NCBI GenBank assembly: GCA_904063045.1
Contig: CAJFCJ010000009.1
Span: forward strand, 2,294,968 to 2,358,967
DNA length: 64,000 nt
Direction of reading: 5' to 3'
Origin: Dimorphilus gyrociliatus
Taxonomy: Eukaryota; Animalia; Annelida
How positions within the stretch are numbered: position 1 is the stretch's first letter; every line of letters begins with the position of its first letter. Below are positions 1-64,000 of the stretch, piece after piece. The position numbers and the translations under genes were made by a program. The notes under the pieces were generated by a model that worked only from the letters and a program-made list of their open reading frames with translations, did no database searches and was not told the origin of the DNA.

Positions 1-546
1 CGAAATGATAAATTTATTTCCAGAGATGGTACTTTCAATTTAAGTAGAGAACCTGCAAAAGTGTCAGAAATATTCAATGTCGACCCTAGGGAAACTCGAG
101 CTAGATTAGATACTGCACTTTTACAGATACTTGTAGATTATGGTTATGAGTGGGATTTATTAATAAGAAGTATTGAAATAGCAATGAAACGTTATTATGA
201 TTTTGAAAATTTACTACAGTTAAAGAGTATTGTGGATAATCTTGTAATTTTAAAAACTAATGATGTAGCTAACAAATTAAATATTCCGTTAGATTTATCT
301 CCAGCAAGTACTGATTTTCCCCCAAAACAACCCAGAACCTTACAGGATTATAAACATGTCAATGGATTGATAACTGAAGCAAGACGTTGCAAAAATAGGA
401 AGAAATTCTGTTCAAATTTTGCAAACACAGTGATTATCCCATGTGGCTGTTTATATACTTGTAACGAATGCGCAAACTCTATTATATTTTGCGCGTACTG
501 TGGAAAACTAATAAAGTCTACTTTGCGAGTACTAAACATGTCATAG
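1..546 (+). CDS. IAP/BIRC-family protein, 3' part (UBA-like domain + C-terminal RING); 5' end lies outside the window
   Basis: Frame is open from base 1. 'DPRETRARLDT..ILVDYGYEW' is a UBA-like segment typical of invertebrate IAPs. C-terminal RING-like 'CKNRKKFC..PCGC..CNEC..CAYC'. Paralogous to the next gene. Confidence 0.8.
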   Translation, partial: RNDKFISRDGTFNLSREPAKVSEIFNVDPRETRARLDTALLQILVDYGYEWDLLIRSIEIAMKRYYDFENLLQLKSIVDNLVILKTNDVANKLNIPLDLSPASTDFPPKQPRTLQDYKHVNGLITEARRCKNRKKFCSNFANTVIIPCGCLYTCNECANSIIFCAYCGKLIKSTLRVLNMS

Positions 547-672
547 TGTACCAAGCAATGTTTGTTTTGCACACAAGGTTTTATCTCATTTGTCAAACTG
601 CGCATGGTTAAACTGAAACCACACTTTTTGTTACATATATTGTGAATCTTTTATAGTTTCGCTTTTATATTT

Positions 673-2243
673 ATGTTGCACCGACTAGAAAGCTTCGTTG
701 CTGTAAACGATAAAAAAGTTAGAAGAATCAATTTGGCAAGAAATAATTTTTTGTTTGAAAATGGTTTGTTGATTTGTAAAGAATGTAATCAATACATTTC
801 AAGTTATGATCAAGATTTAGACGTTCAATCTATTCATGAACAATCATGTAGTTTTAGTAGAAATCGTCGTGTTAATAAATATAAGAAGGAAACTGTTGAG
901 CGAATATTTAATAATTTTAAAATGAAGTCTGATATAAAGGATAATATGTTAAATGAAGAAAATTTACGATCTACGGTCAGTTTTTATCTTTTTTCTTTCT
1001 TTATATTTAGAATAAAAGACAATTTTCAGATTGAAATATCCTTGGAATATGGTTTTAAAAATTGGCCTTCAGAGATGAAGGAGCTTGTTCCAAAATTAAT
1101 TGAAAGTAATTTGATATATTTAAATGTCGCAGACATTACATATTGCGTCAGTTGTCATCGTACTTTTGATCGTTGGAAAATAAATTCACAACCGCTAACC
1201 AGACACGCCCATGAATCACCAAACTGTAAATTTATCATACAAATGGAGAGTAATATCCTTAAAGATGTTCCAGATGAAATTTTGAAAGAAGTAACTATAA
1301 TAAAAGAAAATATAAATTCCAAATATTTCTTTGAGAATAAACATAAATATTCGTATATTGATAAATATCAAGTTAATTGGTATTCTAAGGAAAAATCCTA
1401 CGTTTCCTATAATAAAAGATACGAATCTTTCACTAATTATAATAATTTAAACACTCGATCAAAACAGTTGTTAGCTGCTTGTGGAATCTTTTTCTGTAGT
1501 CAGTTTAAAATGAAATTCAATATAATTAAATACTTAAAAATTAACTATTTTCGTTTTTTACAGACAAGAGAAATACTACCGTTTGCTATTATTGCGCAAC
1601 AGAATTTAGAAATTGGTTAAATAATTCAAATCCTTTTATAGAACATTCTAAACATTTCCCAACTTGTTTATATCTAATATTGTTGCTGGGCAGAAAATTT
1701 ATTATAACTTATCAAAACAGCAATTATTGCGAAAACGAAAGTAAACTTACAGAAGAATATCACTTAAGCGATGGCTTTAGAAACGTTGATCAAAGAGCAA
1801 CAAGAGCATTGATTGATACTCAAGAGGTAAATTTATTAATTGTTCACGGTTTTGAATGGAATAAGGTTTTAAGATCAATCGAAATATGTCAAAGACAAGA
1901 AAAAGATTGTCTATCACTTCAAAACGTTCTTAAAAACGTCGAAAGATTAACTGAAATACAACGAGAGGAGGATTTATTGATTCCCGGTTACAAGTCTTCA
2001 AATGAAATTAATAATCTACCTACAGAAATACCTAAATCTTACGAGGAACTGAAAAAATTGAATGAAGTCATTGAACAAAGCGGGAAGTGTCAAAACATTA
2101 AAAAAAGATGTTTAAATCAAGCAAAGATACTTTCTTTGCCTTGTGGTTGTATAACTTCATGCGAAGAATGCGCTGACAATATTTTCTATTGCCCAAGATG
2201 TCATCAAATCATACGATCTATGGTGAAAGGTATCCGCTCCTAA
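673..2243 (+). CDS. IAP/BIRC-family protein: 3 BIR + UBA-like + RING (XIAP/cIAP-like architecture)
   Basis: Inferred introns ~976-1029 and ~1499-1563. BIR2 is C-VS-C-x16-H-x6-C; BIR3 after splicing is C-YY-C-ATEFRNWLNNSNPFIE-H-SKHFPT-C. BIR1 is shortened (C-x2-C-x16-H-x3-C). UBA-like 'DQRATRALIDT..HGFEW'; RING 'CQNIKKRC..PCGC..CEEC..CPRC'. Confidence 0.88.
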
Positions 2244-2721
2244 AAGTACTATTTTATACATAATATATAATAAACAACCAGCCTCCTGAATAATTATGAT
2301 CAATAAAAATACTGTACAAAGAATTGATTTAGTTTTCGAGAAATAATATTTATACGAAATAAATAGGCTGAGATTGATTTTAATATAAATGTTTCATAGA
2401 GATTTTTTACTTTATAGTGAAAAGCTATATAACATCTTACAATCGTTGTATTTTCCTATTTATGAATTATTTTAACTTTGATATAAATGATATAACCTTA
2501 TAATGGTAAATTTGTTTATGTATTCAAATAAACTGAATATGGAAATTTGTATTTATACTTTCACTATATAATTTTTGCAGAGATAAACAAAAAATTTGAA
2601 AATTCCATTAGTGCTTTAAGTGTATTTATAAACGCAGTGCGGTAAGGTTAATTTCTCTATTTTTCTAATTTACTTTTTTAATGTTTTAAAATGAATTTTT
2701 CTTTAGAATCACTCCAAAAAT

Positions 2722-3655
2722 ATGTCGGAAGATCCAAGTTACATAGTTAAAGATGCATATTTAAAAGTTAAGAATTTAATGAGAATGGAGCCCAATGTCG
2801 ATGATCAAATCCTGGCTATAATTTCGGCTGGATTTTTTATTAATACGGACGGAGTTTTCTTTTGTCCATTATGTAAATCACAATCCTATGTATTTAGTAA
2901 TTATCCAGACGCCTTGTCTAGACATTATGAAAACTGCTCATTTATTCTTAAAGGAGGATATTGGAAAGAATTTTCTGTAGAAAATAGTTCCATAGTATTT
3001 AAAACGCGTCATAAGCCATATTGTCCGACTTTTAGGCTATTCTGTAAAAGACTAAGGTCATTTCCAGATAATTTGCGATACAATAACAAAAAGACTTATT
3101 CACTGTTGGCCTGTGCAGGATTTTTTTATGACGGTAGGCTTAACTTTTAAAGGTGGTACTTGCTGTAATAACAGTATTCGTATTATAGAGGAGGACTTCT
3201 TTAAGTGTCATCACTGCGGAAAGATTTTTAGGACTCTTAATTCAAAATGCCCACTTGAAGATCATCAAAAATGGTACCCAAACTGTTTTCTCTTGAATAA
3301 TCTAAACAACTATAATAGTAATAATAGTGTCAAAGAAATTATCATTAAACCAAAGACCACGAAAAACCTTGTTCTGCAATCTATTAATAATGGCCGTGCA
3401 TGGACTTCAATATCGAAGCTAATACGCGATTATAATAGTGTGGGGGATCCGCCTCCAGAAGACACACCAAGGCATTTTTGTGAAGCTTATGGAATTAAAC
3501 CTTTAGGATCTTGGAGATGTTACGACAGTGGGATATACCGAGATCTTGAAAGAGGTGGATGTCAGTTCAGTAGTTTTGCGGACGCTTGGGAATCTTTCTA
3601 CCAAATTAATAATAGAGAGCCAAACTCGTCTGAAGAACTCAGATACTACTTATGA
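2722..3655 (+). CDS. BIR-domain protein (2 BIRs) with an unrecognised C-terminal domain and no RING
   Basis: BIR1 C-PL-C-x16-H-YEN-C. 'RLRSF..LLACAGFFYD' joins 'EEDFFKCHHC-x15-H-QKWYPN-C' via a phase-1 intron 3134-3188 (gtaggc..tatag) that reconciles the two ORFs. Confidence 0.82.
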
Positions 3656-3776
3656 TGTCTAGATAAATTAGAATAAATAATTTATATACAATTTTCAAGC
3701 ATTATTTATCTTATTGATTTAAAAATTTTTTTTCAAATTTTTGGAAGTTTTTGCATTGTCGAATGTTGTTCCCAGT

Positions 3777-3785
3777 TTTCCCGCC
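3777..3785 (+). promoter_or_regulatory. E2F-like site (TTTCCCGCC) upstream of FANCI, with a CHR-like TTTGAA on the opposite strand at ~3732-3737
   Basis: Matches the TTTSSCGC consensus ~175 nt upstream of the FANCI ATG. FA genes are established E2F/DREAM targets. Short motif, so it could be chance. Confidence 0.35.
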
Positions 3786-3959
3786 AGCATTAGAATCTAT
3801 AGATTATTTTGGCTGCTTAAATCGGATTTATTACCCAAACTTTATCTCTACTAAATTAGTTATTAACTATTAGGAAGTTGATTTGGAATAAGTTCTCCAG
3901 AATACTTAATTTGATCAAATTGAAGGCTTTCGGCGAGCGATAATAAAAGAAAAATAAAT

Positions 3960-6900
3960 ATGGAAGACACTCTAGCTACCTTTATTAGAAGTCATAAAAA
4001 AAATAATAGACTACCCAACCAAGCTATAGACAAATTAACAAAAGATGAGGTAATATTGCTTATCCATTTTTATCAGCTTTGATTCCAGTTTGATTACATA
4101 AATGTAATATCTTACCATTGCTAGATTCGTTCTCTGATAGAGCTAGCTTGCTCAAAAGGTTCTGTGACAACTTTACTAACAGCTTTATTTAACGGTTTGA
4201 AATGTAAATATACTATAAATTGCGAATTTTTAAACATGTTACTTTATAGCAATAAATGAGGAAGAAAGTGATGATAACAAACACAAAACATTATGGATAT
4301 ATAAATCTTGTTTGTCCTTGCTTGACGAGGATTCTCTAGATCCGAAAAGTTCGTCTGAACTATGCGGAATTGTTCAAATTCAGGTAACAAATATAACTGC
4401 ATTTGATAGAATAAAACCAAGTACAATTCGATTATAGCTGGAGAAAGCATCAACAAACGACCTAGTTAGCCTTTCGTCTTTGTTTATGTCTACTATCAAA
4501 CAGAATACTGTATCATCTAAAAGTTTAGAAATTTTACCGACAGTTTTGTCGATTGTATCTAAAAGAAATGCAGTTGAAAGTGGTGAAAATTCATTTACCG
4601 GAAAAGAATATAAATCTTATTGCCTAAATTCTATATGTGGTTGTAAATGGGATAATAGTGTAGCATTAAAATTGGGATTAATATTCCGAGAAGTTTCTTT
4701 CAGTCCTGAAGAATTAAAGATGCTACTATTGAAGTTTATAAAAATTTTTCCAACGTTGTCTCTAATGGATTTGCCACCACTTGTGTATAATGTTTTGGCT
4801 CTTTCTTCGGAAGTTAGTTTTTCCATTTTATCGTTAAAAAAAGGATTAATGTATTATAAATCTAAATAGGGACATAGAAAGTATGCCATTGAAGGAGTGC
4901 TAAAATTTATCTATGAATTATACATCTTGAGTGAAAATGACACTGAGTCAGTTTTGCTTTAGCTTTTGATAGTATAGATTTTATTTCTTTTCTTATTAAT
5001 AGAGTGGATTCCTCAACAATAGAAGGTAATAGCCGCAAGAAGAGTGACATACGAGAAACGTGCGGGACCCTTTTACTACATTGGTCTACAATACTTAATC
5101 AAGACTCTGAGTTTGGTAAAACACTAATAAAATTTTTGAAAGTTTGTATTGATGTGAAATAGTCGAATGGTCTTATTTAATTCCATAACTGTAACAGACA
5201 TGTAAACTGTCATTTTTGCTGTCACCATTCACTCTTTCGTCGGCTCTTGTTGCGGCAAAGATTCCCAGATATAGTGATCAAGTATGAGATACAAAATTTA
5301 GCAAATATCATATTTTGATATTAGTGATTTGCATCGTTTTTTCCCAGATATATGATCTATTGAAGAATGCGGTACTTACGGTAAATAGGGAATCTATCAG
5401 ATCTGTACATAGTAACTGGTTCAGAAAAGAAGTTTCTGAACATATAGATATTGATCAAACCATGTCGGACTTTGTAGAAAATTGGTTTGTTACCTCCCAT
5501 AATAAAAAACAGTTAAGTAACCCTTTTAACTGACAGCAAAGATTGGGATCAAGTTTGGGAAGAATTAGTAAAATTTGCTTTTTCTCTATTGGATGCCTAC
5601 GGTCCAAGAGGTCTTGCTGTGAAATGCTTAGGACTTAATTCATTTTATTTTTCTGATCGTCAAAAGAGCTGCTTAGTTGGTCAAAACTTATTAAAGCAAT
5701 TTTTCAAGGTTTGTCACTTGTTGATGACAAATGTGCACCATTAAGTCTCTTTCTTTTCAGATTCAACCTATGACAAGAACCGAAGTTTTTGTGAAAATAT
5801 TAGATAAAATTATTACAAAAAGTTCCACCTCAGCTACTCCATATTTAGGTAGATAGATATTGTACATCACATGTCTCTTATAAGAAAGTATTGTTTCAGA
5901 TGTTTTAAATTCTATGGTAGCATGTGGTCCACAGAGTATCTTGGGGGCTCTATCTCATATCAATGAAGTACTTGATCATTTGAGTCAGTTGCCATTTTCA
6001 ACTTCCATTGAAGTTGTGACAACAATTGCCCCATTAATGACATTGGATTTTACATTGAGAGACAGCGTATTTATCGTGCTAAAAAAATTACTCTTTAACA
6101 AGTAAATTTTCAGAATTTTAGAGAAAATCATAAATTATTTTATCTTACTCATCAGATCCCCAGAATGTCGTCAAATTGGTGTTCATGGTTTACTAACCGT
6201 TGTCAGATCTTTCAAGATTCTAGGAGATGTCAGTTTAAGTCAATGTTCTCAGCCGTTCTCTCTAAGCCAGGTTTTCATACTTTAAATATTACAATTGACT
6301 CTTTAATATGAAATCAAATCAATAGATTGATCAGAATTCGCAAACTCCTTTCAATCAATCAGCAAATGAGAATATTTGCTTGGAAGCTCTTGCAAATTTG
6401 AGAAGGGTACTTGATCAACAACCAGCAGTTCGGCTGAAGCTATATGAAGTATGGCTTTGTTTCACATTTTAGACATCCCATATGCATCTATTTTTTTCAT
6501 ATTTCCCTAGGGAACTCATGATTTGATAAAGAAAAATCCCTCTCTATCAAATAATATTGTATCAGTTCTGTTAAATCAGGTTGTATCTATTATATCTGAA
6601 CTTTAAGTACAAATTAATATTACAATGATTCCCTCAGGTGAAAAAATACTGTTTAATGGATGAAGACGAAATTGCTGCAATTAATTTTGACAAATGCATA
6701 TCAACAAAAGAGAGTATTGCCTATGTTCAAGAACCATTCGTACGTTTCACTCTGAGACTCACTTCATCATAAGATAAAATGTGTTAAAATTTCCAGGGCC
6801 AATTAATTGCGGCACTCGTCCACTCCTGCATAAAAATAGAAAAAGATGTAACTGCTGACGACTTTATACTAGATGAGGATGAAGACGAACAGAAAATGTC

Positions 6901-9462
6901 TCAAAAAGCTGAAGATTTTTTAGTTATATTTTGTAAAAAACTGGCGTCCATGACAGTTGAAGATTTTGATTTGGTAACATAAATTTCTATTCGAGATTTT
7001 AATAGTTTTAATCGTCTCTTAATTTAGACTTCTGAAATGGATTTTACTGATAACACTCAAGTGGGAAAGAGAAATCAAATAACCGTGTTTTTGGTTCTGA
7101 ATACTATTGAAGCTTGTCTGGAGTACAATATTAGTTTTCAGGGCTACAGGTAGGCTAAGCTAAACAAAAACTTAGTATAATAAGTTACGTTCAACAGTAT
7201 TAATGCTTCTGAAGAAACATGTAAATTATTTGCTCTATACTGCAAATTGAGATCATTTATGGAAAAATCTGCAAAAAAAAAGGGGAATTCTGCAACCAAG
7301 TGTCCGATAACTTCGGTTTTATCATTCAGATTTATTGTATTAGTAACAAAGACTTTATTCTGGTAAGTATTTAAATGAATAGTATAGTGTCTAGTAAAAT
7401 TAAACATATTTAGCGATAATGATCCTGATCATCAAGATGGCTTGAAACTACTTCGAACTAATGAAGAATTCGTCTTATATATCGTATCATGTCTGGTTCA
7501 AAAATTATCTACTCTAGCTTCTAAGGGAACTTGTGATGGACCTGATGGAAAATTTGAAAACTTCATTGTAAAATTTTTGTATAAAACTTCAAAGTAACTT
7601 GTCATCATTTTACCATTATCGTGCAAATGAACTAATATTTCTTATAAAATAGGTTTTTATATAAGATAGCTTTGAATTATGCTGATGACAATCAGATGGA
7701 ATATATTGATATCAAAAAGATAGGGGGTTTCGCTATAGAAGGTTTGGACTACCTCTTTCAAGCTTTCAGTAAATTCTATCCGGAAAGTTTGAATCCAGTT
7801 TTAACTGATATAGGTTAGCAAAATGCAATTTTGATGTTGTTTCTTTAGTTTAAAATTCATTCATTCCAGACAAAGCTTTGTCTCAAAGATCCTCTTATAA
7901 GGATGCAGCCATCAGTGCCTTCATAGGACGGCTTCAAGGAATACTTTTAAAATTGACCAATATGGATAAAGATGCGGTTCACATTCTTAGTATCATGAAT
8001 ACTCTTAGCTACCACCTTCAGGTCGGATGTGAAACTATGACTGAGTTCGAAAAGTGGTTAGATGAAACATGCAGAGACATTAATCTTTGTAAGAAGTAAT
8101 TTAGTATATTATTTTGCATGTACTAAAATTTCGTCTTTCAGCTAGTGAAATTGTATTTTTAAAGTCCTTATTTTCTATGACATTTATGATCAAAAGAAGA
8201 AATTCAAACTTGGATCCTCTATTGGAAGTAATGTGCAGTAAACTACAAATAATTTTTGGTACTAACCAAGAAAATGCAACAATTGATGAAGACTCTCAGG
8301 AGGATTTGTATTCGTGTCTTAATATTAGATCGGGAGGGCCAATTTTAAACAACATTTTGTCCGAATTGGAGAAGGAGATGGAAGATATGAAGCTGTTGAT
8401 TGCTATGCTTAATCATCAGCTAAAAATGGAGGAGGATTGTGGAGAAAAGTCACAAGAATCTATTGAAAAGAGTATTTGTGGAAAATTGTTTAGGATGGCG
8501 AACTCTTTACAAGATTGTATGCAAAGTGCTCTGCCATTGAGTTGTATCGACAGTATGATTAAAATTTCGACGGAAATTTATAACACCCTGAAATCCTTTA
8601 CGAAATATGTTTGTATTTCAACTCTACTTTTTCTTACGTTAATAATTCTATAAAAACTACAGTTTATCGACGCTCATACAAGTCTCAAATACGTTTTCCC
8701 GAACAAGTTTGAAAGATTGAATAGATACCTGGGCAAAGATTTTAAGAAAGCTTGTTACGACTTTATTAATTACATAAAAGTATTTTGTTTTTCCATTTAT
8801 AGTTTTTATATAATTAATAAATTTTTATTTGCCCTACAGAAATCTCACCATGAAAAAGCTGTTGAAAAGAAAAACGTGGACGCTCGTACAACAAGACAAA
8901 ACAAATTTATTCCTCGACTTATACTCGAGATGGAGCAGTTTGAAAGTCGACTAATAAAATTGGATAAAATTACAAAGAGAGATTTGATGTCAAATTTTAA
9001 AATTAGCACAGCAAGAGATTTCCAAATTGATCCAGAACTCTTAACAAATGCTATTGAAGCTCAGGTAAGGACTAATCAGTTACAAACTCAACTAAATTTT
9101 ATAAGTATAGAGCGATCCGGAATCAAGTTCGGATGACGAAGAAGTTATAGAACCACAAGGAGAAGAATCAGACGAAGTGGTGGCCTCTCAAGATGAAGAA
9201 CAAGAAAATGATGTTCCAACATCCCCAAAAAGGCAACGATTAGATACCAGCCGACAATCTTCAAGAGCAGCTTCTCAAGTAAGCTATTATATCAGGTGTG
9301 GCCAAGACTTAAGCTTTGTACTTTCAGATCTCAAACGTATCAAGGATTAGTAAGGCTTCTAAAACGTCAAGAACATCATCGAGACCAAGAGTTCTAAAGT
9401 CGATGGACAAAAGCAAAGTTGGCAGAAAGAGAAAGTTAGGAATGAGATTGAATACGCGATAA
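3960..9462 (+). CDS. FANCI: Fanconi anemia group I protein (multi-exon)
   Basis: Many short-intron exons, including 'LDDVLDHLSQLP'-type helical repeats such as 'EVLDHLSQLPFST'. C-terminal 'ARTTRQNKFIPRLILEMEQFESRLIKLDKITKRDLMSNFKISTARDFQI' matches the FANCI C-terminal signature (FIPNLI..EQ.E..STSRDFKI). Ends in an acidic/basic tail with stop at 9460-9462. Confidence 0.93.
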
Positions 9463-9693
9463 AGAGAATAATTCGACTTATTGCTTTTCCTCAAATACCC
9501 GCTAACTATGTTTAACACATATATGACAATATATTCTCAGATTTAACTTGCAGTGATTTGCTAAATAAACCTAACTTTTATTTCGAAAATTATATTGGGT
9601 AGCTAAAAATGCATTGATAAGAAATCCAGATAACTGGTTGTATCATAAGCGATTATAGTTAAGTAAAGCTAAGACAACTCTTTTGTAATTGTT

Positions 9694-10698
9694 TTATGTT
9701 CTTTTAATCATTCTCCCGTCCGGATCATCCATCAACCCCTCAAGTCTGGCTTTCTGCGTAATATAAAGTAATGTAAAAATAGCAAATTGTTAAGGTTAAG
9801 AATAAAAAATCTTACATCTATTTTGCTTAGAGGATTTTTAAGATTTCCTCTTGATTGTTTATGAGGAATATAAGGAGTAAGAAAAGCTTCTAATCTAACG
9901 GCCTTTCGTGCTGTTTGTTGGCACCCTATCAAATGATTAGATTCTTCCGATCTATTAGCTTGAAATCTTAATCTCATTAATCGTAGTCTAAAAGAGGAAT
10001 TGTTGAAATTGTATATAATTATTAATAGAGATATTTTCGCAATTATTACCTATTTCTAGCTTCGGCAGCTTTCAATTGTCCATATAGTTTTTCATGCTTC
10101 TCATTTTCATCTATCTCTTCCGGAGGTATATACTTTTGCCTGAAATAAAGAGAAAGATGTTCCGTTTTTTTTGATCATTTAAAAAAAACAAATACAAACT
10201 TTTCTTCCCTTTGTTTTTGTTCATACAAACGCTTTTTAATGGAACTTTGAAGGTCAGTAACCCTCTTTGATGGTTCTTCGTACTGTTTATTAGGATTTGT
10301 ATGTATATCAGCTAATTTATAAGAGTAAATATAACAAAATTACAGCTAAATAGCGACTTCTTAAAGTTGGATGCAATTTCTTTATTTCTTGTGGACTTAG
10401 TTTTTTCCAATTATGAGGAACATATTTATCACCATTACCTCCATCTTCTGCTCCCTAAAAAGAGATTCGTCTTTAATAGAATAAGAACAATATAACTATG
10501 CTTGGGCAAATGTACATTAAATTTAAATATATATGTATTAATAGTACGAAATAAAATGGAAAACTTGTACCATATATAGAACAATTAAGTAATTGTCAAA
10601 TTGGTAAATGATAAGCTAGATGTTGTTATCTATCTATTCAAACAACATTGGCTGATTTAATCGTTAATTAAAATAAATATTTGAAAATATTATACCAT
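9694..10698 (-). CDS. LKAAEAR1: LKAAEAR motif-containing protein 1
   Basis: Spliced reading gives 'KLYGQLKAAEARNRLRLMRLRFQANR..ARKAVRLEAFL', containing the literal LKAAEAR motif. Last exon KARLEGLMDDPDGRMIKRT*. The start (an ATG-only first coding exon at 10696-10698) is tentative. Confidence 0.85.
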
Positions 10699-11435
10699 AA
10701 TGCCGTTATCAACATATAATTTTCTATTTAACTATATAAAACGAACAGATCTAAGATTGTTTATCCCGTTGTTATGCAGCCTATTAAAATAAAAACTGGT
10801 TAGCCTTATGGAAAACATACGAAACTCGAATAGTTTTTTTTTCAATACAATTACTCTATAAGAGTAGCTTGCATAATTTCTAAGAATTGAGTTTATTCTC
10901 TATTTAATCAATAGCAATTAATAAAATTGTTTTGTTTAGTTTTTCAATGAATTATATAGTTTGAAAGAAATGATTATATGAATGAAATAAAGGTGAAATA
11001 ATATTATCTTATCAATAAACTAGATAGATTATTCTGCTGTGGTTTATCTTCAAATCGATTTGAATAAATTACAGCAGTATTTCCAACTGTTATTTTCGAA
11101 AAAACTTATTGTTAGGGTATATAGGATAAAAGCAAAACTATTTCAATATTGTGTTTTATGAATGTTTCTATTATTATGCAATATTTAAGTTAGACTTCCT
11201 ATAAATCACTATTTACTTATATATTGTTACAAAAGGGTAGTTTACTTAGTCAATATGCACAAGATGATATGACAATTAAAAAACGACATATGTGTTGATG
11301 CTTAACCTCGAGCTTTTCTAGAGGTAATTCAAAGCGGTAATCAAACTCTAAGGTTTCAGGCGCGAAATATCCTGGAACAGAACACTTTTCAGCCGATTTC
11401 CGGATGTTGAAAGTTCTTGAAATTAGGAAATAAAC

Positions 11436-12603
11436 ATGGCTAAAAATTCGACAGGTAATTAATTTCTGATATTCATAGATTTAACTATTTATAGTTATTT
11501 TAAAGAAATGATAGAGAATAGTTAATATTTGATAAGATTAGTAAATAACAGGAATATTTCATAATTAGATATAATATCGCCCAATTAAAATGATTTGTTT
11601 TTTAGGTTCAGATAACCACCTTCATATTATGTGGAGAGACAGTGCTTGGACTCCAATGCTGAATCCCTCAAACATATTAGAATATTTTTCGCAAAGTCCT
11701 TTCTATGACAGAACGTGCAATAACGAAATTATAAAAATGCAAAGGTTGAAAGTTAACCAATTACAGAATATGACTGGAATCGAATATTTTTTAATACATA
11801 CCCAAGAACCAATTTTCTACGTAATACGTAAAATTCATAGAAATTCACCAACTCAGAGTTAGTATAAAAACAAAAAAGAAAGGAAAATACATATATAACC
11901 TCTAACTTATTTATAAAGTTATCTTTCGGAACAGCATCTACTATCTGTGATTACTACATAATAGATGGTTCCATTTATCAGGCTCCGGATTTGTCTTCTG
12001 TGCTCAACTCGAGATTGGTAAATTGATATAAATAAATTCATTTGTATTTGTTTTCAACACATTTTTCTAAATACTGCAGCTAAACGCAACTCATAATCTA
12101 TCATCTGCATTTGCTGAGGGTAAACAAAAAAGAAAATTACTATAAATATAGATATAATAAGATTATTAATGTATTCATATAGTAAGATCATATTTCCGTT
12201 ATCATCCTTCTGTTGGATATTGGTGGCAGTTTAAGAATGATCTCTCAGAAAGTAAAGCAGAAACTGTTCCAAAAAATGAAGATTATGGATCGTCTTTTCA
12301 AAGGAATAGAATAGACTTATTATTGAGAGAACAAGCGAAAAAATATCCACCTAAAATATCACAACCTCCACAAGCTGAAAATATGCAATTAGTGGAAAAT
12401 AATCAAACGGAAAAGAAGAGCCATTCAGGTTCATAGAACATTTTATATAGTGATTCCTGTGTATTTTTTTTCATTACTACTGTTTATAAACGAAAATGAT
12501 ACAAACAAATTTATTTAAAACAGTTGCAGAGGATTCTAAGCCCATATTATCTAATTCATCAATGCCGCCTCCGGGAAAAAAGCCAAAAATGATGATGCAT
12601 TAG
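11436..12603 (+). CDS. MED6: Mediator complex subunit 6
   Basis: 'HIMWRDSAW..LNPSNILEYFSQSPFYDRTCNNEIIKMQR', 'CDYYIIDGSIYQAPDLSSVLNSRL' and 'YFRYHPSVGYWWQF' across short GT-AG introns. Confidence 0.96.
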
Positions 12604-12919
12604 CTTGGGACCTTCTTGCGAACATAAATTCTATCATTTGAAAAAAGATTTTTTAGTTAATGTATTTTTTTCTCTTTTTCGTTAGAGATTTAATAAAGAG
12701 ACGCTTTAAGTTGATCGTACAATCAATGACTTAATCAGCCAGGAGATGTCGCTAAGTGTTGCCAGTTCGATAAAATGTACAGTATATTCTTCCATAAGCA
12801 AACTGAAATACCGGAAGTACCAAAATTCGAGTTTACGGGGAAATTAAAAAAAAATATGAGCTAAACTGGCTTACAATTTGAAATACGTTTTGTCTCAACT
12901 CATTCCATCGCTCAATAAA

Positions 12920-15900
12920 ATGGAACATATCAGAACACCGAAGGTAAGGTTAGACGTCTAGATTACACATCTGGAATGAAATTTACCACTAATTTATATA
13001 GTTAATAAAGAATGGGGTTAATAATGCGAATAGTATTATTAAGATGTAAAGTCGAGCAATGATCAATCTCGGTAATAAGATAATTTGTGTTAAAAACGCC
13101 CCCTAATTAGTATAACTACTTGACGAGACGACTGACAACAGATGGCAGTTTAACGCCATTGCAGATTACTTGCAGTCGCAACGACAAGAGTCATTCGATG
13201 AGTAGTAATCCGAAATCTGCTTTGAGTGAACTTATGAATAATGCCCACTTTCAAAGAGCCTTTAATGCAATAAAGCATGGTTCTTTACAAGACATTATAC
13301 CATTTCAAGATATTTGGATATTCGAAGATGGAACGCTTAAGGTTGAAAACTATATTTTGTCGTTAGTTTGCAACATTTTCAAAGTATAGATAGCGTATAA
13401 CTTTCCAAATAAATGGAAAGTTGCCTATATTCTTTAGAGAACTGTATTGTTTTTAGCAAGATGGGAACATACTAGAAACAATCTAATATTAAAAAACTGC
13501 GCACTCAGTTTAATTTACTTTTGCTGATTCCTAGTTTTTCTTATGTATTTCATATTTTATTTAAGTTAAACTAACAATTCTTATAAATATAAATAAAGAC
13601 AAAATTGTAAATGGGGAGAGAACGTTGAGAGAAGACAAAGAAAAACAATAAAGGAAATAGAATTGTCTTAATCGATATTTCATTTATATTGAAAATATTT
13701 ACATAAACATTCCTTCATTATTGACAGGTGGATAATGTAAAATTAATTGACGGTGTCAAGAATAAGAAGCAACAGGCAACTGTATCCGCCAAAGGTACTC
13801 TTTACCTGACAGCTACACATCTTATTTTTGTGGACTCTTCGGCGAAAAAAGAAATATGGGTATCTATACATGTTTCACTCTTTCACTCCTCTTAATGTAG
13901 CAGATAATAGGAAATCTTTGTAAACATTGACAAACCAAGTAAAAAAAGAATGTAATGTTTTTTTGTATATATATTACTGATAATTAATACCTTCCCCAGT
14001 ATTTTGCAAATATACTTTGCGGCTTTTCCTTTTAAGTGTATATCAGGTTTTATTTATATTGTTTCCAGTTATAAATCTGTATAGTAAGTTTTTATAGATA
14101 GAGAATATCTTTTTTATCATAATTACGTAATATCATTGAACTAACTAACGTTTATTTGCTATTTTTACCTCACAGATTTTGCATATGCATATTGGAAGTA
14201 TATGTAAGCAGCCCTTAAGTCCTAATGGATGTCCTCTAGTTATACGATGTAAAACTTTTCAAGTGGTTACTTTCATAATACCCAAGGAAAGGGATTGTCA
14301 CGATGTATACTCTTCTCTTCTTAAACTTTCTCAACCCGGTAAGCTTTTACGGAAAATAATTAAGTTAAAATCAATTAAATTAACGTCTATAAATCTTTCG
14401 AATCTTGAAAATAACAGCAAAATTCGATTTTTTTTGCTCGCCTTTTTCATCTAGTTTTATTATTCATACCTTTAATTCCCATTTATACAAACTGTATTAT
14501 CTACGTTTTCCCTCTTTCCACATAATGCTAAACTATTATGTGTATGTATGTATATCTAGATATATATATAGATTATAGTATTAAGTATTGATTAAAACAT
14601 CAAAACTATGCCTTTACCTTTCAACTTTATTCTGTAAGTCGAAAGAGAAGAAAGCAGAAAATTCTCACATTATACCTGTCTACGTGTAGTGTATTAATTG
14701 CTTTGATTAGAAATGGCTTTTTCCTTTTATGATTATGTAAAATTTGTTTATCCTGTTTTCGTTGCTATTATTCAAATTACTCCACCCTCGCTTTTTCTCT
14801 CCTTCTTTTCTCTTCTTTCTTTCTAATTCTCTCCAGCCTACTTCTAATCAATTTAATTATTTTGCTATTTATTTCATCGTGGCGCTAATAGACCAAAGAT
14901 CGAGCTAATAGTAAAAAACATAATAATAAAGAAATAGCTGTATTAATATAGTTTTACCTGTTTGTCTCGTTTTGTTTGCTTTCTTTAATAGAAGTTATTA
15001 GTAGTCAACTTATTCTTGTTTAATTAATTAAGATTATTCCTTTTGTCTTTTACTTTCAAGAAAATTATAACAAAATAAAAAAAAGCATAGAAGATCCTGA
15101 AGAGGATTTTAGTCTATTATTCTATTTGCATATCATATAAAGGTCTATAACTTGTGATTGTATGACTTGTTTTTTTTTGTTTATACAGCGGAATATTCTC
15201 AACTTTTTGCTTTTCATTTTACACCTTCTAACGACTTGGCTAACGAGAGTAAAGAGTCAAGTTGGGAAGTGTTCGATTTGGAGAAAGATTACGATCGTAT
15301 GGGTATTAAAGACTCAAATTGGTTTAGATATGACGTAAGTATTTATAATTAGAAAAATACAAAAGAAATGAGATTTTTCTCTTCCCTTTCTCCACCATTT
15401 CAATTTCTTAGCAATCTTACATAATTTAACATTTAGTCAAGCATTAATCCTATCTATTCCGGTTTCCGATAAGGAAAGATACTTAACGAAGAGAAAGTCA
15501 TTTCCCATTCTCCATTTACTTATTATTTTCTCGTTATACAGCAAACAATCAACTATGCATTATGCGACACTTATCCAAGATTTATATACATGCCAAAAGG
15601 AGTATCAAAAACTCTAATAACTGGAACATCAAAATTCAGAAGTAAAGGAAGACTTCCTGTACTCTCCTACCTACACGAAAAAAGTTCGGCAGCTATCTGT
15701 AGATGCGCACAACCATTATCCGGTCTAACAGCTCGTTGTAACGAAGATGAAGAATTTCTCCAATGTATTATTTCCTCAAATAAAAACTCCAGTTACATGT
15801 TTGTAGTAGACAATAGGCCTATGGTAAGAAAGACGCCATTTGAATTTTGTTTTTATTAAATATAATGATAAATTTTTTTAAAGATTAATGCGTTGGCCAA

Positions 15901-17804
15901 CCGCGCCAAGGGGAAAGGTTACGAGAACGAAAGCAATTATCAGAATATTAAATTTCATTTTGCTGGAATTGAAAATATACACGTAATGAGAAACTCATTG
16001 AATAACCTAAGGGAAGGTTTGTTTCAAAAATATTGAATTAATTTACAAAGTAACATCCTTAAATACCCTTTAGCTTGCGAAAAAAGAGACTTGTCGATGA
16101 CTAGTTGGATTAAAGCCTTGAAAGATAGCGGGTGGCTTAAGCACATAAAAGATATCTTGGATGCTGCTATCTTTGTTGTCGATGCTATAAAATCTGGAAC
16201 CAGCGTTTTAGTGCATTGTTCAGATGGCTGGGACAGAACTTCTCAAACAACGTCTTTAGCTAGTATTATGCTTGATCCATATTATAGAACAATAGAAGGA
16301 TTTCAAGTAAATATTCTTTCTTAGATCAACTCATTATATAAATAGACAATTTATATTATTAATGATAGATACTCATTCTAAAAGAGTGGCTCTCCTTTGG
16401 TCATAAATTCTCTGAAAGGTGCGGGCATTTATCAACAACAGACAGCAATGAGGTTTCGCCAGTGTTTTCCCAGTTCTTGGATTGCGTTTGGCAATTAACA
16501 CACCAATTTCCAAAAGCTTTTCAAGTAAGTGAAAGGAGAAGAGATGATTATTTCTCCATATTTAAAAATTGTATATAATAATTTAAATGATTTCCTACTA
16601 GTTTAACGAGCGTTTATTGTTCGAATTGCATGATCATATTTACTCATGTCAATTTGGGAATTTTATCGGAAATTGTGAAAAAGATCGATTAGATCTAAGA
16701 TTAAGAGAGAACACATATTCTTTATGGAGTGAATTACGTGGAAAGTTTAACGATTTTCTAAATCCCTTTTATGAGAGAGACGAAGAAAGTCATACGGATC
16801 TGAGAATATTGAAACCTGATACATCACCTTCTCTAATCAGGTCAGTAGGCAAATGGAAAACATATTTTTTTACTGTCATGATACCAATCAGAAAGATGAT
16901 ACATTTCTATTAAAAGGTTTTGGAGAAGCATGTACCAAAGATGGGATTTTGGTATTCAACCTAGAGAAAATGTCGCTGATACTGTTAATGCTCTGAAGGA
17001 ACATATATTCTCTTTAAAGGTTATTGACTTTCTAATTTCGTATTGTGTAATCTATAAAATGGATTTATCCTGATTTCTATAGGAGCATACAAAGCTATTG
17101 GAAACTAGAATAGGAACTCTATGTAATTTATTAAATAAAGAGGAAGAGAAGATAAAGGATTCAATATCAATGATTTCCTCGTCGGAGTCTATGGATTTTA
17201 GTACCTTACAGGTTCGATTTATCAGTCTAAGATGATGTATTGATTCTTTTGTTTCGAAAACAAATAATAATTTTCTTTAATAGATATTGGACGAGTCTAT
17301 ATCTGGTCCAGCTACCCCTTCCTTAACTAGTCCAGATGAAAGTGAATCCGGTTTTGAAGAATCTTCTTTCATCCATTCATCGTCTTTAGAATGCTTACAA
17401 GTAATTATTACATATACAGCATATATATATATATAACTATCCATGGTATATCTAATGATTTACATCTTTAAAGGTAGGGAACTTAATTAACGAATTGCGA
17501 TCTGTTGCTGTCGATTGGAGGTCATTAAGAAGTACTCAATGTTTCAGCTGTACGGCTCCTCTTTATCATAATAATAAAAAGGTTAGATAGATATACTAAT
17601 TTATTTCTCAATATGTAGAAAACGTTCTTTACATCTTTTTAGAATCATTGCTGGCGATGCGGTAGTTTATTCTGTGAGCGTTGCATTGGCAGAGCTCATT
17701 CACTTCCAGGTCACATACGACCGATTGCAGTACCAGTTTGTAAAACCTGTTCAAGACAATTAGGCCAAGCGAAAACTCTAAGTGAATCATCTTCAATGGG
17801 ATAA
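12920..17804 (+). CDS. MTMR6: Myotubularin-related phosphoinositide 3-phosphatase (MTMR6/7/8 class) with C-terminal FYVE domain
   Basis: N-terminus MEHIRTPK|VDNVKL; PH-GRAM segment; catalytic HCSDGWDRT; '[13 protein letters not shown]'-type segment; terminal FYVE-like 'VDW..C..C..KKNHCWRCG..FCERC..VCKTC'. Assignment among MTMR6/7/8 is not resolvable. Confidence 0.92.
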
Positions 17805-18114
17805 AAAGAACAATAAAAAAGTATTGTTAGATAAAGATCAATAAGTTTTCAACTATATATTGTATTCTTTGACCTTGTCTTCTCTCCTTCTACTCTTTCT
17901 TCTTCTCCTCTTCTTCCTTTCAATTCGTTTGTTTCGTTTTAAAGTGTTTGTTGTATATTTTACGTTGTAAAAATTTGTTAATTTGTTAACTGTAAAATAT
18001 TGCTATTTGTCAAAAAGGTCACATTAGATCAATGGATATTTTGATACTGATACAGTTTATTCTATACCCTTTGCAGAATGATTTTAGAAAGAATACAAAG
18101 CAATATTTAAAGTT

Positions 18115-19086
18115 TTATAATGAAATATTAGCATCATTTTCGTATTTAGACAATTCGCGAATTGTTACATTACTTCCTGAACATACAACAACTACATTAC
18201 TATCCTTCGTTAAATTAGGAATTTTATTACTTTGAAGAGCTGCAATGCCTACAGATCCAGATGCTTCAACCTTTAATCCACTCTTAAACAAGTCTAAAAC
18301 CGCTTTACGTATCTCGTCCTCGTTGACGAGAACAATCTCTTCTACGGCTTTGGAGATGATCTGAAATGGTATTAGTCCAGCATTTGGCGGCATTAGTCCG
18401 GCAGCAATGGTAGGTGGATTGTTCCTATTTAAAGTTTGGGGTTCACCTTTTCGCAGAGATTCGTACATTGTTGATGCATTGACTGGCTCGACCCCGAATA
18501 CTCTAACGGAAGGTTTAATTAATTGAAATGTAGCTGCAACTCCTGCAAGAGCCCCGCCTCCGCCACAGGGTACTATTACGACGTCGACCTCGGGGTAATC
18601 TTCCATTATTTCCAGGGCTATTCCACCGTATCCAGCTAATAGTCGTCTATCATCATAGGATGGCAAATAAACTGCATTCGACGTGTGAACAAGGTCTTGA
18701 ACGGCTCCTTCAAGTTCTGATGTTTTACGCGTTTCAACTGGAACGCCTTTTGACCTGATATACTCCATGCGTTCCTTCGGGGCCGTTTCTGGCATAAATA
18801 AAATGCCCTTTCCTTTCTTCAGCTCAAGCATTCTAGCAAATGCTCTTCCATAGTTGCCGGCTGACATGGATGTATAAGTTAAGTTGGGGTCGCAATCCAT
18901 CATTTGATTGGATACTCCTCGTAATTTATAAGACCCTTCATACTGTAGACTCTCCATTTTACAGTGAACCGTGTTCGATAGCCCTGGAACAAGCTGCTGA
19001 ATATGTTTGAAGAGGGGAGTTCGTCTGACGAACCCCTCTGTGATAGTTCTTTGATAGCATCGTTTTATTTCATCTAATTCAAGCAT
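18115..19086 (-). CDS. PLP-dependent fold-type II serine/threonine dehydratase (serine racemase superfamily), intronless
   Basis: 'RRTPL', PLP lysine motif 'GSYKLRG', 'SAGNYG', phosphate loop 'PCGGGGALAG', 'VFGVEP', 'SGSN'. Single 323-aa ORF. Confidence 0.92.
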   Translation of the reverse strand: MLELDEIKRCYQRTITEGFVRRTPLFKHIQQLVPGLSNTVHCKMESLQYEGSYKLRGVSNQMMDCDPNLTYTSMSAGNYGRAFARMLELKKGKGILFMPETAPKERMEYIRSKGVPVETRKTSELEGAVQDLVHTSNAVYLPSYDDRRLLAGYGGIALEIMEDYPEVDVVIVPCGGGGALAGVAATFQLIKPSVRVFGVEPVNASTMYESLRKGEPQTLNRNNPPTIAAGLMPPNAGLIPFQIISKAVEEIVLVNEDEIRKAVLDLFKSGLKVEASGSVGIAALQSNKIPNLTKDSNVVVVCSGSNVTIRELSKYENDANISL

Positions 19087-19819
19087 ATTGTCCTGAAAGC
19101 ACTTTAAGAGGTCAAAGTGCTTTCAACCAGATGTCGCTAGTTATAGCTTGACACAAATTTATTTTATTTTCCTCTTAGTCGTCTCCTTCACTAAGAACTA
19201 GGATAACAATATTATACTTCTAGGCCTGTATTATTCCACATTTCAACGATTGGTTTAGAATTCAGCTGAGACCAAGCGAAACGCGTTACAGACGCATTAG
19301 ACGCCCGACGGCTAAGGGGCAAATAATGAAGAAATTTTCCGCCCAATTCCTATTGATAACTACAAAAGAAACTGTATATTAATTAAAAAGCCGAGTTTAA
19401 AACCCCTTAGAATTAGGGTTAATCCAAAACTATTCTAAGAGAGAAGAGGAAATAAAATAGGCCAAGGCAGATTTCTCGCCTTACGCTTCGTAATTTGTTA
19501 AGCGTAATTAAACGAAAATTTATTACTCTATTCCAACGTTTCCTATCCACTGTAATTGTTCCATCAAAGAGAAATAAAGAAAAGAAATGCATTGAATCAC
19601 TGAATATTCGTTGAGAAGAAAAATCATTTTCCTCATAAAGACTTTGTCATTTAATGCATCATTTAATAAGCAACATGCTATTTGTAATATTATCATATTT
19701 CATAAATATGTTTTTTTTTCTCTTCTTTCTAGTAAAATTAACAAATCCGCGGGAACGCCACCTAGACGGCCGATGCTACCGCAGTCAGACAACAACGATA
19801 TGTTGGGCGAATATAAGTA

Positions 19820-20137
19820 ATGACTCGCCTTCCTCCTTCTTCCATACATTTTATGGACGCTTCAAAAGAACCTGGATTATTATCACCATCCTCATACGAA
19901 AGGGATGTTATCGAGGCGTTCTCCACTAAAAGTGATAACCTTAAAGTTCAAGTGGTTGAGAAAGGTGGCTTATTATATACCTTGAATAATTCGACTTTAG
20001 ACTTGTGCAGAACTTTGGAGGAGAGAGGTTATTTGGCCAAAGTCAAGGTCGATATTATCCGTTGTTCTGATGTTCCTACTCCACTACTAAGTTTGATGAA
20101 TCCACCAACTGGGGAGACGCTAATATCAAAGCGTTAG
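19820..20137 (+). CDS. Hypothetical protein (probably one exon of a spliced gene)
   Basis: 105-aa ORF with globular-protein-like composition, preceded by a strong acceptor (ttctag ~19732) and containing plausible donors (20091, 20133). No family recognised. Confidence 0.5.
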   Translation: MTRLPPSSIHFMDASKEPGLLSPSSYERDVIEAFSTKSDNLKVQVVEKGGLLYTLNNSTLDLCRTLEERGYLAKVKVDIIRCSDVPTPLLSLMNPPTGETLISKR

Positions 20138-20683
20138 TAATTTTTTTCCCTAGTCTACCGACAAGTAAGCTTTTTATATAAAAAATGAAATAGAATTATG
20201 GTCAAGTATCTCTATTAAAAAGACGTCGTCAACTTTTTTCGAGTAGACGCTCGCTTGGAAATTCTATTAATACCTGTTTAAAGGAAAAAGAATTAAGCCC
20301 TATTGTCAACGAAGAGGGGAAATAGCTAGTCCCCCTTTTAGCTTGCCCCTTACCCTACAGACAACTACCTCTTCCCCTTCCTTCTCCCACTCCTCTTAAT
20401 ATTTTGACGCCTTCAGTTTTTTTTTTTTTTTGATACTCAACGCTTCCCTTCCCGCCAATTGCAAATTCACGACCTGTTAGGCGACAGTAGGTCATTTAGA
20501 AAAGGTTTTTTTTTCGAGGTATAGATAATCTGTAATCCGTAGAGAGTAATAAATTATCGTTCAATTACGCGTCGGCTGACGTTGAAATCGATCGGTTGAA
20601 ATAAACGCTATAATGTTTATACGGAGCGATTGAGCGAGGTTGTTGATAAATAATTATACGATTATTCGATGACTAATCAATAG

Positions 20684-21170
20684 GAAGCGCTCGTTTAACG
20701 TCCCTAATCGATTTGCCTAATAGTCTCCATCAAATATGTCAGTTCGCGCACCTAGCTGAACCATTCTTAACCCTCAGGGTTATTTTTACAAAAGTTCCAT
20801 TTCATTGTAGCTAAACAGTATAAGGGTGCGGCGCCCAAGGGATATCATCGTGTACCGAAAGACGATGAAAAGGAAGACGCAGGTGATGATAATGAAAATG
20901 AAGATGACGACGACAACGACGACGACGACGATGATGATGATGACAGTGATGGCAGCTTTACCATATCCGATTCGGAAGCGGGTAAGAGCAACCATTGAAA
21001 TTAGATAGTTAAAACGATTAATATCAGAAAAAGAGAGAGAAAGAGAATAATGACGATCCATTCTATAAGTCATTCTGTCTTTTGTTTTCGCAGAATTCGA
21101 AGATTCAGATTTCAACGGAGAATTATCAACTGGGGAAGACAATGGAAGCGAAAACGATTCCTTACTATGA
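20684..21170 (+). CDS. 3' exons of an unidentified gene with a long acidic tail ending ENDSLL*
   Basis: Exon 20811-20981 (KQYKGAAPKGYHRVPKDDE..DDDD..SDSEA) and exon 21094-21170 join in phase across canonical splice sites. A tentative exon lies at 20684-20737. The ORF track shows only the wrong frames. Confidence 0.6.
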
Positions 21171-21311
21171 AAAAGAGATATTAACAAAATCAGACGATAT
21201 TCGAACAAACTTCTTTCCATATTTTTTAACTTGTTTTTCGGTTTTTTGTTTTTTCTCTTTTTTCTATTTTTTTTTCAAAGGAGAAAAAAAGAAATTTCCC
21301 CTTACCTCCCC

Positions 21312-21344
21312 AGAAAAGAAAGAGAGAAAGAGAGAAAGAAAGAG

Positions 21345-21390
<46 letters not shown>
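21312..21390. repeat. Compound (GAAA)n/(GA)n microsatellite
   Basis: Directly visible purine-only tandem repeat. Confidence 0.95.
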
Positions 21391-21391
<1 letters not shown>

Positions 21392-21877
21392 ACTTTAAGA
21401 TGAATTTTACGCGTCTTCCTTCTCACATACTCCTTCCCAACATTGCTATTTAATATAACAGATAAACTAAGAAGAAGCATGAACCAGATATATATATATA
21501 AATACGATATTTGTTCATTAATGAAATACAAAAAGACAAAAAACACAATTCAAATAACTGATAAATATTTTAAAAATTCACATATTCTCTCTTCTTATCT
21601 TTCGATAGGCCTACATAAATAGAATTTAATAAAAAAAAAGCAAAAAAAAAAATACTGAAACACCAATTATACGTCTTATCGCGAAGGAAGAGAAACGAAA
21701 TAAATGATAGGATGGGAATTGACGGGTGTTTTTTTTTCTTTTAGTAACACGTAAGAAAAATTATAACTGGAAAGAAGTTGAAGAAGACAGCAAATTCTTG
21801 TTTTTCTTTTTCTTTCAAGACCGTTTAGACTGTGTGTAATAAAGGAGAAAAAATTGGGAAAATATCTGGAAAGAAAA

Positions 21878-22977
21878 ATGGAGTCTTTAGTTATATTACT
21901 AATTTTTATTCAGTTTATATCGTTAAGTTATGGAAGGATTTGTAGTCCTGCGAAATTTAATTCGGATGTTGCAGATATGTATTTTGCTGGAAATGCACAA
22001 GAAGGAGCTGACCAGGCCATTTTTTCGTATAGAGGAAAATTAGTTTACGATTACCTAGAAAAACGTTGGGCGTTCGATAGATTCGACATTAGGAACGCGT
22101 CTAATAACCTTCGAATAGTCGTCGATCATGGTAAAGATAGAATGTTCGTTAAAACTGAAACGTATTGCGTCGTTAGTCCCGTTGGCGATGTTAAAATGTA
22201 TCCAGCCTGTCTTCCCGGTATGAGACGTATTGAATTGTTTTAATTTCTTTTATTAGAGACTTTCTGCATTTCCTAACCATTTTAATCAATTAATTAACTG
22301 TAACATAGATAATGCCACTAATCACGGACCTTATTCGTACGCAACTGGAGAACATAAAATTAACTTTGACTATTATTCTTACGATCTTATGGGATTCCCA
22401 GTCAGATTTCTGTTTAAGGTTAATGCTATGGATAGTAGTTTCATGCAAGATACATCTTTCGGGACCGTTCCTAATAGTTTGTATATTTTTGTTTTCATTT
22501 AATTAAGATTAACTATATGAATCTCTTTGAACTATTGAAAAATTTACAGACTATCTGATTTACGAGGGTGAAAGTCCTTGTATACCTTGGGAATATCCTA
22601 CAAGGGCTAAAACTGGGGATTGTTGGAAAAGCCATTTCAAGAAGCAAAGATCCATTTTTGGATCAACACTAAGTAAATTATCAACCATATAAATGAAAAT
22701 TTTTAATTAAAATTTCTTAATCTTATCTTATAAAATAAAGCTGGACAGTTAGCGAATCTCAGATATACTAATACAAAATATGGCATTAAAGGAGTTGAAG
22801 ACTTTTTTGATCTACCAGACGGTTGCGAAGTAGTTGAAGAATGGGTAAGAATTCTCAATCGATTATATAAATACAGGGGGGTGTTATTAATGCTATGTTC
22901 CGTCCAAATTTCAGGGTAATAGGGTGAAATTTACGAGCATCGAGAGGTTCCTGTTGATGCGCTTTAAAGAAGACTAA
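21878..22977 (+). CDS. Ependymin-related (EPDR) secreted/lysosomal protein
   Basis: Signal peptide MESLVILLIFIQFISLSYG followed by 'ICSPAKF', 'LVYDY', 'YC', 'CLP', 'PCIP', and C-terminal 'YTNTKYGIKG..FFDLPDGC'. This is the ependymin cysteine/proline pattern, spread over 5 inferred exons. Confidence 0.78.
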
Positions 22978-23289
22978 CCCGTCTAGCTGCTTTTCTCTGT
23001 CGCTGATTCCTTTATTTCCCTCTCCTTATTCCTCCTACTGCTATTAAACCATACATTAACTTTTCTTTCGTATTTTTTAACAATTATTCACGTGATAATA
23101 GAATTAATAGTAGATATAATTCTTTTTTGTTATTTGTTGTCGCTTTGTCTAGATTCAATAGTCCTCTACATAGTTCATCGAATATAAATATAATATATAT
23201 TGTATATTATACAAGGGAATCATTACGTTAACTTGTTAATTAGTAAATGGTAGTTCGTCTACTTTTCTTTTATTATTCAAGTGTTCATA

Positions 23290-23740
23290 CTAATGAGGAA
23301 AGAAGGCTAGCAAGAAAATAGACAATAGATAGAGCAATACACCATAGGAGACCATTAAGAGAGAGAGAGAAAGGCCAATACCAACTATTTCAACTGTAAA
23401 TAATTCTGTCATTAAATCTTTTTTATTTAACGGTTCAGGCCTTTGAAATAAAGAAAGGAAAATGGAAAATGGATTGTTCTGACTAAGTTTCCCATATTTT
23501 TCACTCTCTCCAAATATCATGTAAGCTTAGATTTTGTCCTCACTTTATACTCTCTTCATCATTTTCTCCCTTTGTCTAGAGATTAACAATCAATGATTGC
23601 CTTCCCCAGTATGGAGCCACCATTTTCATTTCTTTAATTAAAGATAACAACAATATCTATAGAAAATTTACTGTTGTCGATTCTTCTTATTCCCCTTCTC
23701 TTTTTCGTCTGGTCTTCTTCCAGCATTCTCCTCCTCCTCC
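23290..23740 (-). CDS. Possible small spliced gene with a C-terminal hydrophobic/TM segment
   Basis: Exons TKGENDEESIK|PEPLNKKDLMTELFTVEIVGIGLSLSLLMVSYGVLLYLLSIFLLAFFPH* join in phase at canonical sites. The upstream exon is ambiguous. Confidence 0.3.
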
Positions 23741-25370
23741 TCATAAAAGTTCTTTTTTCAAGAAAATGATTTATCAATTATAATCCTCTATTATCGATTT
23801 AGAATTTTTTTGTTCTCTTTTTTTTTTATATAGAAAAAATGCATTAAATTGGATCGAAATTTTGACTTCTATACAGAATTTCAAGGTAAATACCAAATAG
23901 AATTCTCTTAATTTGTATTCTATTGACTTTTTTAACACGGAACGTAAATAAATATGGAATAAGCAACAGTAAAAATTTGGTTTAGTTCAGTACCGCATTA
24001 AATGTACGCCAAGCTTTTAAAGCACACGAAAATCGTGTTATATAACATTTATGTTTAGTCTATGAGCTTTGTATAGGCCATTAGTAGAATGAGAATAGAG
24101 AAATGTCGAATGTTAAGAGGAATAGGTCTTTGCGTGCATTTTTATATATTAGAAAATAAAGAAAGGAAGAGAATGGAGACAACTTAACCAAACACCCTTT
24201 CCTAAGTCTCTATCTCTCACTTTTCGTTTATGGAAGTAACCTTATAACTTAGGGATTTTTTTTATGATCTATCGGGTAAAATATTTATACAGCATTATAA
24301 TCTCAAGGATGAAAATTTTAAATTCTATTCAAACTATTGAAAGAGAATATGATTATTCGATCGTTCTCTTGCGAGATATTTAACCAATTCACAAATTTCG
24401 ACAATTGTTCTACAACCTTTTTTATGTTCCATCAAGCGCCATCTATTATAAAACTTTAAGCGGCAGGAGGGAAAAACAGCTTCAGCAGTCATATTTAATT
24501 AATTTTTCTTTAAATCATAAGCATTTATTGTTTAAGTATATACAATATTAATATGAAAAATATGTTATTTCTCATTAACTTTTCTCCCGAACAGTTTCGA
24601 AGCTTTTTATAAACGAAAAAAATTCGTTTAAAATTATGATTTTTAAAAAAATGACTTTTTATTAATTTAATAAAAAAAAAGAATAAAAAGAATAAATTAC
24701 TGAAATTTGATAAATTCTACTAAAAATTTATGTATAGCTTTTTTTTTCTTTATTCTATCCGCCATATTAGGTCTTTAAGGTATATTTGGGTTACACTAAT
24801 TATGGCAATTTGTCATATAAACAAAGGCGATATACTGAAATGGTCTCCGCAACCCAAATTAGCCCAAATAAGTTTTTTTTTGTTTCAAAAAAGCGTGCCA
24901 TTGCTTCTTTGGTCTACCACTTCTTAGCTTCTTCAGGTTTACAGATTATCGAAGAATCTGCAAGTTTATTACGATATTTGAAGTAATTTATATCAATTAT
25001 ATTTTACTAATACTAATAATAACCAATAATTAGCGGTATACTAGCAGCACCTTAACAAAAAGTGAATTAAAGAACGTTTTTCCCCCTTCTAGACATTATA
25101 CTCAGACTTTTTTTTCTGTTTCTATTCAAAGATATTAACTACGAAATTTTTAGTTCTATTAGACACTAAATGAATTATTTAACTGTCTATACGACGATTC
25201 TTCTATTTCTTCTTAATTATTTATATGTATAACAAAAGGATAACATTAAAATTATAATTGTCATAAATTACATTCGCTTAGTTACACTATTTGAAAAGGG
25301 AATAGAATTTTTGTATTTTTATTTAAAGTTAATTTGTAAATTATTCATATAAATATAAATATTTTCAGAT

Positions 25371-26633
25371 ATGGACAAACTTGTAAAAACCATAAAGGCT
25401 TCTGGTGTTAATACCAAGCAGGATGATGATCTTATAGATAGATTAAATTCGCGTTATACTGTTATTATAATTGTTGCTTTTGCGATGATTGTTACCAGTC
25501 AACAGTACTTTATAGGTAAACCTCTCAATTGTTGGGAACCAAAACATTTTACTGGAAGTCATCGGAAATTTATGAACGCAATATGCTGGGTGAATAACAC
25601 TTACTATTTACCAAAGGACATGCTTATCGATCATAGTAAGGAGAAAAAGACTATACCTTACTATCAGTGGATTCCGTTTATTTTACTGGGGCAAGCTTTT
25701 TTTTTTTATTTACCCTCACTCTTCTGGCATAGCTTGAACCAAAAGGCTGGAGTCGACTCAGACGATATACTTAGGGCTGCCAATAAGATTTCTTATTCTA
25801 AGAATCCAGGAGACAGACAAAAGATGGTGGACCATTTAACATCACAAATTGATCTCTTTTTGGTTAAAGGAAAAAGAAAACCGCCTCCTAATGATGGTAC
25901 TCTCCTTCTCAATAGGAGGCATCATATATCCACCTCTGATATTTCGTCGGTCAGCCAACAGAGCCGTAATCAACATCCTGGAACTTTCGACTGTCTTTTG
26001 AAGTTTGCTGGTAATATTTTCTCTGGACGATTTAGTGCATACCTCCTCACTGTCTTCCTCATTTCGAAGATCTTATACGTTGTTAATGTCTTTTCCCAAA
26101 TCCTAGCTCTAAATGGCGTATTAGGTATTAACTATGGCAACTTTGGTATTGGATTGTTAACTGAAGGAAGGAGAGCTCATTGGCGTCACTCCTTGTCTAA
26201 TGCTTTCCCCAAAGAGACCATGTGCGATTTTAGAATACGACGCGTCGGAAATGTTCAACAATATACCGTTCAATGTGTTTTGCCAATAAACATGTATAAT
26301 GAAGTAATTTATCTCTTCCTATGGTTTTGGTTTATGGCAGTTTCTATTCTTACTGTTCTGAATCTACTATTCTGGCTCGTGAGGTCCCTACTGAGATGCG
26401 ATAAAGTTAAATATGTACTGAATCATATAACTTTTAACGTTGACAAAAATGGTCGGATTTTCAATAGATTCCTCGATGATTACCTAGGTCAAGATGGAGT
26501 CTTTTTAATAAGATTGATCGGCCATAATTGTAATTTTATAACAACGAATGATATAACAACTGCTCTATGGAAAAAATATGAAGAAAGAAATATTAGCCCA
26601 GATCAAGAAGAATACGCTAGAAGTGAAGTTTAA
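25371..26633 (+). CDS. Innexin (invertebrate gap-junction protein), intronless CDS
   Basis: 'DDDLIDRLNSRYT', extracellular cysteines 'LNCW..AICW', signature 'YYQWIPFILLGQAFFFYLP', 'FPKETMCDF..QCVLPINMYNEVIYLFLWFW', 'FLDDYLGQDGVFLIRLI'. Confidence 0.97.
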   Translation: MDKLVKTIKASGVNTKQDDDLIDRLNSRYTVIIIVAFAMIVTSQQYFIGKPLNCWEPKHFTGSHRKFMNAICWVNNTYYLPKDMLIDHSKEKKTIPYYQWIPFILLGQAFFFYLPSLFWHSLNQKAGVDSDDILRAANKISYSKNPGDRQKMVDHLTSQIDLFLVKGKRKPPPNDGTLLLNRRHHISTSDISSVSQQSRNQHPGTFDCLLKFAGNIFSGRFSAYLLTVFLISKILYVVNVFSQILALNGVLGINYGNFGIGLLTEGRRAHWRHSLSNAFPKETMCDFRIRRVGNVQQYTVQCVLPINMYNEVIYLFLWFWFMAVSILTVLNLLFWLVRSLLRCDKVKYVLNHITFNVDKNGRIFNRFLDDYLGQDGVFLIRLIGHNCNFITTNDITTALWKKYEERNISPDQEEYARSEV

Positions 26634-27515
26634 CTTTATTCTAATTTTTTTTTTATGCCAATATGATATTATCGTATAATACTGATTTAAAGAGTGATTG
26701 TATGCTTATGTGAGTAATATATCTGTTATATTCTTATACATTTGGTATACGCCTAAAGTATCATGAATTTAAAAATCAAATAAAATGCTTCTTATAATAA
26801 ACTGTTGTCTATCTAATATTAATAAAATTTGCTATAAATTACTTTAAATTAGGATATGTTTTTACCAACCGCAAACCAATTTTAGAGTTTTTTTCCCTTT
26901 AATCTATCTATTAATAGATTCGTCTATTTATTAGTCCTGCATCAGGATGCATGTTGAATAACTGGTAAATTAACACCATCATTTTAGGCCTAAATATAAC
27001 AATACTGGATAATTGCTTTAAATTAAAAAAAAGGATGTTTTTCTTTATTTTAATTAAAATTTATCTTGTCAAATATAGAATATTTTTTTTTATAAAAAAA
27101 CAACATTATCCTTTTTATTTTCTTTGCAGTCCTTAGGTTAAAAGAACGTTCTTTATGAAGTATGTTATGCCAAGTTCTTCAGAATAACGAATGACAATAA
27201 GAACTAAAAGTAGAAAGCTTTACGAATGAAAAAAAAAGTACTTATACTACTTTCAACGACTTATTCTAAACAAAAAATTGTTATTATCACAATTCTTTTC
27301 TCATGTAAAAACGAAAAAAATAACATTATTTTCCCTAGAGAGTTGATAATAAAAGTTTCTTTATTACAATTTACATGTATGTAAACTGGTTAGGTGTTCC
27401 CGTTAAAAAAAAACTCTCCGAAAAATTGAACAGAGTCAAGCCAAGTTAATTTAAACCGGTAACTCTTAGCCTTGTGGCGAAACGTTCTTAAATTGTTTAT
27501 AAAAATTCGGCAAGC

Positions 27516-28888
27516 ATGTTTCTTAAAAATTGTGCGAATGTCGCGACACGACTAATGGGAATATCGAGAGGTGAGTAGAGTTTACCAAGCGAATTAATAT
27601 TTAAATAAGTGAGCATAAATTTCTGTCGAAATACTATAGGCATCACATTGTCTTGTAAGAACTTCGCTTGTGCTGAAACTCTTGAAATCTAATCTCTTTA
27701 AAATCTCTTAGTTGATTTTATTCAATTATATAGAGTATTTATACCTAATAGTGGCCTTAACAAACTTTTTGTCCCATGCTTCGTGCTGAACAGTAAGAAA
27801 ATCTAAATATACTCTTTGGAGGTCAATTAGGTATCAAATCAAATCTCATGAGGTCCAAGGAAGCCCTAAATTGGAATAATTGATTTAAAGTTTTGTAAAA
27901 ATTCTCAAGTGGCACGTTTATTGCAAAAAAAAATGGATAGTATTAATTTACTTGTCAAAATCAGACAAAAAAATTTCCTTTACATTTATTGTAATTTAGC
28001 GGAAATTAGATGAAAACTCCCTGTAGTTCTTGCTATATAAAAATAGATAATTCTTAAGAAATTCCTAATACAAATGAATTATTGCATTTAAAAAAAAGTC
28101 CACAAATATCAACAATAAACGAAAACGCAAATTATAGGTTTACTAATTATCTCTATTTCCCTTAATAAATAATATATCTCTTCTGTGACGACAGATTTAA
28201 TTATCTTTTGCACAAAATTAGGTGTTAGATGAATATTTGTACTGTTTTCAGTTCACTCTTCGGCCATAGTCCCTTCATCACTTCAAGTGAGAAAAAACAT
28301 ACAGACCGAGGTTGAAAATCAAATAAGCCAAGGAACAGCCGGACGTTTATTCGCCGTCGTCCATATTAAAGGATCCCAATATAAAGTAACCGAAGGGGAT
28401 ATTATAGTTCTCGGAAAATATCATCTCGAAGCTGATATTGGAGAGAAAATTCGTTTAAATAAGGTAAATTCTAATTAACTATTGTGTTTTCATTTTATAA
28501 GCAATCAGACTTAATTTCTACTATTGTCTTTTACAGATTTTACTAATTGGAAGCTCGGATTTTAGCCTTGTTGGTAGACCAGTCTTAAAGTGAGTGTTAT
28601 TCATTCTGACACTAAGAAGATCATATCTTTAATTAAATTCTACAATTAACAGAGAAAACATGGCCAAGGTTGAAGCAACAGTCATTGAGAAAACGCTAGG
28701 ACACGAAAAAATATTTTTTAATTATATACGCCGAAAAAGTCACAATAGAATGAGAAGTAATATTTTTTAAATTCTTAACTAACTCTTTCTTTTCTAATAT
28801 AAATTTTTATTTCATATTATTCTCAGTCCGACAAGAAGCCATGACTCATTTACGAATCAACTCGATAGAGCTAAATTCTCTAGAATAA
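27516..28888 (+). CDS. MRPL21: Mitochondrial ribosomal protein bL21m
   Basis: 'RLFAVVHIKGSQYKVTEGDII', 'LLIGSSDFSLVGRPVL', 'KVEATVIEKT', terminal 'LRINSIEL'; N-terminal transit-like exon. Confidence 0.93.
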
Positions 28889-29491
28889 CTCTTTAAATTT
28901 CCATTTAGTTAATTATATTTGTACAGTTGTACTATTTTTCTTCTTACACATAAATAAATAAGTTAATTTACGAGTTGACTATTATTTATAATTTCTTTTC
29001 ACCTTTTATACAGTTTGAGGTTTACATTTAGTATTATTCATAATCTGTTAATGTTAACTAATTATTCATCAATCATCGGAAAGTAATCAAATTTTTTAAA
29101 ATAAATGTAGAATATCTATCATTTCAACATATATTACATAACTTTTCTGAATATCCATAGGTGGGTAAGCTGATATTATAAAGGCAATAAATAAATTATT
29201 CAATTCAAATTTATTATAATCTGTTAGAGGAATTCTCATTTAAATTGTAAAAGAAGATGAAAATTGACAATTGTGAAGCCAAGGGATAAAAAAAAGCTTC
29301 TTATGGAATTAAAAAGAGGGTAAATAAAATTTGATGATTCACAAGTTATTTTTACTTCCGAAATCGATATTGTATGCCGGCTAATGAAGAGATTGTAGGA
29401 TTACGGCTGAAATTAAACTCCCTTCTCAAATATAGCTAATATATCAAATAAGAAGAGTCGAAAAAGGAAGTTGAAATTGATCAACCTAACA

Positions 29492-29496
<5 letters not shown>

Positions 29497-29523
<27 letters not shown>
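29497..29523. repeat. (TC)n microsatellite
   Basis: Visible dinucleotide run. Confidence 0.9.
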
Positions 29524-29527
<4 letters not shown>

Positions 29528-29993
29528 ATCATCTTTTTCGCAGCAAAAACAACATTTGAACTACTGAATGAAAAATAAATACGTAGAGAAGAGTGCACTA
29601 ATTTTTTCCACCCAAAAAAAGATAACTTATGATTACACCTAGAGGAAGAATAAATACCTTATGATTAAAAACGTCTATTATTAAAAGCTTTCAACGCTAT
29701 CGCCATCTGCGGGCTAATATTAGATTGTTAGAAATATACCTTCATTCATGCGTGTGCAATTTATACACAAACGTATATAAAGTGTTGTTTTGCATATTAT
29801 AATTGATTAATGGCAGTAGAGGACGACTAACAGTTAGGAAGATAAGCGACTAGAGATAATCGGAAAAAATGGTATTTATTTTACAAAGAAATGCCTACAG
29901 ACTAACTGCTAATCGATAACTCTCGTGACGCTTTAGGCGTGGTGATAAAAAGAAAAGACTCTGCTGCTAGACAAGGGTAAACAGGAAAATAAT

Positions 29994-31499
29994 ATGTCAT
30001 CTACTTCAAGTCAACAACACTCTAGATCATCTCTAAGTTCAATTTTCTCCAAGCAAAGTTCAATCACGACTGACGATGGTGCAGCTTTTGGAGCTTGGGC
30101 TCAACATAATTACTACGATTTACCAGAAGAGCCTATTAATTTTCCCATGTCAAATAGACCACCAAGAAAGGAATCATCATCATCAGTCTCTTCAAGCAGT
30201 CTGTCAAGCACTGAACAATTTGACAATGCTTATTCAAGAAGAAGGGAATGTTTTGAAGAGAAATCAAGTTTCGAATCAAGTTTATCGTCGACATCAAATT
30301 TTGCCATTCCAGCAGAGGATGTCCTGATGAATTTGGGTTTCGGGTCAACGCCTAATATTTTACCCGAAAGATTCGCGAAAGAATGGTATGAAAAGATGAT
30401 GAAAACCCGTATGAGGAAGTTAGAGGAAGCCAAAAGGCGAAGAGGTCAGTACGCTAACCAGAAACAAAAATCTTTGCCAGTTCACGAAGAAGAGGATGAA
30501 AAAAAGGAACTGGAAACTATTCCAAAAGTCTCGAAAATCGAGAAAATTTTAGAAGAAAAAGAAGTGGAAACCAAAGTTGATGATGGTAAAAAATTAGTAT
30601 CTCTTCCATCAATTGTTGTCAATGAGAAACCTACAATTGTTCAACAATCAAGTTCATCACTGGAGGTTGCCGAAATTTTTCGTTCAGACGACAAACAACC
30701 CCCGTCTAGACGTTTATCAATAAGAAGTAATGAAGACCGACTATGCCCTCCTTCTCCGTCCGCTTACGGTTTGTCACCAAATGCCTTGTCACCGGTTACA
30801 GTCATTGAAATGGACCAGTTGGACAATATAAATGACACAGAACAACCTGGGGAATTATCGGCCATAAGCGAAGAGGAATTAATTTATACAATAACAAGTC
30901 AAATCACTAATCAAAAAGAGAATATAGCAGAGAGACGATCTGCTTTTACCTCTACCAACTCTGCAGACCCAGAAGGCAAAATAGAAACAAATCTAATAAT
31001 GTTTACTCAGGATGTTGCAATCCAAGAGGATGATGGAAGAATTTCTCCAATTATAATGAGACCAACACCATATTTTGAGGAAGACGATCAATTCTGTATT
31101 GTTATGGACAAGTCTACACAAACAGTGATGCCTTCCAATGAATGTAAAGAGGTACAAACGAACAAGGTTCATAAATTATGTATAGGAACCCAAACGGCTC
31201 ATAACTGGCAAAATGGTGAGGACAATAGTGCTGAATTTGAGTCTTTCGTTATACTTTCATCAGTAGCAGTTCAAACGGAGGAAACTCTTACACGATACAA
31301 ATCCTCTAAGAGTTTAAGACAATTTAATCATACATTAGATAGATTAGCCGACAAAGCAAGATCCATAAATGAGCAAAAAATTGATGTTTCAGCAGTAAAA
31401 ACACAATGGTGGTTTGATCAACTATTGTCGCCGAGTATTGAAAGGAAAACGTTAAGTGAATACTTAACAAATGAAAAAGAAGATGTTGTATCCAGCTAA
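29994..31499 (+). CDS. ITPRID/SSFA2(KRAP)/TESPA1-like protein (IP3-receptor-interacting domain), largely disordered, intronless
   Basis: 'PAEDVLMNLGFGSTPNILPERF' resembles the KRAP IP3R-binding motif (DPEEILYNLGFG..KIPSRF). The rest is Ser/Glu-rich low complexity. Confidence 0.6.
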   Translation: MSSTSSQQHSRSSLSSIFSKQSSITTDDGAAFGAWAQHNYYDLPEEPINFPMSNRPPRKESSSSVSSSSLSSTEQFDNAYSRRRECFEEKSSFESSLSSTSNFAIPAEDVLMNLGFGSTPNILPERFAKEWYEKMMKTRMRKLEEAKRRRGQYANQKQKSLPVHEEEDEKKELETIPKVSKIEKILEEKEVETKVDDGKKLVSLPSIVVNEKPTIVQQSSSSLEVAEIFRSDDKQPPSRRLSIRSNEDRLCPPSPSAYGLSPNALSPVTVIEMDQLDNINDTEQPGELSAISEEELIYTITSQITNQKENIAERRSAFTSTNSADPEGKIETNLIMFTQDVAIQEDDGRISPIIMRPTPYFEEDDQFCIVMDKSTQTVMPSNECKEVQTNKVHKLCIGTQTAHNWQNGEDNSAEFESFVILSSVAVQTEETLTRYKSSKSLRQFNHTLDRLADKARSINEQKIDVSAVKTQWWFDQLLSPSIERKTLSEYLTNEKEDVVSS

Positions 31500-31779
31500 A
31501 AAATAATCGATATTCAGCCCTAAACAATTAAGGCCCTTTGTCTTTAAATTAAACTTAATTTCTTCTGTTTAGACATCAGGAATGTGGTAAAACCCTAATT
31601 ACGAACACTCAAGAATATTAGCATAAGCATAGTATTGTAATTATGTGACTTTGTTCCTTCGTTTACACTATTATTATAAATATTCTGGTCTTAAAAAGTT
31701 ATTTATCATCTTAAATATCAATAGCTTTAATTTATTTTAAAAAAAAAAACAGAATAAACTTTATTCCAGATTTTTATTA

Positions 31780-32254
31780 AAAACTAAAATGAAAACAAAC
31801 TGGAGATTATAATATAATAAGGTTTATTTTTTAGAATGACATGATTTGTTCCATTTATGGAATGGACTCGATGACACAGGCCTTTTTTAAACTTTAATTT
31901 CAAGCTATTTTGAGCATGTAGAAATGATTAATAACGATATTTGTAAGGTAATTAAATATCGATACAAATGAAAACTGTATTCTTAACATATTGGGTATTA
32001 ATTTTAAGCATAAAGGCCAGAATATCGCTTTACCAGCTCTCAAAAATTCGTGTTCATCTAAAAGCCTACACTTTTCTTTTAATAATTCTTTCATGCACCA
32101 GATGTCGTTAATGTTAGGAAATATGTAACCAATAAAAACTGGTAAAGATTTTGCCAAAACTTTATCAATCACATGACAGTGATAAGCTTGTTGTTCTTGT
32201 AAATATAATAAGTGGATGTTTAACGGTACGTATCAATTTCGAAGAATTGCCCAT
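31780..32254 (-). CDS. Hypothetical small spliced protein beginning MGNSSKLI (putative N-myristoylation)
   Basis: ATG at 32254, then a phase-1 intron (gtaccg..tacaag) that joins in frame to the 31900-32172 ORF (QQQAYHCHVIDKVLAKSLPVFIGYIFPNINDIWCMKELLKEKC..). The 3' end is uncertain. Confidence 0.5.
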
Positions 32255-32364
32255 TGATTATATACAAATCTAAGCATTGAGCTAAATATAGTTTTAAATG
32301 ATAAGTTAGCGAAATTCCTTTAAGAGTTTAATAATTTTCCTGTACTTCCTCCCACAGCTTGAAC

Positions 32365-33525
32365 ATGCCTATTTTGTACTCCGTAATTTCACGCGGATCA
32401 ACAATTCTTGCACAGTATGCTGGATACAGCGGAAATTTTACAGATGTTACTCAGCAAGTGTTAACAAGAATCTCACCTGACAGCGACAGGATGACCTATT
32501 CACACGGAGAGTAAGTGTGAGAAACATTCTAAATCTAATGCGAACTTAACTCAAGTATTCAATCATAGATATTTATTTCATTACGTATGCGACAAAGGTA
32601 TCGTGTATTTGTGCATAACAGATAACGTAAGTATCTTAGATTAATCAGATAATCTTTTATTCAAGTTGAAGTTTTGATCATTAAGATATTTAAAAGAAAG
32701 AATAATTCCTCTTCTGTTTTAAGATATTTTATAAAAGACATTGTACTCAAATAGTAATTTTTATTGATCAAAATACATCTTTGTTTTTATCTAGGCATTT
32801 GAGAGGTCAAAAGCTTTTAATTTCCTGCAATATATTAAAAAGAAATTCGAAGTACAATATGGTGACAGGGCAAAGACTGCATTACCATTTGCCATGAATA
32901 CAGATTTCTCTCAAACTTTAAAATCTCAAATGGTAAATATTTTATAAGATATTGAAGAAAATTGGTGAAAATTTTTATTCCTTTTTTCCTCTCTCTAGCG
33001 ACATGTTTCCGCCGGTGGTTCTCCTAGAAATGATTACAGTGAAAAATTGATTAAGGCTCGGAGTGAAGTGGACGAACTTAAGGGAAGTCTCGTTCGAAAC
33101 ATAGGTCAGTGTTTTTTTTTTAAAAGAAGCAAATAAATATGTCTGTATATTTTTAGATGATTTGGCTCAAAGAGGTGAAAAACTAGAATTACTCATCGAT
33201 AGAACAGAGGAATTAAACACAAGTGTAAGCTAATTTTTCTCCCTTTTTTGCAGATCTTACATATTAACCTAAACATCTATCTTTTTTAATTAGTCAATGA
33301 CGTTCAAAACAAAGAGCAGAAATCTTGCAAGATCGCTTTGGTGGAAGAATGTTAAGTTAACAATAATTATTGTCGTTATTTCAGTGGTAAATTACTTCAG
33401 TTGTAGTCTTTGACTTTACTTATTGTCTAAAAGTTTCTGTTTCTTTTTTCCAGGTAATTCTCTATATTATAGTATCGATAGCATGCGGAGGCTTAGGATG
33501 GCAAAAGTGTGTTAAAAAGAAGTAG
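32365..33525 (+). CDS. VAMP7: Vesicle-associated membrane protein 7 (longin R-SNARE)
   Basis: 'MPILYSVISRGSTILAQYA..GNF', 'ALPFAMNTDFSQTL', SNARE 'LAQRGEKLELLIDRTEEL', 'ARSLWWKNVKL', TM segment, and 'CGGLGWQKC'. Confidence 0.96.
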
Positions 33526-33765
33526 AATAGTACAACTGACTGCAAACTCAACTAAGCTGCAAAAAAAAAGAAACACTATTTGTTTATGTTTATTAAAAAA
33601 TGATAAATTATGTTTTTGACTATAGAGTATTATTTACAATAATTTTCACTTGACATACTCTAACATATCTTACAAGAGGTACATTTTAAAATGGTTATTT
33701 TAAACGATGTAGTTGTTGTCCATCAAATAGTTTGGTGTTATCAAATCATTTATGATAATCTTATT

Positions 33766-34206
33766 TTACTTGGTCCAACTCAATTTTGGCATGTCGAAAT
33801 GTTCTGTCATTCCATCTAGATGTTTATTAAATTTCTGAAAATAGTCAACGATTTAGAACAGTCTAGTCTTTGTTGCTTTGTAGATACTTACAATAATTTT
33901 TTCTTTATGAGTCAAAGCCGCTCGTTTCAAAATTTTTTCATCAGCCTAAAAATAGGATTTTGTAAGAATATTTAACAATAAGAGTTTAGTTTAAAAATGA
34001 ACCTTTTGCTTTTGAATTCTTTCATAAGCTAATTCAGCTTTAGTCTTAGTTTCTACATAGTCACTTTCCGTATAGTCCAACTCTTTGGTTCGTTTAATTT
34101 CTTCTTTTAGCTCTTTACTCTTTTTCTTCTTTTTTTTCTTTTTTATACCATGATCATTCTTTAGTTTAAGAGATCCTTTAGAAACGTTTTCATAATCATC
34201 CGACAT
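33766..34206 (-). CDS. FAM32A: FAM32A-like nuclear protein
   Basis: 'YENVSKGSLKLK', poly-Lys, 'KTKAELAYE', 'ILKRAALTHKEKI', C-terminal 'FNKHLDGMTEHFDMPKLSWTK*'. Confidence 0.94.
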
Positions 34207-35070
34207 GTTTATAAATACGACAATAGTGCCCTAAAATGGCTGCCGTTATTTTCGTTTATAAAAAAAATATTCATATAAAGCAAAATTTATATTATTTACT
34301 ATTTATTAAAAACCCTATTTTTTTCTTAAGTATAGTACAAAATTATTTATTGTGTATAATTTGTTTCATTATCACTCACATTTACTGCGGATTGATTGCT
34401 GAGCTTTACTTCCTGTTGGAAATATACGACGAAAAAGTTGTGAAAAGGTGAATAGTTTATTTGTTTCGTTATGTTATGTCATCTAAAGCTGATAAAGAAT
34501 ATAAATAATGATTAGCTAATTAATTAAGTACAACTTTTTATAAGGACAGCTAAGATATTGCAGTCTTTAGAATAGCGGAGTTTTATCGTCTTAGTCACAC
34601 CCTGACGGTTAATTAATGTACTTGTTTAGGGTGGTATTAATTAAAATGTATTGAATAAAATTTAAAAAATAATCATAAATAGAAAATAGGCTGCTGATGA
34701 TTATTTATTTATTATATAACTAGGTAATGATCAAAGTAAAATGAGCGCCTCAAAGAATTTATTCATGGCGTTAAAAGTATCTCAAGTACTATCTATATTG
34801 TTTAAAAGTATTAAAATAGCTGGATCAATATATAAGCATTAAGAAGATACTGAAAAAAAAACATAATTTATTATAGAAGGGCAACAAATATTGGACAAAA
34901 TAAAACAAAAGAAACTTATATTGAAAAGTGCAATATGTACCGTTATATGTTATCGCTTTAAACAGTCTACATAGATTGAATGGAGAAGAATCTTTTTCAA
35001 CTTTCAATTAACTCTACAGTAGCTTCTGTTAATAAAAATTTTTCAAACATATTTAAGAAAATACAGGAAA

Positions 35071-38000
35071 ATGAGAAGAATTAAAGAGTTCTTCTCAACC
35101 AAAGAGCCGAAAAAAAATTCAGGAAGTAATTCAATAGTTGAAATATCGTCTCCAACGGCAGTCACGCATAAACATCATGTAACATATGACGAAGGGACAA
35201 AAACCTTTTATAATCTACCAACCGAATGGCAAACGCTCGGTTTGAATCAAATTAGGTACGGAATAGTCTGTGATTTGGTCGCCGTTATTTATGATTTATT
35301 ATTTTTTGCAACGCTACATATCATCATTTTTTTGTTGATTTTATGTAACAAAAACATTTACCCACTACCTTAATGGATTCAAAGCTTTTAGAGTAAAAAT
35401 TTAGCGATTTTAATGTGGCATTTGGAACAATAGAAAGCTCACCTGATTGCCAATTAAAATTATTCAATCAGTTGACATTAATCTATTAGTTCATTTGCTT
35501 TTCTAATAGTAAAAGGCATGTAAGTGGTAATTAGAATTTTTGTTCACATTACATTCCATACTTTTATCTAATATTTTCCTGAATTGGAGCGTTTTGGATA
35601 CATCCACAAGAATGAGAAAAGAAACAAGGAAGTGAATACTCTTCCATAGCTGACTTTTCTTTAAATGTACCTCCCCCCTCCCTTTTAAATCCTGTTAACT
35701 TTCGGTAAAATGTTCCATCATACTTCTTAGTTGTTTTTACGCATGTTTTTATTTTTATTATTAGAATAAATACTACTTCCCTTGGTTTTATCTAAAGAGA
35801 GTTTTTCAGTCATTGTATTTGGTTACAATAATTTATTGTTTGCTGGTGATTTATGCTTAAACGATAATTTTTCGCTTTTGCTTTATATATTCACAGCCAT
35901 GGCATTATCATCATTATTTAAAAGTAGTAAAAAAGGGAAGCACTACATTACACCCACAAGTCCAACGTCTATCAAAGAAATAAGTGGTCCATCAAATTTT
36001 AAAAGACATATTCATGTGGCTTTTGACAAAGAGAAACAACAGTTTACGGGTCTACCTGATAATTGGGAGCAAATTCTGAAAGATCATAAAATTACGTATG
36101 TGCTTTAGCTTCATTATTGAATAGTTACTTTTTGTATCGATTTAATTTTTACTTTATATACATACTACATATATATTACATGTATTTAAAGGAGGGAATA
36201 ATTTGAAACTTTATTTCCTGCATGTTTTCAACTTTTACAGCAAGGAGGAACAAAATGAAAATCCTCAGGCAGTTATTGATGCCATTCACACTTTTGAAAG
36301 TAATCAACATAAACCTACTAAATTTATGAATGAAGAATGCCAGTCAAATGATAGTTCATTTGAAGGAGATATGTTAGTGATTATTTGCTTATATCTTAAT
36401 ATATCCTATATTCTTAAAATCTTCTTCAATATAGTGAAGGTGAGATTTCTGGTTTCGTCGCTAAAGCACCTGTAAGTCAACTTTTATTTATTGACTATAA
36501 AATTTATTGTTTAGGGTAATATAAATATAAATAGATTTCATACTTTTATATACTATATAACCTATATATGTAGAAATATGCAAGTATCTACTAATATATA
36601 TATATATATATATACTATACTTTTAAATAATTGGGCTATCGGTAAAATATTTGTATTAATTTTTGTCAAATGAATTAGGAACTTACCGAAATTACACATC
36701 CAATATCAACGATAAATCAGGTTAATTAAAATATATTTCTTTACAGGCTTAACCTAACAAGCTACTGCTGAGTACTAATAACGTCTAATATATTATTTTT
36801 AATTAACAATTCCTACATCTTCTTAAGCTTCATATGCTTAAATATTATTTTATATCCTTACGAACAGAATTCAAATAGAATAGAATGTAATCCTTAAAGT
36901 ATTCATTTTTCTAACTTTACCTCTTTTTTAAGCTCATTGAATAACATTTATATCAAACGAAATAGCTTAACCTTGTTTTACCGATCTGCGAGTTCTCTCT
37001 TTCTAAATATGTTAACACATATACAATAGAAGTTGAAATGATTGATTTCTTTTTTATTTATAACAAAAGCTTTTATAATGAAAATTTTTACATGTAAACA
37101 TTGTTTTAAATGTCTTATTAAATTGTTCTAAATAATTCTAATAGCCTGTAAAAGCGATTAACGAAAAGGTTGAGAAAATTAGCATAGAAGGTTACAAGAA
37201 AAATGAAGCTAATGATTTGACACGTCACAAATCGATAAAAAAGATCAAGAAGACTGATGAACAGATTATGCAGGAATTAGGTAAGTTAATTAAAAAGTTT
37301 GACAACTGTATAGTTTAACTTTTTGTTTTCTTTGCAGACGAACTGGTTAATAAAACTGTAGACCCGTTAACAAGATACGAAATAAAAAAGAAAGTAGGCT
37401 CAGGGTAAAGTATATCCTCTACGTTTTTAATTCTTTTTTTTCACTCTTCTTCCGTGTGAACTATTTAAAATTTAACAATAGGAACCTTTGAATTTATTCT
37501 AAGTAGATTTTCTTTTACAGATATAGTTAACATTTCAATGTATGTCTATTTTTAGTGCATCCGGAACTGTCTGTGAAGCTTTGGATAAAAAAAATAAGCA
37601 ATTGGTAGCAATAAAGAAAATGGACTTGAATAATCAACCTAAGAAAGAATTAATTATTACAGAAATTAGAGTGATGAAGGAATATCACCATGATGCTATT
37701 GTAAATTTTGTTGACTGCTTTCTAGTTGGCAAAGAATTATGGGTCGTTATGGAGTTTTTAGCTGGAGGAGCTTTAACCGATGTTGTTACTGAAACTATAT
37801 TAAGTGAACAACAAATTGCAAGTGTATGCAAGAAATGCCTTGAAGCCCTTGAATATTTACATTCATTATGCGTTATACATAGAGATATAAAATCTGATAA
37901 TGTTCTATTAGGAATGAATGGCGAGGTTAGTGATATAGCACAGTACAATGCCATTAAAATATTCATAAAATTACTTCTCTTTATCATTTACACAGGTAAA

Positions 38001-38499
38001 GTTAACTGATTTTGGATTTTGTGCTCAAATTTCTCAAGCTGCTGAAAAGAGAAATACTATGGTGGGAACACCTTATTGGATGGCTCCTGAATTGGTTCAA
38101 CGAGCTAAATATGGTAATAAGGTGGATATATGGTCTCTGGGGATTATGGTTATTGAAATGTTGGATGGCGAACCTCCATATTTAAATGAACAACCAATTA
38201 GAGCTTTGTACTTGATTGCTTCCCATGGAAAGCCAGAAATTAAGAAGAAGGATATTTCCTACGATTTACAAGTAATTTGACTGAGAAATTACAATTTGAG
38301 AGAACATTTATGAATAATGCATTTTTAACTTTTTCAGGACTTTTTGGATTGTTGCCTAAAGGTAGAAGAGGATGCAAGGTCATCGGCGGCAGAGCTATTG
38401 AGACATCCATTCATTATTAAAAATGCTAGCGACGAACAACTTAAGCAATTGGAACGAAACATTACAGCAGCAAGAAAGGCTTTACAAAAAGAATTTTAA
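35071..38499 (+). CDS. Group I p21-activated kinase with two alternative CRIB-encoding 5' exons
   Basis: PBD exons at 35071-35255 and 35899-36095; '[11 protein letters not shown]'; kinase motifs 'VGSGASGTV', '[11 protein letters not shown]', '[12 protein letters not shown]', 'DFGFCAQI', '[12 protein letters not shown]'. Confidence 0.95.
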
Positions 38500-38535
38500 G
38501 GTTGTAAAATAACAGCTGCATTATGTGATTTCAAT

Positions 38536-38539
<4 letters not shown>

Positions 38540-38568
<29 letters not shown>

Positions 38569-38582
38569 GTGTGTGTGTGTAT
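38540..38582. repeat. (AT)n(GT)n microsatellite in the PAK 3' UTR region
   Basis: Visible dinucleotide runs. Confidence 0.85.
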
Positions 38583-39104
38583 AATTTCTCTGCTACATTC
38601 CAAGATTTTTGTTTTGATTGATAATATTCAATAATTTGTCAATGTTATTTTAAAACTTGTAAAGTTTTTTAAGATGTGCTTAAATGTTTAAAAAACTTAA
38701 GCTTTTCTCCTTTTTTCTTTTAACTCACCAGCATTTTTATTTCGATAGATATTCATTTGTTATTCAGGAATGTGTACATTGACTAGACAAGAAATGAGGA
38801 TATTGTATATGGAACACTCTCTTCTTCTTTTAGGTACATTCAGAAATGTAAAATATTCGCTCATAATACTTTATCGTAACGTAATTTCATTAAATTCAAT
38901 ACAAACAAATACTAATCATTATGTGATTATTTTTATTGGATACGGATATTGTCCTTAATTGTTCCTTTTTTGAAATAAATTTAAATAAAACAAAATATTG
39001 TCAATCATTTAAGTATATCGTCTAATGTAGAGGTTGATTGAAGTACTTTATTAATTATGTAATTAGATTAGCCATATTTATTCTCGTCATAAAGCTTTTT
39101 TAAG

Positions 39105-39497
39105 TTAACACCCACTTATGCCGGGAAATTTTACGTCGTTTGTAACTTCTGCTTTCCAAATTATAACTTTTCCTGTACGTTTATCCAGTTTTTTCATAAA
39201 TCCTTCTATAGGTTCTTTACTTTTTTCTTTGTCATCGTCACTGTTCTTCGATAAGAGATCGTCGATATCAGAATTAAATCTATTAGGAGAATTATTTTTA
39301 TCCTTATCAATAGATTTGTTTTCGGGACTTTTCTGGAAATTACAATAGGCTTCACAATAGCAATTTATCGTTTGATTACACTTTTGTAAGCGTTCATTAT
39401 AGGATTGGCAGCGTTTAAAATCTGATGTATTATTATTATTGTTATTATTAATACTTCTGCTACTTTTATTAGTATTGATCTCTTTATGATTTTTCAT
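39105..39497 (-). CDS. Orphan hypothetical protein (Asn-rich N-terminus, Cys cluster, basic/hydrophobic C-terminus)
   Basis: 130-aa ORF in very AT-rich DNA with plausible composition. No family recognised. Confidence 0.5.
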   Translation of the reverse strand: MKNHKEINTNKSSRSINNNNNNNTSDFKRCQSYNERLQKCNQTINCYCEAYCNFQKSPENKSIDKDKNNSPNRFNSDIDDLLSKNSDDDKEKSKEPIEGFMKKLDKRTGKVIIWKAEVTNDVKFPGISGC

Positions 39498-40245
39498 TCT
39501 TTATTATAGACTTTTCTAAACTGATTTTAAAATAACTATGACATTTTTCAAAGTAAAAACAGCAAATTTATAAGAAAACATAGGCCAAGCTTTTTTGAAC
39601 AGATTATAAAATATTCTATTGTTCTCTATATTTTTCTATATATTTTTCTTTCTATTCATATTACTACCTAACTCAATAACATTAGGATTAACTCGACTCA
39701 TTCTTTGAATGAATATACTAATTTTAATAACAAAGAGAAACTTAAAAATTTTAAACATATATCTATGTGTACTATTATTAAAATTTAAGTTTATCGAATA
39801 TATTTAGACTAGCTATTGTTTCTTTAATCATATTTTATTTCCAGTATAAACTTCTTAACTCTTTCTTTTATCGTTTTTCATTTATGTTCTGAATTTTTAA
39901 AAAAATGACTGATTTTATCGTAAATATCGTAATTGCTTGTTATAATTGAGTAATAATAGAATAATTATGAAAATTGGTTCGAAAAAAAATATTTACGAAA
40001 ATGCGTTTATCGTGTGACAACTTCCTGTTTCCAATGTGATAAGTATTTCTTGCAAAATCGCTCAAATTAATCACTAAGGAAAAATCGTCTAATTTTGCCA
40101 TTAAATTAATGGAAAGGGATTATTTATTAACTTAATTTTTTGGTATGAATTAAAGAGGTTAAAGACCTGTTGTAATTCTCCCAAATATAATAGACCAAAG
40201 CTGTCCAAAAATATTTAGTTTGACTGTGATAGTATAAAAGTGAAT

Positions 40246-42435
40246 ATGGCTTCATCAGCTAAGAAATACCATCATATCCGTAAGTTTTAATAAAAAATTT
40301 TGTTTTGTAAACTAATAGTTCATTTTTACAATTTGTATTCAATCTTTCTTTAATAGAAGAGATTGTAGCCCACTCTTCCAAAGTTAACTGTGTTGCACTT
40401 GGCCAAAACTCTGGGAGAGTCATGGCTACTGGTGGTGAAGATAAAAAAGTTAATTTATGGACCACTGATAAGCCTAATTGTATTATGGTAATTATTAAAT
40501 TTATTTGTTTTTGAGGGCGATAACGAAGAGAAAAGTAATTTTGTAACATTTTAATAAGTAATTTTCAATATCTTTTGACAAGAAATAAGAATCCATAGAG
40601 GATGGATTCAACCTAAGAAAGGCTATAACGGCTCTTGACAGTTTTAAATTTATTTGAATGTCTTTCAATCTCTTTATCGCTTTCTATTCATAAAGAATGC
40701 ATTGTGCATTGAATGGAATTGAACTAGAACAAACTATACAGACTCTCTCGGGCCATACAAGCGGCGTGGACTGCGTACAATTCAACAAAACTGAAGAACT
40801 TGTCGCAGCCGGTTCTGCGTCTGGTTGTTTGAAATTGTGGAATTTGGAACAGTGCAAAATTGTGAGAACTCTGAATGGGCATAAATCTAGCATAAAAAGT
40901 ATCGAATTCCACCCATGTGAGCGTTTTGTTCTGAGTGGAAGTACCGATAGTAATATAAAATTATGGGATGTCGAAAGAAAGGGTTGTATATTCACTTATA
41001 GAGGCCACACCAACGGGATTAATTGCGTTCGGTTTAGTCCTGATGGAAAATGGTTTTGTTCTGGATCTGACGATTCGTCAGCAAAAATATACGATATTTC
41101 CTCTGGTAAACAAATAGCACAGTTAGCCACTTCGGCTCCGGTGAAAGCAGTAGAATTCCATCCAAATGAGTTTTTGTTATGTTTAGTATCTACGGATAAA
41201 ACACTAACATTCTGGGACATAGATGTCTTTAAATCAATTGGTAGCAGTCAACCATCTGATACTACAACTGATTATCGTTGTTTAAAATTTCATCCGGCCG
41301 AAAAGTGTGTATATGCTGCAACTAATGATTATTTAAAAGTTCATAGTTGGGAGCCGACAGAATATTTAGACTCCTTGAAAACAGGTTGGGGTGCCATTAG
41401 CGATATGGCTTTTTGTCAGGATCGTATTGTTGGTGTATCGATGCTGGGATCAAACGTATCTACTTATATTGTTGATCAGAATACTTTGCGACCATTTGGA
41501 GCTTCTGGAAGGGATACTGATCGTACAGAAAAGGGAAGTTCAGACAAGCGTAGGTCATTTGCAAAAGATGAAGCATTTCAAAGAAGTAACACACCAAAGG
41601 AGGATAAATTTGAAAAAGAAGATTTTAGAACGGAATCACAAGATTCAGACAAAGCTGACATTAAAAATCTTAACGAATATAGGGCAATGTTCCAACCTAA
41701 AAAGGAGGAAAGAAGACCACTGACTCAAGGGGGCGTGAATCCAGATGATTTTCTACCGAAAAAGGTACAGTCTACTGAACTGGCTAGATCTGAGATACCA
41801 ATAACATTAAATAAGGGGCACAATTCAATGATTGGTGTCCTACAAGCAAGAGCTAAAAACCTACAGATTGTACGAGCATTATGGACGACGGGAAATATCC
41901 GAACTTCTATCGAAACGGCTGTAGGAATGAAGGATCAATCCATACTCGTTGATATATTGGACGTTATTATAAAGAAAAAGTAAATAATAAAACTATTTTC
42001 CTCAATTATTTGCATACTAATCATTTTAATCCATAGCTCCTTGTGGACTCTGGATTTAGCTGTTATTCTCTTGCCCCATTTATTGCAGCTTCTCCAAAGC
42101 AAATACGAAAAGTAAGCATAATTTTAAAACGATATCTTTAAAACAAAAGGTTAATATCATGAAAATAATCTTACAGTTATGCCATTGTTGGTCTACACTC
42201 GGTAAAAACCATCTTAAAGTGTTTTGGATCAGTAGTAAAGGCTAACGTATCCGCTCCACCTGGTGCTCCAGGCGTCGACATATCAAGAGAAGAGCGTCAT
42301 GCTAAGTGTAAAGAATGCTATGATCTTTTGTGTAAAGTTCGTCACGTTATCGATTCCCCCCAACCACCTAAACACTTGATTAAATCTGCCTCCAAATTAA
42401 AAGAAGTTAAATTTCTATTCCAACAACTCGACTGA
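40246..42435 (+). CDS. KATNB1: Katanin p80 WD40-containing subunit B1
   Basis: '[27 protein letters not shown]', six WD40 repeats, and con80 domain '[43 protein letters not shown]'. Confidence 0.97.
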
Positions 42436-42935
42436 ACAATTACGTTTACAAAGCTGTGATCACATGTTTCTCTATTCCTTATCTTTTTTCTTTTGCTCTT
42501 CTATCAGCAACTATTATCTCTTTTATTTTCTCTTTACAATTCAAACATATCTTTTACTTAAATAAAAAAAATCCACATATTTTTGCAACTTCCGCTTTTT
42601 TCCTCTTTTGCACACAAGATAGATAATATTTTTAAATTTTTTCTTCAATTTAGGTTATTTATTTTTATTTTTGCAAATTTAAAAGAAATAATGTTAATGT
42701 GCTTTTAGCTATTTTATTAAATTTAGCTTAAATTAAGGAATTTGTCACTTTTTATGTGATAAACCTCCACAAAAATAAAACGAGTTTGTTTGATCATTTG
42801 AAAGAAAATCAATTTTCTAGTTTAAACTTTCCTATAAAAGGTTTCCTACAGAACTTAAATAGAAAGAAAAACCTTTCTTTGTACTTGAATTAAATCGTCT
42901 TGACTTCGGTTCATATTATTATATTGTTTATTTAT

Positions 42936-44991
42936 TCAAATGGGTCTCACTTCACATACAAGTGACAAATGGTCAGACGGAAAGACCGCGTTTGGTAGAG
43001 CGGTCATCTGTGTCACATGTTCATGTGCCGGCATTGGTATGGTTCTAAGTACTTCAAATTTATCGCTTTCGACGAAAACATAATCAAGACATCCATGAAA
43101 AGATGCTATATAATTTGTGTAATCGGGGTAACCAGTGGCACTTTTGAACTTGAACAGCGATTCAAAATTCCAATTTGGAACGTACTGAGCTTCACCATCC
43201 GAAAAGAACGCTTTATGATTATTATTAATTTTTCCATCCTGTAACAATTGAACAGCACCAGATAGTGGATCCGAATTGAAATCACCGCAGAAAATTATCT
43301 TAGGTTTAACGTCCTAAAAGGATTAAAACAAGATAAATATAGTATATTTCAAACAAAAAATAATTATCAATAAATTCAAATTTTGTTTACTTTTAAATTC
43401 TTCAAAACCATTTCCATATGTTTAAGGCTTAAATAAGCTTGAATAACCCTTATATGATCCGCGGTAGGATGAAAGTATGAATGTGTATTGCCGATTAAGA
43501 TATCATCTCTATTACCTCCTTTGCATTTTACATGTATGAGTTGTAAGGTGTTCTTTCTGGGCATAATTTTCTCTTTTAATAGATCTTTAGAAAGTATTTT
43601 ATCTTTAACATCCGAATTGTAATCTTTTTCAATACAATCAGCCAGATGAATGCTATAGTCAGCTACAAATCTGAAATAAATAAATAAATAAATAAACAAA
43701 GAGTTATTAATACTTAAATTCACTAATTTATTAATACTCGAATTTGTTTCTATTTATTAAAATAGAGCATCCTTCTCCCGTACTTTCTTTTTTTTGCCTA
43801 AAGAAACATTCAAATCCTAATATATCGAACTTTGGTTGTAAATCGTTATAAAAGATTTTCTTATCTAATTCTTGTAGGCTAATAATATCAGCATTGAAAC
43901 CTTCAAATAAGGAAATTTTGTTAGATAGTTGAATTATTAATATTGTTATTATTTTAATTACCAATTAATTCTTTTATGTATAATTGTTTCCTATAGTCAG
44001 TTGAAAGGGCGTACGCAGGGCAATATGGATATAAAACTGCTTTACTATAGTCTGTATCAGCGTATAAACCAGCCAGTACGTTATAGGTAACAACTCGAAT
44101 ACTGTAATAAATAGGTATTTGTGATAAAAACAAGAAAATAAATCAAATATTTAAATGAACCTATCTTTATCACAAGGCTCAGTCGTGTATAAATGACGTT
44201 CTTCGAAAGGACATACGCCTGGTCCAGCGCTAATTGTACATTTAGACTCTCCACTCTTTTCCTGACCATTTTTATCCTTATTCCTTGGTAAAATTGTACA
44301 TTTTATTCTACAACCAATATCGTTAACGGATGGTCTAAATTCTCTTTCGTTAGATAATTCAACCCAACTTGTGGTTACAACCCTTTTACCATTTTGTAAT
44401 TCTACTTCCTTCTTCACTTCTTTTGACCAAGTAAACTTTGATATTTGAAGGTCCGTAAAGTCACTTTCAACTCGAAAAAGTATAGGAAATCCAGCAAGGA
44501 TACTACTTGATAAATTAATACTTTGAATAGTTGGTATGTTAACTTCAATCTTAAACTTTTCATCAGCGATCTTCATAATTCCGTCTTGTTTCCAAGCGTC
44601 TCCAGTTTTTGTTGATAGGTCTATAACTTGATCACCTTCTAACAGAGATATATCAATCTCAGTCGGTGATTGAATATCCTGTTTATTTTTCTTTTTTGAT
44701 GATCTGTTGAATTGAGATTTTTTATCCAAATTATTCATTTAACCAATCAAAAACTTACTTTTCAATCCATTTAATAAGATTTTGAGATAACCTATTGATT
44801 GTTTCTGAGAGATTTTCGGTTTTACTCCGGTTCATATTAAATTCCCTAGTTTTATCATTTAATTTATAAGTAAAATTAATATGAATTCTTTCCTCATCGT
44901 CAACGTTTCTAACGTAAACAGTGCTAAGAGACATATTGTATTTCAGACGATAGAGTTGACTAAACAATTTTCGTCCTCGACCAAGTATCAT
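42936..44991 (-). CDS. PDE12: 2',5'-phosphodiesterase 12 (mitochondrial EEP deadenylase)
   Basis: N-terminal 'INFTY..FNMNRSKTE', 'DIGCRIKCTILPRN', 'GPGVCPFEERHLYT', EEP motifs 'ISLQE', 'NTHSYFHP', 'CGDFNS', 'YTNYIASFHGCLDYVF', 'PSDHL'. Confidence 0.95.
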
Positions 44992-45363
44992 ATATGAAAG
45001 ACTATCAATCTTTCACAACACTGTTGAGAACTTGTTATTTCCTATTGTGCAATCTAAAGAGCATGGGCACAGTTAAAAAAACCTCCACGAAATTCGAGTT
45101 TGAGTTACCTGGTAGAGAGAATATTTCTCATAATCGGTGGATTGAACTCGAAAAAGTTTATTCATCTGTTTGCGCGCCTTATAGAACTCCTATAAACTTA
45201 TTTTATAGATTTATTGACAACCACTAAGAGTTATCTCTTTTATTTCTTAAACCTTACAATTCTATACGCTCGAATACAAAGAAAAACGAAATTTTCTAAT
45301 AAAGAATATATTTGCAAGTAATTAATATTTTTCTAAACTTTCGCATTTGATTTATCAGATAAT

Positions 45364-47095
45364 TTATTTCATGTTTAACAACATACTCTCAGGATTTTCG
45401 AGATAATTTTTCCATACATTAGAAAATCTGGCAATTGATGCTCCGTCAACAACTCTATGATCAGCCGACCAAGAAACATTCATAACATTTCCAACTTTAA
45501 CATTTTCATTTTCATCAAAAACTGGTATTTTTCTTAACTTTCCTAATGCACCGATAACAACCTATATAACAAAGAAAGAACAGTAAGTTATGAATTGATT
45601 ATTTGTTATTTCAAATATTACTTGATCAGGCATTAAAATTGGAAAAGCATAAGTTCCACCAATTGTTCCAATATTTGAAAGAGTAAATGTTCCACCCGAC
45701 AGATCGTCTTGTCCTAGTTTTCCTTCGCCACCTAAACTAATTAACCTGTTCAATTCGACGGCAACTTGCAGAAGACTTAAATTTTGAACATTTTTAATGT
45801 TAGGTACTATAAGGCCTTGAGGGCTATCCAATGCTAAAGATATATTATGATTAGAGTAATAAAGAATATTTTCACATTTTTCATCAACTGAAGCATTCAT
45901 TTGTGGATATTCCAATAAAGCCAAGGACGCAGCTTTGATAAAGAATGGCATAAATGATAACTTTACGTCATACTTCGATGCAAGTGATTTCAATTCATTT
46001 CTAGTTTCGATCAATCTGCTTAATTCCAATTCGTCTTTATACCCAAAATGTGGAATCTTTAGTGCATTAGTCATTGACTTCACCATTGCTTTTTTCATTC
46101 CCTTTATTGGTTCCTTTTTATCTGCCTGTTCATGATAATAGACATTTAGTTGTTATGTAACATTATAAACAAAACTTTATATTCAATAAGCTATAAAAAA
46201 TAAAACTTAACAGTTAAAGGTGCTGCTGGAGTTGAAGGGACAAAAGTACTTGGTTTCATCGTTTCAACTGATTTCGGTACTGCAGGTGTTGGTGAAGCGA
46301 CTTCTTTTGGTTTCGCCGTGAAGTTGTTTAAATATCTCAGAACATCTTCCTTTAATACTCTTCCCTGTTTACCTGTTCCAGCAATTTCAGACAACTCCAG
46401 GGAGTTTTCAACAGCTAATCTTCTAACTGCGGGTGTTGCTAAGATTTTACCACCGGATGTAAATTGTTCCACTGATGATACTTCAGCTGGCTCTTGAGAT
46501 GATTTAGATATAACTTGATCGTCAAAATCAATTTGACTTTGAGAGGATTCTTCATCCTCAACTTCAATATCAACTAAGGGATTTCCCACAAGAACAACAT
46601 CATCAATCCCACAATATAATTTCCTAACAATTCCATCATATCTACTAGATATTTGAGTCGTAGCCTTATCACTCTGTACGTCACATAATGCATCAAATTG
46701 GGCCACTGTATCACCTTCTTTCACGTGCCATTCTGTTATAGTTACTTCCCTAATACCTTCACCAATATCAGCTAGTTTAAATGGAACGATCTCGGCGCAG
46801 TAAGAAGTAGTATGAAAATATCTATTCTTGACAAAATTTTGGCGGGGAGCTAGGACATGTCTTATATATGTTGAAAGCTGATGGTTTCGATTTATCTGTA
46901 GATAGAATTAACAAAACAAAAAAAAATTTTAATATGTAATTATCATTAAAGAAAACAAAGATATTATTTCTTCCCTACGCAAAGATAAAAAATAAAGCTA
47001 TATAATTTTGTCGAATAATAAATTGCTATTCAACAAACCTTACGATAGTGGTTTATAAAGTTGAAAATTAGACCTCTTCGTCCTAGAGCCGCCAT
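45364..47095 (-). CDS. DBT: Dihydrolipoamide branched-chain transacylase E2 (BCKDH)
   Basis: Lipoyl domain '[29 protein letters not shown]', E3-binding '[10 protein letters not shown]', catalytic '[11 protein letters not shown]'. Confidence 0.97.
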
Positions 47096-47429
47096 ATTTA
47101 TACCGCACTGAAGTCAGGCACACTACACGAGACAGGAAGTAAACAGCCATTTTCATAGTAATCGTTTGGCGCTTATTTTATAAATTATTATTATATATAT
47201 TATATTCATTTTACAAGATTCAGATAATTCTTATATTAACTTTTAATATAATTCTTTACTTAGCACAAATAATAGAATAAATTATAAATCAATTGAGTAT
47301 CAAAAATAACTCTTTCCGTGTATTATTAATCGAGACTAATATACATCATTTATCGGGCTCAAAAACAAAAAAATTTGATTATTTAGTTGGCTGAGAAACA
47401 AAAACAAATTTGATAATACTAACAAATAG

Positions 47430-48544
47430 CTATTTTTTGTTAGAATAGTCTACTAATGTATCACCCATATGCTCATTATGGGATTTGAAATTATTCTTCT
47501 TTTTATTACCCCCTTTCTTCGGTTTTCTTTTGATAACCGGCCGCTAAAAATATAATATAGATTGTCTTAGATATCTTTAAAAAAGAATAGAAATATATAT
47601 TTATTGGTTATTCTTACCGTAGCTTCTCCCATGGTTGTCATTGCGTGAATACCTTGCTTTTCAAGATATTCATCAATTTTCTTTTCATCCGTTCCCTCCA
47701 GAGGAATGGATCTCCATAATTTTTGTAAACTTTCATCTACTTTAAATTCAAACGTTTTGTCATTGTAGAATATCACTCTTTGCTTATCTTGCGGCCTTCT
47801 AACATATATGATTTGATCATTTAGATTCTAAGAAAAACAGAAAAAGAGACAGATTTAGAATAAAAAAACAATGATCTATTTATAAATTACTTTAAGATGC
47901 TTTTCAGCATTTGGAACGCTTTCTTTTATATCTACTTCAAGGATACCTCCTAAACTTTCTTGATCGTATTTCTCTAAAAGTCTCCTTAATGATTTTCTAT
48001 CTTTAGCTTGATATTTTGGTCTAAATTTAAAGAATTGACCAGGTTCTGTTTCTATTTTTGGATTGTTTGGCAGAGCCTCATTTGCAAGCCAATGTCTAAT
48101 TTTAGGTCCAGCGTCAGTCTGTCCAGTTTCTTCTAGAATTTCTTGAATGTTCAAAGAATGTGTGTCGCCTTGTAAATGCCTATCCTATATTTCAATTATT
48201 TTGAAAAGTTCAGTGACAGTATTGTTTGCCGAAATATTCTACCTACTTTCATATATCGAACAATTTTAGATAAAATACTGAATTTGTACTGAGATGTTCC
48301 AGAAGTTGACTTGTAATCAAACATTTGCGATACTGTGGATATAAATTTCATAATTATTAATAAAAAAAACTACCGCAAAAAATAACACACCTCTTTCACT
48401 TTTTGCTTTTTTGTCTAATTTATCTAAACGATCAAGTTCATCGTCTGCTTCATCTTGCCTTGGCCTCTTCTTCCTTTCAATCCCAGGATTAGCTTTCGCT
48501 CTTTTCAAGAAAGCAGTCCGTTGCTTCACTAATTCAGGATCCAT
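47430..48544 (-). CDS. GTF2E2: General transcription factor IIE subunit beta
   Basis: 'MDPELVKQRTAFLKRA', 'YKFSILSKIVRYMK', 'WLANEALPNNPKI..FKFRPKY', 'FYNDK..VDESLQKLWRSI', 'HNEHM'. Confidence 0.95.
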
Positions 48545-49008
48545 CGTTTGTAAATTTACACTAAGTATATTATCGTTCACGAACAGCCAGTCAATTAGTC
48601 GAATAGTACAAAACTAAGATGATTAAAAAGTAGGGTTCAGTATAGTGTGTAACGCAATTAAATTACTGAACAGATGAATTCTGACAGGCTTATATTTTTA
48701 AGAATATTAATGTTTTTTATCGAAAAGTATTAAGCACTATAAGTCTGTCAACATATGAATGTTAATACTAAGATGGGAGCGTCACAAGACTCTTGCTTTT
48801 TTTTCAGCTTGTCTAGTATTCGTTGAAAAAAGGTTTTAAACAATAAAAAATGCCCCGGTAGTTAATTGAATGGTCAATATAAGAGTTGTTAATTTGTTGC
48901 GTCGGGTGATGTATTAAGATCTCAACGTCAATGGTATTTAGTTATACCCATAGGAACCGCCATTTGCTTTCCTATATTTATGTTATAGGTCAAATTATCA
49001 AAAGCAAA

Positions 49009-49755
49009 ATGCCCTTCACAGAGGAGGAATGGTTGCCAACTTTAGATGAATTAGAAGTTGATGAAATTAATATGAGCTCTGCCCCTTTGAAGGCAGGAGC
49101 TCATTATTTTGGCAAGTATTGTGAAAAGGATTGCAAGGTTTGTTGAGTGATAATAAATAAAGGCTGTACGTTCGATCGGTACCTAATTCTGTTTCTCAAC
49201 CTTTAGGAGTATATGCTATGCAGCTCCGAAGAAAAAGATCCTCGAAAATGTCTAAAATATGGAAAGAGGGTAACTCGTTGTGCTATCAATTTATACACCC
49301 AAATTCGAGAAAATTGCGCTGAAGAGTTTACAAAATATTGGCAGTGCATTGATCATGCAGATGTTAATATGAATTTATCCTGGTTTGTAAGACTTTCAAA
49401 TTCATATTCCACAAAATAAGACTTTTTTGCTTCATAAAATTTAGGTGTCAGGCGACGCAAGCTATTTTTGATCAGTGTATGAAAGAAAAATTAAACTTTG
49501 AAAGGCCCAAACTTGGTTACTTAAGGTATGCTGATGGAATTTTAATACATTACATAACAACTAATTAATTTCATAAAATGTTATTATAGCAAAACGAAAG
49601 TTCTTGATTCGAGCAGGCCGCGTCCTCAACGCAATCTGCCGTTACCAGATCCTGTTCCAGAATTACCCGACTCTGCTGATCTGCCAGCAAGTGAGACATC
49701 TGATAAAAGAAAATTTGGAAGAGCAACTGGAACTTTTTGGAATGTTTTGTGGTAG
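49009..49755 (+). CDS. NDUFA8: NADH dehydrogenase 1 alpha subcomplex subunit 8
   Basis: '[30 protein letters not shown]', '[14 protein letters not shown]', 'FTKYWQCID', with CX9C pairs. Confidence 0.95.
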
Positions 49756-50358
49756 AACTGATACATCGTCTAATAGAATTCAAAATTGCTTTATATATAT
49801 TGAAAGAAAACAGTTAATTGAAAAACTAGTAAAGTTATCTTTGCAAACATATTTTTATCTTAAAAACCATTGTATAACCTACTTAAAAGAGATATGCCAT
49901 ACTTTGAAAAGTTATGATCGTAGAAAATAAGTTCCCATAACCATGGATTACGGTTTTTTTCATCGAATTATTCACTGATATTTATCGATTTAAAAATGAT
50001 CTTATCAGTTATCTAAGTAATATTTTTTTATAGGACCACTGTAATTACTCAAGAGTCTTGTTAAATCGGCAGAAATAAGCATTCGAACTCAGTTTATGAC
50101 AGGTTCGGCATCTGTCTTCGATTAGTTTCATAAGAAAAGCAGATTACATCAGGGAACCTAACAAAAGTGCATTTCGAAAGTAATATTTCCGGTTGACATG
50201 TCCAATAGCTCAGATAGCAGTCTTTGAAACAGGAAGGTTTGTGCTCAAAGCCTATTTTTGATTTGAAGGAAGGATTTTGAACAAAAATAAAGGTAGTATT
50301 TTAAAAGAATTATTGAACTAATATTTATTTTGTTTAAATGAAACTAAAAACCGTCTAG

Positions 50359-50782
<424 letters not shown>

Positions 50783-50815
50783 TGTTTTTAAATACATGTC
50801 AGTGTCAGTCAAATT

Positions 50816-50824
50816 TTTATTAAA
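50816..50824. terminator. Overlapping bidirectional polyadenylation signals (TTTATT / ATTAAA) between convergent ELOC and NWD-type genes
   Basis: ATTAAA on + at 50819-50824 overlaps AATAAA on - at 50816-50821, inside an 82-nt stop-to-stop gap. Confidence 0.45.
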
Positions 50825-50864
50825 AAGTCTTCATTTAAAAATCATACCTTTTATTATGCTTTGA

Positions 50865-53800
50865 CTATAATATTGCGCATATTTTCGAAGATTTACCTCG
50901 AAGTTGAACAGTGGATTTTTCATCTGCAATCTTTAAAAAGGAAACCTTTCCATCTTGACAACCAATCACCACAATATCGCTCGCGGTAAGGTCGAAAGCT
51001 AGAGGTGTACTATGAGTACTAAAACGACCGAGAATTGAGCTAGTTGCAGTACACGCTACAGTTAGTTGTTCACTAGAAAGAGATAGCCAGGCGGCTTTCC
51101 TTCCATCAAAGCTAAGTCGTGGATAAGTATAAGGCCCAAGAGAATCTTTTACACCATTTCCTGATTCAAATTTGGCTATAATCTTTGACATATTAATATC
51201 ATAAACAGAACAGTCTGCATCAATACCCTTGGAACCGTCTTTACAAACGTTTAAATTCCTATGGGGAACAATATTCAAGGGCGTCTCTTTCGGACCGTTT
51301 AAATCTATGCTTATTTTCACTAATCGATCATGGGGATCAGTTTCAACTACATAAAATATATCAGCATCTTGAACTACCGTTAGGGAATCCTTTAAAATGT
51401 TTTTCTTTGTTAAAATTAGTTCCCGTTTGAGATTATAGACGGTAATAGTGCAAGATCGACCTTCAGCAGTCTGAGGATATTGCTGTAAGAGTATTACATA
51501 ATCATTTAATGTTGTCTCCACAGCAGAAAATCCTCCAACTTTATTTGGAAATTCAAGTATCTTGCAGCGTTTCTTGATGTCCCAAGCCATTGTGGAAACA
51601 TCCTGATCAGGGGCAGTTTCTAAATGCGTTAATAAAACTCTTGAATTTGAAGAATTCATTTGTAATGTATAGCGTTTCAATCTAGCAACATCAATTGGAA
51701 TACTCCATAGGTGGCGCCCAGAAAGCGAATCCCATATATTCAACAAAGCTTTCTGACCAAGTATCCAATCCCTCGTTACGACTGTCTTCCCATCATAGGA
51801 TATTATTGGAGGTGTAGTGAAATAATTCTGAGCATCTTCGTAAACAGCTGCTGGCTTTGATAGAATGCAACAATTTTCTGGATCCCATACCCTAGTCTCG
51901 GTGGATTTTCCCCTTGTTACGACCACTGGAGGAAAATTTTTCGAACACGAAACAAACCTACAGAACCACTTCAAATTCAAAGGCCCCACTTCGACTTTTC
52001 TTTCTAATAATTTAGGAAAACTCCATATATCAATACTTTTGCTTCTTACACTGCTAATACCAATTAAATTTTTCATTGATGTAGAGAATACGCCATCTAT
52101 TGTTAATTTTGATATGATGGAGTTGTGTAATACCTTACCATTAATAATATTCAGAGCTAACAAATGATAATCAAATCCAATGATAATCTTATCATCATCG
52201 TAAATTGAATAACAATTGAGAGAATGTTTTAAATTGTGACTGTAAGATTTTAATACAACGTCAGGTATTGTTAATTTTGAAACGAACTTGTTCATTTTCA
52301 AATCCCAGCATATAATTGTAAATTTAAAAACGACAAAAAGCCATTTTTCGTGTAGGAAACAATCTCGAACTTCTTCGGATTTGACATATTTTCTTAAATC
52401 AATTTTACTCATTACTCCTCCATAATCATCTTTATCGCATGATAATATATCAACGACTTTGTCATTCCTCACTCTATAAAGAGAATCTGTTAGATCGTGA
52501 TAGATTGATTTGAAAATTGGAGTATCTGTTTGTATAGTTTTAACTGTAGTAAAATCTTTCAAGTTTAATAATTCTATTTGATCAACTGATGTTAGAATTA
52601 TAAACGAATTTTTATCATCTATATGAAAATGATGGGAGTTTGTGTTGGTCTCGGCCAAAAGGTTACCGCTACTCCAATCAAACTTTGATATTATCTTATT
52701 TTTTATAAAGATAAGTAAATCATTCGCTTTGCTCCATAATTGCATATTCGTTACAAAGCCTACTGATGGGAAAGACTTAGCTAGTACAGTTGTTCTTAAT
52801 AATTCGCAAGATTCCAGATGTAATTGATACACTCTATTTATGTCTTCGTGAAAAGGCGCGGCCAATGTAACTCGTTTCTCAGTCTTGTCTAAATAATAGA
52901 CTTTAAGCTTTGCAGAAAACCCATCATCAGTTAAAGAAGGTAGAGGTATCTCTTTGTCAATTACTCCTGTTTCAAGATCCCATACTACTAGGTCATTGTT
53001 ATCAGTTATTGTTGATATTCTACTTTTATTTAAAGAGCTGAATATAATATTTTCACCCGGTCTTATATTGTTATGCTGCAAGGAAAATATCCTAGCTCCT
53101 CCTGGTCCAGGATAACATTGATGTAGGGGTTTAATTATGCAATCTTTAGTATTTAGGCATTGCTTAATTAAGTCTTTTAATTTAGGTCTTTTGTCGTCAG
53201 CCAGTTCGTATAATCTTCCAATCAATTCAACGCTCAAGGTGTCTGGCTGAGTAAGTAGAATGTTTCGAACCGAGCTCAAACTCTGATAAACAAGGGAACA
53301 CTCTTCATCGTCTGAGACTTGTCTAAAATCTTCGATTAAGTTATTTATACCAGTCGCCACTAATTTTATCTTTATCCATTCGTAATTAAATAAGCATTCA
53401 CTAAATAGAAGATCAAACTGCTTAGATAAGGTATAATGATAAGGTAAAAAGTATAATTTTCTTAGGTTATAATTGATATTTGTACCATTTCGAAGGTTAA
53501 TGATTGGTTGATTAGGTACGTTTCTGTGAGCAGAGCTATTATTTGATTTCAAGTTAAAATGCTTTACTTGCTGCTTTGTAAATTGAAAAGGTTTCGGCTT
53601 ATTATACCAGGTTCCAGAATAGAACTCACTTAGAGTTGTATGGAGAATCTTTCTCTGATGTTCAACGTACATACTTGTTGCAACCTCTATAAATTGACGA
53701 TGATACCAGAAATGAACTGTTGTACCATGAGATTCTCTCTCAGTGAGATAGGGAGATATACTATGCCTCAATCTAGCCCAGAGGAATGATGGTATACGTC

Positions 53801-56372
53801 TAACTGGAGGTATATGGTATTGAAAAACTTCCCCCAAAACTTCATCATCCAAAGATAAGACATCTTGCATCTCCATTTCGCTAAGGCCTTGCGGGTTACA
53901 AGTCAAATAACCAAGTGCCCTGCAAACGAATAATCTTCCATATTTTTTCTCAAGCTGTTTAAATAACTGATGAATTGTTCCTTGTACAGAATTTTCAATT
54001 CCAAAAGTATTTTCATTTTCCTTTTGTTTAGTATTGCCGAATGATTTTTTTAAGAGAAATTTTGTTCTCTCCGGGGGCTTTACTTTTTGAAAGGATTTCC
54101 ATGTTAGAGCACTGTCGAATGCCAATTTTACAAAAATTGGTAAACTACAATGCGAAAACATTTTAACTAGATAACTCTCTTGCTCCTGTGTTATTTTACG
54201 TTTATACTTTGTCAACCATACTTTTATAATATCAATTGATAATTGACCACCCAATATCTTTAACGGATTGTAATGAGCATTCGGTAATCTTTCCTTTAAG
54301 TTATCTAATATTCCATATTCTTTCGATAGCGTTGATACTAAGATGTAAGTATTTTTGGGTAGTATTAAAGGTAACCAGCTAAGTTTATGAGCACCATCTT
54401 CCACAGATAGTTGATCAATGGAATCAAGTAATAAGATTAAAGGGCTTTTCTCTGTACTTTCATTTAAAAGTTGATAAAATTGTTTAATTAATTCAGAAAA
54501 ATCAGACGTTTCTGTGTAAGTTAAATTGAAAATTTTACTAATTTGTTCGCATATCGATCTTAAAAGAGAGCGAATATTTGAACTGAATGGAGTCGTTCCC
54601 AGAAATCGAACAATAACAATTGGTTCCACGTTGGGAAAACAGGTTGGAATCTATTAATATAATTATAAAAGGTTAATTAGTTTTTTAAAATACAAGGTAA
54701 ATGAACTCACTAATTTAGATAACATTGCCATAACACTGGTTTTACCACAACCAGATGGCGAATGAACGATTATAGGTGTATTAGACTCTTTAACTTGATT
54801 TAGTATGTTTGTTAAGAACTGTTCTCGTCCCTGGAACATATTTATTCGGTTAAGAGCAGAATGTAAATGTTGAATTATCTCGTTGAAGAGCAATTGGCTT
54901 TCTTTTCCAGAATCTAGAACATTTTGTTTTGTCATGGCATCGTCTATTAAACGTGAAATAACTTCATAAAATTGATTGGACACTCTGCTCAAATATTCTC
55001 TATGTTTCACTTCATTAACTCCTTTACCACCGCAATTCCATTTAATATTCGACCTGGAAAAGTAAAGAGCTTTCATGTCTTATCCTAATGAGAAAGGGAG
55101 TGTAACTACCCACTTGAAGATTAATGAATCTGGCATCTTTTGAGTAATATTATCTCTTAATGCAGATAAGGAACTCTGAGCGTTTGTATCTATTTGGTCA
55201 TCTCGAATATCGATATAGCGCCAAACTCTATCAGCAGGATGCTCTAAATGCTCTTGGAGATCTTCAATATGTCTGATAAAGCAAACACATCCATCAAGAT
55301 TTTGAGAATTTTTTAGACCTTCCATAACTTCTTTTTCAGTCACTAAAACAATAAGATAAAAACTTAAAATACACAATGAAAAGCCTCTGTATATTACAAA
55401 GCTATAATTTAACGATAAACAAGAATTTTAAAGGTCTCCCTTACTGGACATAAAATACATTTTACAGTCTTCTTCTAACAGGAAACCTTCTTTGACGCAA
55501 TAGCTACCCATAACTTTTATAGCGTTAGTTAACTGTTTTTCTTTCGTTCTCCATTCACCAATACTACGAGATCTCTCCGTCTTATCCTTAAAAGAAAGTG
55601 TATATAACGTTATACTCGTCAAAGAAAATCTTTTAAAAGGTTAATTATCTTTTACCTCTGATAAGAAGTTGGGATATTTTTCACTAACTGAACAAGCAAC
55701 ATACTCTGATTCAAAGGCATTTTCGTCCAATTTATACCATTCCTTAAGGGCTTGTAAATCTTCTTCTGAATTTAAGATTGTTGCTACCTTCTCAAAAGCA
55801 ATAAAATGCTTCTCAGGTATTTTTCGGGGAAGGGGACAATATCCGTGTTTCTGACCCAAAAAAACCTATAAAACTATTCAATAAAGTCTCTGTCTTGGTT
55901 TATATTCGAAAACTGGAGATACATACAACAAAACTAGGTCCTATAGAAAGCTTTTGGCATTTTTTTATCTCTTCTATACATAATAATTCCGTTTCGTGAT
56001 CTTCCACAGCCTGATCTTGTATTCCCCACCTCAAATCGACTAACTATTGAGATAAGATCCTAAGATAATCTAATATGATTGTTTAGTAATTTTTGTGTTA
56101 TTTTTTACTTGAAAATCGCAACCGTATTGTTTTCTACAATAATCGCTTAACTTTGGATAAACATCCATCATTAAGATATTTCTTTCGGCAGCCATATCTA
56201 TTTGGAAAATATAGTGTGTGATTAGAATTTATATACTTAAGATATCGTAAAGAATATTAGATTAGCAACCGGTAAAAGTTGATGATATAAAAATTCTTAT
56301 AGATCGTGAGCGATCCTGTGGAATATTTTCCAACTTTCCCCTTAATATCCTATTTTTATCGCTGTCATTCAT
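50865..56372 (-). CDS. NWD1/NWD2-type STAND protein: DUF4062-like N-terminal domain + NACHT NTPase + WD40-like propeller, ending in CaaX
   Basis: N-terminus 'IRIFISSTFTDMAAERN..VYPKL..VVDLRWGI..LCIEEIKKCQ..GPSFVVFLGQKHGY'; Walker A 'HSPSGCGKTS'; 'VRFLGTTPFSS'; Walker B 'LLLDSIDQL'; 'WYHRQF'; long beta-rich C-terminus; ends 'RGKSSKICAIL*'. Final exon is ~3.77 kb. Confidence 0.92.
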
Positions 56373-56719
56373 TTTTACTCGAATTCTTGACTTTTATCTA
56401 TTAAATTTATAGAAAAAAGAATATTCTGCTGCAGTTTACATATTTTGCTATAGCAACAATGTAAATACTAATAACTAAATAGGGGGCGCACGTGTCGCCT
56501 GGTTTTAGAAAGTAATCTTTTAAATATTATTTTAAATAACGAAATAGACATATAAAAGTCCAGGCAAAATGTATTCAAAGATTTATATATCTGGAGTTTG
56601 CATTAAAACACTGAATAAATAAATTCATCATCGGAAGAAATTAGTGCAAACGTCAAGTTTGCAAATAGTAACTCAGAAATAAAGTATATGTTGACATGTC
56701 TTTGCATCAAGTATTTCAC

Positions 56720-57845
56720 TTATTTCCCAGAAACCGGTGCTCTTGTAGCTGAAGGTATTTGGAATACTGTACCGCATGTTGAACACAAGGGTCGAAATGC
56801 ACAAAATACTGATAAACAAACGGAACATACGAAACCGACATGCACGAGTCGTCTATGACATGCACAGGCCACTTGAGATTGAACTTTTGGGGCAGCTGGC
56901 TGTCTCAAAGTGCTTCTCAGGGAGGTTTCGACCAGCGGTGAGCACAGTAGGTGTTGGAGTAAAGCTTCAACAGTTTGTACATTAAGAAGAACTCCTCCAG
57001 TCACATGGCATAATTGAGATAGTAGGGAAGCTTGCGAATCCTATAATAAGGTTATTTATAACTTTTGAGAAAAACTTTGAAATATAAATTAAATTACCTT
57101 ATTAATGACAATACCATCTATAGTGACACCAAGTTTTTGAGCTGTAAAGGCTATGTTCATTAGGTGCATATATTGTGCTGGGCTGTCATCAGCAGCTTTC
57201 AGCACTGTTATTCTGCTCTTTAAGGATCGCTTATTAATACAGCATAGTGCAGTCGAAAGAGCTGGAGCCAAGTTACATTCACTCTTTTCACATTCACCTG
57301 CTAGTTGTTGGATCTCGGTCTTTATGATGTTATTCATTTTAACTAATTGTTCTAATTTTCCATCACATGACGTTGACGGCTCACTACAAAAGAACATTAC
57401 AAAGAATTAATAACTTTAATAAAAAATTTCTGAAAAACTTGACAAAATTTTTAGATTATTTATACAATTTTTTTATTAAAATATTAAAATATGAAAAGAT
57501 TAGTTCACAAAATTGATTTATGCTACTAGTTCTACCTCAATTCTTTGAGACCAGGTATTTTTTTTTGAGGCCACAAAACTTTAATGTCTTTACCACAGAC
57601 TGCTATCAAAGATAACTCATTATTAGTTTTCATCAACAGGTGGGCATTGCAATAGGAAATTACACCATCTATACATGCTCCAAGTACATCCTAAAAGTAG
57701 ACGAATTTAAAGTTTTAAACGAAAAATACCTAAAAATTGATATAGTATAATTACTTACACCATTTCTATACTCTGTTATTTTACGTTCCCACCATATGGG
57801 GTTTAAATCTAAAACAACAACCAAAAAATTACTAGAGCTATTCAT
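56720..57845 (-). CDS. GTF2H3: General transcription factor IIH subunit 3 (p34)
   Basis: 'LVVVLDLNPIWW', 'LAPALSTALCCIN', 'QYMHLMNIAFTAQKLGVTID', 'ILQQAS..TGG', zinc finger 'AACACH..GFVCSVCLSVFC..CSTC'. Confidence 0.96.
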
Positions 57846-57967
57846 TTTAGAGGAGAAAAAAATCAATTATTTTATATTGCAGTAGATGGCACTGCTCAGT
57901 GAAATAGTTGGCAAAACATTCAAGCGGTCCTGAATCGCTTAACAACGTCGGCTTTTAAGACGGTAGG

Positions 57968-60900
57968 ATGGAGAATTTGTGTTCGAAATTATGTTTAAGT
58001 TTAATTTTATCATTTTATTGCAATTAAACTAATTTTCTTTCTAATAATTAGTTTCTGATTGACTAGATTTACTTTTATGCTTCATTTGGATTTTTAGCTT
58101 GTCCCGCTCTTCGTATTTCCGACATTCCGGTTTTGATTGAGAACGTAAATAAAAAAGAACGTTAGAAACAGAGAATACTTTGCAATGTTTTCTTCGAAAA
58201 AGTTCCCATCTGTTGGGTCTCTTTTCGGAATGAAGAAGAAAAAAGATGAAAAGAAGAATGCAAAGTATGATCATTATAACGTTGCTTGCTAAATGCTTTT
58301 TTTTAATGATTAGTTGTAATTTTTGCAATATTCATCAAATATCACTCATCTCTATTAGGTACGAATGTATGGATGGAGATTACACAATTAAATATGACAT
58401 AAGAAGATTTCCACCAGTTCACTCGGACGCTATTTCAACGGTATCTTCCATTCAAAACGGATTATGTTTGTCAGGTTCTAAAGATAAAAGCGTCATCTTA
58501 TTCGATTTTCATATCGGAAGCACTGTAGAAAAGTGGAAACACGATAAAGAAGTAACAAAGGTTTATATTCTTATTTATCTTGTTTGCTAATATTGATCGT
58601 TTGTAAAGTGATGTGTGAATAGAGGTTTGAATAATTGAACAGCAGTAAATGGGTAAAAATCAATATTACTCTATTAGTAGCCCTTTAAGGATTATTCCCT
58701 AAGAGATGAGAAACAGTAAACTAATTTCAAGTACTTTTCTTTATGTAAATTTATTCCCCTAACGCTTGGCCTATCTAACTATGAATACCGAATGTTCACG
58801 GTCAGGTCAGTTAAGCGTCGACATATAATTGTAATTAATTGTAATTTACCAGTCAATTATAAGAAAACTCCATATTTAAGAAGAAAATTCCAATTTTATG
58901 CAAAAGCATGACCGAAAAGTCGATTTTAATTTCTTTAATTAAAATAAAAGAAAATCCCACTGACTAATGATTTCACATCAAACATTGTCATCTGATGAAG
59001 TTTATTCAACTGTTTAATGTAAACATTTTCGTTTTCTTTTCCGTTTTGCTATTATTATTATCTTTATTGATATCTTGTGTTACGTCGTATCATTTATTAT
59101 CATAAAAATACGTATAATTCAATATATAAGTGTATCACTCTCCTAAGAGTCTTCATATTTATTCTAAGGAGATGAGATTTTTTTCCGCTTAAAAACGGAT
59201 GATTACGGGTTTGGAGAGGGGAATTTTTCCCTCTTTTACATTTGGGAAATAATTATTTTTGACTTGATTTATTATAACCCACGGCAAGATTTTATACGAT
59301 TTTAAGTATTTTGCAAAAGTACTTACAACGTTGAAAGGTAAAAGCGGTTTTGCTGGATTGAAAGGACGGACGTTTTGTATAAACAGAATTATCTGAAATA
59401 AATCGTGTGAGAGCGTCGTTTACGTTGTTATATTTATTGCAGACAACCTACGATCCAAAGTCTGATACATTCTATTCTTGTTCACGTGATACTACTATTA
59501 AGCAATGGTCACGTAATAATAAAAACCCTGTTAATACCTACAATGGGCATTTTATGGTGGTCACTGGCATTGCTGTTAATTCAGGTTCGTAATCAAGTAT
59601 AATCTACACTCTGGTGCAATGTTTTTTTTATAATAATAAAGGGTTATTCCAATATCATCAATGCGTCCAAATGTTCAGTTAAAGTTACAGTATACAACTA
59701 CATTATCATAATAATGTATATTTATATAACTAATAAATATACAGGACAGCTAATATTATTATATATCTGTATATACAGTATATTATATATTTATATAAAT
59801 TAGCTCATTTTCATTTAATATCAAATAGAGAAAATATATTCATCATTTTGATAAATATCTTGTGTAATTCAGCAATTCTATTTAATTAAATTTAATTCCT
59901 GTGAATTAGACAGAAATATAGACTGTTATTCATACATTACTTATTGTATACATGCAGCGAATGTCTCTTTTTGCTGTATATTTTAAATTGTATTTTTAAT
60001 ATTAAAATGGTGATGATAAAAAACAAAAAAACACAGAAGGTAATTAACATGATCTGAAAATGTATAGTAAGGCTTTTGTGTTACTGGAACACTCATTTAA
60101 ATATATATAGTACAATAGACTAACTAAGACTAGCTTTAGATCTTAAAGGGGTTTTTTAGTTTGCTATCTACAAACTTTATGTAAAGATAATGAATTTTTT
60201 TTTTTAAAAAAAAATAAAGAGAATATAGATGTAATCTTTTTCTAATGTCTTTGTTTTTGTAAATACTGAAAGTAGATGAAATGAAAGGAAAATATAGATA
60301 ATATGTTTCTAATATTACTTACTTTTATATTCTGTTTTTGTATTTTATTTCAAAACGCTTCTTGTTATTTCTTTTCAAATAGATGGTGAAAGGCTATGCA
60401 GTGGTTCAAGAGATAACAGTCTAAGAATTTGGGATACTAAAACAGCACAATGCATTAATCAGAATTGTATATCAAGAAATTTGGTAACTCATATTAAATG
60501 GGCTAAAGATTCTCATTTAGTTGCGCAGACAGGCGAAGATAAAGAATTAAGGTAGTTCAATTTGCTTTGTTTATTTGTATGCATAATAATTCGGTACATA
60601 TTAGATTTGTATGTTTTTCAACTAATCTTCTGAGGATTGTTTTAGAATATTAAAATAAAAGGGGGAAAGAGATATTTAAGAGTGTGTCCACTCAAAAGGG
60701 AAGGAAAAAAATCCCAATTTGAATTCTAAGCAATAGAAACAGAGATGACTTTTAGTATAAAAAAAAAACAAATTCACTTAACCCTATTGTATCAAATTCC
60801 ATTCTTCAGAGGAGCGTTTTTACGATATATATCTATTATTATAAATTTCAGTTACCTGTTAAAAAAAAGGATTATTCATATAGACTGTCGAGTTTTCATA

Positions 60901-62707
60901 GGAACAAAGGTTTTTCCTAGAAATTTAGCACTAGTCTTAATAGTGAGACCAAAACTTAATATGCGCTATCTAATCTAGCGACACTATACACCAAACCATA
61001 GATAGCACATTATAGGAACATATTAGATTTCCAATTATTTTTAATGAGCACCTATAATATAAATGACTTCAACTATGAGAAATTTTAGTTTTAATTACAA
61101 AGGGAATTTTTCCTATATAGAATGATGCATATTAAGCTTCCGGTTGGCACGCTTTTATAGGGTTTGATCACGTGTAATCTCTCTAATGTTAAACGAAGTT
61201 GTTCTACTTGAAAAAATTCGTAATATATTCAATAAGGATTACTAGTGAGATTCATCTATTTACGTTCTAAACCTGTTAACATTGTACATCACCAGGGAAT
61301 ACTTAAAAGAAAGTTGTCTTCACAGACGAATACGTGTTATTTTAATCCTAACAACGTGCATTGTTTATCCAGAATCTGGGACGCAAGAACTCTTAGCGTT
61401 ACCGTAACCTTTCCTAAGAAGCAGCATATACAAATGTGGTGTGATTGGTCCGAAGATCAAAACTCTTGTTTAACTTGCAGTAATGGCTTTGGTGGAAATG
61501 GATGCGAGGCTACAGTTCGTTGTTACTTTTTTCAAAATTATAGTTTAAGAAAATGACAATATGCTTTACAGTTATGGGATTTAAGAAATGCGAAGCCAGT
61601 ATCAGAATTTAAAGGTCATCAGGAGAGTTGTTGTTCTGCAATTTTTGCGCAGAGTAGCATGTGTGATAGGCCATGTATTCTGACGTCAAGTAATGACAGC
61701 ACAATTAAAGTTTGGGATTATGTCACTTCAGGTAAATATTTTACTATTCTTAACGACAAAACCAAGAAAATTGATTCTCAGTATTCACTATTAAAACCAA
61801 TCCTGTTAAAATAGGTTTTTAGGAAGCATATATCAGCTACTTCCTAAGTAAAATCATAATTATATAATAAAAAAATGACTAAAATTATTAGTTCATAAAT
61901 GATCAAAATATGAGGCTAGCAAGTGGAGAGTTTTTCGTGTTTTCTCTGAAGAAAGAGAACGAAAAAGCCTCTTTCTATCTTTATAATGTCAATATACAGT
62001 GAATTATTTATATTATAAAAGAGGAATTGTATAATCTATCCAACATGTATAAAATATTTTAAATATTCACTGCTGTTGCATGATATAGCAACATAAATAT
62101 GATGTGGTATACTTAAAAGCAACTGCGTGATATTCCCTTTACAAAATCATCTTTCTTTATCTGCAATATGCTAAATTTAAGCTATTTCGAAGTAATATAT
62201 GCTAGATTTTTTTACTATTTGTGATTTCTTTCCCCTTAGAATGCCTATCAACTATGCCTCTTCCCGCATCTGGTCCTGTAACTAGTCTTGCCTTATTTCC
62301 TGATGCAAGGTAACAATTTTATCTCGTTTTTTTTAATTCCTTTTCGTTCTTTACGAATTATTTATCGACAAATAATTTAATTGCGGCGATAATGTGTAAC
62401 TGAAACGTTAAGACAACGTCAGTATAATCACTACTATTTCCTCCTAAACCCAATGGTAATAACTATCTTTAGTCGTCTAGAAGACCTATTACTAGACATA
62501 CGAAGACAGTTGATGGGAATTTTATTCATCTATTCATGATGTTATTGGTCGTTTTTTTTTTATATATATTTTTATATTGCAGTTTATTCAGTGTATATTA
62601 ATTCTATTTTGTTATTTTGAAGTTTGTGCGCCTCTACTTTCCACTGTGGAGTTCAAGTTTTAAAACTGCAGAAGAATGCAACACTCACAAGATTTGCACA
62701 GTATTAA
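57968..62707 (+). CDS. WDR31: WD repeat-containing protein 31
   Basis: 'PPVHSDAIS..LCLSGSKDKSV', 'YNGHFMVVTGIAVN', 'LCSGSRDNSLRIWD', 'FPKKQHIQ..CLTCSNGFGGNGCEAT|LWDLR', 'SGPVTSLA'. The start is uncertain (57968 or ~58369). Confidence 0.93.
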
Positions 62708-62719
62708 ATATGAAAAATT

Positions 62720-62772
62720 GCTAATTTATTTATTTATTTACTTGTTTGTTTGTTTGTTTGTTTGTTTGTTTT
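62720..62772. repeat. (TTTA)n/(TTTG)n tetranucleotide repeat in the WDR31 3' region
   Basis: Visible tandem repeat. Confidence 0.85.
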
Positions 62773-64000
62773 CTCTTATTTTTTTGGGATGGTCTTTTTT
62801 TTTATTATATTTTATTCATTTATTTATTGGAAAAGAAAACATAGAGATAATAATTGAAAATATATAGACTATCTATAATTTAAATTAAAGTACAAAAAGA
62901 TATTAAACATTTTAGTATGTCAAATTTGCCGCTGAACAGTTTTTTCTTAATACTTTGGTTGACTAATACAATTGCTTACTTTTAAACATTCTAACCTTTA
63001 GAATTACTAATACGACAAAAACAATAAAAATCAGTCTTTTAACAATTTCAAAAGAATTTCCTATCTTATATACTTTTACTAAATTGTAATGATACTGATC
63101 TATTTTCATTTAAGTTTACATGCTCTTCAAAGTACCTTCTTCTACAATTTCCATTTGCTAATCAAAATTTTATAAATAGAAAATCTCTTTATCCTACTTT
63201 TACTTTCTTCTGTGGAAGAAAATTAAATGGTTGCAGTACTTCTTACTTTATAATTTCTTTAATAATCATTGAATTATATATATGGCTTAATTCTTCCATG
63301 ACCTTTTATCTACTATATACACTGTATACACAAGCATGTACATATTTTGTAATAGAACTATCAGAGTTCTCATTTGGCTAGTAATATTGTATTGTTTTAT
63401 AGATATTCATTTATAGCTTTTTCTACATATTCAATTAATTTAATATATTAGAAAATCAAAATTATTTTTTGAAAACAAGGCCAATGTTTTGCTTATAAGC
63501 TCTTTCTAGTTAATTTATCTGAGATACTGTGGGCGGGGCAAAATCAAACCAACTGCCACCTTCATTCATAAAATGGTATCGTCTGCTAGAAATTTTGTTT
63601 TCGTAAATTATCACTATGCTTAATAAAACAACGTAATATTAGTCTTGTGTGTCAATCAACATATCGAATATTTAATTTGAGATATAAAGGTTGTTTTCTT
63701 TTCCGAAATTTGAATATTCAAATCACTAGAATTGGGTATAGGAATTAGTTACGAAAACAAGGCTCTATTGCGGACGATATTGACTAATTTCTATGATTGA
63801 TAGTTGAAAATCACTTGTTCTTTTCTTTTGAGCAGTATGAACAACAGAAGGTGAGTAGATATAATATTTTATTCAGCAAAAGATAACTGGTATATGTTAG
63901 CACTCTTAAATTTCTTTAGGCAATTGTTAAAAGCATCTTATCTTCTTTGACTTTTTCTGATGTATAATATGTCAGATCTATCTGTTTCATATACATCTAA

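Follow-up and report, generated by a model that had tools for sequence, protein, structure and literature searches.

Two homologous, alternative-looking CRIB exons in a single group I-type PAK gene of the annelid Dimorphilus gyrociliatus

Organisation of the PAK locus

We analysed a window of 64,000 nucleotides from Dimorphilus gyrociliatus (contig CAJFCJ010000009.1, positions 2,294,968 to 2,358,967); all coordinates given here refer to this stretch. On its plus strand, which carries all the features described below, a compact PAK gene (given as 3.4 kb) extends from 34412 to 38499. Its nine-exon kinase body was supplied by RNA contigs of three runs, X1 (a metatranscriptome), X2 and X3; these data are assembled contigs, and contigs cannot show where an RNA starts. 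Specifically, the gene comprises a non-coding leader (exon 0, 34412-34447, at least 36 nt seen, donor AAAAG/GTGAAT), two exons encoding a CRIB/PBD domain and referred to as A (35058-35255) and B (35897-36095), and a common exon 2 (36241-36372, joints in X2 and X3), which completes the PBD and the putative inhibitory-switch segment. These are followed by exons 3 (36435-36471, 37 nt) and 4 (36679-36720, 42 nt), both with X3 joints, exons 5 (37145-37280) and 6 (37338-37404, start of the kinase domain, ..GSG), both with X3 and X1 joints, exon 7 (37556-37925, kinase N-lobe to catalytic loop, X3 joints), exon 8 (37996-38271, activation segment and C-lobe, joints in X1, X2 and X3) and exon 9 (38338-38499, RNA joints), in which the kinase domain ends and the stop codon lies at 38497-38499.

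The Pfam Pkinase domain maps to exons 7 (1.9e-31) and 8, and the best named relatives are PAK1/2/3 proteins, with 60-69% identity. In addition, the assembled ORF carries GTPYWMAPE and a GxGxx-type motif, and the kinase domain is of the STE20 Ser/Thr type, closest to PAKs.

Exons A and B are nearly equal in length, measuring 198 nt and, if B is spliced at the conserved CAG/CC ATG G, 199 nt. The frame of exon A starts at the ATG at 35071 and runs for 61 codons and 2 bases to AG/GTACGG at 35255/35256, encoding a basic N-terminus and a Val-type CRIB/PBD; that of exon B starts at the ATG at 35899 and runs for 65 codons and 2 bases to AC/GTATGT at 36095/36096, and its product, likewise basic at the N-terminus, has a CRIB/PBD in which Phe is present and Arg takes the place of the first His. 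The two phase-2 donors lie at a homologous codon and both fit the acceptor at 36240/36241 (..ttttacag/C), giving ..NQI-S-KEEQ from A and ..HKI-T-KEEQ from B. Assembled from the exons, the A form (468 aa) and the B form (472 aa) each give an open frame with no internal stop. A preliminary description of this DNA had proposed precisely these features, namely an own ATG and a phase-2 donor for each exon and a shared acceptor, and we confirm the presence of two such CRIB exons in one PAK gene. Its boundaries for exon A (35071-35255) hold for the ATG and for the 3' end, while in RNA the exon starts at 35058, 13 nt before the ATG, where a splice connects it to an exon further upstream. The 3' end of exon B is fixed by RNA joints and its 5' boundary is predicted from the sequence.

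Exons A and B encode divergent CRIB/PBD modules

The CRIB and the inhibitory switch form the input side of PAKs, the main effectors of Cdc42 and Rac. In group I PAKs, binding of Cdc42/Rac-GTP to the CRIB unfolds the adjoining inhibitory switch and opens the kinase; the inhibitory-switch segment directly after the CRIB is a feature of this group and is absent in group II. Both exons scored above the Pfam gathering score for PBD (PF00786, 21.3 bits) and far beyond chance: 35.8 bits for exon A (E 9.7e-9) and 51.6 bits for exon B (E 1.2e-13). Of the 59 model positions, A covers 1-33 and B covers 1-39, the remainder being encoded by exon 2. The latter has no Pfam match of its own; in an alignment, it corresponds to the C-terminal portion of the PBD region in the PAK-like kinase P0008 (Pfam positions up to 58). 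Moreover, both A plus exon 2 and B plus exon 2 align colinearly, unbroken across the junction, with the uninterrupted PBDs of P0008 and P0007, and the PDB matches are the CRIB peptides of PAK4, PAK6, PAK1 and PAK2. The reading of A and B as a pair of homologous CRIB exons that look alternative, within one group I-type PAK gene, is supported.

The heads encoded by A and B are only 25% identical, the stretch SI.EIS.P being common to both and not seen in the outgroups. The full consensus ISxPxxFxHxxHVG is matched by neither exon: in A, Val stands for Phe and Thr for Gly, while in B, Arg replaces the first of the two His at which mutation of PAK1 abolishes GTPase binding, and Ala stands for Gly. 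The I-S-x-P and the last His-Val are retained in both. These deviations are kept in relatives (..AVMHKHHV.. for A in a related species, sp2; ..NFKRNIHV.. for B in sp2 and sp3). The F>V and H>R changes reported earlier are thus as stated. To regard both as breaks of the consensus is appropriate in a literal sense, but for exon A not in the sense of decay: a Val-type CRIB (..H.HHV..) fused directly to an inhibitory-switch-like segment is also found in P0008, P0009 and P0014, in the leech locus L007 and in the metagenomic locus L008, and the Val in place of Phe looks like the ancestral state of this PAK group.

Exon joints observed in RNA contigs

The joint between B and exon 2 (36095>36241) is present in both X2 and X3, and all the joints downstream of exon 2 are present in X3. 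With regard to exon A, one X1 contig joins the end of the leader (34447) to the start of A (35058; joint listed as 34444>35055) through a GT..AG intron, with 0 mismatches over 236 nt, and identifies exon A as an internal exon behind a non-coding leader rather than a first exon. The same contig stops matching the genome at 35254/35255, within 1 nt of the A donor, and ends 6 letters further on; the letter following 35254 mismatches the G at 35255, a 1-nt discrepancy. The joint between A and exon 2 (35255>36241) was seen in no contig of X1, X2 or X3, and neither were joints from the leader to B or from A to B. Of the two junctions on which the preliminary description had proposed to test its reading, RNA contigs from these runs therefore contain that of B and not that of A.

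A 1917-nt contig of X3 (rec10) begins at 34418, exactly 30 nt before the leader donor, and runs unspliced through exon A and the spacer into exon B, at a mean depth of 270, whereas the kinase exons have a depth of about 1250. Over this intron background, little signal can be attributed to exon A, which is at best a minor form in X3. In addition, no JGI metagenome contig matched the first part of exon 2 in an exact scan, and none of seven loose contig ends, including 35027 (X3) and 36016 (X1), maps within the window; these ends are possibly chimeric contigs or derive from other organisms.

Conservation in related species

In sp2 (loci L001, L002, L003 and L010), the order of elements is the same: a FAM32A-like neighbour, the leader, exon A with its ATG and AG/GTACG donor, and exon B with CAG/CC ATG G. 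The sp2 contigs, the longer ones (L010) included, end inside exon B, short of the region between B and exon 2. Between the two species, exon A shows 85% amino-acid identity, a dN of 0.075, a pS of 0.62 and an omega of about 0.06; the differences number 2, 7 and 24 at the first, second and third codon position, respectively (24 of 33 at the third). Its dN is close to that of kinase exon 7 (0.068), and the value for the start of B is 0.147. These figures demonstrate strong purifying selection on exon A, and a level of constraint matching that of the kinase domain argues that A is a live coding exon and no relic. The saturation of synonymous sites further excludes a very recent gene conversion of the sp2 contigs.

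A HMMER search of representative proteins (50% clustering) retrieved the sp2 exon-A ORF as the only close relative of exon A. No full-length A-type protein was found by this search, in which isoforms are collapsed at 50% clustering, or by a word search that is blind beyond 1.75 times the query length, and a protein-pattern scan of JGI metagenome contigs yielded no relatives of exon A. As for exon B, it is present in sp3. In sp2, its acceptor region and the surroundings of its ATG are maintained: in both species a branch-point-like motif (TGATAAT/CGATAAT) and a pyrimidine tract precede a CAG placed directly before CC ATG G.

Outside the coding exons, the leader is 80% identical to that of sp2 and retains its donor, against a background of 36-50%. 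It contains no ATG, so that the first AUG would be that of A or B in the respective mRNA. A 29-nt block in intron 0 (34589-34617) is identical in sp2 and is possibly a regulatory element. Another conserved non-coding stretch lies directly 3' of the A donor (35256-35340, about 80% identical to sp2, frame broken by indels); a conserved intron beside the exon is usual for regulated exons.

The presence of the dual exon in related genomes, proposed earlier as a check, is borne out in sp2 for the leader, A and B. It does not extend to the other DNA fetched: no B-type copy was found in the leech Helobdella robusta (scaffold KB096742, L007) within 10 kb upstream of the kinase exons, or in a metagenomic animal contig (L008), for which the fetched DNA reaches only about 525 nt past the PBD exon in the upstream direction. 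These two loci represent the same gene type, the exon ending in ..I and AG/GT in phase 2, exon 2 beginning EQ.ENP.AVIDA.. and the CRIB sharing with exon A the Val in place of Phe; the fetched DNA of each contained a single PBD exon, compared to the A and B pair described here. On this basis, the A/B duplication may be lineage-specific.

Splicing architecture and competing explanations

The arrangement suggests that the first coding exon of the PAK gene was duplicated in tandem. According to this model, the short non-coding leader would be spliced either to exon A or to exon B, each providing its own start codon, basic N-terminus, CRIB and first part of the inhibitory switch, and either would then be joined to exon 2 to give a complete PAK, the remainder of the inhibitory switch, the linker and the kinase domain being identical in both. 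We consider it reasonably probable that the gene produces two PAK isoforms differing in their CRIB module, an A form of 468 aa and a B form of 472 aa, the latter being the major one in the available RNA. In this model, the splicing of A to exon 2 and that of the leader to B, rather than a separate start site for B, are inferred, as is a functional difference between the two forms.

As the preliminary description had stated, a join from the A donor to the acceptor preceding B (AG at 35895-35896, exon start 35897) shifts the frame and runs into a stop. The latter comes after 8 codons, and this frameshift with an early stop upon inclusion of both exons occurs in both species. Only mRNAs containing a single one of the two exons would hence encode the kinase. 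The intron between A and B measures 641 nt, too long for a steric block, and both donors are of the U2 type. Pairing of the docking/selector type, assessed for the conserved intron blocks, the segment preceding B and the intron between B and exon 2, gave energies within those of shuffled sequences (best z -2.1, a loose structure), and we rejected such an RNA duplex, as no duplex scored above the shuffles. In the sequence, nothing other than the frameshift on double inclusion would enforce mutual exclusion. That A and B are alternatives rather than tandem domains, as originally proposed, is partly supported, by the exclusion of an in-frame A plus B product in sp2 and by the B to exon 2 and leader to A joints in RNA, while the A to 36241 joint expected from it is absent from the contigs.

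A different origin of the two forms would be the use of alternative promoters, the A form starting from the leader and the B form from a site of its own inside the A-B spacer. Consistent with this, X2 and X3 hold no leader to B joint despite the predominance of the B form in them, the X3 contig is continuous from the spacer into B, and the conserved block at 35256-35340 could be a promoter or enhancer. The sequence in front of B is more difficult to reconcile with a first exon, for which the conserved branch-point-like motif, pyrimidine tract and CAG would be needless; furthermore, apart from these elements, conservation of the spacer immediately 5' of B does not rise above background, and an unspliced, AT-rich leader would hold many upstream ATGs. 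What we found, then, is not each exon at its own transcription start: A lies behind the leader and B has a conserved 3' splice site, so that an own ATG does not imply an own promoter. On balance, we regard separate promoters as unlikely, although they are the strongest competitor of a splicing choice between A and B.

A somewhat lower probability is assigned to the possibility that A never joins the kinase in frame and instead yields a CRIB-only peptide of about 70-100 aa, acting as a GTPase-binding decoy and/or as a uORF that throttles translation of the B form on the same mRNA. Its source would be a leader-A-B mRNA, with the stop 8 codons into B, or an intron-retaining RNA, an option that we likewise hold to be improbable. 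The lack of an A to exon 2 joint in the three runs, the X3 contig that crosses A and the spacer without a break and enters B, and usable splice sites at A and B with nothing preventing double inclusion are all in line with such a peptide, and the strong amino-acid constraint on A would fit any translated product. On the other hand, A terminates precisely at the codon homologous to the end of B and in the same phase, and by itself stops 20-26 positions short of the end of the PBD model, a part provided by exon 2. The read-through ORF past the A donor reaches 100 aa here (39 extra codons), while its sp2 counterpart stops after 6 codons; indels break the frame and this tail is unconserved. The tail of the A plus B product is merely an out-of-frame reading of the start of B. 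In addition, an mRNA whose stop lies far upstream of exon junctions, of which seven would follow here, is normally degraded by nonsense-mediated decay.

Two further explanations are very improbable. Tandem CRIB domains in one protein have precedents in two-PBD kinases (P0008 and P0012; also P0006, P0007 and P0013), and the sole frame-keeping AG of the spacer in this genome would give an exon start at 35802; we rejected this reading on frame and on the sp2 stop, as the 35802 acceptor is weak and lacks RNA support, the conserved acceptor at 35896 frameshifts in both species, and in sp2 a stop four codons before the B ATG precludes an in-frame join. Equally improbable is that exon A is a decaying, unused duplicate with a residual likeness to a working exon: its lower Pfam score, non-consensus CRIB and low or nil signal above background in X3 would agree with this, but not its omega of about 0.06 with synonymous sites near saturation, the ATG, frame and donor kept in a distant relative with a dN equal to that of the kinase domain, its splicing from the leader in RNA, or a Val-type CRIB that is the norm in this PAK group.

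Comparison with known systems and implications

Returning to the model of two isoforms generated by a choice between A and B, one PAK gene of a small marine worm, with two old and well-preserved versions of its CRIB exon, would probably make two kinases responding to different switches. The module swap should alter the identity of the GTPase (or lipid) that opens the kinase, as well as how firmly the kinase is kept closed. As a more tentative extension, divergence may have given the A and B CRIBs different Rho-family GTPases as partners, or autoinhibition of different strength, in which case the splicing choice would rewire the upstream input of one PAK across cell types, stages or sexes.

Alternative splicing inside the GTPase-binding and autoinhibitory region would be shared with mammalian PAK3, a group I PAK whose regulation is changed by it. 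According to the review PMC10017488 (citing Rousseau 2003 and Kreis 2008), in its variants (PAK3a/b/c/cb) inserts in this region lead to high constitutive activity, and the autoinhibitory domain of PAK3b no longer inhibits PAK3a. The PAK3 inserts are described as small cassette exons (15 and 21 aa) placed, behind residue 92, within a single fixed CRIB. Here, in contrast, the N-terminus, the CRIB and the first inhibitory-switch segment would be replaced as a whole by a 25%-identical paralogous copy, each with its own start codon. Exclusive exons arisen by tandem duplication resemble A and B in being adjacent and homologous, in their equal phase and common flanking partners, in the frameshift upon double inclusion and in the conserved neighbouring intron. 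Unlike typical pairs, A and B form the first coding exon with an ATG each, competing RNA pairing was not found, and exclusive use is predicted. Finally, P0008 and P0012 likewise combine one kinase with two divergent CRIBs, and in P0008 the second of these (..NVEHKHHVEYD..) is closely similar to the CRIB of exon A; these proteins hold both CRIBs in one polypeptide, whereas here the frame forbids this and A and B would be alternatives.

An exchange of the entire GTPase-binding module through alternative exons is not known to have been described for any PAK, and full-text searches retrieved no such case, the known splice variants (PAK3 b/c) modifying the CRIB/inhibitory-switch region by small inserts. 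If both isoforms are made, they represent a natural experiment in CRIB specificity, as they would have the kinase and most of the putative inhibitory switch in common and differ largely in their heads, one lacking the consensus Phe (A) and the other the first His (B). If the CRIBs have indeed diverged in this way, exon swapping would do what separate PAK paralogues do in other animals, and would provide an example of a miniature genome with few paralogues keeping signalling diversity via exon duplication. The introns of 57-70 nt in this gene agree with the published median of 66 nt for Dimorphilus gyrociliatus.

Organisation of the PAK locus

The window is gene-dense and AT-rich (about 30% G+C), and a small PAK-type gene lies on its forward strand at 34412-38499. 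A kinase domain of the STE20/PAK type, matched by Pfam Pkinase on the ORFs 37542-38006 and 38059-38277, is encoded by the 3' two thirds of this gene; its best named relatives are the PAK1/2/3 proteins. The leader exon, ending at 34447, contains no ATG; therefore, translation of an mRNA carrying either alternative exon is predicted to begin at that exon's own AUG.

Specifically, exon A (35058-35255, forward strand) presents an ATG at 35071, followed by 61 open codons plus two bases and by the donor AG/GTACGG (35255/35256). Exon B, on the same strand, is predicted to start at 35897 and ends at 36095, with an ATG at 35899, 65 codons plus two bases and the donor AC/GTATGT (36095/36096). The acceptor ..ttttacag/C at 36240/36241 is in phase with both. 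When assembled with the RNA-supported downstream exons, the two reading frames stay open up to the stop at 38497-38499, giving proteins of 468 (A) and 472 (B) aa. Joining the A donor to the acceptor preceding B (exon start 35897), instead, shifts the frame and leads to a stop after eight codons. The ATGs and donors of the two exons, their common acceptor and their out-of-frame junction had been proposed in the preliminary description and were confirmed in the sequence.

The common part of the gene, all on the forward strand and defined by joints of the RNA run X3, comprises exon 2 (36241-36372), exon 3 (36435-36471), exon 4 (36679-36720), exon 5 (37145-37280), exon 6 (37338-37404), exon 7 (37556-37925), exon 8 (37996-38271) and exon 9 (38338-38499). 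Introns of 57-70 nt at this locus fit the median of 66 nt published for the D. gyrociliatus genome, for which no trans-splicing is reported (PMC7854359). In addition, (TA)n/(TG)n microsatellites were observed in intron 3 (36585-36624) and in the 3' UTR region (38527-38592).

Exons A and B both encode a CRIB/PBD

Group I PAKs are kept closed by the CRIB together with the adjoining inhibitory switch, as in the autoinhibited PAK1 structure 1F3M, and are freed when Cdc42/Rac-GTP binds the CRIB and the first part of the switch, as in CRIB-GTPase complexes. With respect to the curated Pfam threshold of 21.3 bits for the p21-Rho-binding domain, exons A and B scored 35.8 and 51.6 bits, respectively, so the assignment of a CRIB/PBD to both of them holds. 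The best solved-structure matches of both peptides are the CRIB peptides of PAK4, PAK6, PAK1 and PAK2. Of the 59 positions of the PBD model, only those up to 33 (A) or 39 (B) are covered inside the alternative exon and the rest falls in common exon 2, indicating that each exon supplies the start codon, a basic N-terminus and the CRIB, as well as the beginning of the switch.

RNA evidence for exons A and B

Assembled contigs holding parts of the locus were available from three public runs: a marine metatranscriptome (X1), a coral-associated metatranscriptome (X2) and a run labelled with the window's own organism (X3), which is RNA, since its contigs are spliced. The joint between B and exon 2 (36095 to 36241, GT..AG) appears in X2 and X3, and every further downstream joint comes from X3. 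As for the junctions by which the preliminary description proposed to check its model, the one of B to 36241 was thus recovered, while that of A was not: the joints 35255 to 36241, 35255 to 35897 and 34447 to 35897 occur in no contig of X1, X2 or X3.

Exon A is represented in X1 by one 242-nt contig, aligned without mismatches, in which 36 letters from an exon further upstream, with its end at 34447, are followed, across a GT..AG intron, by position 35058. This shows that exon A is transcribed, and that it is not a first exon but an internal one preceded by a non-coding leader. The contig matches the genome up to 35254 and then carries six letters that do not fit it, the first of which differs from the G expected at 35255; the point where this RNA departs from the genome thus lies no more than one base from the donor predicted for A. 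The mismatch could be due to a strain difference at the exon's final base, to an error at the contig tip or to an unexpected junction.

One X3 contig of 1917 nt extends without splicing from 34418 across A and the spacer into B, which is then spliced to exon 2. On average this contig has a depth of 270, compared to about 1250 on the kinase exons and to an intron background of 30-70 in the neighbouring introns. Such a mean is expected from full coverage of B and exons 2-4 together with coverage close to the intron level over all the sequence before B, exon A included. Therefore, we conclude that the B form predominates in X3. The A and B contigs of X1 have low and similar depths (2.3 each). The 1917-nt contig begins exactly 30 nt (k-1) before the leader donor, and another X3 contig ends at 37172, in our own working the point where an intron path merges into exon 5; these ends faintly suggest that the assembly graph branches at the leader donor. 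RNA contigs also leave the genome at 35027, 34313/34368 and 38282 (X3) and at 36016 (X1), with continuations of up to 255 letters, absent throughout the 64-kb window, which may derive from chimeric contigs, from other organisms or from distant exons.

Conservation in related species

A word search with the exon-A ORF retrieved a single relative, an ORF of 58 aa on Logan DNA contigs; a cluster mate of this ORF led to a 7.5-kb contig. The contigs of this related species, sp2 (L001, L002, L003 and L010), are syntenic with the window, showing in the same order the opposite-strand FAM32A-like neighbour, the leader with its donor, exon A and the start of exon B. The sp2 exon A keeps the ATG and AG/GTACG, exon B starts behind CAG/CC ATG G about 640 nt beyond exon A, and the contigs stop inside exon B. 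Three independent Logan contigs (L001, L002 and L010) share their end base inside the CRIB of B (..AACATTCATGT), suggesting an assembly branch caused by heterozygosity or by a second near-identical CRIB elsewhere in the sp2 genome. In a third species, sp3 (P0002), exon B is followed by kinase exons on a single contig.

Identity to sp2 is about 80% in the leader exon, 78-84% in exon A, about 80% in the first ~85 nt of the following intron and 70-76% in exon B, compared to 36-50% elsewhere along the alignment. The conserved block after A is non-coding: it contains frame-breaking indels, and the ORF that reads through into it ends after six codons in sp2 versus 39 here. In addition, a 29-nt block in the first intron (34589-34617; TCTTAGTCACACCCTGACGGTTAATTAAT) is identical in sp2, within surroundings of 40-50% identity; containing TTAATTAAT, it may act as a regulatory element, or else belong to a small RNA not yet recognised.

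For the pair D. gyrociliatus and sp2, Nei-Gojobori estimates gave dN 0.075 and pS 0.62 for exon A (dS about 1.3, omega about 0.06), dN 0.068 and pS 0.79 for kinase exon 7, and dN 0.147 and pS 0.67 for the first 33 alignable codons of exon B. The 33 differences in exon A are distributed 2/7/24 on codon positions 1/2/3, and its remaining two frames are full of stops. On these estimates, protein-level constraint on exon A is equal to that on the kinase domain.

Origin of the two exons

The origin of alternative exons by tandem exon duplication is well known. Here, A and B are 25% identical to each other and have in common a SI.EIS.P motif ahead of the CRIB that is not found in the outgroups; low identity together with this motif argues for a duplication inside this lineage, probably followed by strong divergence. 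In the DNA available, the outgroup loci carry a single PBD exon, IS.PTNV(K/T)H..HVGFD, ending in ..I + AG/GT: one was found on a scaffold of the leech Helobdella robusta, where the search covered the 10 kb preceding the kinase exons, and one in L008, a 14.5-kb metagenomic animal contig that extends only about 525 nt upstream, so that a further upstream copy is possible. Exon 2 of the latter, directly after the PBD exon, begins EQKENPNAVIDA. Two metagenomic first-exon ORFs (P0009 and P0014) also carry the outgroup-type PBD. Since the single outgroup exons show both Val at the CRIB Phe position and the AG/GT end, these two characters of A look ancestral in this PAK group. Hence the Val-for-Phe deviation noted in the preliminary description stands, but its reading as a defect does not. 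B would be the copy that gained Phe and lost the first His, replaced by Arg in exon B of all three species.

In a representative search, P0008 and P0012 emerged as kinases with two tandem PBDs. In P0008, the second CRIB (..NVEHKHHVEYD..) is very similar to that of exon A and runs directly into a ..ITEEEIQDNPTEVL.. segment, as A plus exon 2 would. Two to four tandem PBD/CRIB domains also occur in the database proteins or ORFs P0003, P0006, P0007 and P0013 from metagenomic eukaryotes, with four in the 296 aa of P0003; P0004 was discarded as a false match, being a bacterial Ig-repeat protein.

Proposed mechanism and alternatives

We consider it rather probable that the locus produces two PAK isoforms with swappable GTPase-sensing heads, B being common in the available RNA and A minor or condition-specific. 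Each alternative exon would provide a start codon and a short basic N-terminus, then the CRIB and two elements of the switch, its beta-hairpin and its first helix, the remainder of the switch and the kinase being supplied by exon 2 and the downstream exons; translation would start at the AUG of whichever exon the mRNA carries. The frameshift on double inclusion is the sole exclusivity device found: with its 641 nt, the A-B intron exceeds the length at which steric hindrance would act, A and B each have a U2-type donor and, among the RNA pairings examined, none stood out as competing. Among known cases of regulation, PAK3 splicing comes closest: according to PMC10017488, its cassette exons b and c add 15 and 21 aa in the PBD/autoinhibitory region, and the resulting kinases are constitutively active. 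A full-text literature search returned nothing relevant on mutually exclusive CRIB exons in PAK.

A separate promoter for B, compatible with the two isoforms, is a tentative possibility, in line with the absence of a leader-to-B joint from the contigs but at odds with the conserved 3' splice site of B. The main competing reading, itself unlikely, is that no splicing connects A with the kinase exons and that A instead encodes a CRIB-only peptide of about 70 aa from a leader-A-B mRNA, or acts as an upstream ORF: both the absent A-to-exon 2 joint and the constraint on exon A would fit, but A's homologous end codon and phase with an incomplete PBD would be left unexplained, and a leader-A-B mRNA is an expected decay target. 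A tandem double-CRIB protein is highly improbable, as A and B join out of frame in both D. gyrociliatus and sp2, and the kinase-like constraint on exon A contradicts its being a dead duplicate, which is very improbable as well.

Neighbouring genes

A FAM32A-like gene (33500-34206, reverse strand) lies head-to-head with the PAK leader exon, with about 200 nt between the starts. Its two 57-nt introns (33835-33891 and 33945-34001) are spliced in X1, X2 and X3, and its contigs in X2 and X3 pass into unplaced sequence at 34368-34372. Directly downstream of the PAK gene, a single open exon of 428 aa (40697-41983, forward strand) encodes WD40 repeats resembling the katanin p80 regulatory subunit.

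Follow-up and report, generated by a model that had tools for sequence, protein, structure and literature searches.

A terminal CaaX box conserved in the NWD family predicts prenylation and membrane tethering of a STAND ATPase of Dimorphilus gyrociliatus

DgyrCDS7852 of the annelid Dimorphilus gyrociliatus encodes an NWD-family STAND ATPase with a mildly basic tail of about 20 residues, modelled as disordered, that ends in the CaaX box CAIL. The protein is probably geranylgeranylated at Cys1669 and tethered to membranes. The gene lies in the window, a stretch of 64,000 nucleotides of contig CAJFCJ010000009.1, and its features are listed in Table 1. Prenylation with membrane anchoring is the best reading of the tail because the motif is conserved, the linker ahead of it is modelled as disordered and prenylation enzymes are encoded in the genome; the lipid itself is predicted.

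The exons of DgyrCDS7852 sum to 5019 nt, that is 1672 codons and a stop. The spliced gene model, joined for comparison with the public protein P0001, matches it block by block, with 100% identity across the last exon, a single ORF of 3786 nt; database searches used either an exon or P0001. An RNA-derived contig of 5360 nt, from which six GT..AG introns have been removed, covers 54650 to 50659 without a joint, and therefore the CAIL-stop is part of the mature transcript. The stop proposed in the initial annotation was thus confirmed at the RNA level, and further splicing of the last exon, which would have refuted it, is absent from this contig. This RNA support for the 3' end is one assembled contig, not reads, as the one public run containing the locus is available as contigs only; the same contig keeps one upstream intron. 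The convergent Elongin C gene starts 82 bp downstream, so there is no space for a further exon. The genomic contig of a related worm (L016) also ends in CVIL-stop, with the same synteny and the same AATAAA arrangement.

On the minus strand, 50880-50900 reads Arg-Gly-Lys-Ser-Ser-Lys-Ile, and the full segment 50865-50900 is R-G-K-S-S-K-I-C-A-I-L-stop. The terminal CAIL was described correctly at the outset as following RGKSSK, with the Ile preceding the Cys left out. The Cys stands exactly four residues from the true C-terminus, a2 is Ile and X is Leu (GGTase-I type). Direct reading and the RNA contig therefore agree with the claim that a canonical GGTase-I-type CaaX closes a DUF4062-NACHT-WD40 STAND protein. 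To call the tail polybasic was an overstatement: the 12 residues preceding the Cys hold three K/R (R, K, K) and no D/E. A polybasic signal of the K-Ras4B or Rac1 type, with about six or more adjoining K/R, was ruled out on this count. A reading of the tail as a PDZ ligand was also dropped, since positions -2 and 0 vary too much. In the AlphaFold2 model the pLDDT falls below 50 for model residues 807-823, the last 17, after the last strand, which points to a disordered tail. The Ser at Cys-3, conserved among relatives, lies in this ADEKSTVQLRGKSSKI linker.

Table 1. Features of the DgyrCDS7852 locus, in positions of the window
Feature	Position	Strand	Basis or remark
NWD-family STAND gene DgyrCDS7852, whole coding region	50865..56372	minus	1672 aa
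CDS exons (8)	56372-56270, 56197-56109, 56043-55927, 55865-55656, 55586-55445, 55342-55113, 55052-54711, 54650-50865	minus	
Seventh annotated intron, 60 nt, GT..AG, in-frame TAA	55053..55112	minus	retained in sole RNA contig
Putative DUF4062 / TIR-like (TeTIR) N-terminal module, residues 26-113	55836..56297, approximate, spans three introns	minus	Pfam PF13271
NACHT-type P-loop NTPase core, residues 390-519	54327..54776, split by intron 54651-54710	minus	Walker motifs
NWD1-like winged helix-turn-helix, residues 628-746	53646..54002	minus	Pfam PF25469
Tandem WD40-like beta-propellers (modelled), residues ~917-1652	50928..53135	minus	AlphaFold2 model + Foldseek
Flexible weakly basic linker, residues 1653-1668, ADEKSTVQLRGKSSKI, between last propeller strand and CaaX Cys	50880..50927	minus	
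CaaX box Cys1669-Ala-Ile-Leu1672, predicted geranylgeranylation site	50868..50879	minus	
Stop codon TAG	50865..50867	minus	inside unspliced part of RNA contig
AATAAA polyadenylation-type hexamer	50850..50855	minus	9 nt past stop
Second AATAAA hexamer	50816-50821	minus	

The order of domains in DgyrCDS7852 is a DUF4062/TIR-like module, a NACHT, an NWD1-type winged helix, a helical domain, tandem beta-propellers and the tail. The DUF4062 match (PF13271), directly upstream of the NTPase, reaches 30.9 bits where the cut-off is 24.7. The NTPase core has a Walker A motif SPSGCGKTS and a Walker B motif LLLDSIDQL. Its Pfam NACHT score, 22.9 bits, is slightly below the cut-off of 26.7, with AAA_16 and nSTAND1 matches alongside, and a bivalve orthologue (P0149) clears the same cut-off with 42.6 bits. 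HTH_NWD1 (PF25469) was found with an E of 8e-13 and 48.8 bits (cut-off 27). Pfam alone gives no WD40 call in this protein, only weak matches (E about 1e-3). Modelled with AlphaFold2, the C-terminal 823 residues are all-beta from 68 to 803 of that segment (mean pLDDT 78.8); Foldseek paired the model with tandem WD40 proteins and with full-length Apaf-1, at E about 1e-22. On this model, the C-terminal part of DgyrCDS7852 is a pair of WD40-type propellers. The domain claims made earlier for this gene hold through the DUF4062 and HTH_NWD1 scores and the modelled propellers, and the visible GCGKT makes a NACHT-type core probable. For the N-terminal module (model pLDDT 80), Foldseek against the PDB gave no match at E <= 0.001, and the highest Z from VIA-align wide, 5.2, belonged to proteins of unrelated alpha/beta and helical folds. 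Its putative TIR-like fold rests on the Pfam DUF4062 match and on two 2026 preprints, which describe DUF4062 as a TIR-like NADase family (bioRxiv 10.64898/2026.05.01.722283, 10.64898/2026.09.21.753143).

The terminal Cys is conserved well beyond this gene. In a tree built by hmmalign to the A4 profile and FastTree (local SH-like supports only), DgyrCDS7852 nests with bivalve 'NWD2-like' proteins with support of 98-100, inside a clade of 175 rows that is rich in CaaX. Three paralogues are visible in the Dimorphilus genome. All 14 proteins of its own clade (the Dimorphilus protein, the related worm contig and bivalves; support 98) end in C-x-[I/V/L]-X, where X is Leu in 10, Val in two, Ile in one and Ala in one, so the alignment of NWD C-termini bears out the proposed conservation of the CaaX Cys. 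Across the family a Cys is found at -4 in 79 of 277 members, and at each other tail position in 0-9 members, except -12, where the 18 cases correspond to a lepidopteran propeller residue. Among the 79 CaaX-bearing relatives, a2 is I, V or L in 74 (94%), a1 is variable, X is L, S, Q, M, I or V in 73, and a Ser stands at Cys-3 in 68. The 12 residues upstream contain on average 2.8 K/R and 0.8 D/E in CaaX tails, against 1.0 and 2.4 in CaaX-free tails. Mapped on the tree, the trait requires 18 changes, compared with 38-52 for shuffled labels. In an alignment of the C-terminal 820 residues of 20 sequences, the CaaX Cys is one of only three invariant columns. Among orthologues the linker ahead of the motif ranges in length from 20 to some 75 residues and is hypervariable in sequence, while S-x-x-C-a-a-X is always terminal. 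With a Cys frequency of 1.9%, a lone Cys at -4 is expected in roughly 2% of random tails; a chance origin of CAIL is excluded because the residue is kept so widely in the family and throughout its own clade. The motif was lost in insects, in malacostracan and barnacle crustaceans, in bdelloid rotifers and in teleost NWD2. These losses in several lineages show that it is not indispensable to the NWD family.

In a sample of non-eutherian vertebrates NWD1 ends in a CaaX box too: CALL in lampreys, CVLL in a teleost, CHIV in a frog and CVVI, CVII or CAII in five marsupials. These members were found by exhaustive profile search and named through protein-cluster look-ups, and the marsupial NWD1 representative was recognised by an antigen peptide of human NWD1 that PMC4039239 gives. 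Word-index protein searches had no vertebrate among the matches listed, where insect NWD2 clusters occupy the best 120. Prenylation had been considered unusual for human NWD1 and NWD2. Extended to vertebrates, this stands for teleost NWD2, which ends in ...TPTKKSELLQ without a Cys, but not for NWD1 of the vertebrates sampled. Insect NWD2 has acidic tails without CaaX. The presence of the box on vertebrate NWD1 indicates that the motif is ancestral in the family and not peculiar to Dimorphilus. Judged from the sequences compared, the S-x-x-C-a-a-X tail is an ancestral family trait that most animal phyla retain, as does vertebrate NWD1, whose CaaX ending is a new finding here. In the literature searched, about 8.4 million papers, we found no link of NWD1 or NWD2 to prenylation and no lipidation data for any NWD protein.

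DgyrCDS7852 and vertebrate NWD1 both fall in one great clade with the CaaX tail; members of its sister clade often have an N-terminal MGCxxS or MGSGSSK, a myristoyl-palmitoyl-type signal, together with an acidic tail. The NWD relatives that end in the CaaX box probably act tethered to membranes. A wider proposal, to which we give slightly less than an even chance, is that lipid anchoring is ancestral and family-wide in the NWD STANDs of animals and choanoflagellates and is reached in two interchangeable ways, by a CaaX tail or by the N-terminal signal. On this view they would be machines for signalling at membrane surfaces. Mouse Nwd1 reportedly lies at the cytoplasmic surface of the ER, where a C-terminal fragment alone is enough to place it (PMC11897295); under the same proposal, prenylation would explain why the protein is sited there through this fragment.

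Genes for prenylation and the later processing were detected in the Dimorphilus genome. There is a GGTase-I beta gene (best PDB match PGGT1B, 1.5e-47), an FTase beta gene (1e-107), RabGGTase beta, PPTA alpha-subunit repeats, ICMT and an Rce1-like gene. In the proposed mechanism, cytosolic geranylgeranyltransferase-I would join a C20 isoprenoid to Cys1669, after which Rce1 and ICMT, enzymes of the ER, would cut off AIL and methylate the new C-terminus. The propeller (sensor) end of the protein would thereby be held against membranes on their cytosolic side. The ER is the place where CaaX proteins lacking a second signal are processed and where they tend to remain. As the tail carries only three K/R and lacks a second Cys, the target would most likely be endomembranes or the ER and not the plasma membrane.

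Yeast Cdc42, a canonical substrate of GGTase-I, has CAIL as its CaaX (PMC11304957), and this motif has been measured as a substrate of GGTase-I and FTase (PMC11304957, PMC1175975). It is possible, although unlikely, that the box is used but that FTase modifies Cys1669, so that the lipid is farnesyl or a mixture and the anchor weaker and more dynamic. CVIL, CVLL, CAIL and CCIL are all valid FTase substrates in vitro (PMC1175975), which makes the type of lipid uncertain. Moreover, X is not fixed in the clade of DgyrCDS7852, the canonical NWD2 clade has the farnesyl-type X residues Ser, Gln and Met, and an FTase beta gene is present. However, Ile at a2 with Leu at X is the classical GGTase-I determinant, the identical box of Cdc42 is geranylgeranylated, and Leu is the commonest X in the clade. 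Geranylgeranylation is therefore the lipid that we predict.

This protein has also been suggested to be a membrane-anchored, NLR-like innate immune receptor, whose TIR-like module would consume NAD as an effector after oligomerisation. The architecture parallels Apaf-1 and the TNL-type STAND receptors, and TEP1 and bacterial defence proteins have DUF4062/TeTIR domains that act as NADases, but the same preprints describe full-length human NWD1 and NWD2 as without NADase activity and the NWD2 domain as of low activity (bioRxiv 10.64898/2026.05.01.722283, 10.64898/2026.09.21.753143). In addition, this low-copy gene is a conserved orthologue that keeps its synteny, unlike receptors that evolve fast and expand within lineages. 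The phenotypes of mouse Nwd1 concern ER calcium and purine metabolism, and the Foldseek search with the N-terminal module gave no PDB match at the threshold mentioned above. The sensor of DgyrCDS7852 is WD40, not LRR as in NLR innate immune receptors. An immune role thus appears doubtful, about as improbable as farnesylation.

Still less probable is that something other than prenylation kept the terminal Cys, for instance S-acylation alone, the binding of a metal or a partner, or a C-terminal degron, in which case the protein would be soluble or reach membranes only via partners of the propellers. The ER localisation of Nwd1 has been ascribed by the authors of PMC11897295 to WD40-mediated protein interactions (SERCA2), and some relatives have extra Cys beside the box (CCIL, CCIQ, CCCIIN) that are candidate acylation sites. 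Against this, the exact -4 Cys with its aliphatic a2, variable a1 and restricted X is the signature of a prenyltransferase substrate. No other known C-terminal signal has the pattern of Cys at -4, aliphatic a2 and restricted X, and basic charge co-varies with the terminal Cys. Finally, a coincidental CAIL or a gene model with its real C-terminus elsewhere, for which the random expectation for a lone Cys at -4 and the single RNA contig behind the 3' end might speak, is already effectively refuted by the unspliced transcript through the stop, the AATAAA close behind it, the adjacent Elongin C gene, the CVIL-stop in the same synteny in the related worm and the family-wide conservation.

STAND/NLR-type ATPases are usually viewed as soluble sensors, and the membrane residence of NLRP3 and NOD1/2 is by reversible acylation. 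A deeply conserved, dedicated CaaX on a whole TIR-like-NACHT-WD40 family would fix the site of action of these little-understood proteins, and a very large non-GTPase client would join the prenylome. The described roles of mouse Nwd1 are in ER/SERCA2 calcium and in the purinosome and purine metabolism, and a CaaX box on NWD1 would offer a one-residue handle on its ER localisation and on the SERCA2 and purinosome functions. Vertebrate NWD2 and insects, which have lost the box, provide natural comparisons. If eutherian NWD1 retains the box, there would be relevance to the biology of statins and prenyltransferase inhibitors.

Several known systems share parts of this design. Vertebrate NWD1 has the same DUF4062/TeTIR, NACHT, NWD1-type winged helix and WD40 propellers as DgyrCDS7852, and the S-x-x-C-a-a-X tail in the lampreys, teleost, frog and marsupials, but it belongs to paralogue clade B2 rather than B3, and its X is Ile, Val or Leu. 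The N-terminal domain of human NWD1, unlike that of DgyrCDS7852, is reportedly truncated (bioRxiv 2026 preprint). NWD2 (KIAA1239; the Drosophila CG10185 group) includes the best-scoring named relatives, with 36% identity across the NACHT-wHTH part and the same domain order. The NWD2 of molluscs, brachiopods, nemerteans, chelicerates, nematodes and Daphnia has a highly conserved ...AKARGAQKSRACVIS-type CaaX tail. Where NWD2 has the box, X is Ser, Gln or Met, whereas it is mostly Leu in the clade of DgyrCDS7852, a separate annelid-bivalve clade with degenerate WD40 sequence, unlike the NWD2 of vertebrates and insects. TEP1 also has a domain of the DUF4062/TeTIR family directly upstream of its NACHT. 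It differs in its TROVE/vWA extensions, the vault particle and a proven NADase, the activity of NWD-type domains being low or undetectable, and no lipid anchor is discussed for it.

Among structures, Apaf-1 matches the C-terminal 823 residues best (3shf, E 4e-22; 5juy, TMq 0.53), through its helical domain and tandem propellers, and the two proteins have a common STAND logic in which a propeller sensor controls oligomerisation. Apaf-1 carries an N-terminal CARD instead of a TIR-like module and an NB-ARC instead of a NACHT-type core, and it is soluble, with no known lipid-anchor signal. The tails of Rho/Cdc42 and G-gamma proteins resemble that of DgyrCDS7852 in their variable K/R/S-rich linker, aliphatic a2 and terminal Leu. 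The conserved basic-Ser just ahead of the Cys in the family is similar to KKSRRCVLL of Cdc42 and to the phospho-sites of RhoA and Rap1. Unlike in Rho/Cdc42, the anchored protein would be a STAND ATPase of 190 kDa, its basic patch is weaker (+3) and nothing implies a chaperone of the GDI type. The literature searched contained no prenylated STAND/NLR. A parallel in anchoring is S-acylated NLRP3, a STAND/NLR protein that resides on membranes via a covalent lipid and a basic patch (PMC11392533). NLRP3 uses reversible thioester acylation of internal Cys residues, while DgyrCDS7852 is predicted to carry an irreversible C-terminal isoprenoid on a dedicated CaaX.

The last-exon ORF is 100% identical in a protein search to DgyrCDS7852 (P0001, 1672 aa), the NWD-family STAND protein of the annelid Dimorphilus gyrociliatus, and the eight coding exons, 5019 nt in total, match it block by block. 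The prenylation-type tail described in the initial annotation is real: CAIL directly precedes the stop in the sequence, although the string given for the tail lacked the Ile before the Cys. Only a few hundred bases separate the gene from Tfb4/GTF2H3, typical of the compact Dimorphilus genome, and its stop lies 82 bp from that of the Elongin C gene.

Coordinates of the NWD gene, its C-terminus and its neighbors
Feature	Position	Strand	Basis or remark
Stop codon TAG	50865-50867	minus	sequence read
Cys-Ala-Ile-Leu	50868-50879	minus	sequence read
Arg-Gly-Lys-Ser-Ser-Lys-Ile	50880-50900	minus	sequence read
Ser1666 (Cys-3)	50886-50888	minus	
CDS exons 1-4	56372-56270, 56197-56109, 56043-55927, 55865-55656	minus	match to P0001
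CDS exons 5-8	55586-55445, 55342-55113, 55052-54711, 54650-50865	minus	match to P0001
Seventh annotated intron	55053-55112	minus	60 nt, in-frame TAA
Tfb4/GTF2H3 (TFIIH p34) gene	56723-57406	minus	immediately upstream of NWD gene
Elongin C gene	50591-50782	plus	PDB Elongin-C match, E 6e-34; convergent with NWD gene

RNA support for the locus consists of one assembled 5360-nt contig from one public run, rather than reads. It lacks six minus-strand GT..AG introns, which shows its origin in RNA. Between 54650 and 50659, a span that includes CAIL and the stop, it has no joint, and thus the last exon is not spliced further. AATAAA begins 9 nt past the stop, with another copy 34 nt beyond. Since the contig continues 206 nt beyond the stop and reaches the last exon of Elongin C, the 3' ends of the two genes probably overlap antisense. 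The seventh annotated intron is kept in this sole available contig. Such a form would yield only about 300 residues, the DUF4062/TIR-like module alone. Incomplete splicing, a choice made in assembly or a short isoform under regulation could each account for the retention.

The tail is conserved among the closest relatives. The nearest one (64% identity), from a related worm's genomic Logan contig, ends in KKSTVCVIL-stop and shares the convergent Elongin C neighbor. Trees built from 140 and from 250 family members group DgyrCDS7852 with bivalve 'NWD2-like' proteins (support 98-100). C-x-[I/V/L]-X is terminal in all 14 proteins of this clade, as CAIL, CVIL, CTVL (twice), CEIL, CYIL, CNVL, CSLL, CTIL and CALL where X is Leu, and otherwise as CVLV, CVVV, CTII and CAIA. 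The linkers, 20 to about 75 residues long, vary in sequence as well, and S-x-x-C-a-a-X is always terminal. When the C-terminal 820 residues of 20 sequences are aligned, only three columns are invariant, one of them this Cys.

Across the family, 79 of 277 proteins have Cys at -4, while other tail positions hold 0-9 Cys, except -12, where 18 correspond to a lepidopteran propeller residue. Among the 79, a2 is I/V/L in 74, X is L/S/Q/M/I/V in 73 and Ser occupies Cys-3 in 68. The 12 residues before the Cys average 2.8 K/R and 0.8 D/E, versus 1.0 and 2.4 in tails without Cys. On the family tree the trait requires 18 changes, against 38-52 with shuffled labels. Such a pattern is characteristic of prenyltransferase substrates that purifying selection maintains. 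The Ser equivalent to Ser1666 has Lys/Arg flanks in relatives (K-S-[KR]-x-C). In Cdc42, RhoA and Rap1, phospho-switch serines similarly adjoin the prenyl Cys; by analogy, the Cys-3 Ser may regulate membrane release.

CaaX-tailed members are present in molluscs, brachiopods, nemerteans and annelids, whose canonical NWD2 ends in ...AKARGAQKSRACVIS, and in chelicerates, a myriapod-like sequence, Daphnia, nematodes, an orthonectid, some rotifers, echinoderms, hemichordates, amphioxus, a tunicate, corals and choanoflagellates. Among the choanoflagellate relatives, P0350 (Hartaetosiga balthica) ends in ...SSSCCCIIN and P0208 (eukprot) in ...GSACCMIL, suggesting that the motif may predate animals. 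Dimorphilus has at least two more NWD-family genes. DgyrCDS5351 (P0200), near the vertebrate NWD1 clade, ends in ...TSKACCIL, a double Cys that suggests a prenyl and possibly an acyl group, and DgyrCDS2759 (P0214) ends in ...ILSKQC, without CaaX.

Vertebrate proteins were found by an exhaustive profile search, word searches having reached none. The NWD1 tails cover non-eutherian vertebrates and end in CaaX in lampreys (SSRTCALL), the teleost Hoplias (NTCVLL), the frog Rhinoderma (SQICHIV) and five marsupials (ISQVC(V/A)(V/I)I). The marsupial representative was identified as NWD1 by its 89% match to a human NWD1 antigen peptide (PMC4039239). The 678-member cluster of teleost NWD2 ends in ...TPTKKSELLQ, without Cys. 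The earlier view that prenylation is unusual for human NWD1/2 therefore holds for the NWD2 tails checked, those of teleost fish, but not for vertebrate NWD1.

Among the proteins collected, no CaaX tail was found in insects, malacostracan and barnacle crustaceans, bdelloid NWD2 or a large sister clade. The latter has acidic tails, and many of its proteins start with MGCGxS, MGCAxS or MGSGSSK, of N-myristoylation/palmitoylation type; CaaX-less examples are P0283, P0286, P0288, P0291, P0296, P0297, P0303, P0338, P0171, P0172, P0184 and P0199. NMT-like starts occur in 30 proteins without CaaX versus 2 with it, among 408 family members, which suggests an alternative N-terminal lipid anchor, MG(C/S)xxS, in this clade.

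By PDB sequence search, the Dimorphilus genome encodes three unambiguously assigned prenyltransferase beta subunits: FTase (1e-107), GGTase-I (1.5e-47 vs 1e-19 for the next class) and RabGGTase (7e-36). Alpha-subunit PPTA repeats, ICMT and an Rce1-like protease are also present. Leu at X is the determinant for GGTase-I. Geranylgeranylated yeast Cdc42 has CAIL as its box (PMC11304957), and FTase substrates in vitro include CAIL, CVIL and CCIL (PMC1175975). Because FTase can use CAIL in vitro and X drifts inside the annelid-bivalve clade, the predicted lipid is likely, but not certainly, geranylgeranyl. Its three basic residues and the lack of a second Cys leave the tail without a strong second signal. 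CaaX proteins of this kind tend to remain at the ER and Golgi. [quoted passage not shown]

Pfam places DUF4062 (residues 26-113) and HTH_NWD1 (628-746) over their cut-offs; NACHT, AAA_16 and nSTAND1 matches at the GCGKT Walker A score slightly below theirs, and WD40 was not called. In an AlphaFold2 model covering residues 850-1672 (mean pLDDT 78.8), a short helical domain precedes a beta-propeller region of about 735 residues, and the top PDB matches are full-length Apaf-1 and tandem WD40 proteins (E ~1e-22, TMq <=0.53). In the model, pLDDT is below 50 across the last 17 residues, so the CaaX is predicted to hang on a disordered linker. A fold search with the N-terminal model (pLDDT 80) gave no significant match, and support for a TIR-like DUF4062 accordingly comes from two preprints of 2026 (10.64898/2026.05.01.722283 and 10.64898/2026.09.21.753143). 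These report that the homologous TEP1 domain is an NADase, that full-length human NWD1 and NWD2 are inactive as NADases and that the NWD2 domain is weak; NWD prenylation is not mentioned.

Nothing in our analysis supports an immune role in particular for this NLR-like protein. Conserved synteny, low copy number and the phenotypes seen in mouse suggest instead a housekeeping signaling scaffold on endomembranes. Our literature search found no paper linking NWD1, NWD2 or KIAA1239 to CaaX, prenylation or farnesylation, the sole co-occurrence with prenylation terms being an unrelated gene list, and neither NACHT nor WD proteins are mentioned in a 2007 prenylome survey (PMC1847700). On comparative evidence, prenylation of DgyrCDS7852 is a well supported prediction, and the protein a predicted prenyl-anchored STAND ATPase. 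The larger result is that a CaaX tail, apparently not reported before, is conserved across the NWD family, vertebrate NWD1 included. The architecture resembles that of Apaf-1, with a TIR-like module where Apaf-1 has a CARD. A STAND protein with lipid-dependent membrane binding is already known in NLRP3, as described in PMC11392533, but its S-acylation differs in chemistry from the prenyl group predicted for NWD proteins.
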